In this document: positions 1-64,000 of the stretch, piece by piece
Layout of the letters: every line of letters starts with the position of its first letter
Position numbering within the stretch: the first letter of the stretch is position 1
From: Squalus acanthias
Lineage: Eukaryota
Assembly: GCA_030390025.1 (NCBI GenBank)
Contig: CM059432.1
Span: 44,208,001 to 44,272,000 of the forward strand
Length of the DNA stretch: 64,000 nucleotides
Direction: 5' to 3'
Translations under genes and position numbers: made by a program
Notes under the pieces: model-generated
Told to the model about the DNA's origin: nothing
The model's database searches: none
What the model saw: only the letters and a program-made list of their open reading frames with translations

Positions 1-526
1 AGTAACGTTTCATGATCTGCTCAGATCATTGAAAGGTTTGCGCCACTGCAGCCTGGTCCTCCTGACGACATCCCTGCTTGTGCCCTCCTGTGCAATGTAC
101 AACCAGGCTGCGTTGATCTCCTGGGGAGGTCTCTTCCACCCATGGGAAGGGAAGAGAACCTCCCTGCATGCTGTGACTCCCTCCATAAAGCATATGAAGG
201 GAGTAATGGGAGAGCCTGGGTGCAGCTGTGCACCTTTGTACAGTGCTTGTCAGTGTTTGCAGCACCTCATTGCTGCAGAACACTGACAGCAGAACTGTCG
301 ATCAATTTGGACATGGCCCCTTTAAGGAAACCAGCTGATGACGCGTCATCAAATGATGTCATCAGACCCGATTCCTATTAATTGGCCGGGAACCTCCCAG
401 GGCAGGCTTAACAAACCCAATCAACAAAAAATCGCTTGGTAATTCAGGCTGAAGTAGGAAGTGGGCTGAGACCGTGACACTGACCTCGGCTGCCCCGGAC
501 CCGCCTCGGTCGGCGAAATCGTGGCC
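1..526 (-). mobile_element. Terminal part of a PIF/Harbinger element carrying the 5' end of a Myb/SANT-like gene
   Basis: Minus strand 22-108 reads AWLYIAQEGTSRDVVRRTRLQWRKPFNDL (Myb/SANT-like). Ends in GAAATCGTGGCC followed by AAT. Subterminal region resembles 38445-38653. Confidence 0.75.
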
Positions 527-529
527 AAT

Positions 530-1710
530 GTCTTTTGAGTGGGAGAAGGACCTAGGAGTTACTTTGCGTGAGTCTCTGAAGATACATGACCACTCCCAAG
601 AGGCTATTGCGAAGCTATAATAGAATACTAGGATGTATAGCGCTGATGAACCAGTATAAAACAAAAGAACCACAGTGTCCTTATACAAGATCCTGGTTAG
701 ACATCATCTGGAATATTGTGTCCCGTTTTGGCCCCCTCACATGGTGGATGATATCGAGGCCCTGGAAAGATTCAAGGAAGGGCCACTAAAATGATCTAGT
801 TTAAAAGCCCTTGGTTATCACAACAGGCTTAGAGAGCTGGGCCTCTTTACATTAGAAAGGCATAGACTTTGGGGTGATTTAATTGAAGTATTCGACAGCA
901 CCTCCCAAACCCACGACCTCGGGCAGCAGGTGTATGGGAACACCATCACCTCCAAGCTCCCCTCCAAGTCACACACCATCCTGACTTGGAAATATATTGC
1001 CATTCCTTCACTGTCGCTGGGTCAAAATCCTGGAACTCCCTCCCTAACAGCACTATGGGAGTACCTTCACCATACGGACTGCAGCGGTTCAAAAAGGCGG
1101 CTCACCACCACCTTCTCAAGGGCAATTAGGGATGGGCAATAAATGCTGGTCTTGCCAGAGATGGCCACATCCCATGAACGAATAATAAAAAAAATGTAAA
1201 TGATGAAGGGACTAGCCTGTATCTGTGTGGACAAATAATTTTAACTAGATAGGTTAGGGTAAACGAGGGGTCATGAATATAAGCTACGTCAACCTAAAAC
1301 TAGGTTAGATATCAGGAGATTCATCTTTACGTAGACAGTTATCGGCACATGGAATAAGTTACTGACTCGTGTGGCGAGTGTGGATTTACTATAACGATTC
1401 AAAAAGGAGCTGGATGAATTATTTTCTGTAGCTAATATCACTGCATACAAAGTTAGTTGGGATGTTGGGTATGTACCTCATGGTCACTGACCTCCTGAAC
1501 TTGTTTTGATCACATTTGGGGGTCGGAGAACAATTTCCCAGATTTTCTTTCCCTCAATTGGCTGAGTGTTTTTAAAATCTGTTTTTCCCTTTCCCAGGAG
1601 ATTACATGGCTGCAGATGGGAGGGAACACTGAGGTTACAATGCTTATTACGTGACTATTTGGGGCATGCCTGATGGACCCAGTGGTCTTTTGCTGTCCGT
1701 ATTTTTGTAT
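530..1710 (+). mobile_element. Old degraded CR1-type LINE 3' portion, interrupted at about 892-1194
   Basis: Degenerate ORF2 C-terminal motifs (KDLGV, RLRELGLFTLERHRLWGDLIEV, then MMKGL resuming after the insert) and a CR1-like 3' UTR. Confidence 0.6.
892..1194 (+). mobile_element. 3' tail of a non-LTR retroelement ending in AATAAA and an A-run
   Basis: The same tail (GCAGCGGTTCAAG..CACCACCACCTTCT..AATTAGGGATGGGCAATAAATGCTGG) recurs at 33700-33838. It splits the older CR1. Confidence 0.65.
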
Positions 1711-2452
1711 GTAGGTACAAATAAGAAGTCCTGCTGTCAGCCACAAAAAGTCTGGTGTCTTAAAGACATTCCTGTTTCTGATTGGACAAAGAAAAAGTCA
1801 TTTGCAACTTTCTGATGAGAAATCAAACCCAGGAGCAAAACATTATCTGGCTCTGCTTCTATTGGTGTACTGTAGCTTTAATTTTAAATTCTATCCTATG
1901 TCTCTTCCTGCTGTTGACCCACTGCTTTGCTCGCCACCCCAAATTGTGCTGTGCTGGGCTTACCAATTAAGAATTGAACTACAATAAATGATACAAACAT
2001 GCGCCAGACCATATGCTACACATAAACAATGTCATGGAGCACAGCAATATTTTTAATATAAAGATTAGGAAATCTAGCTCTTCCTTGTTCCCACCTGGTT
2101 AGTTGGAGTTAGAAATATGGTATCTTGTTGTGTCTGTCAGTATCCCATGTTGCTGCCTGGAAAATGGATTTAGGCTGCAAGTAGGCAGAGAAGCACAGCA
2201 GGAATCTCCTTAGCTTCTCCTTGTTCTATATTGGGCCGAAATTTGCGGTCAGAGATATACCTCCTGAGTACGCCTCTGACCCGAAAAAAAGAAAAATACA
2301 GAAGTACCTGGTGGCTCCCGAGCTTCAGAGTCTTCGGGTCCTGGTCCTACAGGCGTACTCCTGCGTAAAGGCCCACGGATGCCAGGGACTCAGGCGGTTC
2401 GAAAGGGGGATTCCTCATAGGATTCCATTTACGAACGGAATCCCCATAAGCT

Positions 2453-2720
2453 TAGAATCATAGAATGGTTACAGCACGGAAGAAGGCCATTCGGCCTGTC
2501 GAGCTCGTGACGGCTGTCTGCAAGAGCACTTCAGCTAGTCTCACTCCCCCGCCCTTTCCCCGTAGCCCTGCAAATTTCTTTCCTTCAGGCACTTAGCCAA
2601 CTCCCTTTTGAAAGCCGTGATTGAGTCTGCCTCCACCACCCTTTCAGGCAGTGCATTCCAGATCTTAACCACTCGCTGCGTAAAAAAGTTTTTTCTTACG
2701 TCGCCTTTGGTTCTTTTGCT
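2453..2720 (-). mobile_element. CR1 LINE 3' fragment
   Basis: ORF 2541-2735 (RKNFFTQRVVKIWNALPERVVEA) plus ATTCTATG-type tail. Confidence 0.9.
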
Positions 2721-2917
2721 TATGAGAAATCCCAAATAAATAAATAATTAACACAATTGTAATAAAAATAAATATTCCCATGTTCTAAATTTATTAAAAG
2801 TCCCTTTGATTAAGCATTTAAAATAATAAAAACATTTTAATCCGGCCCAAAATGTACATGAACTAATTTTACAGGTTTTTGTATGTTTTAATCATTTTTC
2901 AAATTAACATTTATTTT

Positions 2918-4168
2918 AAGAACATAAGAACATAAGAAATAGGAGCAGGAGTAGGCCATTCGGCCCTTCGAGCCTGCTCTGCCATTCAATGAGATCATGG
3001 CTGATCCTCTGCCTCAACTCCATTCACCGGCCCCATCGCCATATCCCTCTGATGCCCTTACTAGTCAGAAATCTATCGACTTCTGTTTTGAATATACCCA
3101 ATGACTGAGCCTCCACAGCCCTCTGGGGTAGAGAATTCCAAAGATTCACCACCCTCTGTGTGAAGAAATTTCTTCTCATCTCAGTCCTGAATGGCCTTCC
3201 CTTTATCCTGAGGCTGTGGCCCCTGGTTCTAGACTCCCCAGCCAAGGGAAACATTCTCCCAGCATCCATCCTATCAAGCCCTGTAATAATTTTGTATGCT
3301 TCAATGAGATCCCCTCTCATTCTTCTGAATTCAAGAGAATACAGGCCTAGTTTACTCAATCTCTTCTCATACGACAGTCCCGCCATCCCAGGAATCAATC
3401 TCGTGAACCTTCGTTGCACTCCCTCTATGGCAAGTACAGGAATCCCTCCCCAACCGCGGGGGATACGTCCCTGAAAACCCCCGTGGTTAGTAAAACCGTG
3501 GTTGGCAAATTCACTATAAACACAATAAAAAAAAATATAAAAAGCATATAAATAGCATAAAAATCATGTTTTTTACCTTATTCCTAAATTAAAAACCGCG
3601 GATATGCGAAATTCACTGCTGCGGTTGACACAAATTGTCGCAGAGTAGAAACCGTGTAGACGTGAAATCCGCGTATGGCAAACCCGCGGTTGGGGCGGGA
3701 TTCCTGTATATCCTTCCTTAGGTAAGGAGACCAAAATTGTACACAGTACTCCAGGTGTGGTCTCACCAAGGCCCTTTTTAATTGGAGTAAGACTTCTTTA
3801 CTCCTGTACTCAAATCCTCTTTAATGAAGGCTAGCATACCATTTGCCTTCCTAATGGCTTGCTGCACCTGCCATTCACTTTCAGTGACTCATGTACAAGG
3901 ACACCCAGGTCCCTTTGAACATCTGCATTCTCCAATCTTTCACCATTTAGGAAATACTCTGCCTTTCTGTTTTTTCTACCAAAGTGGATAACTTCACATT
4001 TATCCACATTATATTCCATCTGCCATGTTCTCGCCCACTCCCTGAGCCTGTCGAGATCCCCTTGAAGCTTCTTCACATCCTCTTTGCAACTGACACTGCC
4101 ACCTGGCTTTGTATCATCAGCAAATTTGTAAATGTTACATTTAGTCCCCTCATCCAAATCATTGATAT
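2918..4168 (-). mobile_element. 5'-truncated CR1 LINE (RT C-terminal half), split by a MITE
   Basis: ORFs 3831-4157 (KFADDTK), 3584-3769 ([13 protein letters not shown]) and 3024-3419; (TTCTTATG)n tail. Confidence 0.92.
3437..3706. mobile_element. Tigger/pogo-like (Tc1/mariner superfamily) MITE, 270 bp
   Basis: TIRs CAGGAATCCCTCCCCAACCGCGGG / CCCGCGGTTGGGGCGGGATTCCTG. TA is duplicated relative to the host CR1 frame (caagTA[...]TAtatcc). MER2/MER8-like GGGGGATACGT subterminal motif. Confidence 0.85.
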
Positions 4169-4280
4169 TTTAACCCTTATGCTGGTAAAAGCAGGCCCTA
4201 TGCCAGGCATAAGGATTTCGTGGGCATTCACTGGGCAGTAGTTGGGCAAATAGCCCAACTCTGTGCCAGCGAAAGTGTTT

Positions 4281-4708
4281 TATAGAAACATAGAATCTAG
4301 GAGCAGGAGTAGGCCATTCGGCCCGTCGAGCCTGCTCCACCATTCAATACGATCATGGCTGATCATTCAAATCCAGTACCCTGTACCTGCTTTAATCCCC
4401 ACAGTACACATATCCCACCCTACCCCCATAACCCCACGTATTTAATTCCCCCTAACATATCCCATCCTATCCCCATAACCCCACATATTTAATCCCCCCC
4501 TAACACTAAGGGTCAATTTATCATAGCCAAATCAACCTAACCCGCACATTTTTGGACTGTGGGAGGAAACCGGAGCACCCGGAGGAAACCCACGCAGACA
4601 CGGGGAGAATGTGCAAACTCCACACAGACAGTCACCCGAGGTCAGATTCGAACCCGGGTCCCTGGCGCTGTGAGGCACCAGTGCTAACCACTATGCCACC
4701 GTGTTGCC
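4281..4708 (-). mobile_element. HE1-type V-SINE with an internal duplication, fused to a CR1 3' tail
   Basis: tRNA-like head and V-domain (GGGTTTCCTCCGGGTGCTCCGGTTTCCTCCCAC) as in 5295-5610. 4281-4396 is a CR1 tail like 15190-15300. Confidence 0.85.
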
Positions 4709-5294
4709 CCTTTTTGAGGCACATGCAGTCGATCTGTCAAGGCGAACCATGACAGATCACAAGTTCTGAGTTTTTGCGCATGCACAGCGCATACGGAAAC
4801 CTGGAACTTGCGGGGCCATTCTGAGGGCTTACAACGGCATACGCTGTGCGTACGCCATCATCGGCCCTGCAAAATCCAGACCAATGACCCTTGTGGAATA
4901 ACAGTAGTACCAAATTAGAAGAATAATAGATGCATGATTGCATATTTTTGAAAAATTCAGATCATGTCATAAACCAAAAGAACTTTGTTGTAGTGATTAA
5001 TAACTTTTATCTGAAGCTCAGGTTTAAACTAATAAAAGACAAATTTAGCACTGATGTCAGGAGGTTCCTAACATGAAGTTAAATCAATATATAGAGTGGA
5101 CTTCTGGAAGGCAAAAACCCTGGAATAATGAGAGAAACAGCTGGATGCTTTGATAGCTGAGACTGTAGGATCTTTCTGGATCGATGAACTGAGATGGATT
5201 GATGGCATTCCTCATCTATATCTATATTGTGAAAATGAAATTACAGACTTTAAACCACTTCTGTGCATAGGGCCAAGGGGAAAGGTGAGAAGTA

Positions 5295-5610
5295 GCAACA
5301 CGGTGGCATAGTGGTTAGCACTGTTGCCTCACAGCGCCAGGAACCCGGGTTCGAATCCGGCCTCGGATGACTGTCTGTGTGGAGTTTGCACATTCTCCCC
5401 ATGTCTGCGTGGGTTTCCTCCGGGTGCTCCGGTTTCCTCCCACAGTCCAAAGATGTGCGGGTTAGGTTGATTTGGCTATGATAAATTGACCCTTAGTGTT
5501 AGGGGGATTAAATACGTGGGGTTACGGGGATAGGGTGGGATATGTGTCGGTGCAGGCTCGATGGGCCGAAATGGCCTCTATCTGCATTGTGGGGATTCTG
5601 TGATTCTGTG
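5295..5610 (+). mobile_element. HE1-type tRNA-derived V-SINE
   Basis: A box TGGCATAGTGG, B box GGTTCGAATCC, V-domain, CR1-derived tail ending (GATTCTGT)n. Confidence 0.92.
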
Positions 5611-6324
5611 AAGAGAGCTTGGAAATTGTAGGAACCCATTGTGAGGGATCTGCTAATGTAGAATTCAGTGTAGGAGAGACATGGCATGAAGGGAAGTGGA
5701 GTTCTGCTGGAGAAAACCTGGCTATATAGCAGAGAGGTTATGTGGAAGTTTTCAAAGTTAGATATGAAGCCATTATCAGGGACTTGCCCTAAAGATGTAA
5801 TTGAAGCGGAACTGCTGTAAGGGATCTGGCTGATGGGTGAAGGAGCAGGAGACAGAGATTGGAAGCTATTGTGAGAGGAATCATGAACATTGAGGGTGCT
5901 AGCTGTGATGAGAAAGAAACAGAGGAGAAGCTTCTAACATCAGGGTGGGTGGAAACCTGCTGAGAGGGATTGGGCTTGTGGAGTAGAAAATGCAAGCAAT
6001 ATTATATTTCATAATACACAAAATAATCATTGATAACAATCCAACAACATCTAAAGCTAGCATTTGCAAATAGAAAAATTGATATCACATAACCTTGCTT
6101 AACTTGATGAAACAGTTGATACGTTAGTTGTGTAGAAATTATTAAGATTTGGAGGAATAAAAGCAGTAGCCATGTTGTGAATTGTATATAAGTTTTTACC
6201 AACGAGGAGACAGATCTGGCAAGGTAACTAGAGGGTGTTGCAGAGGTACGTTGCAACACTATTCACATTGCTACCAGCATGGTTGCAGACCAGCTGTGCA
6301 AACTTAAGATAAATAAATCTTGAG

Positions 6325-7210
6325 CTGGATAAGATGCATCCAGGGATCCTTAAGGAATGAAGGGAGAAAATTATAGGAACACTGGCACAAATCTTCCAGA
6401 AATCACTGCATATTGGAGAGGTGCCTGGGGACTGGAGAAAGGCAGATCTTATTCCTATTTTTAACAAAGGTAGCAAAAGTGATCCAGGAAACTACATAGC
6501 TGTGAGTTTGATGTCCATTGTGGGTAAAGTTATGGAAAGCCTATGTACAGTTCTGGTTACCACAGTACAAAGAGGATATTGCAGCTATTGAAAAGATACA
6601 GAAAAGAGCAACCAGAAAGATTGAGAGGATGGATTGAGGAGCAATTAAGTAAATTGTGCATGTTATCACTAGAAAAGAGAAAGTTGAGAGGTGAGATGAT
6701 TGCTGTTTTGGGGATTTTAAAGGGACTAGATAATGTAGATCATGACATTTTGTTTCACCTTGTCCAGAACAGTAGAACCAGACAACACGGCCTACACTTG
6801 AAGGGGTAAATTCAAAATTAATCTGTGGAAACATCACTGAACGAGTGGTAAATCTATGGTATAGGCTCCCTAGAGAGACAGTGGATACAGATAGTGTTGA
6901 TTAATCCAAATGAAAATTAGATTTCTTTTCACACATAATATTTTGGAATACAGTATATGTGTAATTTGAGACAGGACATATGCTAAATATAGTATGCTAG
7001 GTAGGAATAGATGATTTTGGACCCATGATTCCCAAAGCTTTCCACCACTGGTGGTTTTCTTTGCCTCATGTCTAGTTCTGCTGTAGACTAACTTATATAG
7101 ATTGATTGCCATGATTAGTCAATAACTCCATTATTATATCATGTGACTACCAGGATAGTAGAGGGTGAACTAAATGGACCTTGGTCTTTTTTCATCTGGC
7201 AATTCCTGTT
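6325..7210 (+). mobile_element. Old, internally deleted CR1 LINE
   Basis: DKMHPGILKE / VPGDWRKADLIPIFNKG joined to VQFW / SLEKRKLRGEMIAV, followed by a CR1-like 3' UTR. Confidence 0.7.
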
Positions 7211-8382
7211 CCTAATAGGAGCTGACTCACAAATGCTTGATGCTGACAACTGGAATAGTGCTCCATACTTTATCACTGAAATCTCCCACTTTGATTAAGA
7301 GAAAACACACTGAAGCATATTGCAAAAAATAAAATGCATTGGGAAGTTTATTTGGGTCTACTAAGAAATTAGGACTATTAAACATTTGCTGAACCCCTGA
7401 ATTTTCTGTCAAATGTTTCATAATAATTTGGAATATTGACTTTGTAAAAACTATGAAAAGTTACACTGGTTTTATTATGAGGACAGTGGTGTAATACTTC
7501 TGGCAACATGCAACTTATTTATATTTTTAGATGGTGGTACAAAAATATTTTATCTTCCCTCCACTTTGGTCTTCTGGGGTTTTAATGAGAAAATGCTAGT
7601 CTGAAATCATCCATTAGGAAGTGTCAGACCAGTTTTGGGGCAATTAATTCCTTCAGTTTTCCTTCTCTGTGAGGAAGTGAATGCTTGGCTGAGATTTGAA
7701 ACTCAGTACATAACAATCATAAATATAACTTGTGTCTACAGCTCTCTGGTTACCTTAATGTTTTTTTTTACCTTGGGTTATCACTGGTGCAGATGAGCTA
7801 AGGAGAAGCTCGCTCTATCACGGCAGACACTAAACAAATTTAAAAAACACTGATTTCTGAACCACTTGTTAAAGTCTGGAGTCTAGGCCTGAATGTAGTA
7901 CATATTTTAAGAGAAATTATTTTAATGACTTTTTAAAATTAAAATGCAATGTTCCAGGATTTACCTTCAACAATGTTTGAAGAAAGTGGTCAGCAGAATA
8001 TAGAATGAGATTTTTCAAAGACACAATTTGTAAATCAATTTGCACAGAGAAAATTGTGCTTAATATTCCTAAAAATAAAACATTCCTAACAACATGAACA
8101 ATTTCTTATCAAGAATTTAAAATAAATTTAGAATGTCCAGTATTTTGGTAAGAAGGAACATGTATTTATATACACCTCCCGGAGATGTCCCAAAGCACTT
8201 TAATGCTAAAATTCATTGATTCAGAATGTATGTGGTTTAGTGTAATTTACAGAAACATTGTATTATATGCTGTGTTATACAGTTATTATGGTTTGAGTCT
8301 TGCATTCATTAGATTGACCAAATGGTTTTAATTGCATAGTTTAAAAACTGCAAGTTTTACAAACAGGATCTCTCCAATAATC

Positions 8383-8464
8383 ATGGATACCACCAGGAAG
8401 GTACCAGTAATTCGCAAATCCCTCAAACCAGCAAGACCATTGCATCGTTTATCTGCTGAGATAG
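8383..8464 (+). CDS. C8orf88: C8orf88 orthologue, first coding exon (MDTTRKVPVIRKSLKPARPLHRLSAEI; exon starts at 8367)
   Basis: Acceptor aaacag at 8366, strong Kozak ATCATGG, donor G|GTAAGT in phase 1. Resembles the human C8orf88 N-terminus as I recall it ([20 protein letters not shown]). Confidence 0.85.
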
Positions 8465-8741
8465 GTAAGTGTCACGGTTTATAGCTTCTGCAGAGCATTG
8501 GTAAATGTTCCATTAGTTTTCCACTAATCTGTGTAAAGATATTTTTAAATAAACTTGCAGAAACTACTTTAACATCCTAATGTGAGTATCAAAAGTATGA
8601 AGCACATCGACAGCACATCTCCACACTGGTAGATGCTGTTGGTACAGTGTGACAACATTTATTATAAGCAATAGAATATGCCATAGTGATTTCAAGAATA
8701 ATCTAATTATTTGGATTTGAATGACAATTACAAACCATTAA

Positions 8742-10206
8742 TTGCAGAGGCTCTGGCCAGAATCTTCCAATCCTCCTTCGATATGGGAGTGGTGCCAGAG
8801 GACTGGAGGAATGCAAATGTTAGACCCCTGTTCAAAAAATGAGAGGGATAAACCCACCAACTACAGGCCAGTCAGCATAATGTCGATGGTGGGTAAACTT
8901 TTAGAGACAATAATCCGGGACAAAATTAATTGGCACTTGGAAAAACATGGGTTAATAAATGAAAGTCACAATGGATTTGTTAAAGGCAAATCGTGTTTGA
9001 CTAACTTGATTGAGTTCTTTGTTGAAGTAACAGAGAGGATAGATGAGGGCATTGTGGTTGATGTTGTGTATATGGACTTTCAAAAGGCATTTGATAAAGC
9101 ACCACATAATAGACTTGTTAGCAAAATTGAAGTTATGGGATTAAAGGAGCAGTGGCTGCTTGGATACAAAATTGCATAAGGAACAGAAAGCAGAGCGTAG
9201 TGGTGAACGGTTGTTTTTTTTTTAAGAGTGGAGGGAAGTATACAGTGGTGTCCCCCAGAGGTCGGTGTTGGGAGCACTGCTCTTTTCAATATATATTAAT
9301 GACCTAGATTTGGGTATACAGGGCATAATTTCAAAGTTTGCAGATGACATGAATTCAGAAATGCAATAAACAGTGAGGAGGATGTAGATAGACTGGTGAA
9401 ATGGGCAAACACATGGCAAATGAAATTTAATGCAGAGAAGTGTGAAGAAGATTCATTTTGGTAGGAAGACTGAGGAGAGGCAATATAAACTAAATGGTAC
9501 AATTTTAAAGGGGGAGCAGTGAGACCTGGGGTTATACATACAATAGTATTTGAAGGAGGCAGGACAAGTTGAGAAGGCTGTTAAAAAGCCATAAGGGATC
9601 CTTGGCTTTATAAATAGAGGCAGAGAGTACAAAAGCAAGGAAGTTATACTAAACCTTTATAAAACACTAGTTAGGCCCCAGCTGGAATATTGTGGCCAAT
9701 TCTAGGCCACACTTTAGGAAGGATGCCAAGGCCTTCGAGAGGGTGCAGAGGAGATTTACTAGAATTGTACCAGGAATGAAAGACTTCAGTTACATGGAGA
9801 GACTAGAGAAGCTGGGGTTTTTCTCCTTGCAGCAGAGAAGGTTAGGGGGTGTTCAAAATCATGAATAGTTTTGATGGAGTAAATAAGGACAAACTTTTTC
9901 CAGTGGCAGAAGGATCAGTAACCAGAGTACACAGATTTAAGGTAATTGGCAAAAGAACCAGAGGCGACATGAGGAAACATCTTTTACGCAGCGAGTTATG
10001 ATCTGGAATGCACTGCCTAAAAGGGTGGTGGAAGCAGATTCAATAATAACTTTCAAAAGGTAATTGAATAAATACTTGGAAGGAGAAAAATTTGCAGGGC
10101 TATGGAGAAAGAACAGGGGAGTGAGACTAATTGGAAAGCTCTTTCAAAGAGCTGGCACAGGCATGAATGGCCGAATGGCCTCCTTCAGTGCTGTATCATT
10201 CTATTA
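8742..10206 (+). mobile_element. CR1 LINE, 5'-truncated and frameshifted
   Basis: NYRPVS, GFVKGKSCLTNL, DFQKAFDK and FADD motifs, followed by the 3' tail. Confidence 0.92.
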
Positions 10207-11039
10207 TCAGAAACCTTTAATTAAGTGCTAGTTTTGTAATCATTCCTAGATATCCATTATTCTATGCAGAAGGTCTTTACCAGATAAAAGAAGAGACATA
10301 ACCTATGAAGGACATCATAAGATTGTGATGTTTAAACTAGTTTAAATCATTGGCTGGTGAAATATGTTTGACAGCATTTTGTAAACTTGTCGTGAAACAA
10401 CAAAATTTCACAACTAGAAATATGTATGTTCTTTTGAATAGGTGATTTGTAAATTTTTAGGTTCCTGTTTTACTTCATTTACCAACATTTCTCAGATTAC
10501 GAACATCCTTTAAAGTTATATCAGCCATGATTAATTCGATGTATACTGACATGTTCACTATGATTGATATGAAAATGGTTTGGACACAGTTGGCTGAAGC
10601 AAATTGACTCTCATCAGTCTGCTCAGTCCACTGGTATGAAATCAGCAGTCTTTTTTCTAATTTTATCTGGGGATATTGCATTTAGACCTGGAATCAGTTG
10701 AAGACAATAGTGGCTTTTGGGCCAGAACTCAATTCTCCTATGGCTGAGGTGGGCTGTGATCTACAACAAAACTAAAAAAAAATGAAGTGCTGGACCCTCC
10801 CAGAATTCAAAAGCCAGTACAATTAGAACAAAGTAACATTATAGTAGATATAGCATTGTAAAATATATACATTTATAAGGTAATTTATGTTTTTTAACAT
10901 TTCATGTGTCACACATTGTTGCATAAATAAAAAAATGAGACTGCAAAGTAAACAATTTTTAAAGTTATTTTTTATAATTCCTACCTGAGGTGGTAATGAA
11001 GATAATTTTAGTTATATACGCTACAAGTGGATTTTTAAC

Positions 11040-12570
11040 TTAGAATTACATATAATTACATAGAATATACAGCACAGAAACAGGCCATTCGGCTCAACCA
11101 TGCCGGCGTTTATACTCCACTCGAGCCTCCTCTCACCCTTCCTCATCTAGTTCTATCAGCATGACCCTCTATTCCCTTCTCCCTCATATGCCTATCTAGC
11201 CTCCCGTTAAATGGATCTATGTTACTCCCCGTGAATCATAGAATCATAGAATTTACAGCACGAAAGGAGGCCATTCGGCCCATCGTGTCCGCGCCAGTCG
11301 ACAAAGAGCTATCCCACTTGCCAGCTCTTGGTCCGTAGCCTTATAGGTTACGGCACTCCAAGTGCACATCCAAATTCTTTTTGAATGTGGTGAGAGTTTC
11401 TGCCTCTACCACCATTTCAGGCAGTGAGTTCCAGACCCCCACTACCCTGGGTGAAAAAAAATCCCCCTGTGGTAGCAAGTTCCACATTCTCGCCACTCTC
11501 TGGGTAAAGAAGTTTCTTCTGAATTCCCAATTTGATTTCTTGGTGATTATTTTATGTTGATGGCCTCTAGTTTTGCTCTTCCCCATAAGTGGAAACACAC
11601 TCTCTCTCTCTCTATCAAAAACCTTTCATAATTTTAAAGATCTCTATTAGGTCACCCGTCAGCCTTCTCTTTCAAGAGAAAAGCCTGTTCATCCTTTCCT
11701 GATCGGTATAACCTTGCATTTCTGGTATCATCCTTGTAAATCTTTTATGCACCCTCTCCAGTGCCTCTATATCCTTTTTATAATATGGCAACCAGAACTG
11801 TACACAGTACTCCAAGTGTGGTCCAACCAAGGTTCAATACAAGTTTAGCATAACTTCTCTATTTTTCAGTCTATCCCTCTAGAAATAAACCCCAGTGCTT
11901 AGTTTGCTTTTATGACCTTATCATAGAAATTTACAGCATAGAAGGAGGCCATTTGGCGCATTGTGTCTGTGCCAGCCGAAAAAGAGCTATCCAGCCTAAT
12001 CCCACTTTCCAGCTCTTTCTCTGTAGTCCTGTAGGTTAAGGCACTGCCAAGTGCATATCCAAGTTCTTTTTTAAATGTGGTGAGGGTTTCTGCCTCTACC
12101 ACCCTTTCAGGCAGTGAGTTCCAGACCCCCACCACTCTCTGGGTGAAAAAAAATTCTCCTCAACTCCCCTCTAATCCTTCTACCAATTACCTTAAATCTA
12201 TGCCCCCTTGTTATTGACCTCTCTGCTAAGGAAATAGGTCCTTCCTATCCACTCTATCTAGGACCCTCATAATTTTATACACCTCAACAACGTCTCCCCT
12301 CAGCCTCCTCTGTTCCAAAGAAAACAACCCCAGCCTATCCAATCTTTCCACATAGCTATTATTAACCTGCGTCGCTACTTTTAGTGATTTGTGTATTTGT
12401 ACTCCCAGATCCCTTTGCTGTTCTAGCCCATTTAGATTCTTATTTTCCAAGTATTATGTGACCTCCTTATTTTTCTTACCAAAATGTAATACCTCACACT
12501 TATCTGTGTTGAAATTCATTTGCCAATTATACAGCCATTCTGCAAGTTTATTAATGTCTTCTTGTAATTA
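11040..12570 (-). mobile_element. Cluster of at least three nested CR1 3' fragments in the same orientation
   Basis: Separate tails start at about 11043, 11233 and 11921. The host frame resumes at about 11463 and 12358 (ORFs 11341-11598, 11899-12135, 12226-12450). Confidence 0.85.
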
Positions 12571-14117
12571 GATTAAGTAAAACATGTTTATTTCACACTT
12601 ATTTCCTTGATGTTGTGTTTACTCCTGCACCAGTCTTTCATTCCTCGTTCATGAGTAGATAATTGTGATAGCTGTTGTCGATGAACATGGTAGGCTTGAT
12701 CATGTTAGCTGTTCACCCACTGTGTGCAACTGCAGTAGTTTCTAGAATGTCCAATTGTATGTGGTACTTTTATCATTTTGAGTCTGCTGTGAATACATAT
12801 TTTCCAAGGATATCTTGATTTGTGCCAGTTGCAACATATCCTCCATATAAATGCTGCACTTGTATACATTTCCAGTGGGATCATTCAGAATGATAAACTA
12901 ATGCACATTGCAGAGCGCACCAGGGTGAAGTATGGAGACAGCACATCAGTTGATCCTTGATACACTCATTTTAACTGAAAGATATTGAGGGGAGGCTTTC
13001 AACTGCTGGCTGCCCATTTCTCGTCTTGGGTAAGGCCTCCTGTGAACTACCCTCTACAGCTGCAACTTCCTAGACTCTTTCTTGCCTGCTCCTCCTCCTT
13101 CCAACCATAATGACATTGCAAGCACCATACCCATTGAAAACAACAACATTTTGCCAGAAATCTTCTGCTGACTCATTAAATTACTTTCACAAACAATACT
13201 CCTCAAAAGCAGCAGTCTAAATAAGCTAACCAGTGATATACTTGAGCAACTGATGACCCCTTTAAATATTATTAGAAATGTTGCCCACCAAGCTATACAT
13301 GTCCATGATTTATGTGAATGATTCAGAATTGGTATATAAGATGTCAGAGCTGAAGAAAAGGGCTGGATCCTTGTTAGCATGTTTAAATAGGAATGCTGGA
13401 CATCCCGATTCAAAGTGACAACGGCCAAATTCTAAGCACGAAATGGGCGTGCGAGATAGAAACTCAACTTTCAGTACCTTAGCACTCAGTTTTTGGAGGG
13501 AGAACCAAGTTGAAAGTGCACCCCCACCCCCCCCCCCACCCCCCACCTCCCCAGTAACTGGATTTATTACAGCAAGAATGAGTGACTACATATAAAACAG
13601 TGTAACATAGGTTGGATGCAATGAAGAAGTGAGCATTTATTGTTAGACGATAATATAAAATGATACCATAAAACAGAGACATATTGTGATAAATATACCA
13701 GAGACCGAGATTGCGATTGTTGCTTACAACGTTGCTTACCACACCACCCCGTTCAGCCAGATCAAACAATCCCTTAATTGATTAATCATTTGTTCATTGC
13801 TGACCACTTTGTCTCCAGGATTCTTTTGAAAACTGGACAGTAGCTAATTTAAAGTGACTACAAACTCCCAGAAAGAAAGGCTGGACTGAACATTGAATAT
13901 AGAATCTTCCTGAACCACTCTGGTTCGTCCTTGCCACAAGGAAAGAAGGTCCAAAAAAAGCAAAATCAAATTTATCCAGTGAAATGTCAACCAGATTCAT
14001 TATGTACACAGCCTCAAATAATCACCACTTAATTTTAGCCGATATTAGAAGTGTTGGTTCATTTTAAGAGGTTGAAAGCCCGTTCCAGGCGTCAATTTCA
14101 TCCCCAACAGTATCAAA

Positions 14118-15300
14118 AGGACTTTCAAAAGGCTTTCGATAAGGTCCCGCATAAGAGATTAGCGTGTAAAGTTAAGGCACATGGGATTGGGGGCAAGGTA
14201 TTGACTTGGATAGAGAACTGGTTGGCGGACAGAAAGCAGAGAGTAGGAATTAATGGGTCTTTTTCCGAGTGGCAAGCAGTGACTAGTGGGGTACCGCAGG
14301 GATCGGTCCCAGCTATTCACAATATACATTAATGATCTAGATAAGGGAACTAAATGTAATATCTCCAAGTTTGCAGATGACACAAAGCTGGGTGGGAGTG
14401 TGTGCTGCGAGGAGGATACCGAGAAACTCCAGGATGATTTGGACAGGTTGGGTGAGTGGGCAGAAGCGTGGCAGATGCAATATAACGTGGATAAGTGCGA
14501 GGTTATCCACTTTGGTGTCAAAAACAGAAAGGCAGACTATTATCTGAATGGCAATAGATTGGGAGAAGGGGAAGTGCAACGAGACCTGGGTGTCCTTGTG
14601 CACCAGTCGCTGAAAGTAAGCATGCAGGTGCAGCAGGCGGTGAAGAAAGCAAATGGTGTGTTGGCCTTCATAGTGAAAGGGTTTGAGTATAGGAACAGGG
14701 ATGTCCTGCTGCAGTTGTACAGGGCCTTGGTGAGACCACACCTTGAGTACTGTGTGCAGTTTTGGTCGCCTTATCTGAGGAAGGATGTTCTTGCCATGGA
14801 AGGAGTTCAGCGAAGATTCACAAGGCTGATACCTGGGATGGCAGGAATGACATATGAGGAGAGATTGGGTCGATTGGGCTTATACTCGCTGGAGTATAGA
14901 AGAATGAGAGGGGATCTCATCGAAACATATAAAATTCTGACAGGTCTGGACAAACTAGATGCAGGAAGAATGTTCCCGATGGTCGGAGAGTCCAGAACCA
15001 GGGGTCATAATCTAAGGATAACGGGTCAGCCATTTAGGACAGAAATGAGGAAGAATTTCTTCACCCAGAGAGTGGTGAACCTGTGGAATTCTCTACCACA
15101 GAAGGTAGTTGAGGCCAAGTCATTAAATATATTCAAGAATGAGTTAGATATATTTCTTAAAGCTAAAGGTATCAAGGGATATGGGGAGAAGGCAGGTACA
15201 GGGTACTGAGTTTGGATGATCAGCCATGATCTCATCGAATGGCGGAGCAGGCTCGAGGGGCCGAATGGCCTACTCCTGCTCCTATCTTCTATGTTTCTAT
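14118..15300 (+). mobile_element. Young 5'-truncated CR1 LINE with an open ORF2 C-terminus
   Basis: ORF 14286-15209 (307 aa: [26 protein letters not shown], ending GYGEKAGTGY) and tail TTCTATGTTTCTAT. Confidence 0.95.
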
Positions 15301-15638
15301 AAATCCACCAAAACGCAAAATACAGGAACTGAAACTTACCAAATATTGAAGAGTCAACACCGGACCTTGCAACTTTTCCATTCTGGTACTGTATTTAAAT
15401 AGCTGGCTGAGTTGGAATGGATTGTTAACTTTCTGCTTACACCGACTATTCGCACGAACGCGGCCCTATAAGCAATGGGGACTGTAATAAGAAACCGAGT
15501 AATACAGTGATAATGCAATATAGCAGAAACTAATGTTATATGTAATAGTGATTTACATTGTAAAAATATAACTGCACAGTGTAATACATCATTCTTCAGG
15601 GTGGGCAATCTTTCGAAGCTCAAGAGCTGGAAAAGAAT

Positions 15639-16816
15639 GGCCCGGAATTTGCAGTTGTAATGATGGAGAAACTGTCAGCAACTTCTGGCATCCGCACATG
15701 CGCAGTTAAATGCGGAAATCTGGAAGTTGCTGTCAGTGATACCCTGCTCCTCCACAGGGTGGGTTGTTGCAGTCTTCGCAGATGCAATCAACACAGAATT
15801 GGTGATTTGACGCACTATTCTCCCTGTAAAAACCATTGAAAAAGTTAAGCCTTGTTGAATGAGGTGTAACTGAGTTTTTAACAACGTACTATGTCAAAAT
15901 TACTGCTGAACAGCCTCTCTGGCCCTGAAAAATTAATTTTAGAAGTTTGGAATGTCATTCCCTCCATTCCATGATGATAATTCCATAAATGTTTAAAATA
16001 ATAAAAATTATGTTTTATTTTGAGAATATAAGAGCATAGGAACATAAGAATTAGGAGCAGGAGTAGGCCATATGGCTCCTCGAGCCTGCTCCGCCATTCA
16101 CTAAGATCATGGCTGATCTTCAACCTCAACTCCACTTTCCTGCCCGATCCCCATATCCCTTGATTCCCCCAGAGTCCAAAAATCTATCTATCTCAGCCTT
16201 GAATATACTCAACAATTCAGCATCCACAGCCCTTTGGGGTAGAGAATTCCAAAGATTTACAACCCTCAGTGAAGAAATTCCTCCTCATCTCAGTCTTAAA
16301 TGGCCAACCCTTATCCTGAGACTATGCCCCCTAGTTCTAGACTCTCCAGCCAGGGAAAACAACCTCTCATCATCTGCCCTGTCAATTCCTCTCAGAATCT
16401 TGTATGTTTCAATGAGATCACCTCTCATTCTTCTAAACTTCAGTGAGTATAGGCTCATAGGGCAATCCTCTCATCCCAGGATTTTATTTTTGTAAAGTTT
16501 CTTTGATATTTCAGCTTCTACCTTAATCCCATGCATATGCCCCAATCTTTATTTCGCCCTCTGTAAAATGATTAAAAAGTGAATGATAATCAGTGCTTTT
16601 TACTTCTTGGTTTCCTGTCTGTGAAAATTCTTCAATTTGATTGGCTGCTCAGCCCACTTGATAACTTCACAGATCCTCTATAGATGGCGGCAGAATGAAA
16701 TTGACATCGTAATAGGCGAAATCAACACCACACAGCCTGCTAAGTCTTTGTGGGCAGCTTTCTTCGAGGTCAGCAGCAAGCCCCATCACTTCGCTGCTGA
16801 CTGCAAAATCCGGGCT
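15639..16816. mobile_element. Non-autonomous Harbinger-type element with a CR1 insert (about 16027-16480, minus strand)
   Basis: TIRs GGCCCGGAATTTGCAGT / ACTGCAAAATCCGGGCT with AAT on both flanks. Same family as 41290-41838. Confidence 0.8.
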
Positions 16817-17669
16817 AATAATTTAACTTGACAAACAGCTGCAAATGTTCAGGTCTTTTATGTTATGGCTTGAGTTAGAGATGTGATGGCAAAAATGGAT
16901 TCCCTCTGCTATCAATTGTACAGTGGCCCAGCCAGTTATATTCATGAGTGCTGCTAAGCGAACACCCTGAGTATCGTGCATCCGTAGTCAATCATTAATT
17001 TATTATATTATTATTGCTTATGTTCATTTAAACCATTTTTGAAGGAGTAGGGACAGCGCAAAACATGGATGAGTAGTTTATCTATATTCTACTACATCTT
17101 ATTTATGTTCTACAGTTTTGCTAACAGTAGCGAAGACGGGAATTTTGGCTTTCAGATGTTTTTAACGTATCTGTTGCTGCAGTACCTGTGTAAATAAAGG
17201 TTGCTAGAAATACCACAAGTATTGTGGATAAATTAGAAAAGTCCTACACAAATTTTGGATATCAAAAACTCCCTAGTTTTTTCTATTAATGCAGCCCTCT
17301 CTGCAAAAGGGGCGAATTATGATTTTCCCCTCTTCCCACATGCACAAGAAAAATGTCTACGCCTACAAGACAACTAAAGTACTGTGGATATGGGGTTTAT
17401 TTTTGAGCCAGGTATGGCTGCTGCTTCATGTGATATTGGAGTCAGAAAGAAACTACATTTAAAGACAGTCCTTTGGGAGGATTTTTCAGGTAAAGCAACC
17501 TTTTATAGTTTAAAGAAATAATTTTATTATACCTTTGAGGGGAAATCATTGAATTTCTTAATTTGCTGGCAGCCTGTTGCAGACTCATCTTATTTGGTGT
17601 CTCATTTCGAAAAGAACTGCTCTGCATGTGATAGATTCAGCACTGAGTAATTTTTGTTAAGAAATTTGA

Positions 17670-19893
17670 TACTTGTGTGCTGGCCGTTACCGCTGGTTTG
17701 TTGCAAATAAATGGCGGCCCCCTCTGGCATGGGACACAGCGGCCGCCATTTTGGTAAGGGCCGTAGCGCTGCTCTTGACGGTGCTGGCTCCTGAAATGTA
17801 AATGAGCAGAACGTGACGTCAATCGGCGTGCAACGCTGACTTGATGCCACATCTGCAAATTTCAATGTTCTCACTCTGTTTAATGTTGGGTACTAAGCAC
17901 ACTCAGAAAAGTGCGAGAAGCAGCCCTGCAGAGACACTGTCAGTGCTTCTTAAAGGGACACAGACATCTTTCAGTAAGTTTGGATTTAAGCTTTTGGGCT
18001 TTTCTAATATTTTATTGAAGTAGTGGCTTGGTGCAATAGATGTTACAAGTTTTTTTAAGTGTGAAGGGCATTCAGGGAGTGCTGCTGGACACTTGCAAGG
18101 CTTCGGATAGGTAAAGGAAGGCCTCTGAGAAGACAGAAAATGCTGGAACTACTCAGCAGGTTAGGCAGCATTCGTGGAAAGAGAAACAGAGTTCACGTTT
18201 CAGGTCGAGATGCTGCCTGACCTGAGTATTTCCAGCATTTTCTGCTTTTATTTCAGATTTCCAGCATCCACTCGCAGAGAGAAGAGGAGGACGCAGAAGA
18301 GGAAGAATGAAAGCCAGAGAGCCCCTTTCTGGTCGGGATATCCAGGATGCAATCATCCACCTGTGGTACCAGTGATCACAACCCCAAGTCCCCTTTCAAC
18401 ATTTGTCCCATGCCTTACCTGCCCACTGTTACTGACCATCACAGCATCCTCTTGGCCACAATGCTGAAATAAAAGCCACCACAAAGCAAACTTTCCAATC
18501 CAACTTTAGACATCTATCCATCCAATATGACAACAAGAAATCAACTAATCACCCTTGTGCATTCCCATAGTGACTGTCTTGTATGTTCCTTCGCCTATCC
18601 TAGTGATGTCACACAGTGCTACCCTAGTGGCTTCAGCGTGGCTGGTGGAAAGCTGCTGACTTTCAGTAGGGGGCACTGCAGATGGCCCTGCAGGACCACC
18701 TCGAGGACCTGGTGGCTGGGAGTGTGAAATTGAGTGATGACGTTTCTTCTTCTTTACCCTCCTCTCCCTCTTCTTGATCAAGCACTGGCTGGGCAGGCTG
18801 GATTTCTTGGGTGTGTGAAATGAGGAAGGCACAAGGGTAGAGTTGTGGTGAGGGGAGGGCAGGAAAACAAGAGCTGCATGCTTACACCATGTGCACCTTG
18901 TAAATCAGAAGAGATTGTGGGATGAGGGGCAAGTGGAATGTGAGGAGGAGGATAACGTATGATGATACCAGCAACTTGTATCCTTTCAGCCCCGCCACTG
19001 GCCAAGGGCTCAGCCATGCCCAGCCATGAATTTCCAGCACTGTCTCCTCCAAGGGTGTGAGGTGAAGCTAGGAATGTGAGGTGTGCCTCGTGATTGGTAC
19101 AGATTGATGGTAGGTGAGTGATGGTGGCGTGGGGGGAGTCATGCAATGAGCATTGCGTGAGGCTAGTGGTGCAGTTGGTAGGAGACAGCTTTTGAAGATG
19201 CATTCACTAGTCTGAGGTCATGAAGCTTCTTTGGGCACTGGAGTTAGGTTGTGGGGGTGACACTGCTGGCTTGATGGCCTTGGTGATCTGGTCCCACTTC
19301 ATTCTTTTTGAAGGGCCTCCTGGCCCCTGTGGGTAGAGGACCTCTCTTGCAGTGTTGACCCCCTGCACAAAGCTGGAGTGCTGTGTGCGTGACCCTTGGT
19401 GTTCCTTCCCTGGCTTATTGAGCCATTCTTGTTATTTTATTGCTGAAGCGCTTTTACCATTTTTTTTCCATGCAGAAGGCAGTTCAGCTTTAAGAGCTGA
19501 AGATTGCCATTTGGGAATTATTTTTAATGTTTATTTTTTTTGAAGGTTGTTGAGCTCTAAGGGCTAAAGACTGCCTATTTTAAATTATTTTTATTTTTTT
19601 CATTTTAGGAGGCAGTTCCCTTTTAAGGGACCGACACTGCTTTCTAAAATAACAGGCTAGCTTTAAGACAATGTTGCTCTTGCTGCAGGGATGCTACGGC
19701 CACGCTACATTGGGCCTCCTGCTGAGACTACCACCGGAAAACCAGTGTTGCACTCCAGGTTTTGCGTTGCGCTAATTTAAATTAGCAGGCAGCACCAAAA
19801 TACCGGTGCTGCCTGCGCTATTATTTCGAGTGGCCGTTAACTTTGGCCTACGGTGGCACCGGCAGGTTTCCAGCCTATCCCAATTTTTAGGCC
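17670..19893. mobile_element. Internally deleted Harbinger element with a Myb-like gene remnant on the minus strand
   Basis: Minus strand QCPKKLHDL at about 19215-19240; right end CAATTTTTAGGCC. Left boundary approximate. Confidence 0.6.
18134..18270. repeat. Short fold-back repeat, probably a Penelope-like terminal remnant
   Basis: CAGAAAATGCTGGAACTACTCAG..GGCAGCAT is inverted with ATGCTGCC..CTGAGTATTTCCAGCATTTTCTG. Family assignment from recall only. Confidence 0.5.
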
Positions 19894-20585
19894 TTGATCA
19901 GCAACTTCAGAATTTAAATAAAATCTAAATGAGAGACACAGTTTCACAGTGAAATTATTTAAGTTGCAAAAAATGGGCCTTTTCAGAAACCAGCTCTGAG
20001 TTGCAAGCGCTTACAATCAATAGCATAAGTCTAAGATCATACACAGCAGAAACACTTTAAAGATTGCCATTTTATGACCACCAATCACTGTTCACTTACA
20101 TTGTCCTTCACATGCTTAAATTGCAGAATTAATTACATTTTTCATTAAGATTTATAATTTTGGATGCTATAATGGTTGCCTAAACAATTCCATTTTGGTT
20201 GTGACTGCAAAATTAAAACTAACATGAATGTTTTCCAGTGTATTTCTACTATCTCAAAAAAGGTACAATTACTAGTCTATAATACTCCAGTTGATTATTT
20301 ACTTCAAAAAATGTTGAATGTGAAACATATGTAATTTTTTAGTTGTGCATTTATTACATTTGTGATGTTACTTGCTTGAATGCTGAAAAAGGTAAAGAAG
20401 CACCATAGAGTAAATAAATTGAAACCTAATCTGGTAAGAGTTTGGAAGGGCACTCTAGAGATTTCCAGTTCTTCAACTATTGCATCCCCCAACTGAAATT
20501 TTGAATGGAAGTGAGAAAACTCAAAATAAAATGGTAGAGAATTGTGTATTAATAATCTGTTAATTTTAATTTACCTCTCCATTAG

Positions 20586-20659
20586 ATTCTGCTGTATGTG
20601 TTGATTACCTACCACCGGTTTTACATCAAAATGAAGTTTCATGGAATGAAGAGAACTGG
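20586..20659 (+). CDS. C8orf88: C8orf88 orthologue coding exon 2 ((D)SAVCVDYLPPVLHQNEVSWNEENW)
   Basis: Pyrimidine tract plus attag acceptor and GTATGA donor. 74 bp, phase 1 to phase 0, exactly linking the neighbouring exons, in non-repetitive DNA. Little sequence similarity to human. Confidence 0.65.
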
Positions 20660-21324
20660 GTATGATCAATTCCATTTGTAAGATGCTTTTCTATGATCCT
20701 GTATCTTGGCCAAAATAATTTAGTTCATTTCTATTTGATGATTTAGAATGATGAAAATTATAGATATGTTCAGCTTTTGCAGGTTGTTGAAAAGGACGCC
20801 GAGTGACAGTATTTTAGTTTCTCTGGTGGCAAGTCCTTTTTTTCCAACAAATGAACTGAGTAAAGTTGCCATAAAGCTTTCTGGATCTTTTTCTTAGTTT
20901 AAGACTTTGAAAGCTAAATAATTCTTGCAGATGTGGGTAACCCATATTCTGTGTTTCTCCCAAATATGCTGCTGAGATGCATTGTATACAGCTGTTTGGT
21001 TTTTACCTTAGAATTTGAAGGAATGAGATGATGTTTTTTTTTTAAAACAAGAAACAACCATTTAACATCAACAACATGCATTTATATAGATATAAGATAA
21101 TATAAGAAGTGTCCTCAGTTGTTTCACAAATACTGATAAGGAAAATAGACTCTGAGGCAGGAACGTAAAGGTTAAGAGTGGTGACATAAAACTTGGTCAC
21201 AGTTTATTATGGTACCACTTCCAAATTTTAAGGACAAAAAATTTGAATAAGTCTTTTTATCTGTGACGTCCGTCAAATAATCTTTATCTCTTTAGATGAA
21301 ACATAACACTGTAATATATATTTA

Positions 21325-22051
21325 GGGGGAAAAATTGAGTCGCGCCCCCTTTGGGGTGCTAACTTCGCCGGGGCACTACTTTTAGCGCCCCGAAAAAATT
21401 AGTGCCTCCGCGGCCGGAATTCATCGTTAGCGCCCCAAGAGGGAAGCGGGGTGCTACTGGAAGCGCCCCGCCTCCCTCTTGGGGCGCTGTGAGGGAATAT
21501 CGCGGTGCTACGTGCCACAGCGCTGTGGCACATCGTGCCGCGGTACTGCAGGCCTTCCTCCCCTTCTTAAAGGGGAGGGGCCTTGCGCAGCGCGACCCGG
21601 GGCCCAGCTGGGCCACCAGGGATCAGGAGTGCCGGCAAAAGAGCCCGGCACTCAAGAGAAGTGCTGGGCTCATGGAGCGCAGCCGGCACTCCGCGGGGGG
21701 GGGCTGCTCAGGAGGCCAGGGACGGCAACGGGGGCAGGTGCTGGCAGGTGGCCAGCAACAAAAATGGCCGCCAACACCTTGCCTTTAATTAGTGCCGCCC
21801 CGGCCGCAGGTAGGCCCCCCTGACCCCGTCGGATGTAAGTCAGGGGGTGCTACCGAAGATCACGGCCGGGGCGCGAGCGGGGCGCTGCGCACGGCAATTA
21901 TGTCATCGCCGGCGGCGCAGCACTGCGGGGCGCTAATCGTTACTGTTGCCGCTAACCTCCTGCTGAATTTCACGGGAGGCGTTGGCGGCACCGTGACCAT
22001 GCGATAGTTGCTTTGCGCCCCGTTAGTGCAAAGCAACCGAATTTTTCCCCA
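21325..22051. mobile_element. GC/CpG-rich non-autonomous Harbinger-type element
   Basis: TIRs GGGGAAAAATT / AATTTTTCCCC with TTA on both flanks; many TAGCGCCCC-like subterminal repeats. Related to 46202-46988. Confidence 0.75.
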
Positions 22052-22254
22052 TTAAAGTCTTGTGTATTGCGGCCTTTTTTGCCCATATTAAGCTTATACT
22101 TTTTATATTTTATAATAGGCACTCCTGTTTGTCTTTCACATTGTAGTTGCTTGCTTTCTGCTACTAGATGGCATAGTGGTGCAAGTCATTCCAATCTGCT
22201 CACCATTTTTTTCTCTTGATTTTTAAGTGCTTTCTTCAGCATTTTTAGATCTTT

Positions 22255-22733
22255 TAACTCGCATCAAGTCCCGTTCACCCATCACCCCTGTGCTCGCTGA
22301 CCTACATTGGCTCCTGGTTAAGCAGCGCCTCGATTTCAAAATTTTCATCCTTGTTTTCAAATCCCTCCATGGCCTCGGCCCTCCCTATCTCTGTAATCGC
22401 CTTTAGCCCCACAACCTCCCCCCCGAGATATCTGCGCTCCACTAATTCTGCCCTCTTGAGCATCCCGGATTATAATCGCTCAATTTTGGTGGCCGTGCCT
22501 TCTGTTGCCTAGGCCCTAAGCTCTGGAATTCCCAGCCTAAACCTGTCCGTCTCACTACCTCTCTTTCCTCTTTTAAGACGCTCCTTAAAACCTACCTCTT
22601 TGACCAAGCTTTTGGTCACGTGCCCTAATTTATCCTTATGTGGATCGGTGTCAAATTTTTTGTCTTAAAATACTCCTGTGCAGCATCTTGTGACGTTTTA
22701 CTACGTTAAAGGTGCTATATAAATACAAGTTGT
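22255..22733 (+). mobile_element. L2-clade LINE 3' end
   Basis: SPITPVLADLHWLLVKQRLDFKI..GGRAFCCLGPKLWNS; tail GGTGCTATATAAATACAAGTTGTT. Confidence 0.88.
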
Positions 22734-22804
22734 TTAAAACTCTGTTTTTTTGGGTACCCAGGAGTCCCCTCCCCCTAGCGGTCCTCTCACCAGCACAACT
22801 CTTT

Positions 22805-23170
22805 TCATAGAATTTTACAGTACAGAAAGAGACCATTCGGCCTGTGCCAGCTCTCTGAAAGAGCTATCCAATTCAACCCAATCATTTAAGAAAAAAATCT
22901 ATTATTTATTCACTTCCCTTTTAAAAACTATTATAGATTTTCTTCTATGTTCTAACAGCAATTTGTACAACAAAATTCTCCTGATATTTTCCTTTTTGTT
23001 TTTTGGTAGTGCACTTTTTTGCCTCTAGTTACTGACTTGCCAACCAGTGGAAATAGTTTTATTCCCAATTTGCCTTATCAAAACCCTGTAATTTTGAATA
23101 CCTCTACCTGATCTCGTAACCTTCTTTGTTCTAATTAAAAGTGCCCCAATTCTCTACTCTTTCTTTATAA
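22805..23170 (-). mobile_element. Degraded CR1 3' fragment
   Basis: CATAGAATTTTACAGTACAGAAAGAGACCATTCGGCC tail. Confidence 0.6.
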
Positions 23171-23549
23171 CAAGAGCCAGCCTATTTTTTTTTAGTTGAA
23201 TTAGAAGGGTGTCAGCCTTCAGCCTGTGAGAATTTGTGATTTTATTTGCTCTTCCAAAACACTTTGAAACAAACTAGAGATTGGATTCTCAAAGCTCTAT
23301 TTCAGGCAAGTTTCACATTTAAAATTGTTTTTAGCCATTTATGCCATTTCTCCGGGTGTTTCGCTGATTTTGTGCCAAAGTTATGGCAGGTGATCTGGTG
23401 AACTCCTGCAGAAATTCCGGGTGTTAATCTGTGATTGGATTTTGCTCCCTGCATTAGTTCTTGTTGCTATGGAGGGTATCATTTTTTTTTCTTGAGTCTT
23501 TCCCCACAATTGATGTTTGCTGCTAGTATTGAAGTTGCAGCAAACAAAT

Positions 23550-25330
23550 TATGAGGATAGGAATTTATTTAGGTCTTCCTATAGAACTCCACGATTTAGA
23601 GGAGGAGGAGAAGTTCAGGAGGAGATGCCAAATATGGGTGCCATTACACCTGAACATTAATTATGCATCCATCATTATCCCAGAACCCACATTTCTAAAC
23701 CATGACTTGTCTACCTGGGCGTGTCAGGTGAGACCTGTCTTCACGGTATCTGCTTCACTCGAAAGGCTTTTAGAGAGAGAGCTATTCCATCTACTCTAGG
23801 CTTGCCTGCAGACAGTTTCTACCACATGAATGGCTCTTTCAGTACTTCTGACAGTTACCATAGCATTAAGCTCTTATGATACCCTTCCAAGTCACCACAG
23901 ACCACATTTGCCAGATCAGCTTTCAGCCCAAAGATGCATCAAGCGAGGGATAGATGCTGTGTTTCTAAGGCGCAGCACCTTCATCACATTCTATGTGGAA
24001 AGGAGGCACACAATTTTAGCCAGGTATCAGAGTTCCTAATAGTCCAGAACATAATAGGTAGCACCCATGTGGGCATCAACCACACAGCCTCCGTGAACAG
24101 AGGGGTTGCTATTCCATTAATGTTGAGGTAATGTTTGACCACTTATGCAGGTAGCTCTCATAATGAATGTGGCAGTCCACAATGCCTGTTATTTGAAGGC
24201 TCAGATGGCTGCTGGGAAACCAAGGTTATCCATTCAGACTGATGATTCCACTGAGGAAACTGCTGAACAGCAGCAGCATGTAAATACAAGTTACTCATCC
24301 CTCAACCAGAATTGCTATAGAGCACACCATTGGGATGCTAAAGAAAAGATTTGCTGTTTGAACCACTCAGGTGGGTTACTCCTATATAGCCCAGCAAAGG
24401 TGTCCAAAATAATCATGGTCTGCTGCATGCCACATAAATTCATAAAAGTAAGAGGAGTAGGCATACAGCAGGATAAATGGAAGAAGTAGAGGTGCAGCTG
24501 GGTAGATTGTTTCAGCAAGCAATTCCAGGAATTTCCAAATCCAATCCCTGCACAAGTATTGCAGATGAACGAAACACCACAACATGTTGTACTATCTATC
24601 TCCTTTCTCTTAACTGTTACTTCACTATCCTACCAACACTTCTCAACACTAAGGAGAAATAAAGTGCTCAAATTATTTGATGTTTCTAGTGGTGACTGCT
24701 GTACTTCCTTTTGATAACTCTATGATCTAGTGCCTTACCTGCCACTCTATCTAAGTACTCCTGCAGTGGGATCAGAAAGTGTGGCGGCAGACCTCTGTTG
24801 TACATTGTGGGCCTCGAGATGGAGGTGGTTTTGCATCTAAAGGTGCAAGGTCATTAGATGGCTCCATTACAGCTGGAGCCATGTCTCTGGCAGCCAGTGC
24901 CTGCTCACCACATGACACTTCTTCAGTCATTTGTGTGGAGTTTGCTGGGTTGGATGAATGTGTGGTTACCTGCAGAGGAAGTTGCCTCATTGATCCCTTC
25001 TCCTGCCATGCTCCATGTAGGATGACTTGCAAGCTGAGTGAGAGAAGACTATAGGGTATCACCTGAGGAATGTGAATCCCAACATCAGAGCTCTGATTTC
25101 CCACCCTGCCAAATAAAGCAATGACCAACTACTGTAATTTGGAGTTGAAGTTCTCCATAGCCCCATTTGTGAGAGAAACTACCCAAGCTTGTTCCATCTG
25201 TCCTTTGGCAGTCCAGTACAGAGGGCCTTGAAGTGCCACGTTGTGGTGAATTGCATTTGTGAAAATCCTTGTTACACTATTACTGAGAAGTCAGAGGTGG
25301 ACGTGAGGCCTGTGGAATTGGGCAGGTAGG
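23550..25330 (+). mobile_element. Highly degraded Harbinger element (transposase on +, partner-gene remnant on -)
   Basis: Residual VTIALSSY, IIGSTHV and CCLNHSGGLLLYSPAKVSKIIMVCCMPH matching the HARBI1-like motifs at 26040-27150. Confidence 0.55.
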
Positions 25331-25574
25331 ACTCTGTACTTGGCACTGAACTCCCGATTCTGCAGAAGTAGTAGTTTTAGCAGTTTTTCAGGCCGCGCTT
25401 CTATCATACTCTGACTTAATTGATAGTTACAAAATTATATTAATTAATTATAATTAGCCACATGATGAATTTCCCATGGTTGTCTGCAGTGCAGCTCCTG
25501 CTTTGTTTACTAGAAGACCTCCTAACTGGTAGTTTTCAGGCACCAAACAGCTTTCTAACCTTCCAATATGACAA

Positions 25575-25637
25575 CCAGGAAATGTGTGCACATTTCTAGC
25601 CAGGAAGTGTGTGCACATTTCTAGCCAGGAAGTGTGT
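25575..25637. repeat. 25-bp tandem repeat (2.5 copies) containing a palindrome
   Basis: Unit CCAGGAA(A/G)TGTGTGCACATTTCTAG at 25575, 25600 and 25625. Confidence 0.85.
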
Positions 25638-26039
25638 TGCTCGCCATACTGGATCGGGCTTCTCCAGAAGCGTCCAGAGCTCACACGAGAAGAATTTAAG
25701 AGTGAATAACTTATTTAAATTATGGTCCTGCGCTTCTTGCAGGACCCTTTTCCAGTTTTGGTATGCCCCAGTGCCTGATTTGTCACGTGCTGAACTCGCC
25801 CAGCAATACGTGACGCTAACCGGCTGGAAAGACCCCTCATCAGTGCTATTTAAAGAGATCAAGCGGAACTTACAGGTTAGTTGCTGGTTTGCCATTTCAG
25901 ACTGCTGGTTAACTTGGGCCTCTTTTGTCGTGTTTTATTACTCTGGAAAGTTCACTTTGTCTGAAAAGAACTAGATTTTGCTGGTGTTGCACTGTTGTTG
26001 GCTGCCTCATAGACAGTTTGACTGCAGTCGTGGGTGGTT

Positions 26040-27150
26040 GCGTAGGGCTGCCTTCGGGGCTGGGGGATTCGCGAGAGCAGCAAGGAAGACAGCAGAGAAC
26101 AGGAACAGCAGCCGTAAGAGGGAGGAGGAGGGCACAGTGCAGGAGGCCATATCCACAGCGGGTTTTCAGGGAGTGCTTCTCCTACATTAACTTTACTGAG
26201 GAGCAATGTCTGAGGTGCCTTCACTTGACAAAGGAGGCTGTCACCGAACTATGTCACCTGCTGCAGCTGCAACTCGAGCTTCGCACCAGGTCATGGACAG
26301 CACTGTGGCTGTCAAGGTCATTCTGGCCCTTAACTTTTATGCCACGGGCACCTTTCAGGCTGCAGCAGGTGACATTGTCGACATTGTCAACATATCACAG
26401 TTTGCAGTCTACCGCTGAGGTCACTGAGGCGCTCTACACCAGGAGGAGCACCTACATCTTATTCCCCATGGACACAGCTATGCAGGATAGGAGCATACTA
26501 GGCTTCGCTCGCATAGCAGACTTCCTCATGGTGCAAAGTGCAATAGACTGCACCCACATTGCTTTACGTGCTCCCTGACATTTTTATCATTTGTAAGGGA
26601 TTCCACTCCCCAACGTACAACTAGTTTGTGACCATGGGCAGTGTATCATGCATGTCTCTGCTCGATATCCTGGCAGCAGTCATGACTCTTTCATCCTGCA
26701 CTAGTATTCTGTGCTGCCTTTATTCCAACCAGGCTGTCGAGTTGCAGGCTGGCTACTTGGCGACCAGGGATATCCCCCTTTGGACATGCCTCATGACTCC
26801 TGCCAGGAACCCAGACATCGCTGCACAGTTGACCTACAAAAAGAGCCATGCTGCCACCAGAAACATGTTGACCAAACAAATGGCGAGCTCAAGCAACGCT
26901 TCCACTGCCTGGACCATTCTGGAGGAGCTTTGCAGTGCAACTCTAAGCGGGTATCTAGATTTGTGGTCATCTGCTGCATGCTCCCCAATCTTGCCATCTT
27001 GAGGGACCAGCTTTTACCACAACCTGGGCAACCAGAACAGCAGCAGGCACAGGAGGAGGATCATTAAGAGGAGGAGGATAGGCATCGACTTCCAATGCTA
27101 CTAGCTGCTGGAACTCTCGGAGACCAGCTAATCAAGGAATGCTTCACCTA
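26040..27150 (+). pseudogene. HARBI1-like Harbinger DDE transposase, frameshifted
   Basis: VAVKVILALNFYATGTFQ, AIDCTHIALRAP, NVQLVCDH..ARYPGSSHDSFIL, GWLLGDQGYP, LKQRFHCLDHSGGAL..CCML. Confidence 0.92.
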
Positions 27151-27399
27151 AACGATCCCTCAAATCCCCAATACACCAACAGTCCTGCAATCCTTACCAC
27201 CTTCCTTGCTACCCTATCCAATTGTCTTCTTTCACTATAGCCTTATGGGTCGTACCCTCCCTTCACTCCAAGTATAAACACTAACACCAAATCTAGAACA
27301 GAAAAACAAATTTATCAAAGGACTTAGTACATCCTTATATAACAGTTAACGGAAATAATTAAAAATCACCTTTATGGGAGCCCTTAGTGCCTGTCTTGC

Positions 27400-29215
27400 A
27401 TGCTCATTTCCCTATCCTAGTGCTACTATGAAGTGTTTCCCCAGTAGCTACAGCTTGGGAGGTGGAAGACTGCTGAGCTGTCATTGAGGACACTTCAGAT
27501 CAATGAGGGAACTTTCTCTGCAGGTAACCACACATACATCCAGCCCAGCAAGCTCCGCAAATGATTGAAGACTCCAAATGGTCTGCTGCGTGACCTCAAG
27601 CAGCACTGGGCTTAGAGGGCCTCTCTCTAGACTGCATTATCTCATCATGAACTGGCCCAGCTGGCTGTGTGACTCTAACGAGGGCACTGGCAGAGTGGCT
27701 GGAGGAAGAGCAGGCTTGCTGTCCTCCTGAGAGAGGACTGCAGGTGGCTCTCCCATGTAGTCAAGGCTGCTCTCCTGGGATGGCGCCTCCGCACACCTAC
27801 AGTTCTGCATGAAAAAGGAGTGCAGGACTGCTGAGACACTTCGGAGGCCTCTGTCAACATTGGCACCTAGAGCCAAGCTGGCAGCCATCTGAGCTTCCAT
27901 GGCAGTAGTGTGTGTTGCCATGGAAGCTGTCAGAGCTTTCAGCAGAGGCTCCATCATTGTGTTGATGGAGCTGACCGCTCATACCATGTTGTACTGTATG
28001 GTTTCCACACTCTGCACGAACCTGACACAAGTTAGAGCTGGATTTCTTCATTCTCTGCCATTGTGTGCAAACTCGCTGGCAAGCAACCAAGTGCACCTAG
28101 CATCTCCTGGTAAATGCCCATCGGCCTTTGTCAGTAGGCTGGGCCGTCGAAGTCAGCATCGGAGTCTTTTGCAGCAGAGCTAGTTTGTGATCTCACTCTC
28201 TGGCGAGCTGGCACCTGTGGCGTCCTATCCCCCTGCCCTAGCTCCTGCACACTGTGTGCGATGATTCACTACGTGAAGACTCCTCCTCTAGCCTAGCCTC
28301 TAAAGTGCGCGTGGTGCTAGTATATGAGCTGGTGCTTCCGAGGGTCAGATTGACTGATGCCTCGACTTCCAGAAGGCTGGCCTCCTCTTCCTTCACTGGA
28401 AGAGGTATCTCCACATCTTCACCTGAAATGAAAGAGAGGGACGAGGGGTAGCTTTCAGTGTGATGTGAGAGCCGAGAGAGAGAAGCGGATGTTGTAAGAA
28501 TCTGCAGTTTGCCCAGTAGGGTGAGTTAGAGGTAAGGGAAAAAGAAGAAAAGGTGCGAGAAAATTCTATGTGGCATCTCCTCCAGCGTTCCTAGTAGCCA
28601 CGGCCATGACTCTTACCCCTACCAGCATGCTTTCTTCGAGGGGTGAATGTGTGCAGATGGGCCCGGTCTTTTTTAGTGGCAGCTTGTGCTCAGGAGTTTC
28701 ACGCCACCTTCTCCTGCAAGAAAGAAGTTGAGTGCGATAGTGAGAATCTTGTGAGGAGTTTCAAGAATGTGCCTGTAATGGTTGAATATCTGGTATGCAG
28801 TGTGTCAAATGTGAGTTATGGGGAAGTGAGTTTTGGAGTAGTGGTGAGTGTGAGGATAAGGAGGTGTAGGGAAGTGTGGTGCAGTGATTGTAGGAGAGAG
28901 TAGAGGGAGGGGAGAGAGGTGGGGGAGGGGAGTATTGTGAGTAGTGAGGCTGTAGATGGTGGGGTGTAGCATGGAGTAATAGAGCAGTATCTGACCTTGA
29001 CATCTGTAGTCAGGTCATTATATTCTTGGAGCTAAGCTCATGGCATTGACTTGCTCTGCCTGCCATTTCTTCTTACTGCCACCATAGTTGATGCCTGGAG
29101 GGCTTCCTACCCCCCTGGGGGAAAGAGGATATACCTCCTCCTGTCAGTGCTTGGACCAGTGCCTCTAAGGCAGCAAAGGTGAATCTAATGGCATGATCTG
29201 TAGGTTTAGCAGCAA
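27400..29215 (-). pseudogene. Spliced Myb/SANT-like partner gene of the same Harbinger, convergent with the transposase
   Basis: IRFTFAALEALVQA start. Acceptor ttcttgcag|GAGAAG at about 28712 is conserved with about 45670. C-terminal ORF 27637-27957 is homologous to 44611-44874. Confidence 0.7.
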
Positions 29216-29354
29216 TTTTTTCTCTCGAAAGAAACTTCCTCTGTTGCCTGCAACTAGAGTGCACCTCCCCTTTTAAGAGATGCTGACTGCCTTTAAGTGG
29301 TGTCCGTGAAGTCTGATATCCGGGCCACCAAACAGGCGGCAGCCAATGCGTAAA

Positions 29355-29662
29355 GTTCACTTTGTGTAGTAAAAAAGATTAGGAAATCTAAGGCCAAGAA
29401 ATTCGATATTGCCCAAAACAGGTGTGCATAGGGTGGGGCGTGCACTGCACGTACCTGTTAGCGTCGACTCAGACAGCATGCGTACTGCAGTTAGAGGTGA
29501 CTGCACGCCTGAATCAGCAGGCAGCACAAATATTATGTACCGTCTGCGTCAACACTAACAGGCGCGTGCAGTGCTTGCCACACCCCCTGCCTGCCTGTTT
29601 TGGGCAATAGTGTATTTCTAGGCCTTAGATTTTCCTAATCTTTTTTACTACGCAAAGTGAAC
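29355..29662. repeat. About 308-bp near-palindrome made of Harbinger termini plus an inverted-duplicated flank
   Basis: 29355-29422 is the reverse complement of 29594-29662 with few mismatches; looser pairing continues inward to arms of about 125 bp. Confidence 0.85.
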
Positions 29663-29904
29663 GTTGTGGAATATACCTCTTGCATTTCTTTCCGTTGCTT
29701 GCTGCTGTTTTTCTGGAATTCAACACTCCCTTGATGCCACCAGTTGCCCTCTGCAGCAGAAGCATTCCATTGGACCCACCACTTCGTCTTGCAGCTGCTG
29801 ATGTTGGAACACCTCTGTGAAAGCACTCCTTACCCCCACCTTCAACCAGTATGTTACCTTCCATCTTCCTGCATATCCTGAGCCTTAAAAAAAAAAAGTA
29901 GAAG

Positions 29905-30787
29905 TTAGATAATCTGCAAAGGGATATAGACAGGCTAGGTGAGTGGGCAAACATTTGGCAGATGGAGTATAATGTGGGAAAGTGCAAGGTTATCCACTTT
30001 GGCAGCAAAAATAAAAAAGCAAACTATTATTTAAATGGAGAGAGATTACAAAATGTTACAGTTCAGAGGGACCTGGGGGTCCTTGTGCATGAAACACAAA
30101 AAGTTAGCATGCAGGTACAGCAAGTAATCAGAAAGGCAAATGGAATGTTGGCCTTTATTTCAAGGGGGTTGGAGTATAAAAGCAGGGAAGTTCTGCTACA
30201 ACTGTACAAGGTATTGGTGAGACCACACCTTGAGTACTGCGTACAGTTTTGGTCTCCTTATTTAAGGAAGGATATACTTGCATTGGAGGCAGTTAAGAGA
30301 CGATTCACTAGGTTAATTCCAGAGATGAGGGGGTTGACTTATGAGGGAAGGTTGAGCAGGCTGGGCCTATACTCATTGGAATTTAGAAGAATGAGAGGTG
30401 ATCTTATCAAAACATATAAGATACTGAGGGGGCTCGACAGGGTAGATGCAGAGAGGATGTTTCCCCTCATGGGGAAATCTAGAACTCGGGAGCACAGTCT
30501 CAGAATAAAGGGTCGCCCTTTTAGAACTGAGATGAGGAGGAACTTCTTCTCTCAGAGGGTCGTAAATTTGTGGAATTCTCTGCCCCAGAGAGCTGTGGAG
30601 GCTGGGTCATTAAATACATTTAAAGTGGAGATAGACAAATTTTTGCAAGATAAGGGAGTGAAGGGTTATGGGGAGCAGGCTGGGAAGTGGCTTTGAGCCC
30701 TGGATCAGCCATGATCTTATTGAATGGCGGAGCAGGCTCGAGGGGCCCAGTGGCCTATTCCTGCTCCTATTTCTTATGTTCTTATGT
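29905..30787 (+). mobile_element. 5'-truncated CR1 LINE with an open ORF2 C-terminus
   Basis: ORF 29962-30696 (244 aa); tail TTCTTATGTTCTTATG. Confidence 0.95.
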
Positions 30788-32249
30788 GCATACAGACACT
30801 GGTAACAAAAGAAAGGAAACAGAGGGGAAGATAGAAACAATGATGTGTTCCACAAACAGTGGCACCAGGAATACTGCATTGGGGAGTAGTAGCTGACTTC
30901 GTACCATAATGTGAGGTCAACTAATTTAAATATTTTAATACCTCCCAGCACTTGGTGCATGACGAACTGGAAGTGCTTAGAGGTTAGCGACAGAATTTCA
31001 GTTGCCACTGATGGCTGTCCTTAAAGGCACACTTTTGCCTAGTGTCAAAAATGGTTGGGAGATAAAACATTTTTTTAATGATCACGTGTTGGAGGTGCTG
31101 CTTTAGGTGGTCCTGTTGTGAAATGTGGCCCTGTTTGGGAGAGAGGACATTCTGTAACAGAGTCTCGCCTGAACAGCAGGGAAAAGGTGACGGAGGACAC
31201 CAATGCAGTCTCACCTGTGGCTCAAATCTGGGAGCGGGAGAGGAAGCAATTTTCTGGGCATGCAATGTTGTCAAAGTAAGTATGACAACATCCTAATAGA
31301 TTGTCTTGCTAAGCATCTTTATTACTCTTCACTGCAAACTTAATGTAACACTGTGACTGAGAATGTAGTGAACTTCAGCAGCTGTTCAATGTAGCACAGA
31401 GCATGAGTGAAGAAGAGCAATTGCAGGAGATGCAACCTGCTGGGTGGAGGTCCAGCTCCAAGGTTTCTTCAATATAGGCATAACTACCATAACAAATCTA
31501 TTGATTGGGGCTACACAGACCTTGGTCTGTCGTTTACAGCAGTCTGCCTTGTCTGGATTCACTAGGATGGAAATTCGATAGAGACAACCATCACGCATGG
31601 CTCAAGTCTTATGTAGCTGTCTGTTTTCATACAGATCTATAACTACATTGAGGGATTCCCCTCAGAAGCTGCCATGGGTGATTGAGATGTCTCAGGATGA
31701 CGCCACATCCATAACCTCCTGCTATCTAATGCAAATGATTACTGATGTGTCCCTGAAAATACAGGCCCTGACAGCCCATGAAGACACACAAAGACACCCA
31801 ACAGATATCCACATCACTTCCTCCTCCCACTGGAGGAACAACTTAGATGGAGCACATAGTTAGGAAGTAGAAGATATACACCATACATTTTCATAAAAGA
31901 GAAGCCTGCTGAACACACCTGCACCATACATTGTAAACTTTAATACACATTTGATTGACTGATCCTCTGTGTCCTGCCAGTTATTCTAGAATGGGGCACT
32001 TGAAGGTGGTTGTGGAGAAAAGGTGTTGCATTCATGGGTCCGGATATAGGGCTTGGCTCAATGGAGAGAAGGTTTCATTTGGCAAGGGTATTGGGCACAT
32101 GTGGAGATGACTGTTATTCTTTGGAAATATAAGGCAAGTAAGTAATGGTTTGATTTTCTGGATCCTGCCTGATGACTTTTACTGACTAAGTTGATTGTTG
32201 TACTGCTGATCCTTTTATGTTCTGGTCAGGCTCATCTGTTTGTATCTGC

Positions 32250-32950
32250 CTTTCCTCTACCTGTCTGCTCTATATTTAGGTCCCTTTTGTAAGGAAAATT
32301 TTTGCAGGATACAGTTGGCTACAATAATCTGTAGTATTCCCCCTGATCTACCCAAGCATCGGACTCACTGCTTGAAGACTCTGATGAAAGCATGGGCCAG
32401 TTTGTACCTCTCCTTAGATGCAGTAATGTAATAATAATCCACAGCTGCAGTGCACATCCTTGGTCCTCCTATAGCCATCTCTGGAGTCTTGGCCCTTCAA
32501 ATAATGTTGGCACTGTAGTTTGTAATAGGATGAGAGAATCATGGAAACTGCCAAGGTATATTTATAATTCTGTTATACTTACAGACCATCTGTACACTAA
32601 GAGAGTGGTAGCCCTTTCTATTCATGAATTAAGTTGCATTGGGGATAGGGGCATCGGGGATTATGGTCTCGTGAGTTCAATCAATTACATGCTGGACTTG
32701 CTCGAATCCTGCCACAGAGTAGAAGTGGAGGGCTCTTTCCTGCTGCTATCTGTTTTTCAAATGAAAATTGATGAAGTCACCAGTCCCCAGTGTGGCATTA
32801 GTGACCTCCATTTAAAAAATGCACTGAAGATTGGGAGATATAACTGAGATTTCTCGTGTTTTCTTGGAAAGAGCCTGCCACAGAAAAGCTGAATGCACCA
32901 GTAACATTCACAGTTACTGACAGAAAATCACGAGGAACATGTGTGTGATT
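32250..32950 (-). pseudogene. Very degraded Harbinger transposase remnant
   Basis: Minus strand MNRKGYHSLSVQMVC..GSFHDSLIL at about 32525-32626. Confidence 0.65.
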
Positions 32951-33469
32951 TCCCACTATTTGGTCCCAATGGTGCGCCAACCCCATTTCTTAAAATCAGC
33001 CTTATATTTATTTTTGTTCTTGAGCTGCGCTGTGTGACATCCATTATATTAGTTCATTCTCCCGTCATTATAAAATAATATATACACTGATTCATCATGC
33101 TACTGGAGATCTGCTAGTATTTATGTTATATGCCAACTATCTTTGACTAGAATGATTGAATGAGGCACCACCCCTTCTTAAAATAACTGAATATAGCACC
33201 TTCCACTCAAACAAAATGGGTTCATAATAGTTCCTTCATAATTTTATGTTTGATGAAAATATTTGGAAGTCCAACCTAATTAAGCAATTGTTCACTTTTC
33301 CTCACTTGAATCTATGTGGTCCTGCATAAGTTGTTGGATCCTCCTAATGAATCTATGACTGCATGTGCCTAGATTCAAAACAACACGGCGCCCTCTAAAG
33401 GGCATCTGGGACCTGTGTGAACAGGGCAAGCAATGGTGTGTCTCCTTATCCAATTCAGTTAATTAAATA

Positions 33470-33838
33470 AATCTGGAATAAAAAGCTAGTGTCAGTAATG
33501 GTGACTATGAAACTACTGGATTGTCGTAAAAACCAATCTGGTTCACTAATGTCCTTTAGGGAAGGAAATCTGCTGTCCTTACCTGGCCCGGCCTATATGT
33601 GGCTCTAGACCCACAGCATTGTAGTTGACTCTTAACTGCCCTCTGAAATCGCCTAGCAAGCCACTCAGTTGTACCAAACTACTACAAAGATGTATAACAG
33701 CACTGTGGGAGTACCTTCACCACATGGACTGCAGCGGTTCAAGGTGGTTCACCACCACCTTCTTGACCACAATTAGGGATGGGCAATAAATGCTGGCCAT
33801 CGATGCCCACATCCCGTGAACGAATAGGGAAAAAAAAA
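33470..33838 (+). mobile_element. 5'-truncated SINE with a Meta-domain-like core and LINE-derived tail
   Basis: GATTGTCGTAAAAACCAATCTGGTTCACTAATGTCCTTTAGGGAAGGAAATCTGC core (domain name from recall). Tail shared with 892-1194. A related degraded copy lies at about 41900-42160 on the minus strand. Confidence 0.6.
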
Positions 33839-33864
33839 TTAAAGAATCCTTACCGAGACACGCA

Positions 33865-34650
33865 GGGGACTAATTTCGATAGCCCACGAAAACGGGCGTG
33901 GGTATCGCGATGCGCAATTAGCCCACGTCCGATGCAGGCAGCACGTAAACTTCATGCTGACTGCTAATATAAATGATAGTAGCGTGCAGTTCAGCACTAA
34001 ATGCGCTGTTGAGTGGCTGTATGCCTCAGCAGGGGACCCAAGTTCGTGCGAGGCACTTAAAGCTAGCCTGCACCATTAAAGCCAGCCTGCACCTCTTAAA
34101 GGGAAGGTGCATTTTGGCTGGAGCAGGTGCTGGAATTGGCTGGGAAAGATATTCTGAGCAGGAGGAAGACATACTAATTGGCACAACAGGGGAGAGTGCG
34201 GGCTCCAAGATTTTCCGACGCAGCATTGGAGCAGGAGGAGAGAGGTCCTCTAACCACAGGGGGCCAGGCAACCTGTGAGAAGGCAATGGGAGCAGATAGC
34301 CGTCATGGTCAATGCCAGCAGTGTAGCCCCGAGGACCTGGGTGCAATGCCGCAAGAAGTTTAATGACCTTACACGAGTGTACAAGGTCAGTAAATCCATC
34401 TTCAAATGCCATATCCTTACAACTGAACCACTAGGCTCAGACACTGCTCAATTCACCACCCCGCTTCACTCACCTACCAACAAGCTCTATCAATCACGAC
34501 TCATACCTTACATTCATAGCTTCACCTCACCCTCACTCACTTAGCACTGCTGCACGCCTCATACCTACATCTCAGACCTTGCACTGACTGCCAGCTATTC
34601 AACCATGACAGGCACATCACCCAAACACATTGCACCACACTAATATCAGG
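33865..34650 (+). mobile_element. Harbinger terminus with the 5' part of a Myb/SANT-like gene
   Basis: Starts GGGGACTAATTTC; encodes RAPRFSDAALE and RRQWEQIAVMVNASSVAPRTWVQCRKKFNDLTRV. Confidence 0.8.
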
Positions 34651-35442
34651 AACGGTAGCAAAGTCCAAGGGACGTAGATTTGAATGTCTTTGGCGAACAA
34701 CTGGTTTAACCATCCATCACCAGATCTGGCTGAATCACAAAGCATTATCAGGTCCTGCTCTCCATCACTAAAACTGCCCACTATTTTAAGATCATCCAGG
34801 AAGGCAAAGATAACACCCGGCTTCTCTTCACCACAAACCATCTTCTCAACCACCGTCCCCTGCTTCTAACAATAAATGGAGGAGCTCATGGACTTCGTGA
34901 CCATCTGTTCAGCTGCCTCTGCTGCTTCCCTCCTGTCCCCTAGCCCACCGGGTCTAACTTGCTCTAAGGTTCCCCCTGGCCCTAACCCTGAATTTGCATA
35001 TTTCTTTAGTTTCTCTCTTATCTCCCTTCATGCCCTCTCAGAGTCATCTTGTCGATGAGACCCACCTCCTGCTCTCTCGATCCTATTCCCACTAAACTGC
35101 TGACCATCCAACTTCCCTTCCTGGCTCCCACGTTGGCTGATATTGTGAACGGTTCTCTCTCCTCGGGTACTGTCCCCCTCTCCTTCAAATCTGCCATCAT
35201 CACTCCTCTCCTCAAAAAAGCAACCCTTGAATTCCTCTGTCCGTGCAAACTACTGCCCCATTTCCAACCTCCCTATGCTCTCCAAAGTCCTTGAACGTGT
35301 TGGCGCCTCCCAAATCCGTGCTTATCTTTCGCCGAACTCAGTGTTTGAATCCCTCCAATCAGGTTTCTGCCCCGCCACAGTACTGAATCGGCTCTTACCA
35401 AAGTCACAAATAACATTCTAGTTGACTGTGACAAAAGTAAAC

Positions 35443-36806
35443 CCAGCAACTACAGGCCAGTCAGTTTAACCTCGGTAGTGGGGAAGCTTTTGGAAACGAT
35501 AATCAGGGACAAAGTTAACAGTCACTTGGACAAGTGTGGATTAATTAAGGAAAACCAGCACGGATTTGGTAAAGGCAAATCGTGTTTAACTAACCTGATC
35601 GAGTTTTTTGATGAGGTAACATGAGGGCAATGCGGTTGACGTGGTGTACATGGACTTCCAAAAGGCGTTTGATAAAGTGCCACGTAATAGGCTTGCCAGC
35701 AAAGTTGAAGCCCATGGAATAAAAGGGGCAGTGGCAGCATGGATACGAAATTGGCTAAGTGACGAAACCGATAGTAGTGGTGAACGGTTGTTTTTTGGAC
35801 TGGAGGAAGGTATACAATGGTGTTCCCCAGGGGATGGTACCAGGACCACTGCTTTTCTTGATATATATTAATGACTTAGACTTGGGAGTACAGGGCACAA
35901 TTTCAAAATTTGCAGATGACACAAAACTTGGAAGTATAGTAAACAGCGAGGAGGATAGTGATAGCCTTCAAGAGGACATAGACAGGCTGGTGAAATGGGT
36001 GGACACGTGGCAGATGAAATTTAATGCAGAAAAGTGCAAAGTGATACATTTAGGTAGGAAGAATGAGGAGAGGCAATATAAACTAAGGGGTACAATCCTA
36101 AAGGGGGTGCAAGAGAGACCTGTGGGTATATGTGCACAAATTGTTGAAGGTGGCGGGGCAGGTTGAGAAAGCGGTTAAAAAAGCATAAGGGATCCTGGGC
36201 TTCATAAATAGAGGCATAAAGTGCAAAAGCAAGGAAGTTATGATGAACCTTTATAAAACACTGGTTCAGCCTCAACTGGAGTATTGTGTCCAATTCTGGG
36301 CACAGCACTTTAGGAAGGATGTGAAGGCCTTAGAGAGGGTGCAGAAAAGATTTACGAGAATGATTCCAGAGATGAGGAACTTCAGTTATGTGGATAGACT
36401 AGAGAGGCTGGGGTTGTTCTCCTTAGAGCAGAGAAGGTTTAGAGTAGTTTTGATAGAGGTATTCAAAATCATAAGGGGTCTGAACAGAGTAAATAGAGAG
36501 AAACTGTTCCCATTGGCAGAAGAGTCGAGAACCAGAGGACACAAATTCAAGGTGATTGGCAAAAGAACCAAAGGTGACATGAGGAAAAACTTTTTTACTC
36601 AGCGAGTGGTTAGGATCTGGAATGCACTGCCTGAAAGGGTGGTGGAGGCAGACTCAATTGTGGCTTTCAAAAGGGAATTAGAAAAGTACCTGAAGGAAAA
36701 AGGCTACGGGGAGTGGGACTAGCTGAAGTGCTCTTGCAGAGAGCCAGCACGGGCTCGACGGGCTGAATGGCCTCCTTCTGTGCTGTAACCATTCTATGAT
36801 TCTATG
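35443..36806 (+). mobile_element. CR1 LINE inserted into the L2
   Basis: NYRPVSLT through ORF 36240-36722; (ATTCTATG)2 tail; L2 frame resumes at 36807. Confidence 0.93.
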
Positions 36807-37236
36807 AACTATCCCTCCTCATCCTTCTGGACCTGTCTGCAGCCTTTGACATGGTTGACCACACAATTCTGCTCTAACGCCTTTCCACCATTGCTGGGTG
36901 GGAATGCATTCGCCTGGTTCCATTCTTATCTATCCGATTGTAGCTTGAGAATCACCTGCAATAGCTTCTCTTCCCACTCCCGCACTGTTACCTCTGGAGT
37001 CCCACAAGGATCTATCCTTGGCTCCCTCCTTTCTCATCTACATGCTGCCCCTCGGCGACATCATCTGACAATACAGCATCAGTTTCCACATGTACGCTGA
37101 CGATACCCAGCTCTAGGTCACCTCCTCCTCTCTCGACCCATCCACTGTTTCTAAACTTTCAGATTGCTTGTATGACATCCAGTACTGGATGAGCGAAAAT
37201 TTCCTCCAACTAAATATTGGGAAGACTCGAGTCATT

Positions 37237-38653
37237 GGGCTGAATTTTCGGGGATGGTAGCAGGCAAGATAGGTGGCGGGTCGGGTGGGAAAGTTGTTAT
37301 TTTTGACTGGGTCGGGAATCCGCTGTCATCTCGCTCCCACGCACCTTTCCCCCAGGTGCGTCTGTCATCGCGGAGCCGACCCGATGGGCAGCGGCGGGGG
37401 ACCCAGTTGAGATGATTATCAGGTAGTTTACAGGCGCTTAAAAGCCTTTTTTCACTTTTTAAATTTCCCTGTATGGCCATGGGATTCACGCAGCTCGTGA
37501 AGCACATCTGTCAACCTGAGACGGGAGTTCCGTGGCCATAGCTCCAGCTGATTACGTGACAGCATGAAAAACAAACCAAAATAAAAACATTTTGATTACA
37601 TCAGCTAATAGATTGATGGAGATTCTGTTCTACTTGAAAAGCTACTGGTAAATGTTAATTCAGAAATTCCTGAAGGGATGTGAGTGCTGAAGGCTCCCCT
37701 CCTACCCTGGATGGTGAGGGAAATACATTTTTCACTGGCTATTCTCAGCTGTTGCCTTCCAACTCAACAGTAATTGCAGTGAATTGATCTGCACTATAAA
37801 ACATGACATATACCATTTAAATAAATGTTTGTGTTGTTTCTGGTCAGGTTTTTCTCACTGTATACTGTGATTGTCTAGTTACAGATTAAATCAAGTCATC
37901 AACTGTAACAATTTCATTCTCATCACTCATTCCACTGGTTCAATTTGCTTTCAGTCCCTGAATATAACTAATTTAATTTTTCAATCTGAGATTTTGGGGC
38001 TGAATTTCTGTGGAGCTTCTCTCACTTGTCCATTGTTAACTTAAGCGGAACAGCTGCAGAAATCCCAGAAACACATAAGCACCACTTACACTGTTTCAGG
38101 GTTTCCACAGCTCTTCCGCTGAACTTGCATAAGATTGTAAATCCACCCCTTTACAGTTACATTTAAAATCTGCTTAATTTTATATATTACCTATACACAC
38201 ATCTTTCATTTGTACCAGTTACTGATGCAAAAGTCTATAGATTTGTGACTAAAGCACCTATAACTTCACAATTAATGTACTTTTTTAATTATGTTCTTGA
38301 TCGTATTTGTAGATGGCGTCATATTACTTAATGATATTATTTAAATATTTCTTTGTCACTCATATATAACTTTTTATTATATTATGTAGAGTAAAGATTC
38401 AACACCCACTTTTAGATTAAACTTCAAATGTAATGTGGCCATGGTCCCTTTAAAGATCCCGGCTGAAAACGCATCATGAATGACGTCACCAGACCCGCTC
38501 CATCTAATTGGGCTGGGTAACGCACTAGGTGGGCTTAATAGGCCCCATTAAGGTAAATTCATTTTCAACAGCGGGATGAAGCCAGCAGCGGGGTCAGGAC
38601 CCGACATGGCCACCGCCCGCACCAGACCCGCCGAGGTAAAGAAAATTCCAGCC
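37237..38653. mobile_element. Non-autonomous Harbinger-type element (1417 bp) with ATT target duplication
   Basis: TIRs GGGCTGAATTTTC / GAAAATTCCAGCC. Host L2 reads gtcATT[element]ATTgtc. Contains a 154-bp MITE at 37996-38149 (GGGGCTGAATTT / AAATCCACCCC). Confidence 0.85.
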
Positions 38654-39459
38654 ATTGTCTTTGGTCCCCGCCACAAACTCCGTTCCCTTGCCACCGATTC
38701 CATCCCGCTCCCTGGCAACTATCTGAGACTGAACCAGACTGTTCACAACCTTGTTGTTATACTTGAACCTGAGATGAGCTTCCTACCACATATCCGTGCC
38801 ATCACTAAGACCGCCTATTTCCACCTCCGTAACATCGCCTGTCTTAACCCTTGCCTCAGCTTATCTGCTGCTGAAAACCTCATCCATGCCTTTGTTACCT
38901 CTAGACTTGACTATTACAATGCACTCCTGGCCGGCTTCCCGAGTTTTATTCTCCATAAACTTGAGGTCATCCAAAACTCAGCTGTTAGTGTTCTAACTCA
39001 CACCAAGTCTTGCTCACTCATCTCCCCTGTGCTCACTGACCTACATTGGCTCCCGGTTAAGCAACGCCTCGATTTTAAAATTCTCATTCTTGTTTTCAAA
39101 TCCCTCCATGGCCTCGCCCCTCCCTATCTCTGTAATCTCCTCCACCCTGCAACCCACAGAGATCTCTGCACTCCCCCAATTTTGGCCTCTTGACCATCCC
39201 CGATTTTAATCTCTCCACCATTGGCGGCCGTGCCTTAAGCTGCCTAGGTCCTAAGCTCTGGAATTCCCTCCCTAAACCTCTCCATCTCTCGTTCCTCTCT
39301 CAAGTCGCTCTTTAAAACCTACCTCTTTGATCAAGCTTTTGGTCATCTGCCCTAATATCTCCTTATGTGACTCAGTGTCAAATTTTGTTTGATAATGCTC
39401 CTTTGAAGCGCCATGGGATGTTTTAGTACTTTAACGGCACTATATAAATGCAAGTTGTT

Positions 39460-41276
39460 GTACCGCTGTCGGAATGAGTTGATCATGGATAGCCTGGCCA
39501 GAAAGGGACTGTATTGGTTGCCTCATCCCTTCCTCCTCCTTCCCCTCCTCGATCTTCACTGTATATCTGGTGGCAAGGGCTGTGCCCTAATGATAGCGAG
39601 GTTAGACAGCATGCAGCAGACCACGACGTATCTTGAGATGCACTCTGCCGAGTACTGCAGGGCTCCTGTAGAGCGGTCCAGGCAGTGGAAGCGTTGCTTA
39701 AGCACCCAAATGGTTTGCTCAATCACATTGGGTGTGGAGGCATGGATTTTGTTCTTTGCATGCTGCCCAAGTGTGCTTTGGTTTCGAACTGGTGTCATGA
39801 GCCAGGTGGTCAGCGGATAGCTTTGTCGCCCAGTAGTCACCCGCTGGTTTGTCGTGGTAGCTCAAATGCGGATGGTACAGCGGACTGCCGCAGAATGGGC
39901 AACACGGTGGCATAGTGGTTAGCACTGTTGCCTCACAGCGCCAGGGACCCGGGTTCGAATCCGGCCTCGGGTGACTGTCTGTGTGGAGTTTGCACATTCT
40001 CCCCGTGTCTGCGTGGGTTTCCTCCGGGTGCTCCGGTTTCCTCCCACAGTCCAAAGATGTGCGGGTTAGGTTGATTTGGCTATGATAAATTGACCCTTAG
40101 TGTTAGGGGGATTAAATACGTGGGGTTATGGGGATAGGGTGGGATATGTGTCGGTGCAGGCTCGATGGGCCGAAATGGCCTCTATCTGCACTGTGGGGAT
40201 TCTGTGATTCTGTGAATGAAGGCATCATGACGCCTGCCAGGATACCGAGCGTTGACCTGCATGATGCGCTGAGTATGGTCGCACACCAGCTGGACATTGA
40301 GGGAGTGGAATCCCTTCCGGTTGTGGTACATCTCCAAATTCACGTGCGGCACCTGCAAAGCGATGTGTGTGTAGTCAATGGCACCCACCACCATGGGGAA
40401 GCCTGCTATGCTGGCAAAGCTGCATGCTCGCTCCACCTGCTTCTCTCTGGCCAACAGAATAAATTGTATTCACCTCTCTTTATATACAGAGCCTCAGTGA
40501 CCTCCCTTATGCAACAGTGCACAGCAAACTGGGAGATGTTGGAAATATCACCTGCTCCAGCCTGGAAAGAGCCCAATGCATATAAATTAATGGCCACACT
40601 CACTTTCACAGCCACTGGTAATGTTGTCCTCGCCCTGCTCTGAGGCTGCTTGCTGAGAGCTCTTCTCCGCGCCCCCCCCCCCAACCCCCCCCCCACTCCC
40701 TCTTCGAGCAGCTTGTCATCCTCTGTGTTGCCTCTGGTCATTCTCCCTGTCATGCTGCAGGCCAAGGGGGATACAAACTACTGCATCCATGTCTGCGAGT
40801 AACTGGTCTGAGCAGAAACGTTGAAGTAACCTGCCACACCACTCCCTGGAGACTACTTCAACCTCAAATAAGATAACAAACCACCAAACACTTCTACAAA
40901 CTCACCAAGAGCCAATAGAAATCAATCAGTTACTAACCTGAAAGCAGTTGACGATCCCTTTAAATAGCGCTGTTTGGGGGTCCGTCCTGCTGCTGAACGC
41001 ATGTTCAGCTGCGTGTGTTTAAGGGCGTTAGATGGAACGTTGAGGTTGAAAATGGCAGCCCTGGCGTCAAATCAGCGTTGCACGCTGACTTGCGTCACAA
41101 CCTGCCTACTCTGCATACTTCTAGCGCACGCTTCCAGCGCCCGCGCTAATGACCTCACCATAATGGCGAGCGGCATGGCCCGCACCAGAAGTGTGCACGT
41201 ACGGATGCCATTTTGGACCCAAAACAGCTCCCATAGCCGCAAAAAACAGGGCACTACAGAGCCAAATTTCGTGGCC
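39460..41276 (-). mobile_element. Harbinger left half with a HARBI1-like transposase pseudogene
   Basis: LPVAVKVSVAINLYALGSFQ, GAIDYTHIAL, NRKGFHSLNVQLVCDH, HDAFIL, IEQTIWVLKQRFHCLD; terminus AAATTTCGTGGCC. Confidence 0.9.
39898..40213 (+). mobile_element. Full-length HE1-type V-SINE inserted into the transposase
   Basis: Near-identical to 5295-5610. GAATG duplicated at 39893-39897 and 40214-40218. Confidence 0.93.
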
Positions 41277-41289
41277 GCAGAGTCTAAAC

Positions 41290-41838
41290 CCGGAAGTGTA
41301 AGAGTATTTAATCCAATGACAAATCATGTATGGAAAACAAAATAAAGAGAGGGAAAGAAAGATGGGATTATGAGAGATAAAAGAGACAAAAAGAAAAAGT
41401 AAAAACAAAATTATTTTTACTTTAAAAATGTTTTTAAATCGGCAACAATAATTAAAATCTGAAGGAATAAGACTCCACTCTTGTAAAAGTTAATTTTCAG
41501 TGTCAGAGAGGTTGTTTGGCAGTAATTACAACTTATCACACCATTAAAAATTTATTTACACTTGAATGATCAAGCCCTAACTTTTTCTGGCGTGGCTAAT
41601 GGGTATCTAGTGGGTAAGTACAGCAACTTCACACCCTTCATTTATTTGAATGCCGAGTCTCTCGGCGAGACACAGTTATAGAAACATTTCTGGAGGAGCA
41701 GGGCAACTCAGACAGCAACTTCCTGATTTCCGCATTTAACTGCGCATGTGCAGACACCAGAAGCTGTTTTCCGATTTACTCCTTAATAATGGCGAGCGCT
41801 GATAGCCTCACCATTATTTCTACTGCAAAATCTGGGCC
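41290..41838. mobile_element. Partial non-autonomous Harbinger-type element (family of 15639-16816, reverse orientation)
   Basis: Ends ACTGCAAAATCTGGGCC then AAT; shares CACATGCGCAGTTAAATGCGGAAATC. Confidence 0.7.
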
Positions 41839-42437
41839 AATGTTATTGTTGAGAGCATTCAGGCTTAATTGGGGCATTCTGCAAAAGGTGCCATTTCTTT
41901 TTAATTCGTTCTTGAGATCTGGGCAATGCTGGCAAGCCTGCATTTATTGCCCATATCTTTGTGCCCTGAGAAGGCAAAATAGTAGTTGTTTTTGCAACTG
42001 AGTCAACCACAAAGTGTGAGACTGGAGATGCATGCAGGCCAGACCAGGGGTGGAAGGTTCTTTTCCCTAAAGGACATTAGTGAACCAGTTAAGCATTTAT
42101 GGCAATCCAGTAGTTTTCATAGCCATTTTTCCACAATTGACCAGATTTATTAAATTAAAAGAGCAAAATGTTAGACCAATAGGTCAAGAGCACCGACAGC
42201 AGTGGGGCAGATAGGGAATTTTAATTACCAATGATGGACATTGTGGGTTTAAAGAAATGCCACTTGCTGCTGTTCATAGACTCAGTGTGGGGGGAATAGA
42301 TACATTAAAAATCTTGTTTAATCTCCCAGTGTTTTTTTTTTCCTGCCATATAGCTTTGTTTTGCTTCCAGCAACCCTGCAGATAAATGAATGATGCAGAC
42401 TATTGTGATAAGTAACCAGTGTTTAAAAACTTTGCAG

Positions 42438-42573
42438 ACTATTTCAAGTGGATATGCGCAACGGGAAACCAAGTGGAGTGATGTTCCAACGTTTAGAACC
42501 AAACAAGATCTTAAAGGACAAGAACGACCGATAGAAAGACGCCATTCTGGTCAGGGAGATGGCACAAAGAAGG
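42438..42573 (+). CDS. C8orf88: C8orf88 orthologue coding exon 3 (TISSGYAQRETKWSDVPTFRTKQDLKGQERPIERRHSGQGDGTKK)
   Basis: tttgcag acceptor and G|GTAAAT donor. 136 bp, phase 0 to phase 1. Ends in KK directly before the (D)AERITY exon, like human ..VKKERIKY as recalled. Confidence 0.72.
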
Positions 42574-43289
42574 GTAAATAGATTATTTATATTTCTCGAC
42601 AGTATTCAGAATTCAGAGATTTATGCAGGTGTAAATTTATGAAACATACTGCAATAAACTGATTTACCCATGTCTGCAAATAGAGCAGCTCCCTTGCCAA
42701 AATAAGGGACAACTCAGGAACACTGTCCTTTTAAGAACTTTGTAAGATCCACATGGTTCTCCACTCTCTGGAATGTTCTATTTCTTGTGTTCGTCTTTGT
42801 AACTTAACTCTCCTACCTATGGTTTAGCTTAGACCAAGTTTTAAAATTAACCATGAGTTATGTTAAATCATTTACTCCAGAGTATGTGGATGCTCGCCAT
42901 GTTCTTCTCAGAAGGCAGAAAAGTAACATGCTACCAAACCACAGTCATTTATTTACATATAAACAAATGTGTCATAGCAAATTATGTAGCATGTTTTTCA
43001 TTTTACTTCTTTTGAAGTGGATACATAATCAACATCCTTACAATTTTATTATTTAGGTAGACAAAATAGCAGTGGCTTGAACCGTGTTTGCTACCTCTCA
43101 ATAATTGGAAATCACATCTTTGTCTGCTCCATTATACCTGGGGTGCAAGTAACTGATCTCATGGGATGCAGTGAAGAGGTCTAACTGCATGTAGCCAGTT
43201 ATGTGTATTTGCCACCTGCAAAGTTACTTGGCTGCAGAACAAAGAAATCCTCACAGAGGCCTTCTAGAAACATTGCTGCCAGAAAGTAA

Positions 43290-43555
43290 GGGGCAGGAGG
43301 TTTAGAGGGGATTTGAGGAAAAACTTTTTCACCAGAGGGTGGTTGGAATCTGGAACTCACTGCCTGAAAGGGTGGTAGAGGCAGGAACCCTCACAACATT
43401 CAAGAAGCATTTAGATGAGCACTTGAAATGCCATAGCATACAAGGCTACGGACCAAGTGCTGGAAAATGGGATTAGAATAGATAGGGCTTGATGGCCGGC
43501 GCTGGCACGATGGGCCGAAGGGCCTCTTTCTGTGCTGTGTAACTCTATGACTCTA
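43290..43555 (+). mobile_element. CR1 3' fragment
   Basis: RVVGIWNSLPERVVEAG plus 3' tail CTCTATGACTCTA. Confidence 0.85.
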
Positions 43556-44399
43556 AGCTATTATTAATTTGAGTTTACTCTATCTAAAATCACCTAAAAT
43601 AAATATATAATTTGCATTTCCATCACAGGGTTATCCACAAATAAAGAACCGTTCAACAGTAGTTCCTGATGGTCTGCAATATGTTGTATAAATTGTTTTA
43701 CTTGTATTTCCTCTAACCACAAGGACTATTCGCAAGAAAACATGAACTTTCTAATCTACTGGATGAACACCAACCAACTTCTAGCTCTACTACATAGATC
43801 ATAAATATCCTTCCCAGTGTCTCCATTCAATATCCTAGAGCTAATTTACTTCTTCCAATGCCTGGACCACACTCCGTTCCCAGGAACTATGAAGAAAAAA
43901 AGCAGGGGAGACCTGCTACATCAGATCTCTGCCCCCACTACATTACCACGAATTTCCGGGGCTTTTCTCAATGCGTAGATCTAGGGGTTACTAGGAGATC
44001 AACTGGTGTGTATATGTGGATATGAATATGAAATCCCAAGATTTCTAACATTTGTTTTGATAATGACTTTGCATACTCTGTGGTGGAATAGAGGAGAACT
44101 AATTTACAGCTGAGAACCATTTGAATATTCTTGTTCTGTGGTGCAGTAGAAGAATGTAACACTTGTAAAGCATGGAACCCATTTGATTGTTCATTATAGC
44201 CATGCTTTTCAAAATATGTGGCCCACTACAAATCCAAAAATACAACTTCTGAAAATGAAAGCATAGCTCATTAATGGTTATCTATAAATGGTTCAGCTAG
44301 TGTTTGATTTAAATGAGAATATATTTTAAAGGACAAGTAATTCATCCCTTATGTCTGCTCAGTACTTTCAAACTATATTATCGTGAATATAGCATATTT

Positions 44400-44633
44400 G
44401 GTTTTCAAAAAGCATTCGATAAGGTGCCACACAAGAAGCTATTACACAAAATTAGGGCTCATGGAATTGGGGGTAATGCATGGTTTGAGGATTGGTTAAT
44501 GGACAGAAAACAAAGATTAGAAATAAAGGGGTCATTTTCGGGTTGGCAGGCTGTAACTAGTGAGGTACCGCAAGGATCAGTACTTGAGCCTCAACTATTT
44601 ACAATCTACATTAATGACTTAGATGAGGGGACA
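44400..44633 (+). mobile_element. CR1 RT internal fragment
   Basis: FQKAFDKVPH..VPQGSVLEPQLFTIYINDLD. Confidence 0.85.
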
Positions 44634-44635
44634 AC

Positions 44636-47254
44636 AGTAATGGGGCACTGGCAGAGTAGATGACAGGCATGCTGTTCTCCAGAGAGAGGACAGTATGTGC
44701 CTCTCCCATGGAGCCAAGGCCACTCTCCTGGGACTGGGCCTCAGCACTCCTATGGCTCTGTGCAAGAACAGTTTGCAAGAGTGATGTGATGCTCTGGAAG
44801 CCCCTGTCAGCACTGGCCCCCAGAGTCAAGATGGTGGCCGTCTGAGCTTCCATGGCAGCACTGTGAACTGCCATGGAAGTTCACCATAGGTTCCATCATG
44901 GTGGGTGCCACTGTTGTGTTCATGGAGCTGATCACTCGTTCCATATTGGACAGAATGGTCTCCATGCTCTGCGCGAAACCCTGACACAAGTTGGAGCTGT
45001 ACTTCTCTATGCTCTGAGCCATTGCGTGCAAGCTTGCTGCCAGGCTGCCCAGTGCACCTCACATTTCCTGGTGTATGCCCATTAATCGTCTTTGGTAGTC
45101 TTGGCCCTCAAAGTCAGCATCTGAGCTCTCGGCAGCAGAGCTAGTATGTGATCTTGCCCTCCGGTGAGCTGACAATGTGGTGTTCTATCCCCTTGCCCTA
45201 GCTCCTGCACACTTGTGCGCTGTGTTTCACCATGTGACGATCCCTCCTCTAGCCTAGCCTCCAAAGTACACGTGGTGTCAGTCTCTGAAATGGTGCTTGC
45301 TAGGGTCAGATCGAGTGACAGTGCATCTTCAAGATGGCTGGCCTGCTGTTCATGAAGTGGCAGAGGTGTGTCCACATTTTCAGCACATGAAATGAAATAG
45401 AGGGACAAGGGTTAACTTTTATTATGAAGGGAGAGCAGAAGTGGTTGGTGAAAGCATCTGCAGTTTAACATGCAGATGGTATAGGGTGAGATAGAAGGGA
45501 AAAAGAAGATAAGGGTGTGAAGAAACCCTGCGCAACATCTCTTCCAGAGTGGCCATGACTCTCCTCTTGCCCGTGAGGGCCAGCACGTCGTCTTCAATGG
45601 GAGAGGATGTGCAGGTGAATTTGGCCTCCTCCATTGATAGCTTAATGCGCAGGTTGTGTGCAACCATCTCCTGCAAGAAAGAAGGGAGTGTATTACTGAC
45701 ATCCTTGTGAGGTGGTTAGAGAATGTGCCTATCATGGATGGAAAGCTGGTATGCCATGTGTAAGATGTGAGGTGTGGGGAAATGAGGGTTGCAATAGTGG
45801 TGAGTGTGTGTGAGTATGAGGAGAAGGAGGTGGAATGACATGTGGTGCTACGATTGTTGGAAAGTGAAGTGACGGGAAGTGAGAGAGGGGGCAGTATTGC
45901 AAGTAGTGAGGCTTGAGATGGTGGAGGTATGAGCAGAGAGTAAGAAAGCAGTATACTTACCTTGATAATTCTGGTGGATCATTGAACTTCTTTCAGCATT
46001 TCAGTCATGTCCTGGGAGCTTAATTCGTGGCATTGACCTTCTCAGCGACCTTTTCCCATTGGCGGCAGAGATGTTGTCTGTAGGATTATCTGCATCCTGG
46101 GGTGGAACAGGATCTCTCTCCTCCTGCATACCACCTGGACCAGGGCCTCCCATATGGCATCAGAGAATCTGAATGTCCTGTCTGGACCTCTTCAAGACAA
46201 TGGGGGAAAAATTTGGTTGCTTTGCGCCTCCCGTTAGCACGACGATGTTTGCGCCATTCGCGAAATTGACCAGACATTTTGCAGCGGCGCTCAACACTAC
46301 CACCACGATCTCCTGCGCCCACAGATCGTCATGTCAGTTGAACGTGCAATGCCCCAGTAGCGCCCCGGACCGGATATTGAGTGGCGTCTCCTGCCTTACC
46401 GCCTGCCGCTAGCAACGACAGGTTGAGGGGAGCGTTTTGCAGGGGAGCGCTATTTAAAAGTGACCGCTTCCTGCCTTTTTTTGCACCATGCATTCAGAGA
46501 GAGAGACTTCTGGAGAGATTCAACGCTGTGTGAAGGAGTTTTGGGTACTGAGCAGCACTTTGCAGGTTCATTTTGATTTGAACTTCCTTGCATCGATTTA
46601 GAAGAGACTTGGGGGCTGCACTCTGAGCTCTTTCCCTGGGCCTCTCCATTGTTCTTTCCAGCAGATTTGATGTACAGGTCTTTCCAAGCCGAGATTCAAG
46701 GCTGCAATGCGCAGGGTGTGGATGGAGAGCAAGATCGACCCTCCCCTTTAAGAACTGGCCGGCGCCAGTGTGTTTATGTTCTATTGCTGACTGACATTAC
46801 ATGAGCTTCGCCAGCGCTCTGAGGTAGTACCTCGCTCCTCGGCGTTAGCACCTTAAGAGAGGTGTGTAGCGCCTGATTTAGCGCTCCAATCACCTCCGGG
46901 GCGATAGAAACCAAGTTTGCAGTCGGTGGCGATAATTAGCCCGGCCGATAATTGCACCCCAAACAGGGCGATACTGAATTTCTCCCCCAATGTTTTTAAT
47001 TTCCAAAGTTTCCTTGTTGTCTACAGCCAGAGTGTATCTGCCTATTAAGAGGTGCTGGCTGCCTTTAAGTGGTGTCAGAGATGATTGATTTTCTGTCCCC
47101 GAACAGGCATGCAGTCAGTGAATAACAGACTACTGCACGCCTGAATCATGTAATAAGGTCCTAGTACCAATTTCACGTGTCCCTGGGATCACGTGAACAA
47201 GCACGTACAGCAGGCACCCTGACCCGTTTTTGGATACAATCGGATTTCTAATCC
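44636..47254 (-). mobile_element. Harbinger right half with a degraded spliced Myb-like gene
   Basis: Colinear with 27700-29340; minus strand RRQWEKVAEKVNAT..KKFNDP at about 45975-46070. Confidence 0.75.
46202..46988. mobile_element. Non-autonomous Harbinger-type element (787 bp) with AAT duplication, nested in an older Harbinger
   Basis: TIRs GGGGGAAAAATT / AATTTCTCCCCC; AAT at 46199-46201 and 46989-46991. Confidence 0.85.
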
Positions 47255-49949
47255 ATGGTCATTTTTTGACAATTTGGAACAGTAGAGAGCAATAAATTTC
47301 CAGCTTCCAATGGGTTTGCTTTGCGTTCAGTGTCACGAGCATGAAAAATCTTGAAGGGGTGAGTTCATGGTGGAAAAACGGTCATATTAATGAAAAGTTC
47401 AAAACAATCTCAAAAATCAGAAACATACTGTACAGTTAAACAAAATTAAAAATGCATTTTTTTGTCTTTGATATTTACTCTATTAGCATTTATATGGTTC
47501 AGTAGTGCCAATTGTATAGCCATGCAGTAAAATCCAGATTTTCTCCTCCTATAATTATTTGGGTGCTGGGGATATAGCATATAGAAATCTAGTTAGTGGA
47601 ACTGGCATTCCGACCAGAGAGATCAAAATTAATCTGAATTTGATGAGTTCTGTTTCTGTTGAGGCAGAAAAATGTAACTATCATCTATTTAGTTATTTTG
47701 AAAATTATATACTTTGCTATTTTATTATCAACCAAATACTGGAACAGCTATGGTGAAATAAGTCATTGAGATCCTTGGAGCACAAGAGCATAGATATTTT
47801 GATCAGGTTCGACCGATGATGGGCAATGCACAAATCTCACCTGTCCAACCGTACTGCACTGATCCTGCGTGAGTTTACAGTCTAATAGTAATATTGTGGC
47901 AGAGTTCCAGCCAAAGAAAATGCCTGTGATCGGGAGCTAGCCCATTGGTGAGTGAAAAATCATATTCTGTCATAGAATTTAAAGTCCTGCAATAGCTTAA
48001 AGGGTACAAATCTCTTGATTTTTAAAAAATTTTGAATTATTAAGTTTCTGTAAACTTGTGTGGAAGAAATGAAATAGGTCACAGAACTTCTTGTTTCCCT
48101 GATTCTTCTGGAGGAATTGAGACTGAGGAGGGGTTCCTTTCTTGGCAGTGAATTTGGTGTGATGGAGATAGTCAACAGTATAAATGCCACTCCACCACAC
48201 CAAACTCCTTGAGGCAGTGCCAAACAAAGTTCAACAGCCTTACCAGGAGAACCCACCATGACTTTCCATGAATGCAGTGTACCAAGCATGTATGGCATTT
48301 ACTATCACCTCCCCATCACACTGTCTTAAAGTACTTTCAAACCTTACCATGAATGCCCATGATACTGTAGAGTGTCCTTACATCCCCAAATTTCACCTAG
48401 AAGTGTGACTTCATGCAGATCCTTACATGCATCCAAAATAATTCTCCCATCTAATGTAGCTGTATGTTGTATATACGTCATCAAGTCACAATGGGCTGCA
48501 TGCTGACACTTAAGTATTACTGCATGTCATTTTGATAATTGGAATTTCTCACTTCTTTTACTCTGCTTGCAGGAGAGGATATTTCAGAACACATACGAGG
48601 AGAACCCCCTTATTTTAGATCTCTAACCCCACATAAAGAAGAAGCTCTTAAAATCTGGGAAGACAAGCCATAGAAAGTGCTGGAAATGGAAAAGTAGGTT
48701 TGCCGTCAGCTCAGGGTTAGTAATAACTTATTCTATTCTCTAATTCACTAATTCCCAGAAAAGCAAACATTTTACATTATCATTCCTACTCAAAGTTACA
48801 TGTGAAGGTTGCCCAGCAGGACACTATTGTAACCTGACTTGCTTTTCTCTTTCTCTAGGCATGTCACAGAAGGGTACGCCAGGCCCCACTACATTTGGTC
48901 ATGTCAGCATTTGACATTAGACACATCACTCACACTCTCCCCTCCATACACCAGCTCAGAAGCATTCAACCTGAGGAATTTAGAGAATGAGCTTAAGTGT
49001 AGTGCACTGAGTGAGATACAGTACAACCATGTGCAGGTGGTAGTGGTGGATGAGGAAGAGGGACCTGCTGTCTGGAGAACCAGCATACATCCCGCTTTAG
49101 CTGCTTAGCCTGGGACTCTGTCCCTCATGGGATGCGTTTGTAAAAGCAGGATGCTTTTTGAACATCAAGCATTGATGCAGTCACTAGACAGTAGATGGTA
49201 GCTCAGGTGGAGGAGTCTACTTAGCAACTGTCCTGTATGGTGGTTTTTCGATAGTACAGTTCACCATGGAAGTGTGTAGTAACTCAGATATCTGCAGCAG
49301 AACCTCCATCCCAAAGGCCCTAAGGGAAGTGGGAGCTTTTTCCACAGATGTTCAGACTGTTACCAGAATGCAATGGTTATCTCTTCCAGCTTCAGTAGGC
49401 TTGGGGGCTTTAAGGGCATGGTTTCACTGATCTCATTGGTGCCATTAGGTATGCTGTCACACTATGGTCAGACAATGCCCATTAGGAGGGCGTGTCTGGA
49501 ATGGGCACAGTTGACCATGCTGTCTCTCAGGACATCTATCCATCTAGACCCTCGGACCAATCCTCTCCAATGCCGGCACAGGTACCAGAAGCCACACAGA
49601 CCCAGTCTGCTTATGCATGTGTTGCAATATGCAACAGGTCGATCTCCGGACTCAGCTGCCAGGAAACGAGGGCTACCTGAATCCCAAGAGGCTCTTATGA
49701 ACACAATATGCCTCTCACTGAGGTATTACTTGGACAATATACAAGATTAGTTTAAGAGAACTGCCACCAAGGGGAATCACCATGGAAGCAAACACTAGGC
49801 ACTTACACTGGTAAGTTTGACATTAAACATCTGGTTGCACTGAATCTGTGTGCAGATGTGTTCTTGCAAAAGTTAGCAAGTATGTTCCATCAGATGGTGT
49901 GAATGTGCTATTTGTGAGTTGCCTGGAAGATTTAAGGCACTATATGGAA

Positions 49950-50375
49950 GTTGAGGCTTGTGTGTGGAGGGCATGGGAAGATATGGACCTCACTGTCAAT
50001 CCAGTGGTCAAGAGTAAGATAAAATGTCTTGTATTGGGATTTTCCAAAAGGCTCTCACAGCTGACATCGGGTTCTGCTTTACAGCCTCTCATGATTCCCT
50101 TGATGCATGTGGGGGCCTTCCTCCTCCAGGACCTCCAAGATGTTGCCCCTTTGCAAAGTGAAATTGGGAAGAAAGTATTCACAATGCAACAATCCTTGAG
50201 ACATTCTCTAGCTGTATTGCTGTATCCAGGCACGTAAGTGCTGCTTCAGCATGCCAATGCTCAAAGATGATCCCAGCACATCTTATCTGTGCTCAGTAGT
50301 GTCCTGGGATTCTGCAAAAGTATCCATAATCCCTGTCTCCAGAGGACAGCCTTGTTCGTTCAGGAGCCACCCTGA
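49950..50375 (-). pseudogene. Degraded Harbinger transposase C-terminal remnant
   Basis: GWLLNEQGCPLETGIM resembles GWLLGDQGYPL..LMTP. Confidence 0.45.
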
Positions 50376-50384
50376 GACAGACAA

Positions 50385-50660
50385 TAAATTATAAAGCACC
50401 TTTAACATAGAAAAATGTCCTAAAGTGCTTTGCAGAGGAGTACGAGAAAAATGGATGTTAAGCCAAAGAAGGAGATATTTGGAGAGTTGGTTGGTCAAAG
50501 AGGTGGGTTTTAAAGAGGGTCTTAAAGGAGGACAAGGAGATCAGAGGCAAAAAGATAGAGGTTTAGGAAGGGAATTCCAGAGCGGGGCATAGGCAACTGA
50601 AGGCATAATGACCAATAGTGGAATGAAAAGAGAGGGAAATGCACAAGAGGCCAGAGTCAG
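50385..50660 (-). mobile_element. L2 3' tail
   Basis: Reverse complement matches 22450-22730 (LWNSLPKPL). Confidence 0.75.
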
Positions 50661-50922
50661 CCTCTGCATGACATCCCTCCTATAGTCGTCTTCCTCTAAA
50701 AGCACAGATATGGGAGGATTCACAAGGGAAACTTATTGTGAGGTGTGGGGGACAGGGAGAGGTGTGAGAAGGCAGAATCAGAATAATTGGTACAAAGGCT
50801 CCTGAAAACCTAAGTGACAACAGAATGGCCCCCTGAGCAAAGAGTGCAGAAACAGTCCGAAAATGTAATCTTATTACTCGGCTCTTTAAATTAACTTATA
50901 TATAAAGATTAGTCCCTAGTAC

Positions 50923-51781
50923 AATCATAGAATTATACAGCACAGAAGGAGGCCATTCGGCCCATTGTGTCTGTGCCGGCTCTTTGAATGGCTATCTAAT
51001 TATTTTCACTCCCCTGCTCTTTTCCCATATCCTGGCAAATGGCTTCTTTTTTAAGTATATAACCAATTTCCTTTTGAAAGTTACAATGGAATCTGCTTCT
51101 GCTACCCTTTCAGGCAGGGCATTCCAGATCATAACAACTTGCCATGTAAAAAAGTTCTCCTCATCTACCCCCCTGGTCTTTTGCCAATTATCTTAAATCT
51201 ATGTCCTCTGGTTATCGACCCTTCTGCCAGTGGAAACAGTTTCTCCCCATCTACTCTAACAAAACCCTTCATAATTTTATATACCTCCATCAAATCTCTC
51301 CATATTCTCTGCTCTAGCGAAAACAATCCCAGCTTCTCCAGTCTCTCTACATAACTGAAGTCCTTCAGCCTTGGTACCATCCTAGTAAATCCCATCTGCA
51401 CCCTCTCTAAGGCCTTGACATCCTCCCTAAAGTATGGTGCCCAGAATTGGGCGTAACCAATGATTTATAGTTTACCATAACTTCCTTGCTTTTGTACTCT
51501 ATGCCTCTATTTATAAAGCCAAGGATCCCACAACCTTATCAACTTGTCCTGCCACCATCAAAGATTTGTGTATGTGAACCGCCAGGTCTCTGTTCCTGCA
51601 CCCCCTTTAAATGTGTACCATTTAATTTATATTGCCTCTCCTCATTTTCCTTCCAAAATGCATCACTTCACACTTCTCTGCATTAAGTTTCATCTGCCAT
51701 GCGTCTGCCCATTTCAACAGCCTATCTATGTCCTCCTGAAGTCTGCTGCTATCCTCCTCACTGTTTACTACATTTTCAAGC
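50923..51781 (-). mobile_element. CR1 3' portion
   Basis: ORF 51165-51401 (FSYVERLEKLGLFSLEQ) and 3' tail. Confidence 0.88.
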
Positions 51782-52638
51782 GTTGTGTCCCTGGATGCTC
51801 ACACATAACCATCGAGAAATTGCATACATGTCAAAATGATATCACAACTTCATTTAGATATTACAATACAGCTCTCACTTGAATTAGGCAGGAGCTTCTT
51901 GCCTAATATTTTTATTTACTACTTGTATTTAATTCAACAACAAAAATGCATTTTCGTGATTGGGAAATATACCTTCATCTGTTTAAAGACATGGCATAAA
52001 GAAAATGGCATTCTTTCCTCTCCCCTCCCTTCAGTTTTAGCAAATATTGTATAAATGCAAGATAATTAAAAAAAAATCTAACTGAGTTCTAAACAGATTG
52101 CATTGGTATTTTGGGGGGAAAAGTAGCGAATTTTCACTAATTAAAGATTTAGTGATACATTTGAGGAGTACTCCTGCAGGATTTGGAAAGGTTGGCATTG
52201 CAAGTGCCAGGCTGAAATTGTATATTATTATTTGCGCAGCAAAAATCATAAAACTAAGAATTGGATGGTAATGCGGTAGCAATAGAATTTTTCTTTTTAA
52301 TACTTAAATGTAATTTTCCCACCCTTATATAATATCTTGTATTCTGAGGGTTCAAGGGTCAAACTATCAATTCAGCCCCCACTAGAAAAAAAAATGAAAA
52401 TGGCCCCAGTAGTTTAGCTGTGATCACTCCTGCAGGTGCTTAACCAAAAATGTTTATTAAGGCAACAGTAACAGCTGGGAGCAAGCATGGTGCAGTAACA
52501 TTTGTGTGCAGTTTTAGCACTGCTCTCTACTATACCCAAAACCCTAGTGAGTAGATGGCTCAATAGTCTGTCAAAGTTGCAAATTTTTGTATTAATCAAA
52601 TGTGTGATTTTTGTTTACCAATTCAATTTACATTTCAG

Positions 52639-52751
52639 ATGCAGAGAGGATTACATACAGCAGAGAATTTCTGATGAAAATTGCCAGCCTGCCTATTTCA
52701 AAAGAGAAACCGGAGTTTTTGCCATCTCTTCCTGTGGTATTAGAGAGGCCA
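52639..52751 (+). CDS. C8orf88: C8orf88 orthologue coding exon 4 with eIF4E-binding motif ((D)AERITYSREFLMKIASLPISKEKPEFLPSLPVVLERP)
   Basis: tttcag acceptor and GTAAGT donor; 113 bp, phase 1 to phase 0. Strong resemblance to human [36 protein letters not shown] as recalled. Confidence 0.9.
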
Positions 52752-52997
52752 GTAAGTTATGCCTTTTGGATAGTATTTTTTTTATTGGTAGATCGCATTT
52801 TCTGTAATAATGCTCCAATAGTATTCATAATTTTGATTTTAGTTTGTTACCAAGATAATAAGAAAGGTTAAAAGAATGTGTCTGTATTCATTTGCTAAGT
52901 GCTCATTTTGTGGCCTGCCAATTCTGACCATCCTTTCATAGAAATATATTGCAGAACATTTCAATAAGTACATTTTGAAATCAAGAATCATATACAT

Positions 52998-53425
52998 ATT
53001 GTGTAGATTGGGCTTATACTCTCTGGAGTTTAGAAGAATGGGAGGGGATCTCATTGAAACATATAAGATTTTGAGGGGGATTGACAGGGTAGATGCTGAG
53101 AGGCTGTTTTCCCTGGCTGGAGAGTCTAGAACTAAGGGGCATAGTCTCAGGATAAGGGGTCGGCCATTTTAAGACTGAGATGAGGAGGAATTTCTTCACT
53201 GAGGGTTATGAATCTTTCCAATTCTCTACTCCAAAGGGATGTGGATGCTGAATCGTTGAGTATATTCAAGGCTGAGATAGATATATTTTTGGGCTGTAGG
53301 GATATCAAGATATATGCGGATCAGGCGGGAAAATGGAGTTGAGGTCGAAGATTAGCCATGATATTGAATGGCAGAGCAGGCTCGAGGGACCATATAGCCT
53401 ACTTTTGCTCCTTTTTATGTTCTTA
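52998..53425 (+). mobile_element. CR1 3' fragment
   Basis: RLGLYSLEFRRMGGDLIETYKIL and 3' tail. Confidence 0.88.
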
Positions 53426-53527
53426 AACATGGTGCTATAACTCACTAATTTCCTACTTTTAGATTTATTTCATGCTTATTTAAATGCTCATCAAAAAGTA
53501 TTTCTACTTTTCTGTACTTTCAACCAG

Positions 53528-53542
53528 CAATTCTCAGCATGA
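53528..53542 (+). CDS. C8orf88: Candidate terminal coding exon of C8orf88 (QFSA*)
   Basis: Long pyrimidine tract plus ccag acceptor in phase 0; AATAAA at 53619-53624 followed by GT-rich sequence. An alternative AG 10 nt downstream would give HETLKY*. Confidence 0.45.
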   Translation, partial: QFSA

Positions 53543-53793
53543 AACATTAAAATATTAGAATTTCACCTCTCGGGTTAGAAAAAATTGAAAGAAATGTTTA
53601 AAGGGTATAATCTAATACAATAAAGCTTTGGGTGGGTGGGAGTTTAATCTGAAATACTTTCTGAAAAGAATTGTAGTCTGGAAATAACTGTTAATGCTAC
53701 AGTAAACATCTACAGTAATATAGGAATGGAGAATACTGCAGATTTAAGTTAACAATATATATTACTGATCTAGACAAGAGAACTAGATGTAAT

Positions 53794-54521
53794 GGCCCAA
53801 AAATTAGTCTGAGTACGCACTGTACTCTCGCGTATTCTGTCTCCAATTGCTGGTTTTCTGCATGCACTGCGCATGCGCTGAAAACCGGCACTTGGTGAAC
53901 TCAAAAGGGGGCGGTTCCTAAGTGAACCGCGTGCGCGCTACAGGCTGCGCGCACGCAGTGCACTTAGTGCTTTGAACGCGCAGGTAAGCATGGAAGATTT
54001 TACACATAAAGAAAGGAGGCGTAAGACCCTCTTTTAACAAGGTAAGTAGTTAATTAAGTATTTTAAATTTTTTTCAACAGGTTTATCTTTTTTAGAGACT
54101 TTAAAGAAAGGTAAGTTTATTTTTATAACTTTTAAAAAGATTTTAAATTTTTTCAAAAATTTAATTTTTTGTTTAAAGTGGTTAATTTATTTAACTATAC
54201 TTATTTTATTAATGTGATGGTTTTTTTTAAATTTAATTGAGGTTTAGCTGTTCTTTTGGGGGGGGTATAGATTCATAGCTTTGACAGCCCTTGCTGTCAA
54301 AACTATGAATGAAAGATGGTGTGCTGCCATTGGCTCTAACTGAATCACGTGATCCCACAGCTCGCACGAATTAACTGCGTCTGTGGGATACGCACACACT
54401 GCACAGCTGCAGCCTTGAAACTAAAGTTCGTGTGAGCTCGGAAGGAAAAGGCAGGCGCGCAGTGAGATATCGCGGGGAAGCCTTACCCCCGCAGGAAGGC
54501 TCCGTCTTTAATTTCTGGGCC
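53794..54521. mobile_element. Non-autonomous Harbinger-type element (728 bp) with AAT duplication
   Basis: TIRs GGCCCAAAAATTA / TAATTTCTGGGCC. Reads tgtAAT[...]AATatctcc versus the empty site tgtAATatctcc at about 14355. Confidence 0.9.
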
Positions 54522-54932
54522 AATATCTCCAAGTTTGCAGACGACACAAAGCTGGGTGGGCGTGTGTGCTGTGAGGAGGATGCTGAGAAACTCCAGGATG
54601 ATTTGGACAGGTTGGTTGATTGGGCAGAAGCATGGAAGATGCAATATAACGTGGATAAATGCGAGGTTATCCACTTTGGTGTCAAAAACAGGAAGGCAGA
54701 TTATTATCTGAATGGCAATAGATTGGGAGAAGGGGAAGTGCAATGAGACCTGGGTGTCATTGTGCACCAGTCGCTGAAGGTAAGCATGCAGGTGCAGCAG
54801 GTGGTTAAGAAGGCAAATGGTATGTTGGCCTTCGTAGCGAGAAGGTTTGAGTACAGGAACAAGGATGTCTTGCTGCAGTTGTACAAGGCCTTGGTGAGAC
54901 CACACCTTGAGTATTGTGTGCAGTTTTGGTCG

Positions 54933-55126
54933 TGTGGTAACACAATACAGCTTCCTGTGACTCGAACTTTATTGCATCACTTCCTGTGATTAGTCCAGGA
55001 TAAATACTGGACTGATCAGTTGGATCCTGGAGAGGCATAGAGTAAGACCTCTTTTGTATGTAGCACCTTTTTAGTTGATTAAAGCTTACTTTAAGTTCAC
55101 CACGCGTAAGGCTCATTCTTACGACA
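54933..55126 (+). repeat. 5' LTR (194 bp)
   Basis: Direct repeat of 59180-59372, differing by 2 substitutions and one 1-bp indel. Confidence 0.97.
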
Positions 55127-55127
55127 A

Positions 55128-55138
55128 TTTAATCAACT
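55128..55138 (+). promoter_or_regulatory. Non-tRNA primer-binding site TTTAATCAACT (candidate self-priming site)
   Basis: Lies 1 nt after the LTR, has no TGG, and is the perfect reverse complement of LTR 55073-55083 AGTTGATTAAA. Confidence 0.8.
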
Positions 55139-55204
55139 TTGAAAAACTTCGCACTCAAACTTTTTGGACGAACTCGGAACTAAGGATCCAGGGAATCACC
55201 CATC

Positions 55205-58200
55205 ATGGAAAACATCCTTAAACCATCGCGTCTTGACTTGGACCCAAACACCCCAGCAGCCGGTAAGGTGTGGAAACACTGGTATCGCACGTTTGACAAT
55301 TTTCTTGAATATTGTAAGGCTGATGATGACTCAAAGTTGCGGATACTCATCAACTGTGTCACCCCGAATGTATTTCAGTATGTGGAGGAATGGGACAGTT
55401 ACGAGGAGGCAATTCGGACGCTTAAGAGACTATATACTAAGACACCGAATGAGGTCTATGCCAGACATCTACTAGCTACAGCCCAACAAGGGCCGGAGGA
55501 ATCCATTGATAAATTCCTCCAAGAGCTTCGCAGACTTAGTATGGACTGTAACTTTCGGGCGGCCTCAGCTGAGCTGTACCGTGAAGAAATGATCCGTGAT
55601 GCTTTCATCTGCGGGCTTGCCTCCCCATTTATACGCCAGCGTCTACTGGAAAGTAAGACACTTGAGCTTCAGAGAGCTTATGACATGGCTTGCTCTCTAG
55701 ATCTGGCAAAAAGAAATGCAGACCTTTATACAGTGCCCAGACCTCGGTCTACTGCCTTAACTACAGTCAGGCAATTTAAGAGGCCACAGGTGAACTCTAT
55801 TAGGCAGGACTTTATCCCTGACGATCAATCTAATGACTTCACTGATGAAGAGGATGATGACCCCACTGTGGCAGCCTCTTGGCAATCTAAGAAATGCTTC
55901 TTTTGTGGTGATGAGTTTCACCCTCGGAAATTCTGCCCTGCTCGCAATGCGTTTTGCAGTCATTGCGACAAAAAGGGTCATTTTGCAAAGGTTTGCCTAT
56001 CTAGAGCCTCTACGAGGGCTTATCAAGCTAAGTCCTACCGAACTGCCCCGGTAAGGGCCTATCAAGATGTTCCGGCTAAAATCTATCGTGCTTCCTCTCG
56101 GGTTTTCTCTGGAAGAAACACACCTAGAGTTTCAGCCACTCTTTGTGCAACGACACCAATTACAGCTGCTTGTCCTCAGAACCTATTCCATGCAGCCACA
56201 AAAGCATCAATTAATGGACATACTTTAGATGCCTTAATTGACTCAGGTAGCACTAATAGTTTCATTAGGGAACAGATTGTTGCAGAGTTAAAGCTACATG
56301 TTTTCCCATCAGACCAGGCAATTGCGATGGCTCAGTCATCACTTAATACCAGAATTTCTGGCTTTTGTATGGTTGAAATAACACTTAATGGTCACAGGTA
56401 TCCCTCCACCCGGCTTTCGGTGCTCAAGGACTTATGTAGTGATCTTATCTTAGGGCTGGATTTTCAAAAGCAGCATAAGAAGCTCACCATTGAGTTCGGC
56501 GGATCCAAACCTGAACTCACTATTTCTAATATACGACCTCGATTACCGTTCTGTGCATTGTCAGCAGCTTCACTGGATGAACCCTCACTGTTTGCCAGTA
56601 TCCCTCCTCGATGCAAACCGATTATAACAAAGTCACGACGTTTCAGTCAGGAAGACCAGTCTTTTATTGCGGCTGAGATTTCTCGGCTTTTAGCAGAGGA
56701 TATCATCGAGCCTTGTTCGTCGCCATGGCGCGCCCAGGTCGTTATTGTTAAGAACCCTCTACAACCTCACAAGAAACGGCTGTGCATTGACTATTCACAG
56801 ACCATCAATCAATATATGGACTTGGACGCATACCCATTGCCGCGCATCGATGATATGGTTAATAAACTGGCTTAGTACACGGTGTTCTCAACATATGATC
56901 TGAAAAGTGCCTATCATCAGGTACCCTTGAAGGTCTCAGACAAGCAGTATACGGCCTTTGAAGCCAATGGACGGCTGTATCAATTTCGTCGCCTCCCCTT
57001 TGGGGTCACTAATGGAGTGGCTGTCTTCCAGCGAGCAATGGATGACCTGGTCAAACAGGAAGACTTGAAGGATACGTTTCCTTATCTGGACAATATTACT
57101 GTCGCAGGTCGCAATCAGCGGGAACATGACGCCAATCTCCAACGATTTTGGGATGCACTCCAGCACCGTAATTTGACATTAAATGCGGCTAAATCCATTG
57201 AGTCACAACCAACCATCAACATCCTTGGCTATTGTGTGGGCAATGGCATCATTAAACCTGACCCTGAAAGGCTTCGCCCACTCCAAGAACTCCCGCCACC
57301 TAAGAATCCGGCCTCCTTGCGCCGGGCCCTCGGCCTGTTTGCATACTATGCTAAATGGATTCCTAACTTTTCGGACCGAATCCAACCTCTACTGAAGGCC
57401 AGCACATTCCCACTAGACACAGCGGCTGTTGCAGCCTTTAACCTCCTGAAAAAACAGTTGGAGAAAGCGGCTCTTCACTCCATCGATGAGAGTCTTCCTT
57501 TTGTTGTTGAGTGTGATGCCTCGGAGGTGGCGATCTCGGCCACTCTGAATCAGGAAGGTCGTCCGGTGGCATTTTTGTCCAGGACTTTTCAAGGGGCTGA
57601 GCTACATTATCCTCCAGTCGAGAAAGAAGCTACAGCCATCATAGAGGCAGTACGGAAGTGGAGTCATCTCCTAGCTCGCCAGCACTTTACCTTAATCACG
57701 GACCAGCGATCGGTCGCCTTCATGCTCGATAATCGAAAACGGACCAAAATTAAAAATAATAAAATCCAGCTTTGGCGGCTGGAATTGGCCTCTTTTGGTT
57801 ACACCATCCACTATCGACCTGGCAAGGAGAATGTGGCTCCGGATACCCTCACACGAGCATTCTGCTCCGCCATGGCACCCTCTACGCTCGTAGACATCCA
57901 TGATGGGTTGTGTCATCCGGGCGTTACTCGCATGCTACACTTCGTGCGGTCCCGAAATCTCCCATTCTCTACCGGGGATGTAAAGAAGATGTGCTCGGAC
58001 TGCAGAGTCTGTGCGGAATTGAAACCTCAGTTTTTCCGCCCCTCGGGTGGTATACTCATACATGCGACCCAGCCAATGCAACGGCTTAGCATCGATTTTA
58101 AGGGGCCGTTGCCCTCTTCAACTCGCAACACTTATCTATTGACCATGGTCGATGAGTATTCCCGTTTTCCGTTTGCCTTTCCCTGCCCCAATATGCTGAC

Positions 58201-59161
58201 GACCACGGTTATCAGCTGCCTTGAGCAGGTATTTGCTTTCTGTGGCATGGCATCCTATGTTCATTCGGATCGGGGCCCTTCTTTTATGTCAGGAGAACTC
58301 AAGGCCTATCTCTCGGAACGGGGTATTGCTGCCAGCAGAACGACGCCTTATCATCCGGTCGGGAATGGGCAAGTCGAGCGTTTTAACGCTATCATCTGGA
58401 ATGCGGTACATCTGGCTTTGAGATCTCGGGGCCTACCCAACCAGCAATGGGAAGCTGTACTTCCAGACGCATTACACTCCACACGGTCCCTCCTTTCGAC
58501 CGCCACAAATACGACGCCTCATGAACGGTTCTTCCGATTTCAGCGTCGCTCATCCTATGGGATATCTCTCCCGTCGTGGCTAACTACACCGGGACCAGTG
58601 CTACTCCGAAGATATGTCCGGGCGTCTAAGAATGACCCCCTGGTAGATGAAGTTGAGCTCACTGACGTCAACCCTACCTACGCCTATATTCGGTATCCTG
58701 ACGGTCGGGAATCTACCGTGTCATTGCGGGATCTGGCTCCCTGCCCGCCGAAACATAGAGGGACACCAGGGGATGATATTGTACCAGACACATCTCTGGG
58801 CTCGCCAGGTGCCTCTCATCACGATCTGGATCTGACGCCGGCTGGTACCTCACTCCAGCGTACCGACCTGGGGCAGACTGACTATGAGCCCGTCGGGGCT
58901 CGCACGCGCAGCCACGATCCACCCCGTACCGTACGCTCGGAAACGGATCTGCCACAGCCCTGCCCGACACCCGTTCGGGCACCAGTACACAGTCAGGATC
59001 GTCCTGACCCCTCACAGAGCGGGCTGGATCACTCGGACTCTGGTCCACGGCCCGCGGCGGGTAAACGGGCTAGGGGCCCTCTCCCGCTACGAGAACCCAA
59101 ACGGGTGCGGCTCTCCCTCGTCCAGCAGCTACGAAATGGAGGGAGCATCCCGGCCTCCTAA
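55205..59161 (+). pseudogene. Single-frame gag-pol polyprotein (about 1318 aa) with one in-frame TAG at 56873-56875
   Basis: ORFs 55205-56875 and 56882-59161 share a frame. Two CCHC knuckles (55895-55996), protease ALIDSGS, RT (DLKSAYHQ, LPFG, YLDN), RNase H (ECDAS, EKEA, TDQ) and integrase HHCC + D,D,E (SIDF, HSDRG, QVER). Confidence 0.95.
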
Positions 59162-59167
59162 TCTTTT

Positions 59168-59179
59168 GGGGGGGGAGAA
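59168..59179 (+). promoter_or_regulatory. Polypurine tract
   Basis: GGGGGGGGAGAA abuts the TG of the 3' LTR. Confidence 0.9.
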
Positions 59180-59372
59180 TGTGGTAACACAATACAGCTT
59201 CCTGTGACTCGAACTTTATTGCATCACTTCCTGTGATTAGTCCAGGATAAATACTGGACTGATCAGTTGGATCCTGGAGAGGCATAGTGTAAGACCTCTT
59301 TGTATGTAGCACCTTTTTAGTTGATTAAAGCTTTCTTTAAGTTCACCACGCGTAAGGCTCATTCTTACGACA
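59180..59372 (+). repeat. 3' LTR (193 bp)
   Basis: Direct repeat of the 5' LTR; ATTAAA at 59324-59329. Confidence 0.97.
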
Positions 59373-60489
59373 GGTCGCCTTATCTGAGGAAGGAGGTTCT
59401 TGCCATGGAAGGAGTTCAGCAAAGATTCACCAGGCTGATACCTGGGATGGCAGGAATGACGTATGAGGAGAGATTGGGTCGATTGGGCTTATACTCGCTG
59501 GAGTTTAGAAGAATGAGAGGGGATCTCATTGAAACTTATAAAATTCTGAAAGGACTGGACAGACTAGATGCAGGAAGGATGTTCCCGATGGTCGGGGAGT
59601 CCAGAACCAGGGGTCACAGTCTAAGGATAAGGGGTAAGCCATTTAGGACAGAAATAAGGAGGAATTTCTTCACCCAGAGAGTGGTGAACCTGTGGAATTC
59701 TCTACCACAGAAAGCAGTAGAGGCCAATTCATTAAATATATTCAAGAAGGAGTTGGATATATTTCTTGAGGCTAAAGGGATCTGGGGAGAAAGCAGGGAC
59801 AGGGTTCTGAATTTGGATGATCAGCCATGATCGCATTGAATGGCGGAGCAGGCTAGAGGGGCCGAATGGCCTACTGCTCCTATCTTCTATGTTTCTATGT
59901 TAACGTAAGCTGCTAGATGTTAGGAGGAAGTGGCGTCAAAGAACTGAAGATTTCATTTGGCTTGTTAATGTAATTATTGCTGGCATAAGTACTTGACTTG
60001 AACTTGTCGCATTTTCCAAGTCTCCCACATCAAACGTATTCCTCCCTCAGAAATCCAGAAACTGCAGATTGTTTGTCTGTAATTATAGTTTATCTGCTAC
60101 AACTAAGCTTCAAAATACAACAATTTATCTACAATTTATATTGAATTCAGTGCTCTACTAATGTTGCAGTTGGCTGAGGAGGAATAGTGAGAGCAGGAAA
60201 GAGCTACCATGATGTCAGATAGCACACAAATTGTATGTAGCACATCAGGTCTACTGTATCAGGCACAGCTACCTTGGAATGACTAGAGAGCAATGCCTTA
60301 GGAGGTTGTGATAGATCTGTGCCATGTCCTCAGTAAAGACCTGCAGACAAAATCAAACACCTGTACAGCACTGTGGCAGGCTGTCAAAGTGTTCACTGCC
60401 CTCAATTATTTGGTGTTGGGCTCTTTCCAAACTAGCACTGGTAACATCTGCAATGTCTGCCAGTTTCCAGGTCATAGATACATCACTAC

Positions 60490-60952
60490 TACAACAACAA
60501 CAACAACTTGTATTTATATAGTGCCTTTTAACATAGTAAAACATCCCATGGCACTTCACAGGAGTATTATAAGACAAAAAAAAGTTGACACCGAGCCACA
60601 TAAGGAGAAATTAGGGCAGATGACCAAAAGCTTGGTCTAAGAGGTAAGTTTTAAGGAGTGTCTTAAAGGAGAAAAGAGAGGCAGAGAGGTTTAGGGAGGG
60701 AATTCCAGAGCTTAAGGCCTAGGCAGCTGAAGGCACGGCCACCAATGGTTGGGGGATTCAAATCAGGGATGCTCAGGAGGGAAGAATTAGAGGAGCGCAG
60801 ATATCGCGGGATGCGGGGGGGAGTTGTGGGGTTGGAGGAGATTACATAGATAGGGACAAGGTCATGGAGGAATTTTGAAAACAAGGATGAGAATTTTAAA
60901 ATTGAGGCGTTGCTTAACCGAGAGCCAATGTAGGTCAGCAAGCACAGGGGTG
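60490..60952 (-). mobile_element. L2 3' end with (TTG)n tail
   Basis: Reverse complement of 22285-22733 and 39025-39460. Confidence 0.88.
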
Positions 60953-60954
60953 CC

Positions 60955-61409
60955 TTGCGTTTATATAGCGCCTTTCATGACCACCAGATGTCCCAAAGCG
61001 CTTTACAGCCAATAAAGTACTTTTTGAAATGTAGTCACTTTTGTAATGTAGAAAACGCAGCAGCCAATTTACGCACAGCAAGCTCCCATAAACAGCAATG
61101 TGATAATGACCCGATAATCTGTTTTAGTGATGTTAATTGAGGGATAAATATTGGGCAGGACACCGGGGATAACTCCCCTGCTCTTCTTCGAAATAGTGCC
61201 TTAGGATCTTTTACATCCACCTGAGAGAGCAGACGGCACTTGGTTTAACGTCCCATCTGAAAGACGGCACCTCCTACAGTGCAGCACTCCCTCAGTACTG
61301 CACTGGAGTGTCAGCCTAGATTTTTGTGCTCAAATCTCTGGAGTGGGACCTGAACCCACAACCTTCTGACTCAGAGCCAAGGGTGCTACTGACTGAGCCA
61401 CAGCTGACA
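60955..61409 (-). mobile_element. tRNA-derived Deu-domain SINE (SacSINE1-like)
   Basis: Head GTGGCTCAGT..GGTTCAGGTCC; Deu core GGAGGTGCCGTCTTTCAGATG..TAAAAGATCC..GGCACTATTTCGAAGAAGAGCAGGGG; L2-like tail GGCGCTATATAAA. Confidence 0.8.
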
Positions 61410-62215
61410 CATATCACTTCATTACTTTTGACAGCAACTGCTGTATAATAGCAATATAATTCCACTGGTGTGCTGGTTTTCCAGGGCCATGTTGCCATTG
61501 AAATCACCATGTAATAACCCTAACCCTAACTCTAATGCCCTCTATGAACTGTTAGTACTTTCATTCTGTCAGTGTATATGCAAGCACCAGCACAGAATTA
61601 TGCTCTAAATACTTGCTTCCCTAGGAGCTTTGACAATGCCTTTGTTTTAAGGCAGTCATTTGTGTCGCCCTTATTTTAGGGAAATGAAGAGTGGAAAGAT
61701 GGCTCCTGGGAGATTAAGAGTACCATTTTCGGCCATAACTCATGTCACACTTGTGCCAAACATGGACAGAAAACAAAGCACGGTATAGTGAGGTGCATGC
61801 TACAATCAGAATAATTATCATACGTACCACTGGGATCTGGCAGAAGTACTTCAGATGTCTTAACTCATTGGGGTAACTTACAGTAGAGCCCCTGCTCTCA
61901 AATAATTTTTGTCTTCTGCATACTCCATAGTCTTATCCTGTAAAATGGGCTGATGTGGAGGTAGAAGAACAGGATGCTGAAGCCACAGCAGATCTGGAAG
62001 GTAAACGTGACAACAATCAATTAACTGCTGACCCACCAGTGCAGCAAGGAAGAGGAGTGTGACTGGTACTTATCCAAGGTGCCTTCTAATGAATGCCAGA
62101 GCTGCCACATTTCTTAATCCTGTTATCCAAATCTGCTTAGTAACCTTCTCCAACCACAATCTCCTACACTTTCTTGCACAGTTCTTCAAACACCATCTAT
62201 GCTGTGCTCCTGCTG

Positions 62216-63800
62216 TATTAAAAGTGGATAAATCTCCAGGCCCGGATGAAATGTATCCCAGGCTGTTAAGCGAAGCAAAAGAGGAAATAGCAGAGGCCCT
62301 GACCATCAATTTCCAATCCTCTCTCTGGCTTCAGGTGTGGTGCCAGAGGACTGGAGGACTGCTAATGTGGTACCCTTGTTTAAAAAGGGAGAAAAGGATA
62401 GACCAAGTAATTACAGGCCAGTCAGCCTAACCTCAGTGGTGGGAAAATTATTGGAAAGAATTCTGAAGGACGGGATAAATCTTCATTTAGAAAGACACGG
62501 ATTAATCAAGGATAGTCAGCATGGATTTGTTAAGGGAAGGTCGTGTCTGACAAACTTGATTGAATTTTTTGAGGTAACAAGGAGGGTAGATGAGGGTAGT
62601 GCGTTTGATGTAGTGTATATGGACTTTAGCAAGGCTTTTGATAAGGTTCCACATGGCAGACTGGTCATGAAGTTAAAAGCCCATGGGATCCAGGGCAAAG
62701 TATCAAGTTGGATTCAAAACTGGCTCGGAGACAGGAAGCAGAGGGTAATGGTTGATGGGTGTTTTTGTGACTGGAAGCCTGTTTACAGTGGGGTTCTGCA
62801 GGGCTCAGTACTAGGTACCTTGCTTTTTGTGGTATATATCAACAATCTAGACTTGAATATAGGGGGTATGATTAAGAAGTTTGCAGATGATACTAAAATT
62901 GGCTGTGTGGTTGATACTGAAGAAGGAAGCTATAGACTGCAGGAAGATATCAATAAATTGGTCAGGTGGGCAGAACAGTGGCAAATGAAATTCAATCCGG
63001 AGAAGTGTGAGGTAATGCATTTGGGGAGGGCTAACAAGGAAAGGGAATACACATTAAATGGTAGGACACTGAGTAGTGTAGAGGAACAAAGGGACCTTGG
63101 AGTGCATGTCCACAGATCCCTGAAGGTAGCAGGCCAGGTAGATAAGGTGGTTAAGAAAGCATACGAAATGCTTGCCTTTATTAGCCGTGGCATAGAATAC
63201 AAGAGCAGGGGGGGTTATGCTTCAACTGTATAAAACACTAGTTAGGCCTCAGCTAGAGTACTGCGTGCAGTTCTGGTCACCACATTACAGGAAAGATGTG
63301 ATTGCACTAGAGAGGGTACAGAGGAGATTTACAAGGATGTTGCCAGGAGTAGAGAATCTTAGCTATGAGGAAAGACTGGATAGGCTGGGTTTGTTTTCCT
63401 TAGAACAGAGGAGGCTGAGGGGGAGACCTTATTGAGGTGTATAAAATTATGAGGGGCCTAGATAAAGTGGACAGAAAGGACCTATTTCCCTTAGCAGAGG
63501 GGCCAAAATCCAGGGGGCACAGGTTTAAAGTAATTGGTGGAAGGTTTAGAGGGGATTTGAGGGGAAATCTCTTCACCCAGAGGGTTGTGGGGGTCTGGAA
63601 CTCACTGCCTGAAAGGGTGGTAGAGGCAGAAACCCTAACATTTAAAAAGTACTTGGATGTGCACTTGGGATGCTGTAACCTGCAGGGCTACGGACCAAGA
63701 GCTGGGAAGTGGGATTAGGCTGGATAGCTCTTTGTTGGCCGGCGTGGTCACGATGGGCTGAAATGGCCTCCTTCCATGCTGTAACTTTCTATGATTCTAT
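62216..63800 (+). mobile_element. CR1 LINE spanning the full RT domain, frameshifted
   Basis: KSPGPDEMYPRLL; ORFs 62337-63233, 63217-63435 and 63437-63718; tail TTCTATGATTCTAT. Confidence 0.95.
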
Positions 63801-64000
63801 ATTCAACCCAGTGACACATGAATACTCAGCACAGTATTGAAATAACACTATTTATTTAATTAATTGTGTGTGTGAATGTTGTTGGAGCAAGTATACTGGT
63901 TGGCTGTGGAGTTTCATTCTCAACCGGCTGGGAATCTGGTGGTGTGTATTGCAGTGGACCCTTGCAACACTGGTTGGAAATTGGTTGGGAGGTAGGAGAC

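What the first reader, a model, noticed from the sequence alone, without database searches (positions are those of the whole stretch)
55073..55138. tRNA-independent self-priming layout in a Mag-like Gypsy element of a cartilaginous fish
Seen: the 5' LTR ends at 55126 and there is no TGG/tRNA PBS. After a 1-nt spacer, TTTAATCAACT (55128-55138) matches LTR AGTTGATTAAA (55073-55083) 11/11 in reverse complement. A55073 lies in an initiator-like TTAGTT, with a TATA-like (T/A)GTAAGA about 31 nt upstream. The enclosed loop holds a U5 hairpin, CGTAAG(55105-55110) / CTTACG(55118-55123). Known: S. pombe Tf1 primes minus-strand synthesis with the first 11 nt of its own transcript, which anneal to the PBS and are released by RNase H; this mode is associated with the Tf1/sushi chromovirus group. 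Inference: this element self-primes even though its Gag has Mag-type tandem CCHC knuckles and its integrase shows no chromodomain, suggesting an independent or wider origin of self-priming. I cannot tell whether this family is already catalogued.
Basis: partly seen in the sequence, partly recalled or inferred. Interest (0 to 1): 0.88.

Follow-up and report, generated by a model that had tools for sequence, protein, structure and literature searches.

The report
Self-priming Gypsy retrotransposon lineage in animals
This jumping gene and its relatives in many animal groups carry, where a tRNA primer site should be, a short sequence that pairs with the element's own repeat, so they probably start DNA copying with their own RNA, a trick known from yeast Tf1.

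Summary
Window 54933-59372 is a 4,440-bp Ty3/gypsy element with 194-bp LTRs, TSD GGTCG and one TAG stop in RT. One base after the 5' LTR, TTTAATCAACT (55128-55138) is an exact reverse complement of LTR bases 55073-55083. No TGG/tRNA-type primer site is present.

The pairing is conserved. Of 29 testable metagenome relatives (42-75% Pol identity), 21 have an exact 10-18-nt LTR/primer-site duplex at the same place, with different sequences. On 18 distinct sequences, 96.6% of cells pair, 9 of 13 pairs change on both sides, and 0 of 500 shuffles reach this.

Tf1-type self-priming is the best reading (about 0.75). The transcript start, the RNase H cut and the primer itself remain unshown, because the one raw RNA run laid no reads.

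"Mag-like" could not be tested, as no named references were available. In a limited tree the lineage is a separate long branch, outside the chromodomain-bearing rows. My literature searches found self-priming predicted for Tf1/sushi, plant Tcn1 and copia TAR, and not for this lineage.

This scan has noted self-priming layouts before on other DNA (diatom copia, a moss chromovirus, a fungal TRIM), but not on this lineage.

Verdict: real; a new member of a known kind.

The parts
54928..54932 (+). target-site duplication GGTCG, left copy
   Evidence: the empty-site form is seen in contigs (table 7)
54933..55126 (+). 5' LTR, 194 bp, TG..CA
   Evidence: direct repeat with 59180-59372: two substitutions and one 1-nt indel
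55073..55083 (+). LTR arm AGTTGATTAAA, the proposed self-primer; its last six bases are ATTAAA, a poly(A)-signal-like hexamer
   Evidence: 11/11 complement of 55128-38; homologous arm in 21 of 29 relatives; covariation
55084..55096 (+). hairpin 1, stacked directly on the long-range helix (GCUUA/UAAGU)
   Evidence: minimum-energy fold; a hairpin directly after the arm is predicted in most of the 17 folds
   Evidence: minimum-energy fold and centroid
55127..55127 (+). 1-nt spacer A between LTR end and primer site
   Evidence: A in 16 of 18 distinct relatives, T in one, G in one
55128..55138 (+). primer-binding site TTTAATCAACT, complementary to the element's own LTR
   Evidence: 1,967 exact arm-plus-site junctions in the genome
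55205..59161 (+). single gag-pol frame: Gag with two CX2CX4HX4C knuckles, aspartic protease, RT, RNase H, integrase. It is interrupted by one in-frame TAG at 56873-56875 in RT
   Evidence: best solved relative is Ty3 Gag-Pol, E 1.3e-44
59168..59179 (+). polypurine tract GGGGGGGGAGAA
59180..59372 (+). 3' LTR; it carries the second copy of the arm at 59319-59329
59373..59377 (+). target-site duplication GGTCG, right copy

Best explanation
The element is a young copy of a very abundant, compact Ty3/gypsy retrotransposon that primes minus-strand DNA synthesis with its own RNA instead of a tRNA.

Proposed mechanism:
1. In the genomic RNA, an LTR-derived segment near the 5' end (55073-55083, ending in ..TTAAA) folds back. 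It pairs with the complementary 11 nt that begin one base after U5 (55128-55138).
2. The two hairpins between the arms bring them together.
3. The element's RNase H cuts after the last paired base (A55083).
4. The freed 3'-OH is extended through the spacer and U5 to give strong-stop DNA.
5. That DNA transfers to the repeat at the RNA's 3' end.
6. Plus-strand synthesis copies the RNA primer, so the primer site is rewritten from the arm at every cycle. This would keep the two perfectly complementary.

Shown: the layout, its exact position, and its conservation with compensatory change.

Inferred: that the arm lies in the transcript, the cut, the extension, and whether pairing is within one RNA or between two packaged RNAs.
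For: (1) Exact 11/11 complement placed 1 nt after the LTR end. Chance is about 1e-3.

(2) Of 32 metagenome relatives with a Gag N-terminus hit, 3 were too near a contig end and 29 were examined. Of these 29, 21 have an exact 10-18-nt stem whose 3' arm starts right after the LTR's terminal CA plus one base. Four more show mutated remnants (L081, L083, L089, L094). Four show nothing (L055 and L056, apparently one element on two contigs, plus L100 and L108).

(3) On 18 distinct sequences (A2), a 13-bp helix has 96.6% of 234 cells paired. Nine of 13 pairs change on both sides (41 cells). The covariation score is 0.521 against 0.147 shuffled (0 of 500). With the partner slid by 1-3 columns, pairing falls to 20-50% and the score to 0.02-0.065.

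(4) Only 1 G-U is seen among the 234 cells. This fits a templated DNA-level copy better than selection on RNA folding alone (inference).

(5) All 17 folded relatives have the helix in the minimum-energy structure, with z from -2.9 to -5.6.

(6) There is no room for another primer site. The primer-site start lies 13-44 nt from the Gag ATG in 20 of these 21 relatives and 80 nt in one. No TGG follows the LTR.

(7) The family is successful. There are 2,361 LTR-end/primer-site junctions with up to 3 mismatches (control 0). Many copies have uninterrupted 1,325-aa frames. At one tested pair, 1,967 junctions have both partners intact, 7 are changed in the arm only, 8 in the site only, and 0 in both.

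(8) The same logic is experimentally established for Tf1/Tf2 and proposed for Tj1 (PMC4600332 and PMC5341516, passages).
Against: - No RNA evidence. The one raw poly(A) RNA-seq run laid 0 reads. The three contig runs look like DNA and show no starts or ends. It is therefore unknown whether the arm is at, or even within, the 5' end of the transcript.
- No conserved TATA box at a fixed distance.
- The helix is 10-19 nt in relatives, not a constant 11.
- The conserved 3' part of the arm resembles a poly(A) signal, so part of the conservation may serve another function.
- The tRNA scan was incomplete. Only Lys, Cys and Gly tRNA genes plus two doubtful calls were recovered from the genome (18 distinct sequences). 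The longest complement to the primer-site region was 6 nt.
- The within-family test for paired double changes was uninformative: 0 doubles, with about 0.03 expected.
- Cleavage and extension are untested.
Confidence: 0.75

Rival explanations
1. The duplex is a structural RNA element and not the primer. It would mask the poly(A)-signal-like hexamer of the 5' repeat, or serve packaging or dimerisation. The complement exists only downstream of the 5' LTR, so the signal would stay free in the 3' LTR. Reverse transcription would be primed by something else.
For: The arm ends in a poly(A)-signal-like word in most of the 18 distinct sequences: ATTAAA in 8, AATAAA in 1, and GTTAAA, TTTAAA or TTAAAA in 7. 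The complement is leader-specific. Occlusion of a 5' poly(A) signal by a hairpin is known in retroviruses (recalled, not checked here).
Against: - The 3' arm starts exactly one base after the LTR's terminal CA in 18 of 18, which is where a primer must sit to define U5.
- There is no other candidate primer site in leaders as short as 13-44 nt.
- Pairing is almost purely Watson-Crick, with 1 G-U in 234 cells.
- L031 has a canonical AATAAA plus a GT-rich tract later in the LTR. The arm therefore need not be the signal.
- The two roles are not exclusive.
Confidence: 0.12
2. A host tRNA, tRNA fragment or other host small RNA binds 55128-55138, and the match to the LTR is incidental.
For: The tRNA set tested was incomplete. 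Half-tRNA primers exist in copia elements (PMC6317226, passage).
Against: - The primer-site sequence differs between families and always follows the family's own LTR, whereas tRNAs are highly conserved among animals (general knowledge).
- There is no TGG start.
- No Rfam family matches the element at E up to 1, and no tRNA gene lies in the window.
- The longest complement among 18 distinct tRNA sequences is 6 nt.
Confidence: 0.03
3. A chance inverted repeat with no function.
For: Eleven other places in the 64-kb window give an 11-nt match in the same geometry.
Against: The position is exact (chance about 1e-3). The repeat recurs in 21 of 29 relatives with different sequences, and no shuffle reaches the covariation (0 of 500).
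Confidence: 0.01

Closest known systems
Tf1 and Tf2 (Schizosaccharomyces pombe) and Tj1 (S. japonicus): self-primed Ty3/gypsy elements
   Same: No tRNA primer site. [quoted passage not shown] The RT-associated RNase H is proposed to free the primer (PMC4600332 and PMC5341516, passages). An 11-nt duplex, as in the window, is what is described for Tf1 (recalled; Levin 1995 is not held). Hairpins lie between the arms.
   Different: The lineage differs. No chromodomain is found. LTRs are very short (about 120-245 bp in relatives). The element is compact at 4.4 kb, and Gag has two CCHC knuckles. The arm ends in a poly(A)-signal-like hexamer, a 1-nt spacer is conserved, and the helix is 10-19 nt in relatives. 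Nothing is shown experimentally here.
Tf1/sushi group of fungi and vertebrates; plant Tcn1 clade (predicted self-primers)
   Same: Self-priming is inferred from LTR/primer-site complementarity (PMC6317226, PMC6934838, PMC2864245, passages).
   Different: Those are chromoviruses. In the RT-RNase H tree the present lineage (15 rows) is split by a 100% SH-aLRT branch from all 74 other rows, including the 6 that carry a chromodomain. Butler et al. 2001 was seen only in reference lists.
Ty1/copia TAR lineage (Houba, Osr-1), predicted self-primers
   Same: This shows that self-priming has been proposed outside Tf1/sushi (PMC6317226, passage).
   Different: A different superfamily, in plants.
Steamer and the Mag C-clade / 'Steamer-like' elements of aquatic animals
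   Same: Compact single-ORF Gypsy elements with LTRs under 200 bp, spread across aquatic phyla (PMC8905726, passages).
   Different: Steamer has a 12-nt tRNA-Leu primer site, TGGTGTCAGAAG (PMC8905726). None of the 80 relatives has that motif after an LTR. The 9-nt core was found only at unrelated places. A protein named K02A2.6-like, a name that paper links to the C-clade, is only 31% identical over 58% of the query.
Jule (Xiphophorus), a vertebrate Mag-family element
   Same: About 4.8 kb, about 200-bp LTRs, single gag-pol (recalled from the abstract of Volff et al. 2001; seen here only in reference lists).
   Different: Its primer site and its relation to this lineage could not be checked, because neither the paper nor the sequence was available.

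Membership tests
Self-primed LTR retrotransposons (mechanistic class defined by Tf1) | No tRNA-complementary primer site next to the 5' LTR | tested here: met
   The sequence after the LTR is A+TTTAATCAACT, with no TGG. No Rfam hit. The longest complement to 18 distinct tRNA sequences is 6 nt, but only three isoacceptor families were available.
Self-primed LTR retrotransposons (mechanistic class defined by Tf1) | The sequence adjoining the 5' LTR is complementary to a segment of the element's own LTR (R region) | tested here: met
   11/11 in the window. 10-18 nt in 21 of 29 relatives. Covariation: 0 of 500 shuffles reach the observed score.
Self-primed LTR retrotransposons (mechanistic class defined by Tf1) | The complementary segment is the 5' end of the mRNA | tested here: inconclusive
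   The raw RNA run laid 0 reads and contigs show no ends. No conserved TATA.
Self-primed LTR retrotransposons (mechanistic class defined by Tf1) | RNase H cut after the duplexed 5' segment and extension from it | not testable with these tools
   Needs biochemistry or sequencing of cDNA intermediates.
Self-primed LTR retrotransposons (mechanistic class defined by Tf1) | Additional stem-loop(s) between primer and primer site (U5-IR-like) | tested here: met
   Two hairpins in the window and at least one inner stem in each of the 17 folds. Their homology to the Tf1 structure was not tested (Lin and Levin 1998 not held).
Chromoviruses, including the Tf1/sushi group | Chromodomain at the integrase C-terminus | tested here: not met
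   No PF00385 at E up to 0.01. None in the precomputed Pfam lists of the 120 listed relatives.
Chromoviruses, including the Tf1/sushi group | RT/RNase H groups with chromodomain-bearing elements | tested here: not met
   Tree of 89 rows: the 15 lineage rows are one side of a 100% SH-aLRT branch of length 0.84+0.13, and the 6 chromodomain rows lie on the other side. Limits: quick search, outgroups only from proteins over 1,332 aa, no named Tf1 or sushi.
Mag lineage of Ty3/gypsy (Mag, SURL, Jule, Steamer) | RT phylogeny with named Mag-lineage references | not testable with these tools
   No named reference could be fetched. Ten distant relatives looked up carry no useful names. The K02A2.6-like protein is 31% identical.
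Mag lineage of Ty3/gypsy (Mag, SURL, Jule, Steamer) | Compact single gag-pol ORF, two CCHC knuckles, short LTRs ending ..AYAACA | tested here: inconclusive
   Single frame and two knuckles. LTRs are 194 bp. Relatives end ..ACAACA or ..ATAACA, like the Mag A/C motifs in Table 3 of PMC3601003, but the window ends ..ACGACA. These traits are not exclusive.
Ty3/gypsy (Metaviridae) | Order PR-RT-RH-IN, RT closest to Ty3 | tested here: met
   Pfam order. Best solved structure is Ty3 Gag-Pol 7q5b, E 1.3e-44.

The most novel reading that the evidence does not exclude
A deep, chromodomain-less Ty3/gypsy lineage that moves between aquatic animal phyla acquired self-priming independently of Tf1/sushi. It built the primer's 3' end from its own poly(A) signal. 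One duplex would then both prime reverse transcription and hide the 5' copy of the signal. Because the primer is copied back into the primer site at each cycle, the pair evolves in concert and frees the element from any host tRNA. This could help it establish in hosts as different as cnidarians, crustaceans and sharks.
Probability: 0.3. Interest if true: 0.7.

Novelty: new member of a known kind. Interest (0 to 1): 0.55.

Why it matters
Self-primed reverse transcription is proven only in fission-yeast elements and is usually treated as a peculiarity of the Tf1/sushi chromoviruses. Here the same layout is a conserved, covarying trait of a large animal lineage without chromodomains. One family of that lineage has about two thousand near-identical junctions, and many open frames, in a 3.7-Gb genome.

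Three consequences follow:
- It widens the known range of the mechanism.
- It offers natural compensatory variants for testing the mechanism.
- Annotation pipelines that look only for tRNA primer sites would find no primer site in such elements.

Independence from host tRNAs may also bear on the lineage's spread across phyla.

Tried and rejected
- DNA search of the genome with the LTR found nothing, not even the window itself, because the words are too common. A pattern search was used instead.
- RNA evidence: 16 runs were listed. I laid X16, X1, X5 and X10 on 54850-55450. X16 (raw RNA) gave 0 reads. The others are contigs that cover the whole LTR and its junctions and give no starts or ends. 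There is therefore no test of the start site.
- tRNA scan: the Rfam tRNA search returned 63 scored matches, nearly all of one kind. Six smaller stretches added Cys and Gly only.
- Other families of the lineage in this genome: a search with a ray protein (P0125) returned the same family.
Shorter gapped patterns gave 1,967 canonical junctions, 7 arm-only, 8 site-only and 0 double. This is uninformative.
- Naming the clade failed. The protein atlas gave only generic names. The cluster look-up of 10 distant relatives gave no useful names. Levin 1995, Lin and Levin 1998, Arriagada 2014 and Metzger 2018 are not held.
- The Steamer tRNA-Leu motif was sought in the 80 loci. Its 9-nt core occurs only at places unrelated to an LTR end.
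- No Rfam family matches.
- Literature searches for self-priming with SURL, Mag, Jule, Gypsy/metazoa, Nematostella, shark, zebrafish or crustacea found no report for this lineage. The library lacks most subscription journals and Repbase Reports.

Full report
**The element.** Window 54933-59372 is a complete LTR retrotransposon of 4,440 bp.
- Its LTRs (54933-55126 and 59180-59372) are 194 bp. They begin TG and end CA, and differ by two substitutions and one 1-nt indel.
- They are flanked by a 5-bp target duplication GGTCG. A polypurine tract GGGGGGGGAGAA abuts the 3' LTR.
- The element interrupts the reverse-transcriptase frame of a LINE. Contigs of other LINE copies in public runs read ..GGTCG|CCTTATCTGAGGAA across the empty site, which fixes the LTR limits independently (table 7).
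- One frame runs from ATG 55205 to 59161 and is broken once, by TAG at 56873-56875.
- It encodes a Gag with two CX2CX4HX4C knuckles, an aspartic protease, RT, RNase H and integrase. The best solved relative is Ty3 Gag-Pol (E 1.3e-44). It is therefore a Ty3/gypsy element.
- No chromodomain is detected.

**The observation.** It holds exactly as written.
- AGTTGATTAAA (55073-55083) and TTTAATCAACT (55128-55138) are perfect reverse complements. A55127 is the only base between the LTR end and the second arm, and the match extends on neither side.
- There is no TGG.
- The RNA from 55073 to 55140 folds into the 11-bp helix enclosing two hairpins, at 55084-96 and 55105-23. Energy is -15.4 kcal/mol, z -4.15, and 0 of 200 shuffles fold as well.
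- As an empirical null, I treated every window position as a mock LTR end. An 11-mer starting 0-3 nt later has its complement in the preceding 194 nt at 72 of 63,780 positions (0.11%). These form 12 clusters, one of which is this site.

**Abundance.**
- The 38-nt LTR-end/primer-site junction occurs 2,361 times in the 3.7-Gb genome with up to 3 mismatches. The reversed control occurs 0 times.
- A gapped pattern requiring both arms exactly finds 1,967 junctions.
- Many copies have uninterrupted 1,325-aa frames.
- Some copies stand in LTR-internal-LTR arrays with 4,247-bp spacing.
- The family is therefore young and was recently active. The window's copy is one of the broken ones.

**Relatives.**
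- The RT-RNase H-integrase part has 1,633 homologues at E up to 1e-3 among 8,000 scored candidates.
- The 120 listed are 58-89% identical. They come from a shrimp, sea anemones, a soft coral, Hydra, a copepod, a tunicate, a mussel and a catshark, and from many metagenome contigs of about 4 kb.
- A scan of JGI metagenome contigs gave 424 confirmed relatives, of which the best 80 were kept (L031-L110, 42-75% identity).

**Conservation of the pairing.**
- Self-comparison found flanking repeat pairs in 19 of the 80 loci. Where the pair was complete, the sequence after the 5' LTR was again complementary to the LTR.
- For a fuller count I anchored on the Gag N-terminus. Thirty-two loci had a hit, 3 lay too near a contig end, and 29 were examined.
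- Of the 29, 21 have an exact stem of 10-18 nt whose 3' arm begins right after ..CA plus one base.
- Four more are recognisable but mutated (L083 matches at 14 of 16 positions; L089 has a deletion; L094; L081 keeps only the site). Four show nothing (L055 and L056, apparently one element on two contigs, plus L100 and L108).
- The arm sequences differ between families. Examples are AGTTGATTAAA, TTTAGCTAGTTAAA, TGAGTCGTTTAAA, TAAGCTGTTAAAA, CTTTTGTTTGTTAAA, TAAGTTGAATAAA and ATTATGTTGCTGATTAAA. In each case the primer site follows its own arm.

**Formal covariation count.**
- Before counting I dropped four rows that repeat another family: L049 (= L040), L072 and L084 (= L038), and L037 (a one-mismatch copy of L040). 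That left 18 distinct sequences including the window.
- On their alignment (A2), a 13-bp helix has 96.6% of 234 cells paired.
- Nine of 13 pairs change on both sides (41 cells). The covariation score is 0.521 against 0.147 +/- 0.023 for shuffles, and 0 of 500 shuffles reach it.
- Sliding the partner by 1-3 columns drops pairing to 20-50% and the score to 0.02-0.065.
- Positions 1-11 from the LTR-proximal end pair in 17-18 of 18. Pairing fades after position 13.
- Seventeen of these sequences were folded (L039 left out). All 17 have the helix in the minimum-energy structure, with z from -2.9 to -5.6.

**What it most likely does.**
- The site is where a minus-strand primer must anneal to define the U5 end. 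It is one base from the terminal CA in 18 of 18.
- The primer-site start lies 13-44 nt from the Gag ATG in 20 of the 21 relatives and 80 nt in one. That leaves little room for any other primer site.
- The site's sequence tracks the element's own LTR, not any invariant host RNA.
- This is the geometry of self-primed reverse transcription shown for Tf1/Tf2 and proposed for Tj1. A 5' segment of the mRNA anneals to the primer site, and the element's RT/RNase H frees it as primer (PMC4600332 and PMC5341516, passages). That the Tf1 primer is the first 11 nt is recalled, because Levin 1995 is not held.
- One inference adds weight. In this mechanism plus-strand synthesis copies the RNA primer, so the site is rewritten from the arm at each cycle. 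That predicts strictly Watson-Crick covariation, and only 1 G-U occurs in 234 cells.
- I put this reading at about 0.75.

**What is not shown.**
- The transcript start is unknown. The only raw RNA-seq run offered laid no read on the stretch. The three contig runs cover the whole LTR and behave like DNA.
Only 3 of 18 sequences have a TATA-like word 28-31 nt before the helix.
- The tRNA test is partial. Only Lys, Cys and Gly genes (plus two doubtful calls) could be retrieved, giving 18 distinct sequences with a longest complement of 6 nt. The covariation argument carries the exclusion of tRNA.
- The within-family search for paired double changes was uninformative: 0 found, about 0.03 expected.

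**Main rival.**
- The conserved 3' end of the arm is a poly(A)-signal-like word: ATTAAA in 8 of 18, AATAAA in 1, and GTTAAA, TTTAAA or TTAAAA in 7.
- A leader-specific complement could hide that signal in the 5' repeat only.
- This may be a second role of the same duplex. As the sole role it does not explain the exact placement or the lack of any other primer site. I give it about 0.12.

**Which lineage.**
- Among proteins longer than 1,332 aa, lineage members match at 49% identity or more over the whole query (a whipworm, an electric ray, a cockroach, a hagfish).
- Apart from two partial matches (47-56% identity over 59-64% of the query, one of them a liver-fluke protein), everything else then drops to 34% or less over about 58% of the query.
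- That remainder includes a protein named K02A2.6-like (31%), one named Tf2-6 (33%) and chromodomain-bearing proteins (27-34%).
- An exhaustive search of 50%-identity representatives shows colinear full-length relatives down to 37-38% identity, again on contigs of about 4 kb.
- In a quick maximum-likelihood tree of the RT-RNase H part (89 rows, 335 columns), the 15 lineage rows are separated from all 74 others by a long branch with 100% SH-aLRT support. The 6 chromodomain rows are on the other side.
- The lineage is therefore not a chromovirus by the tests available.
- Whether it belongs to the Mag lineage could not be tested, because no named Mag, SURL, Jule or Steamer sequence could be brought in. 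Shared traits (single frame, two knuckles, short LTRs, LTR ends ..ACAACA or ..ATAACA like the Mag A/C motifs in Table 3 of PMC3601003) are suggestive only.
- Steamer proper, a Mag C-clade element, has a tRNA-Leu primer site (PMC8905726, passage). That motif is not at any LTR end here.

**Novelty.**
- In the passages I read, self-priming is described or predicted for:
  - Tf1, Tf2 and Tj1;
  - the Tf1/sushi group 'from fungi to vertebrates';
  - the plant Tcn1 clade;
  - the Ty1/copia TAR lineage.
- Five further searches that combined self-priming with SURL, Mag/Jule, Gypsy and metazoa, or animal host names found no report for a chromodomain-less animal Gypsy lineage.
- The library lacks most subscription journals and Repbase Reports, so prior description cannot be excluded.
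- Earlier notes of this scan record self-priming layouts in diatom copia elements, a moss chromovirus and a fungal TRIM. None concerns this lineage, and none matches by sequence. I did not test them.
- I file the finding as a new member of a known kind. The mechanism class is known. The lineage, its breadth and the poly(A)-signal-like primer end are the new parts.

Noticed in passing
window 57083-57094 (RT motif C); alignment A1: The RT catalytic motif reads YLDN, not YxDD, in the window and in 18 of 22 aligned relatives with residues there. Four have DD. More distant relatives and outgroups have YxDD. The family's abundance shows that such an RT works.
   Followed up: partly
window 56876-58555 against P0007, P0013, P0050, P0061, P0113, P0125: Pol is 73% identical to a Nematostella protein, 70% to Xenia, 66% to a Palaemon protein and 62% to Hydra. 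In the tree the window sits next to Nematostella and Palaemon rows, while the catshark and electric-ray rows lie in another subclade. This pattern suggests transfer between phyla.
   Followed up: partly
genome G000, for example C1:566510, 570757, 575004: Copies of the element stand in head-to-tail arrays sharing LTRs, with 4,247-bp spacing.
   Followed up: no
genome G000: Many copies of the family have uninterrupted 1,325-aa gag-pol frames, whereas the window's copy has one TAG in RT.
   Followed up: partly
window 54483-54932 and 59373-59830: The element is inserted in the RT frame of a LINE (..LEYCVQFWS | PYLRKEVLAMEGVQ..). A related LINE piece gives the 81% repeat 52998-53169 / 59473-59644.
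   Followed up: no
window 57908-58540 (integrase): The integrase part matches foamy-virus (PFV) integrase best among solved structures (E 6.6e-19). The Ty3 Gag-Pol match covers only RT-RNase H.
   Followed up: no
window 54933-59372: Public runs under five different organism codes hold 50-78% of the element's sampled 31-mers, so near-identical copies occur under several species labels.
   Followed up: no
L044 and L064 (metagenome contigs): Contigs of about 4.1-4.2 kb begin and end with the same 123-184 nt inside gag and hold one LTR. These are circularly permuted assemblies, as expected from tandem arrays, one-LTR circles or LTR collapse.
   Followed up: no
window 17737-29598, 41036, 44864: Eleven other places give an 11-nt inverted match in the same geometry in the null scan. 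They were not examined, and only one short tandem repeat lies nearby.
   Followed up: no
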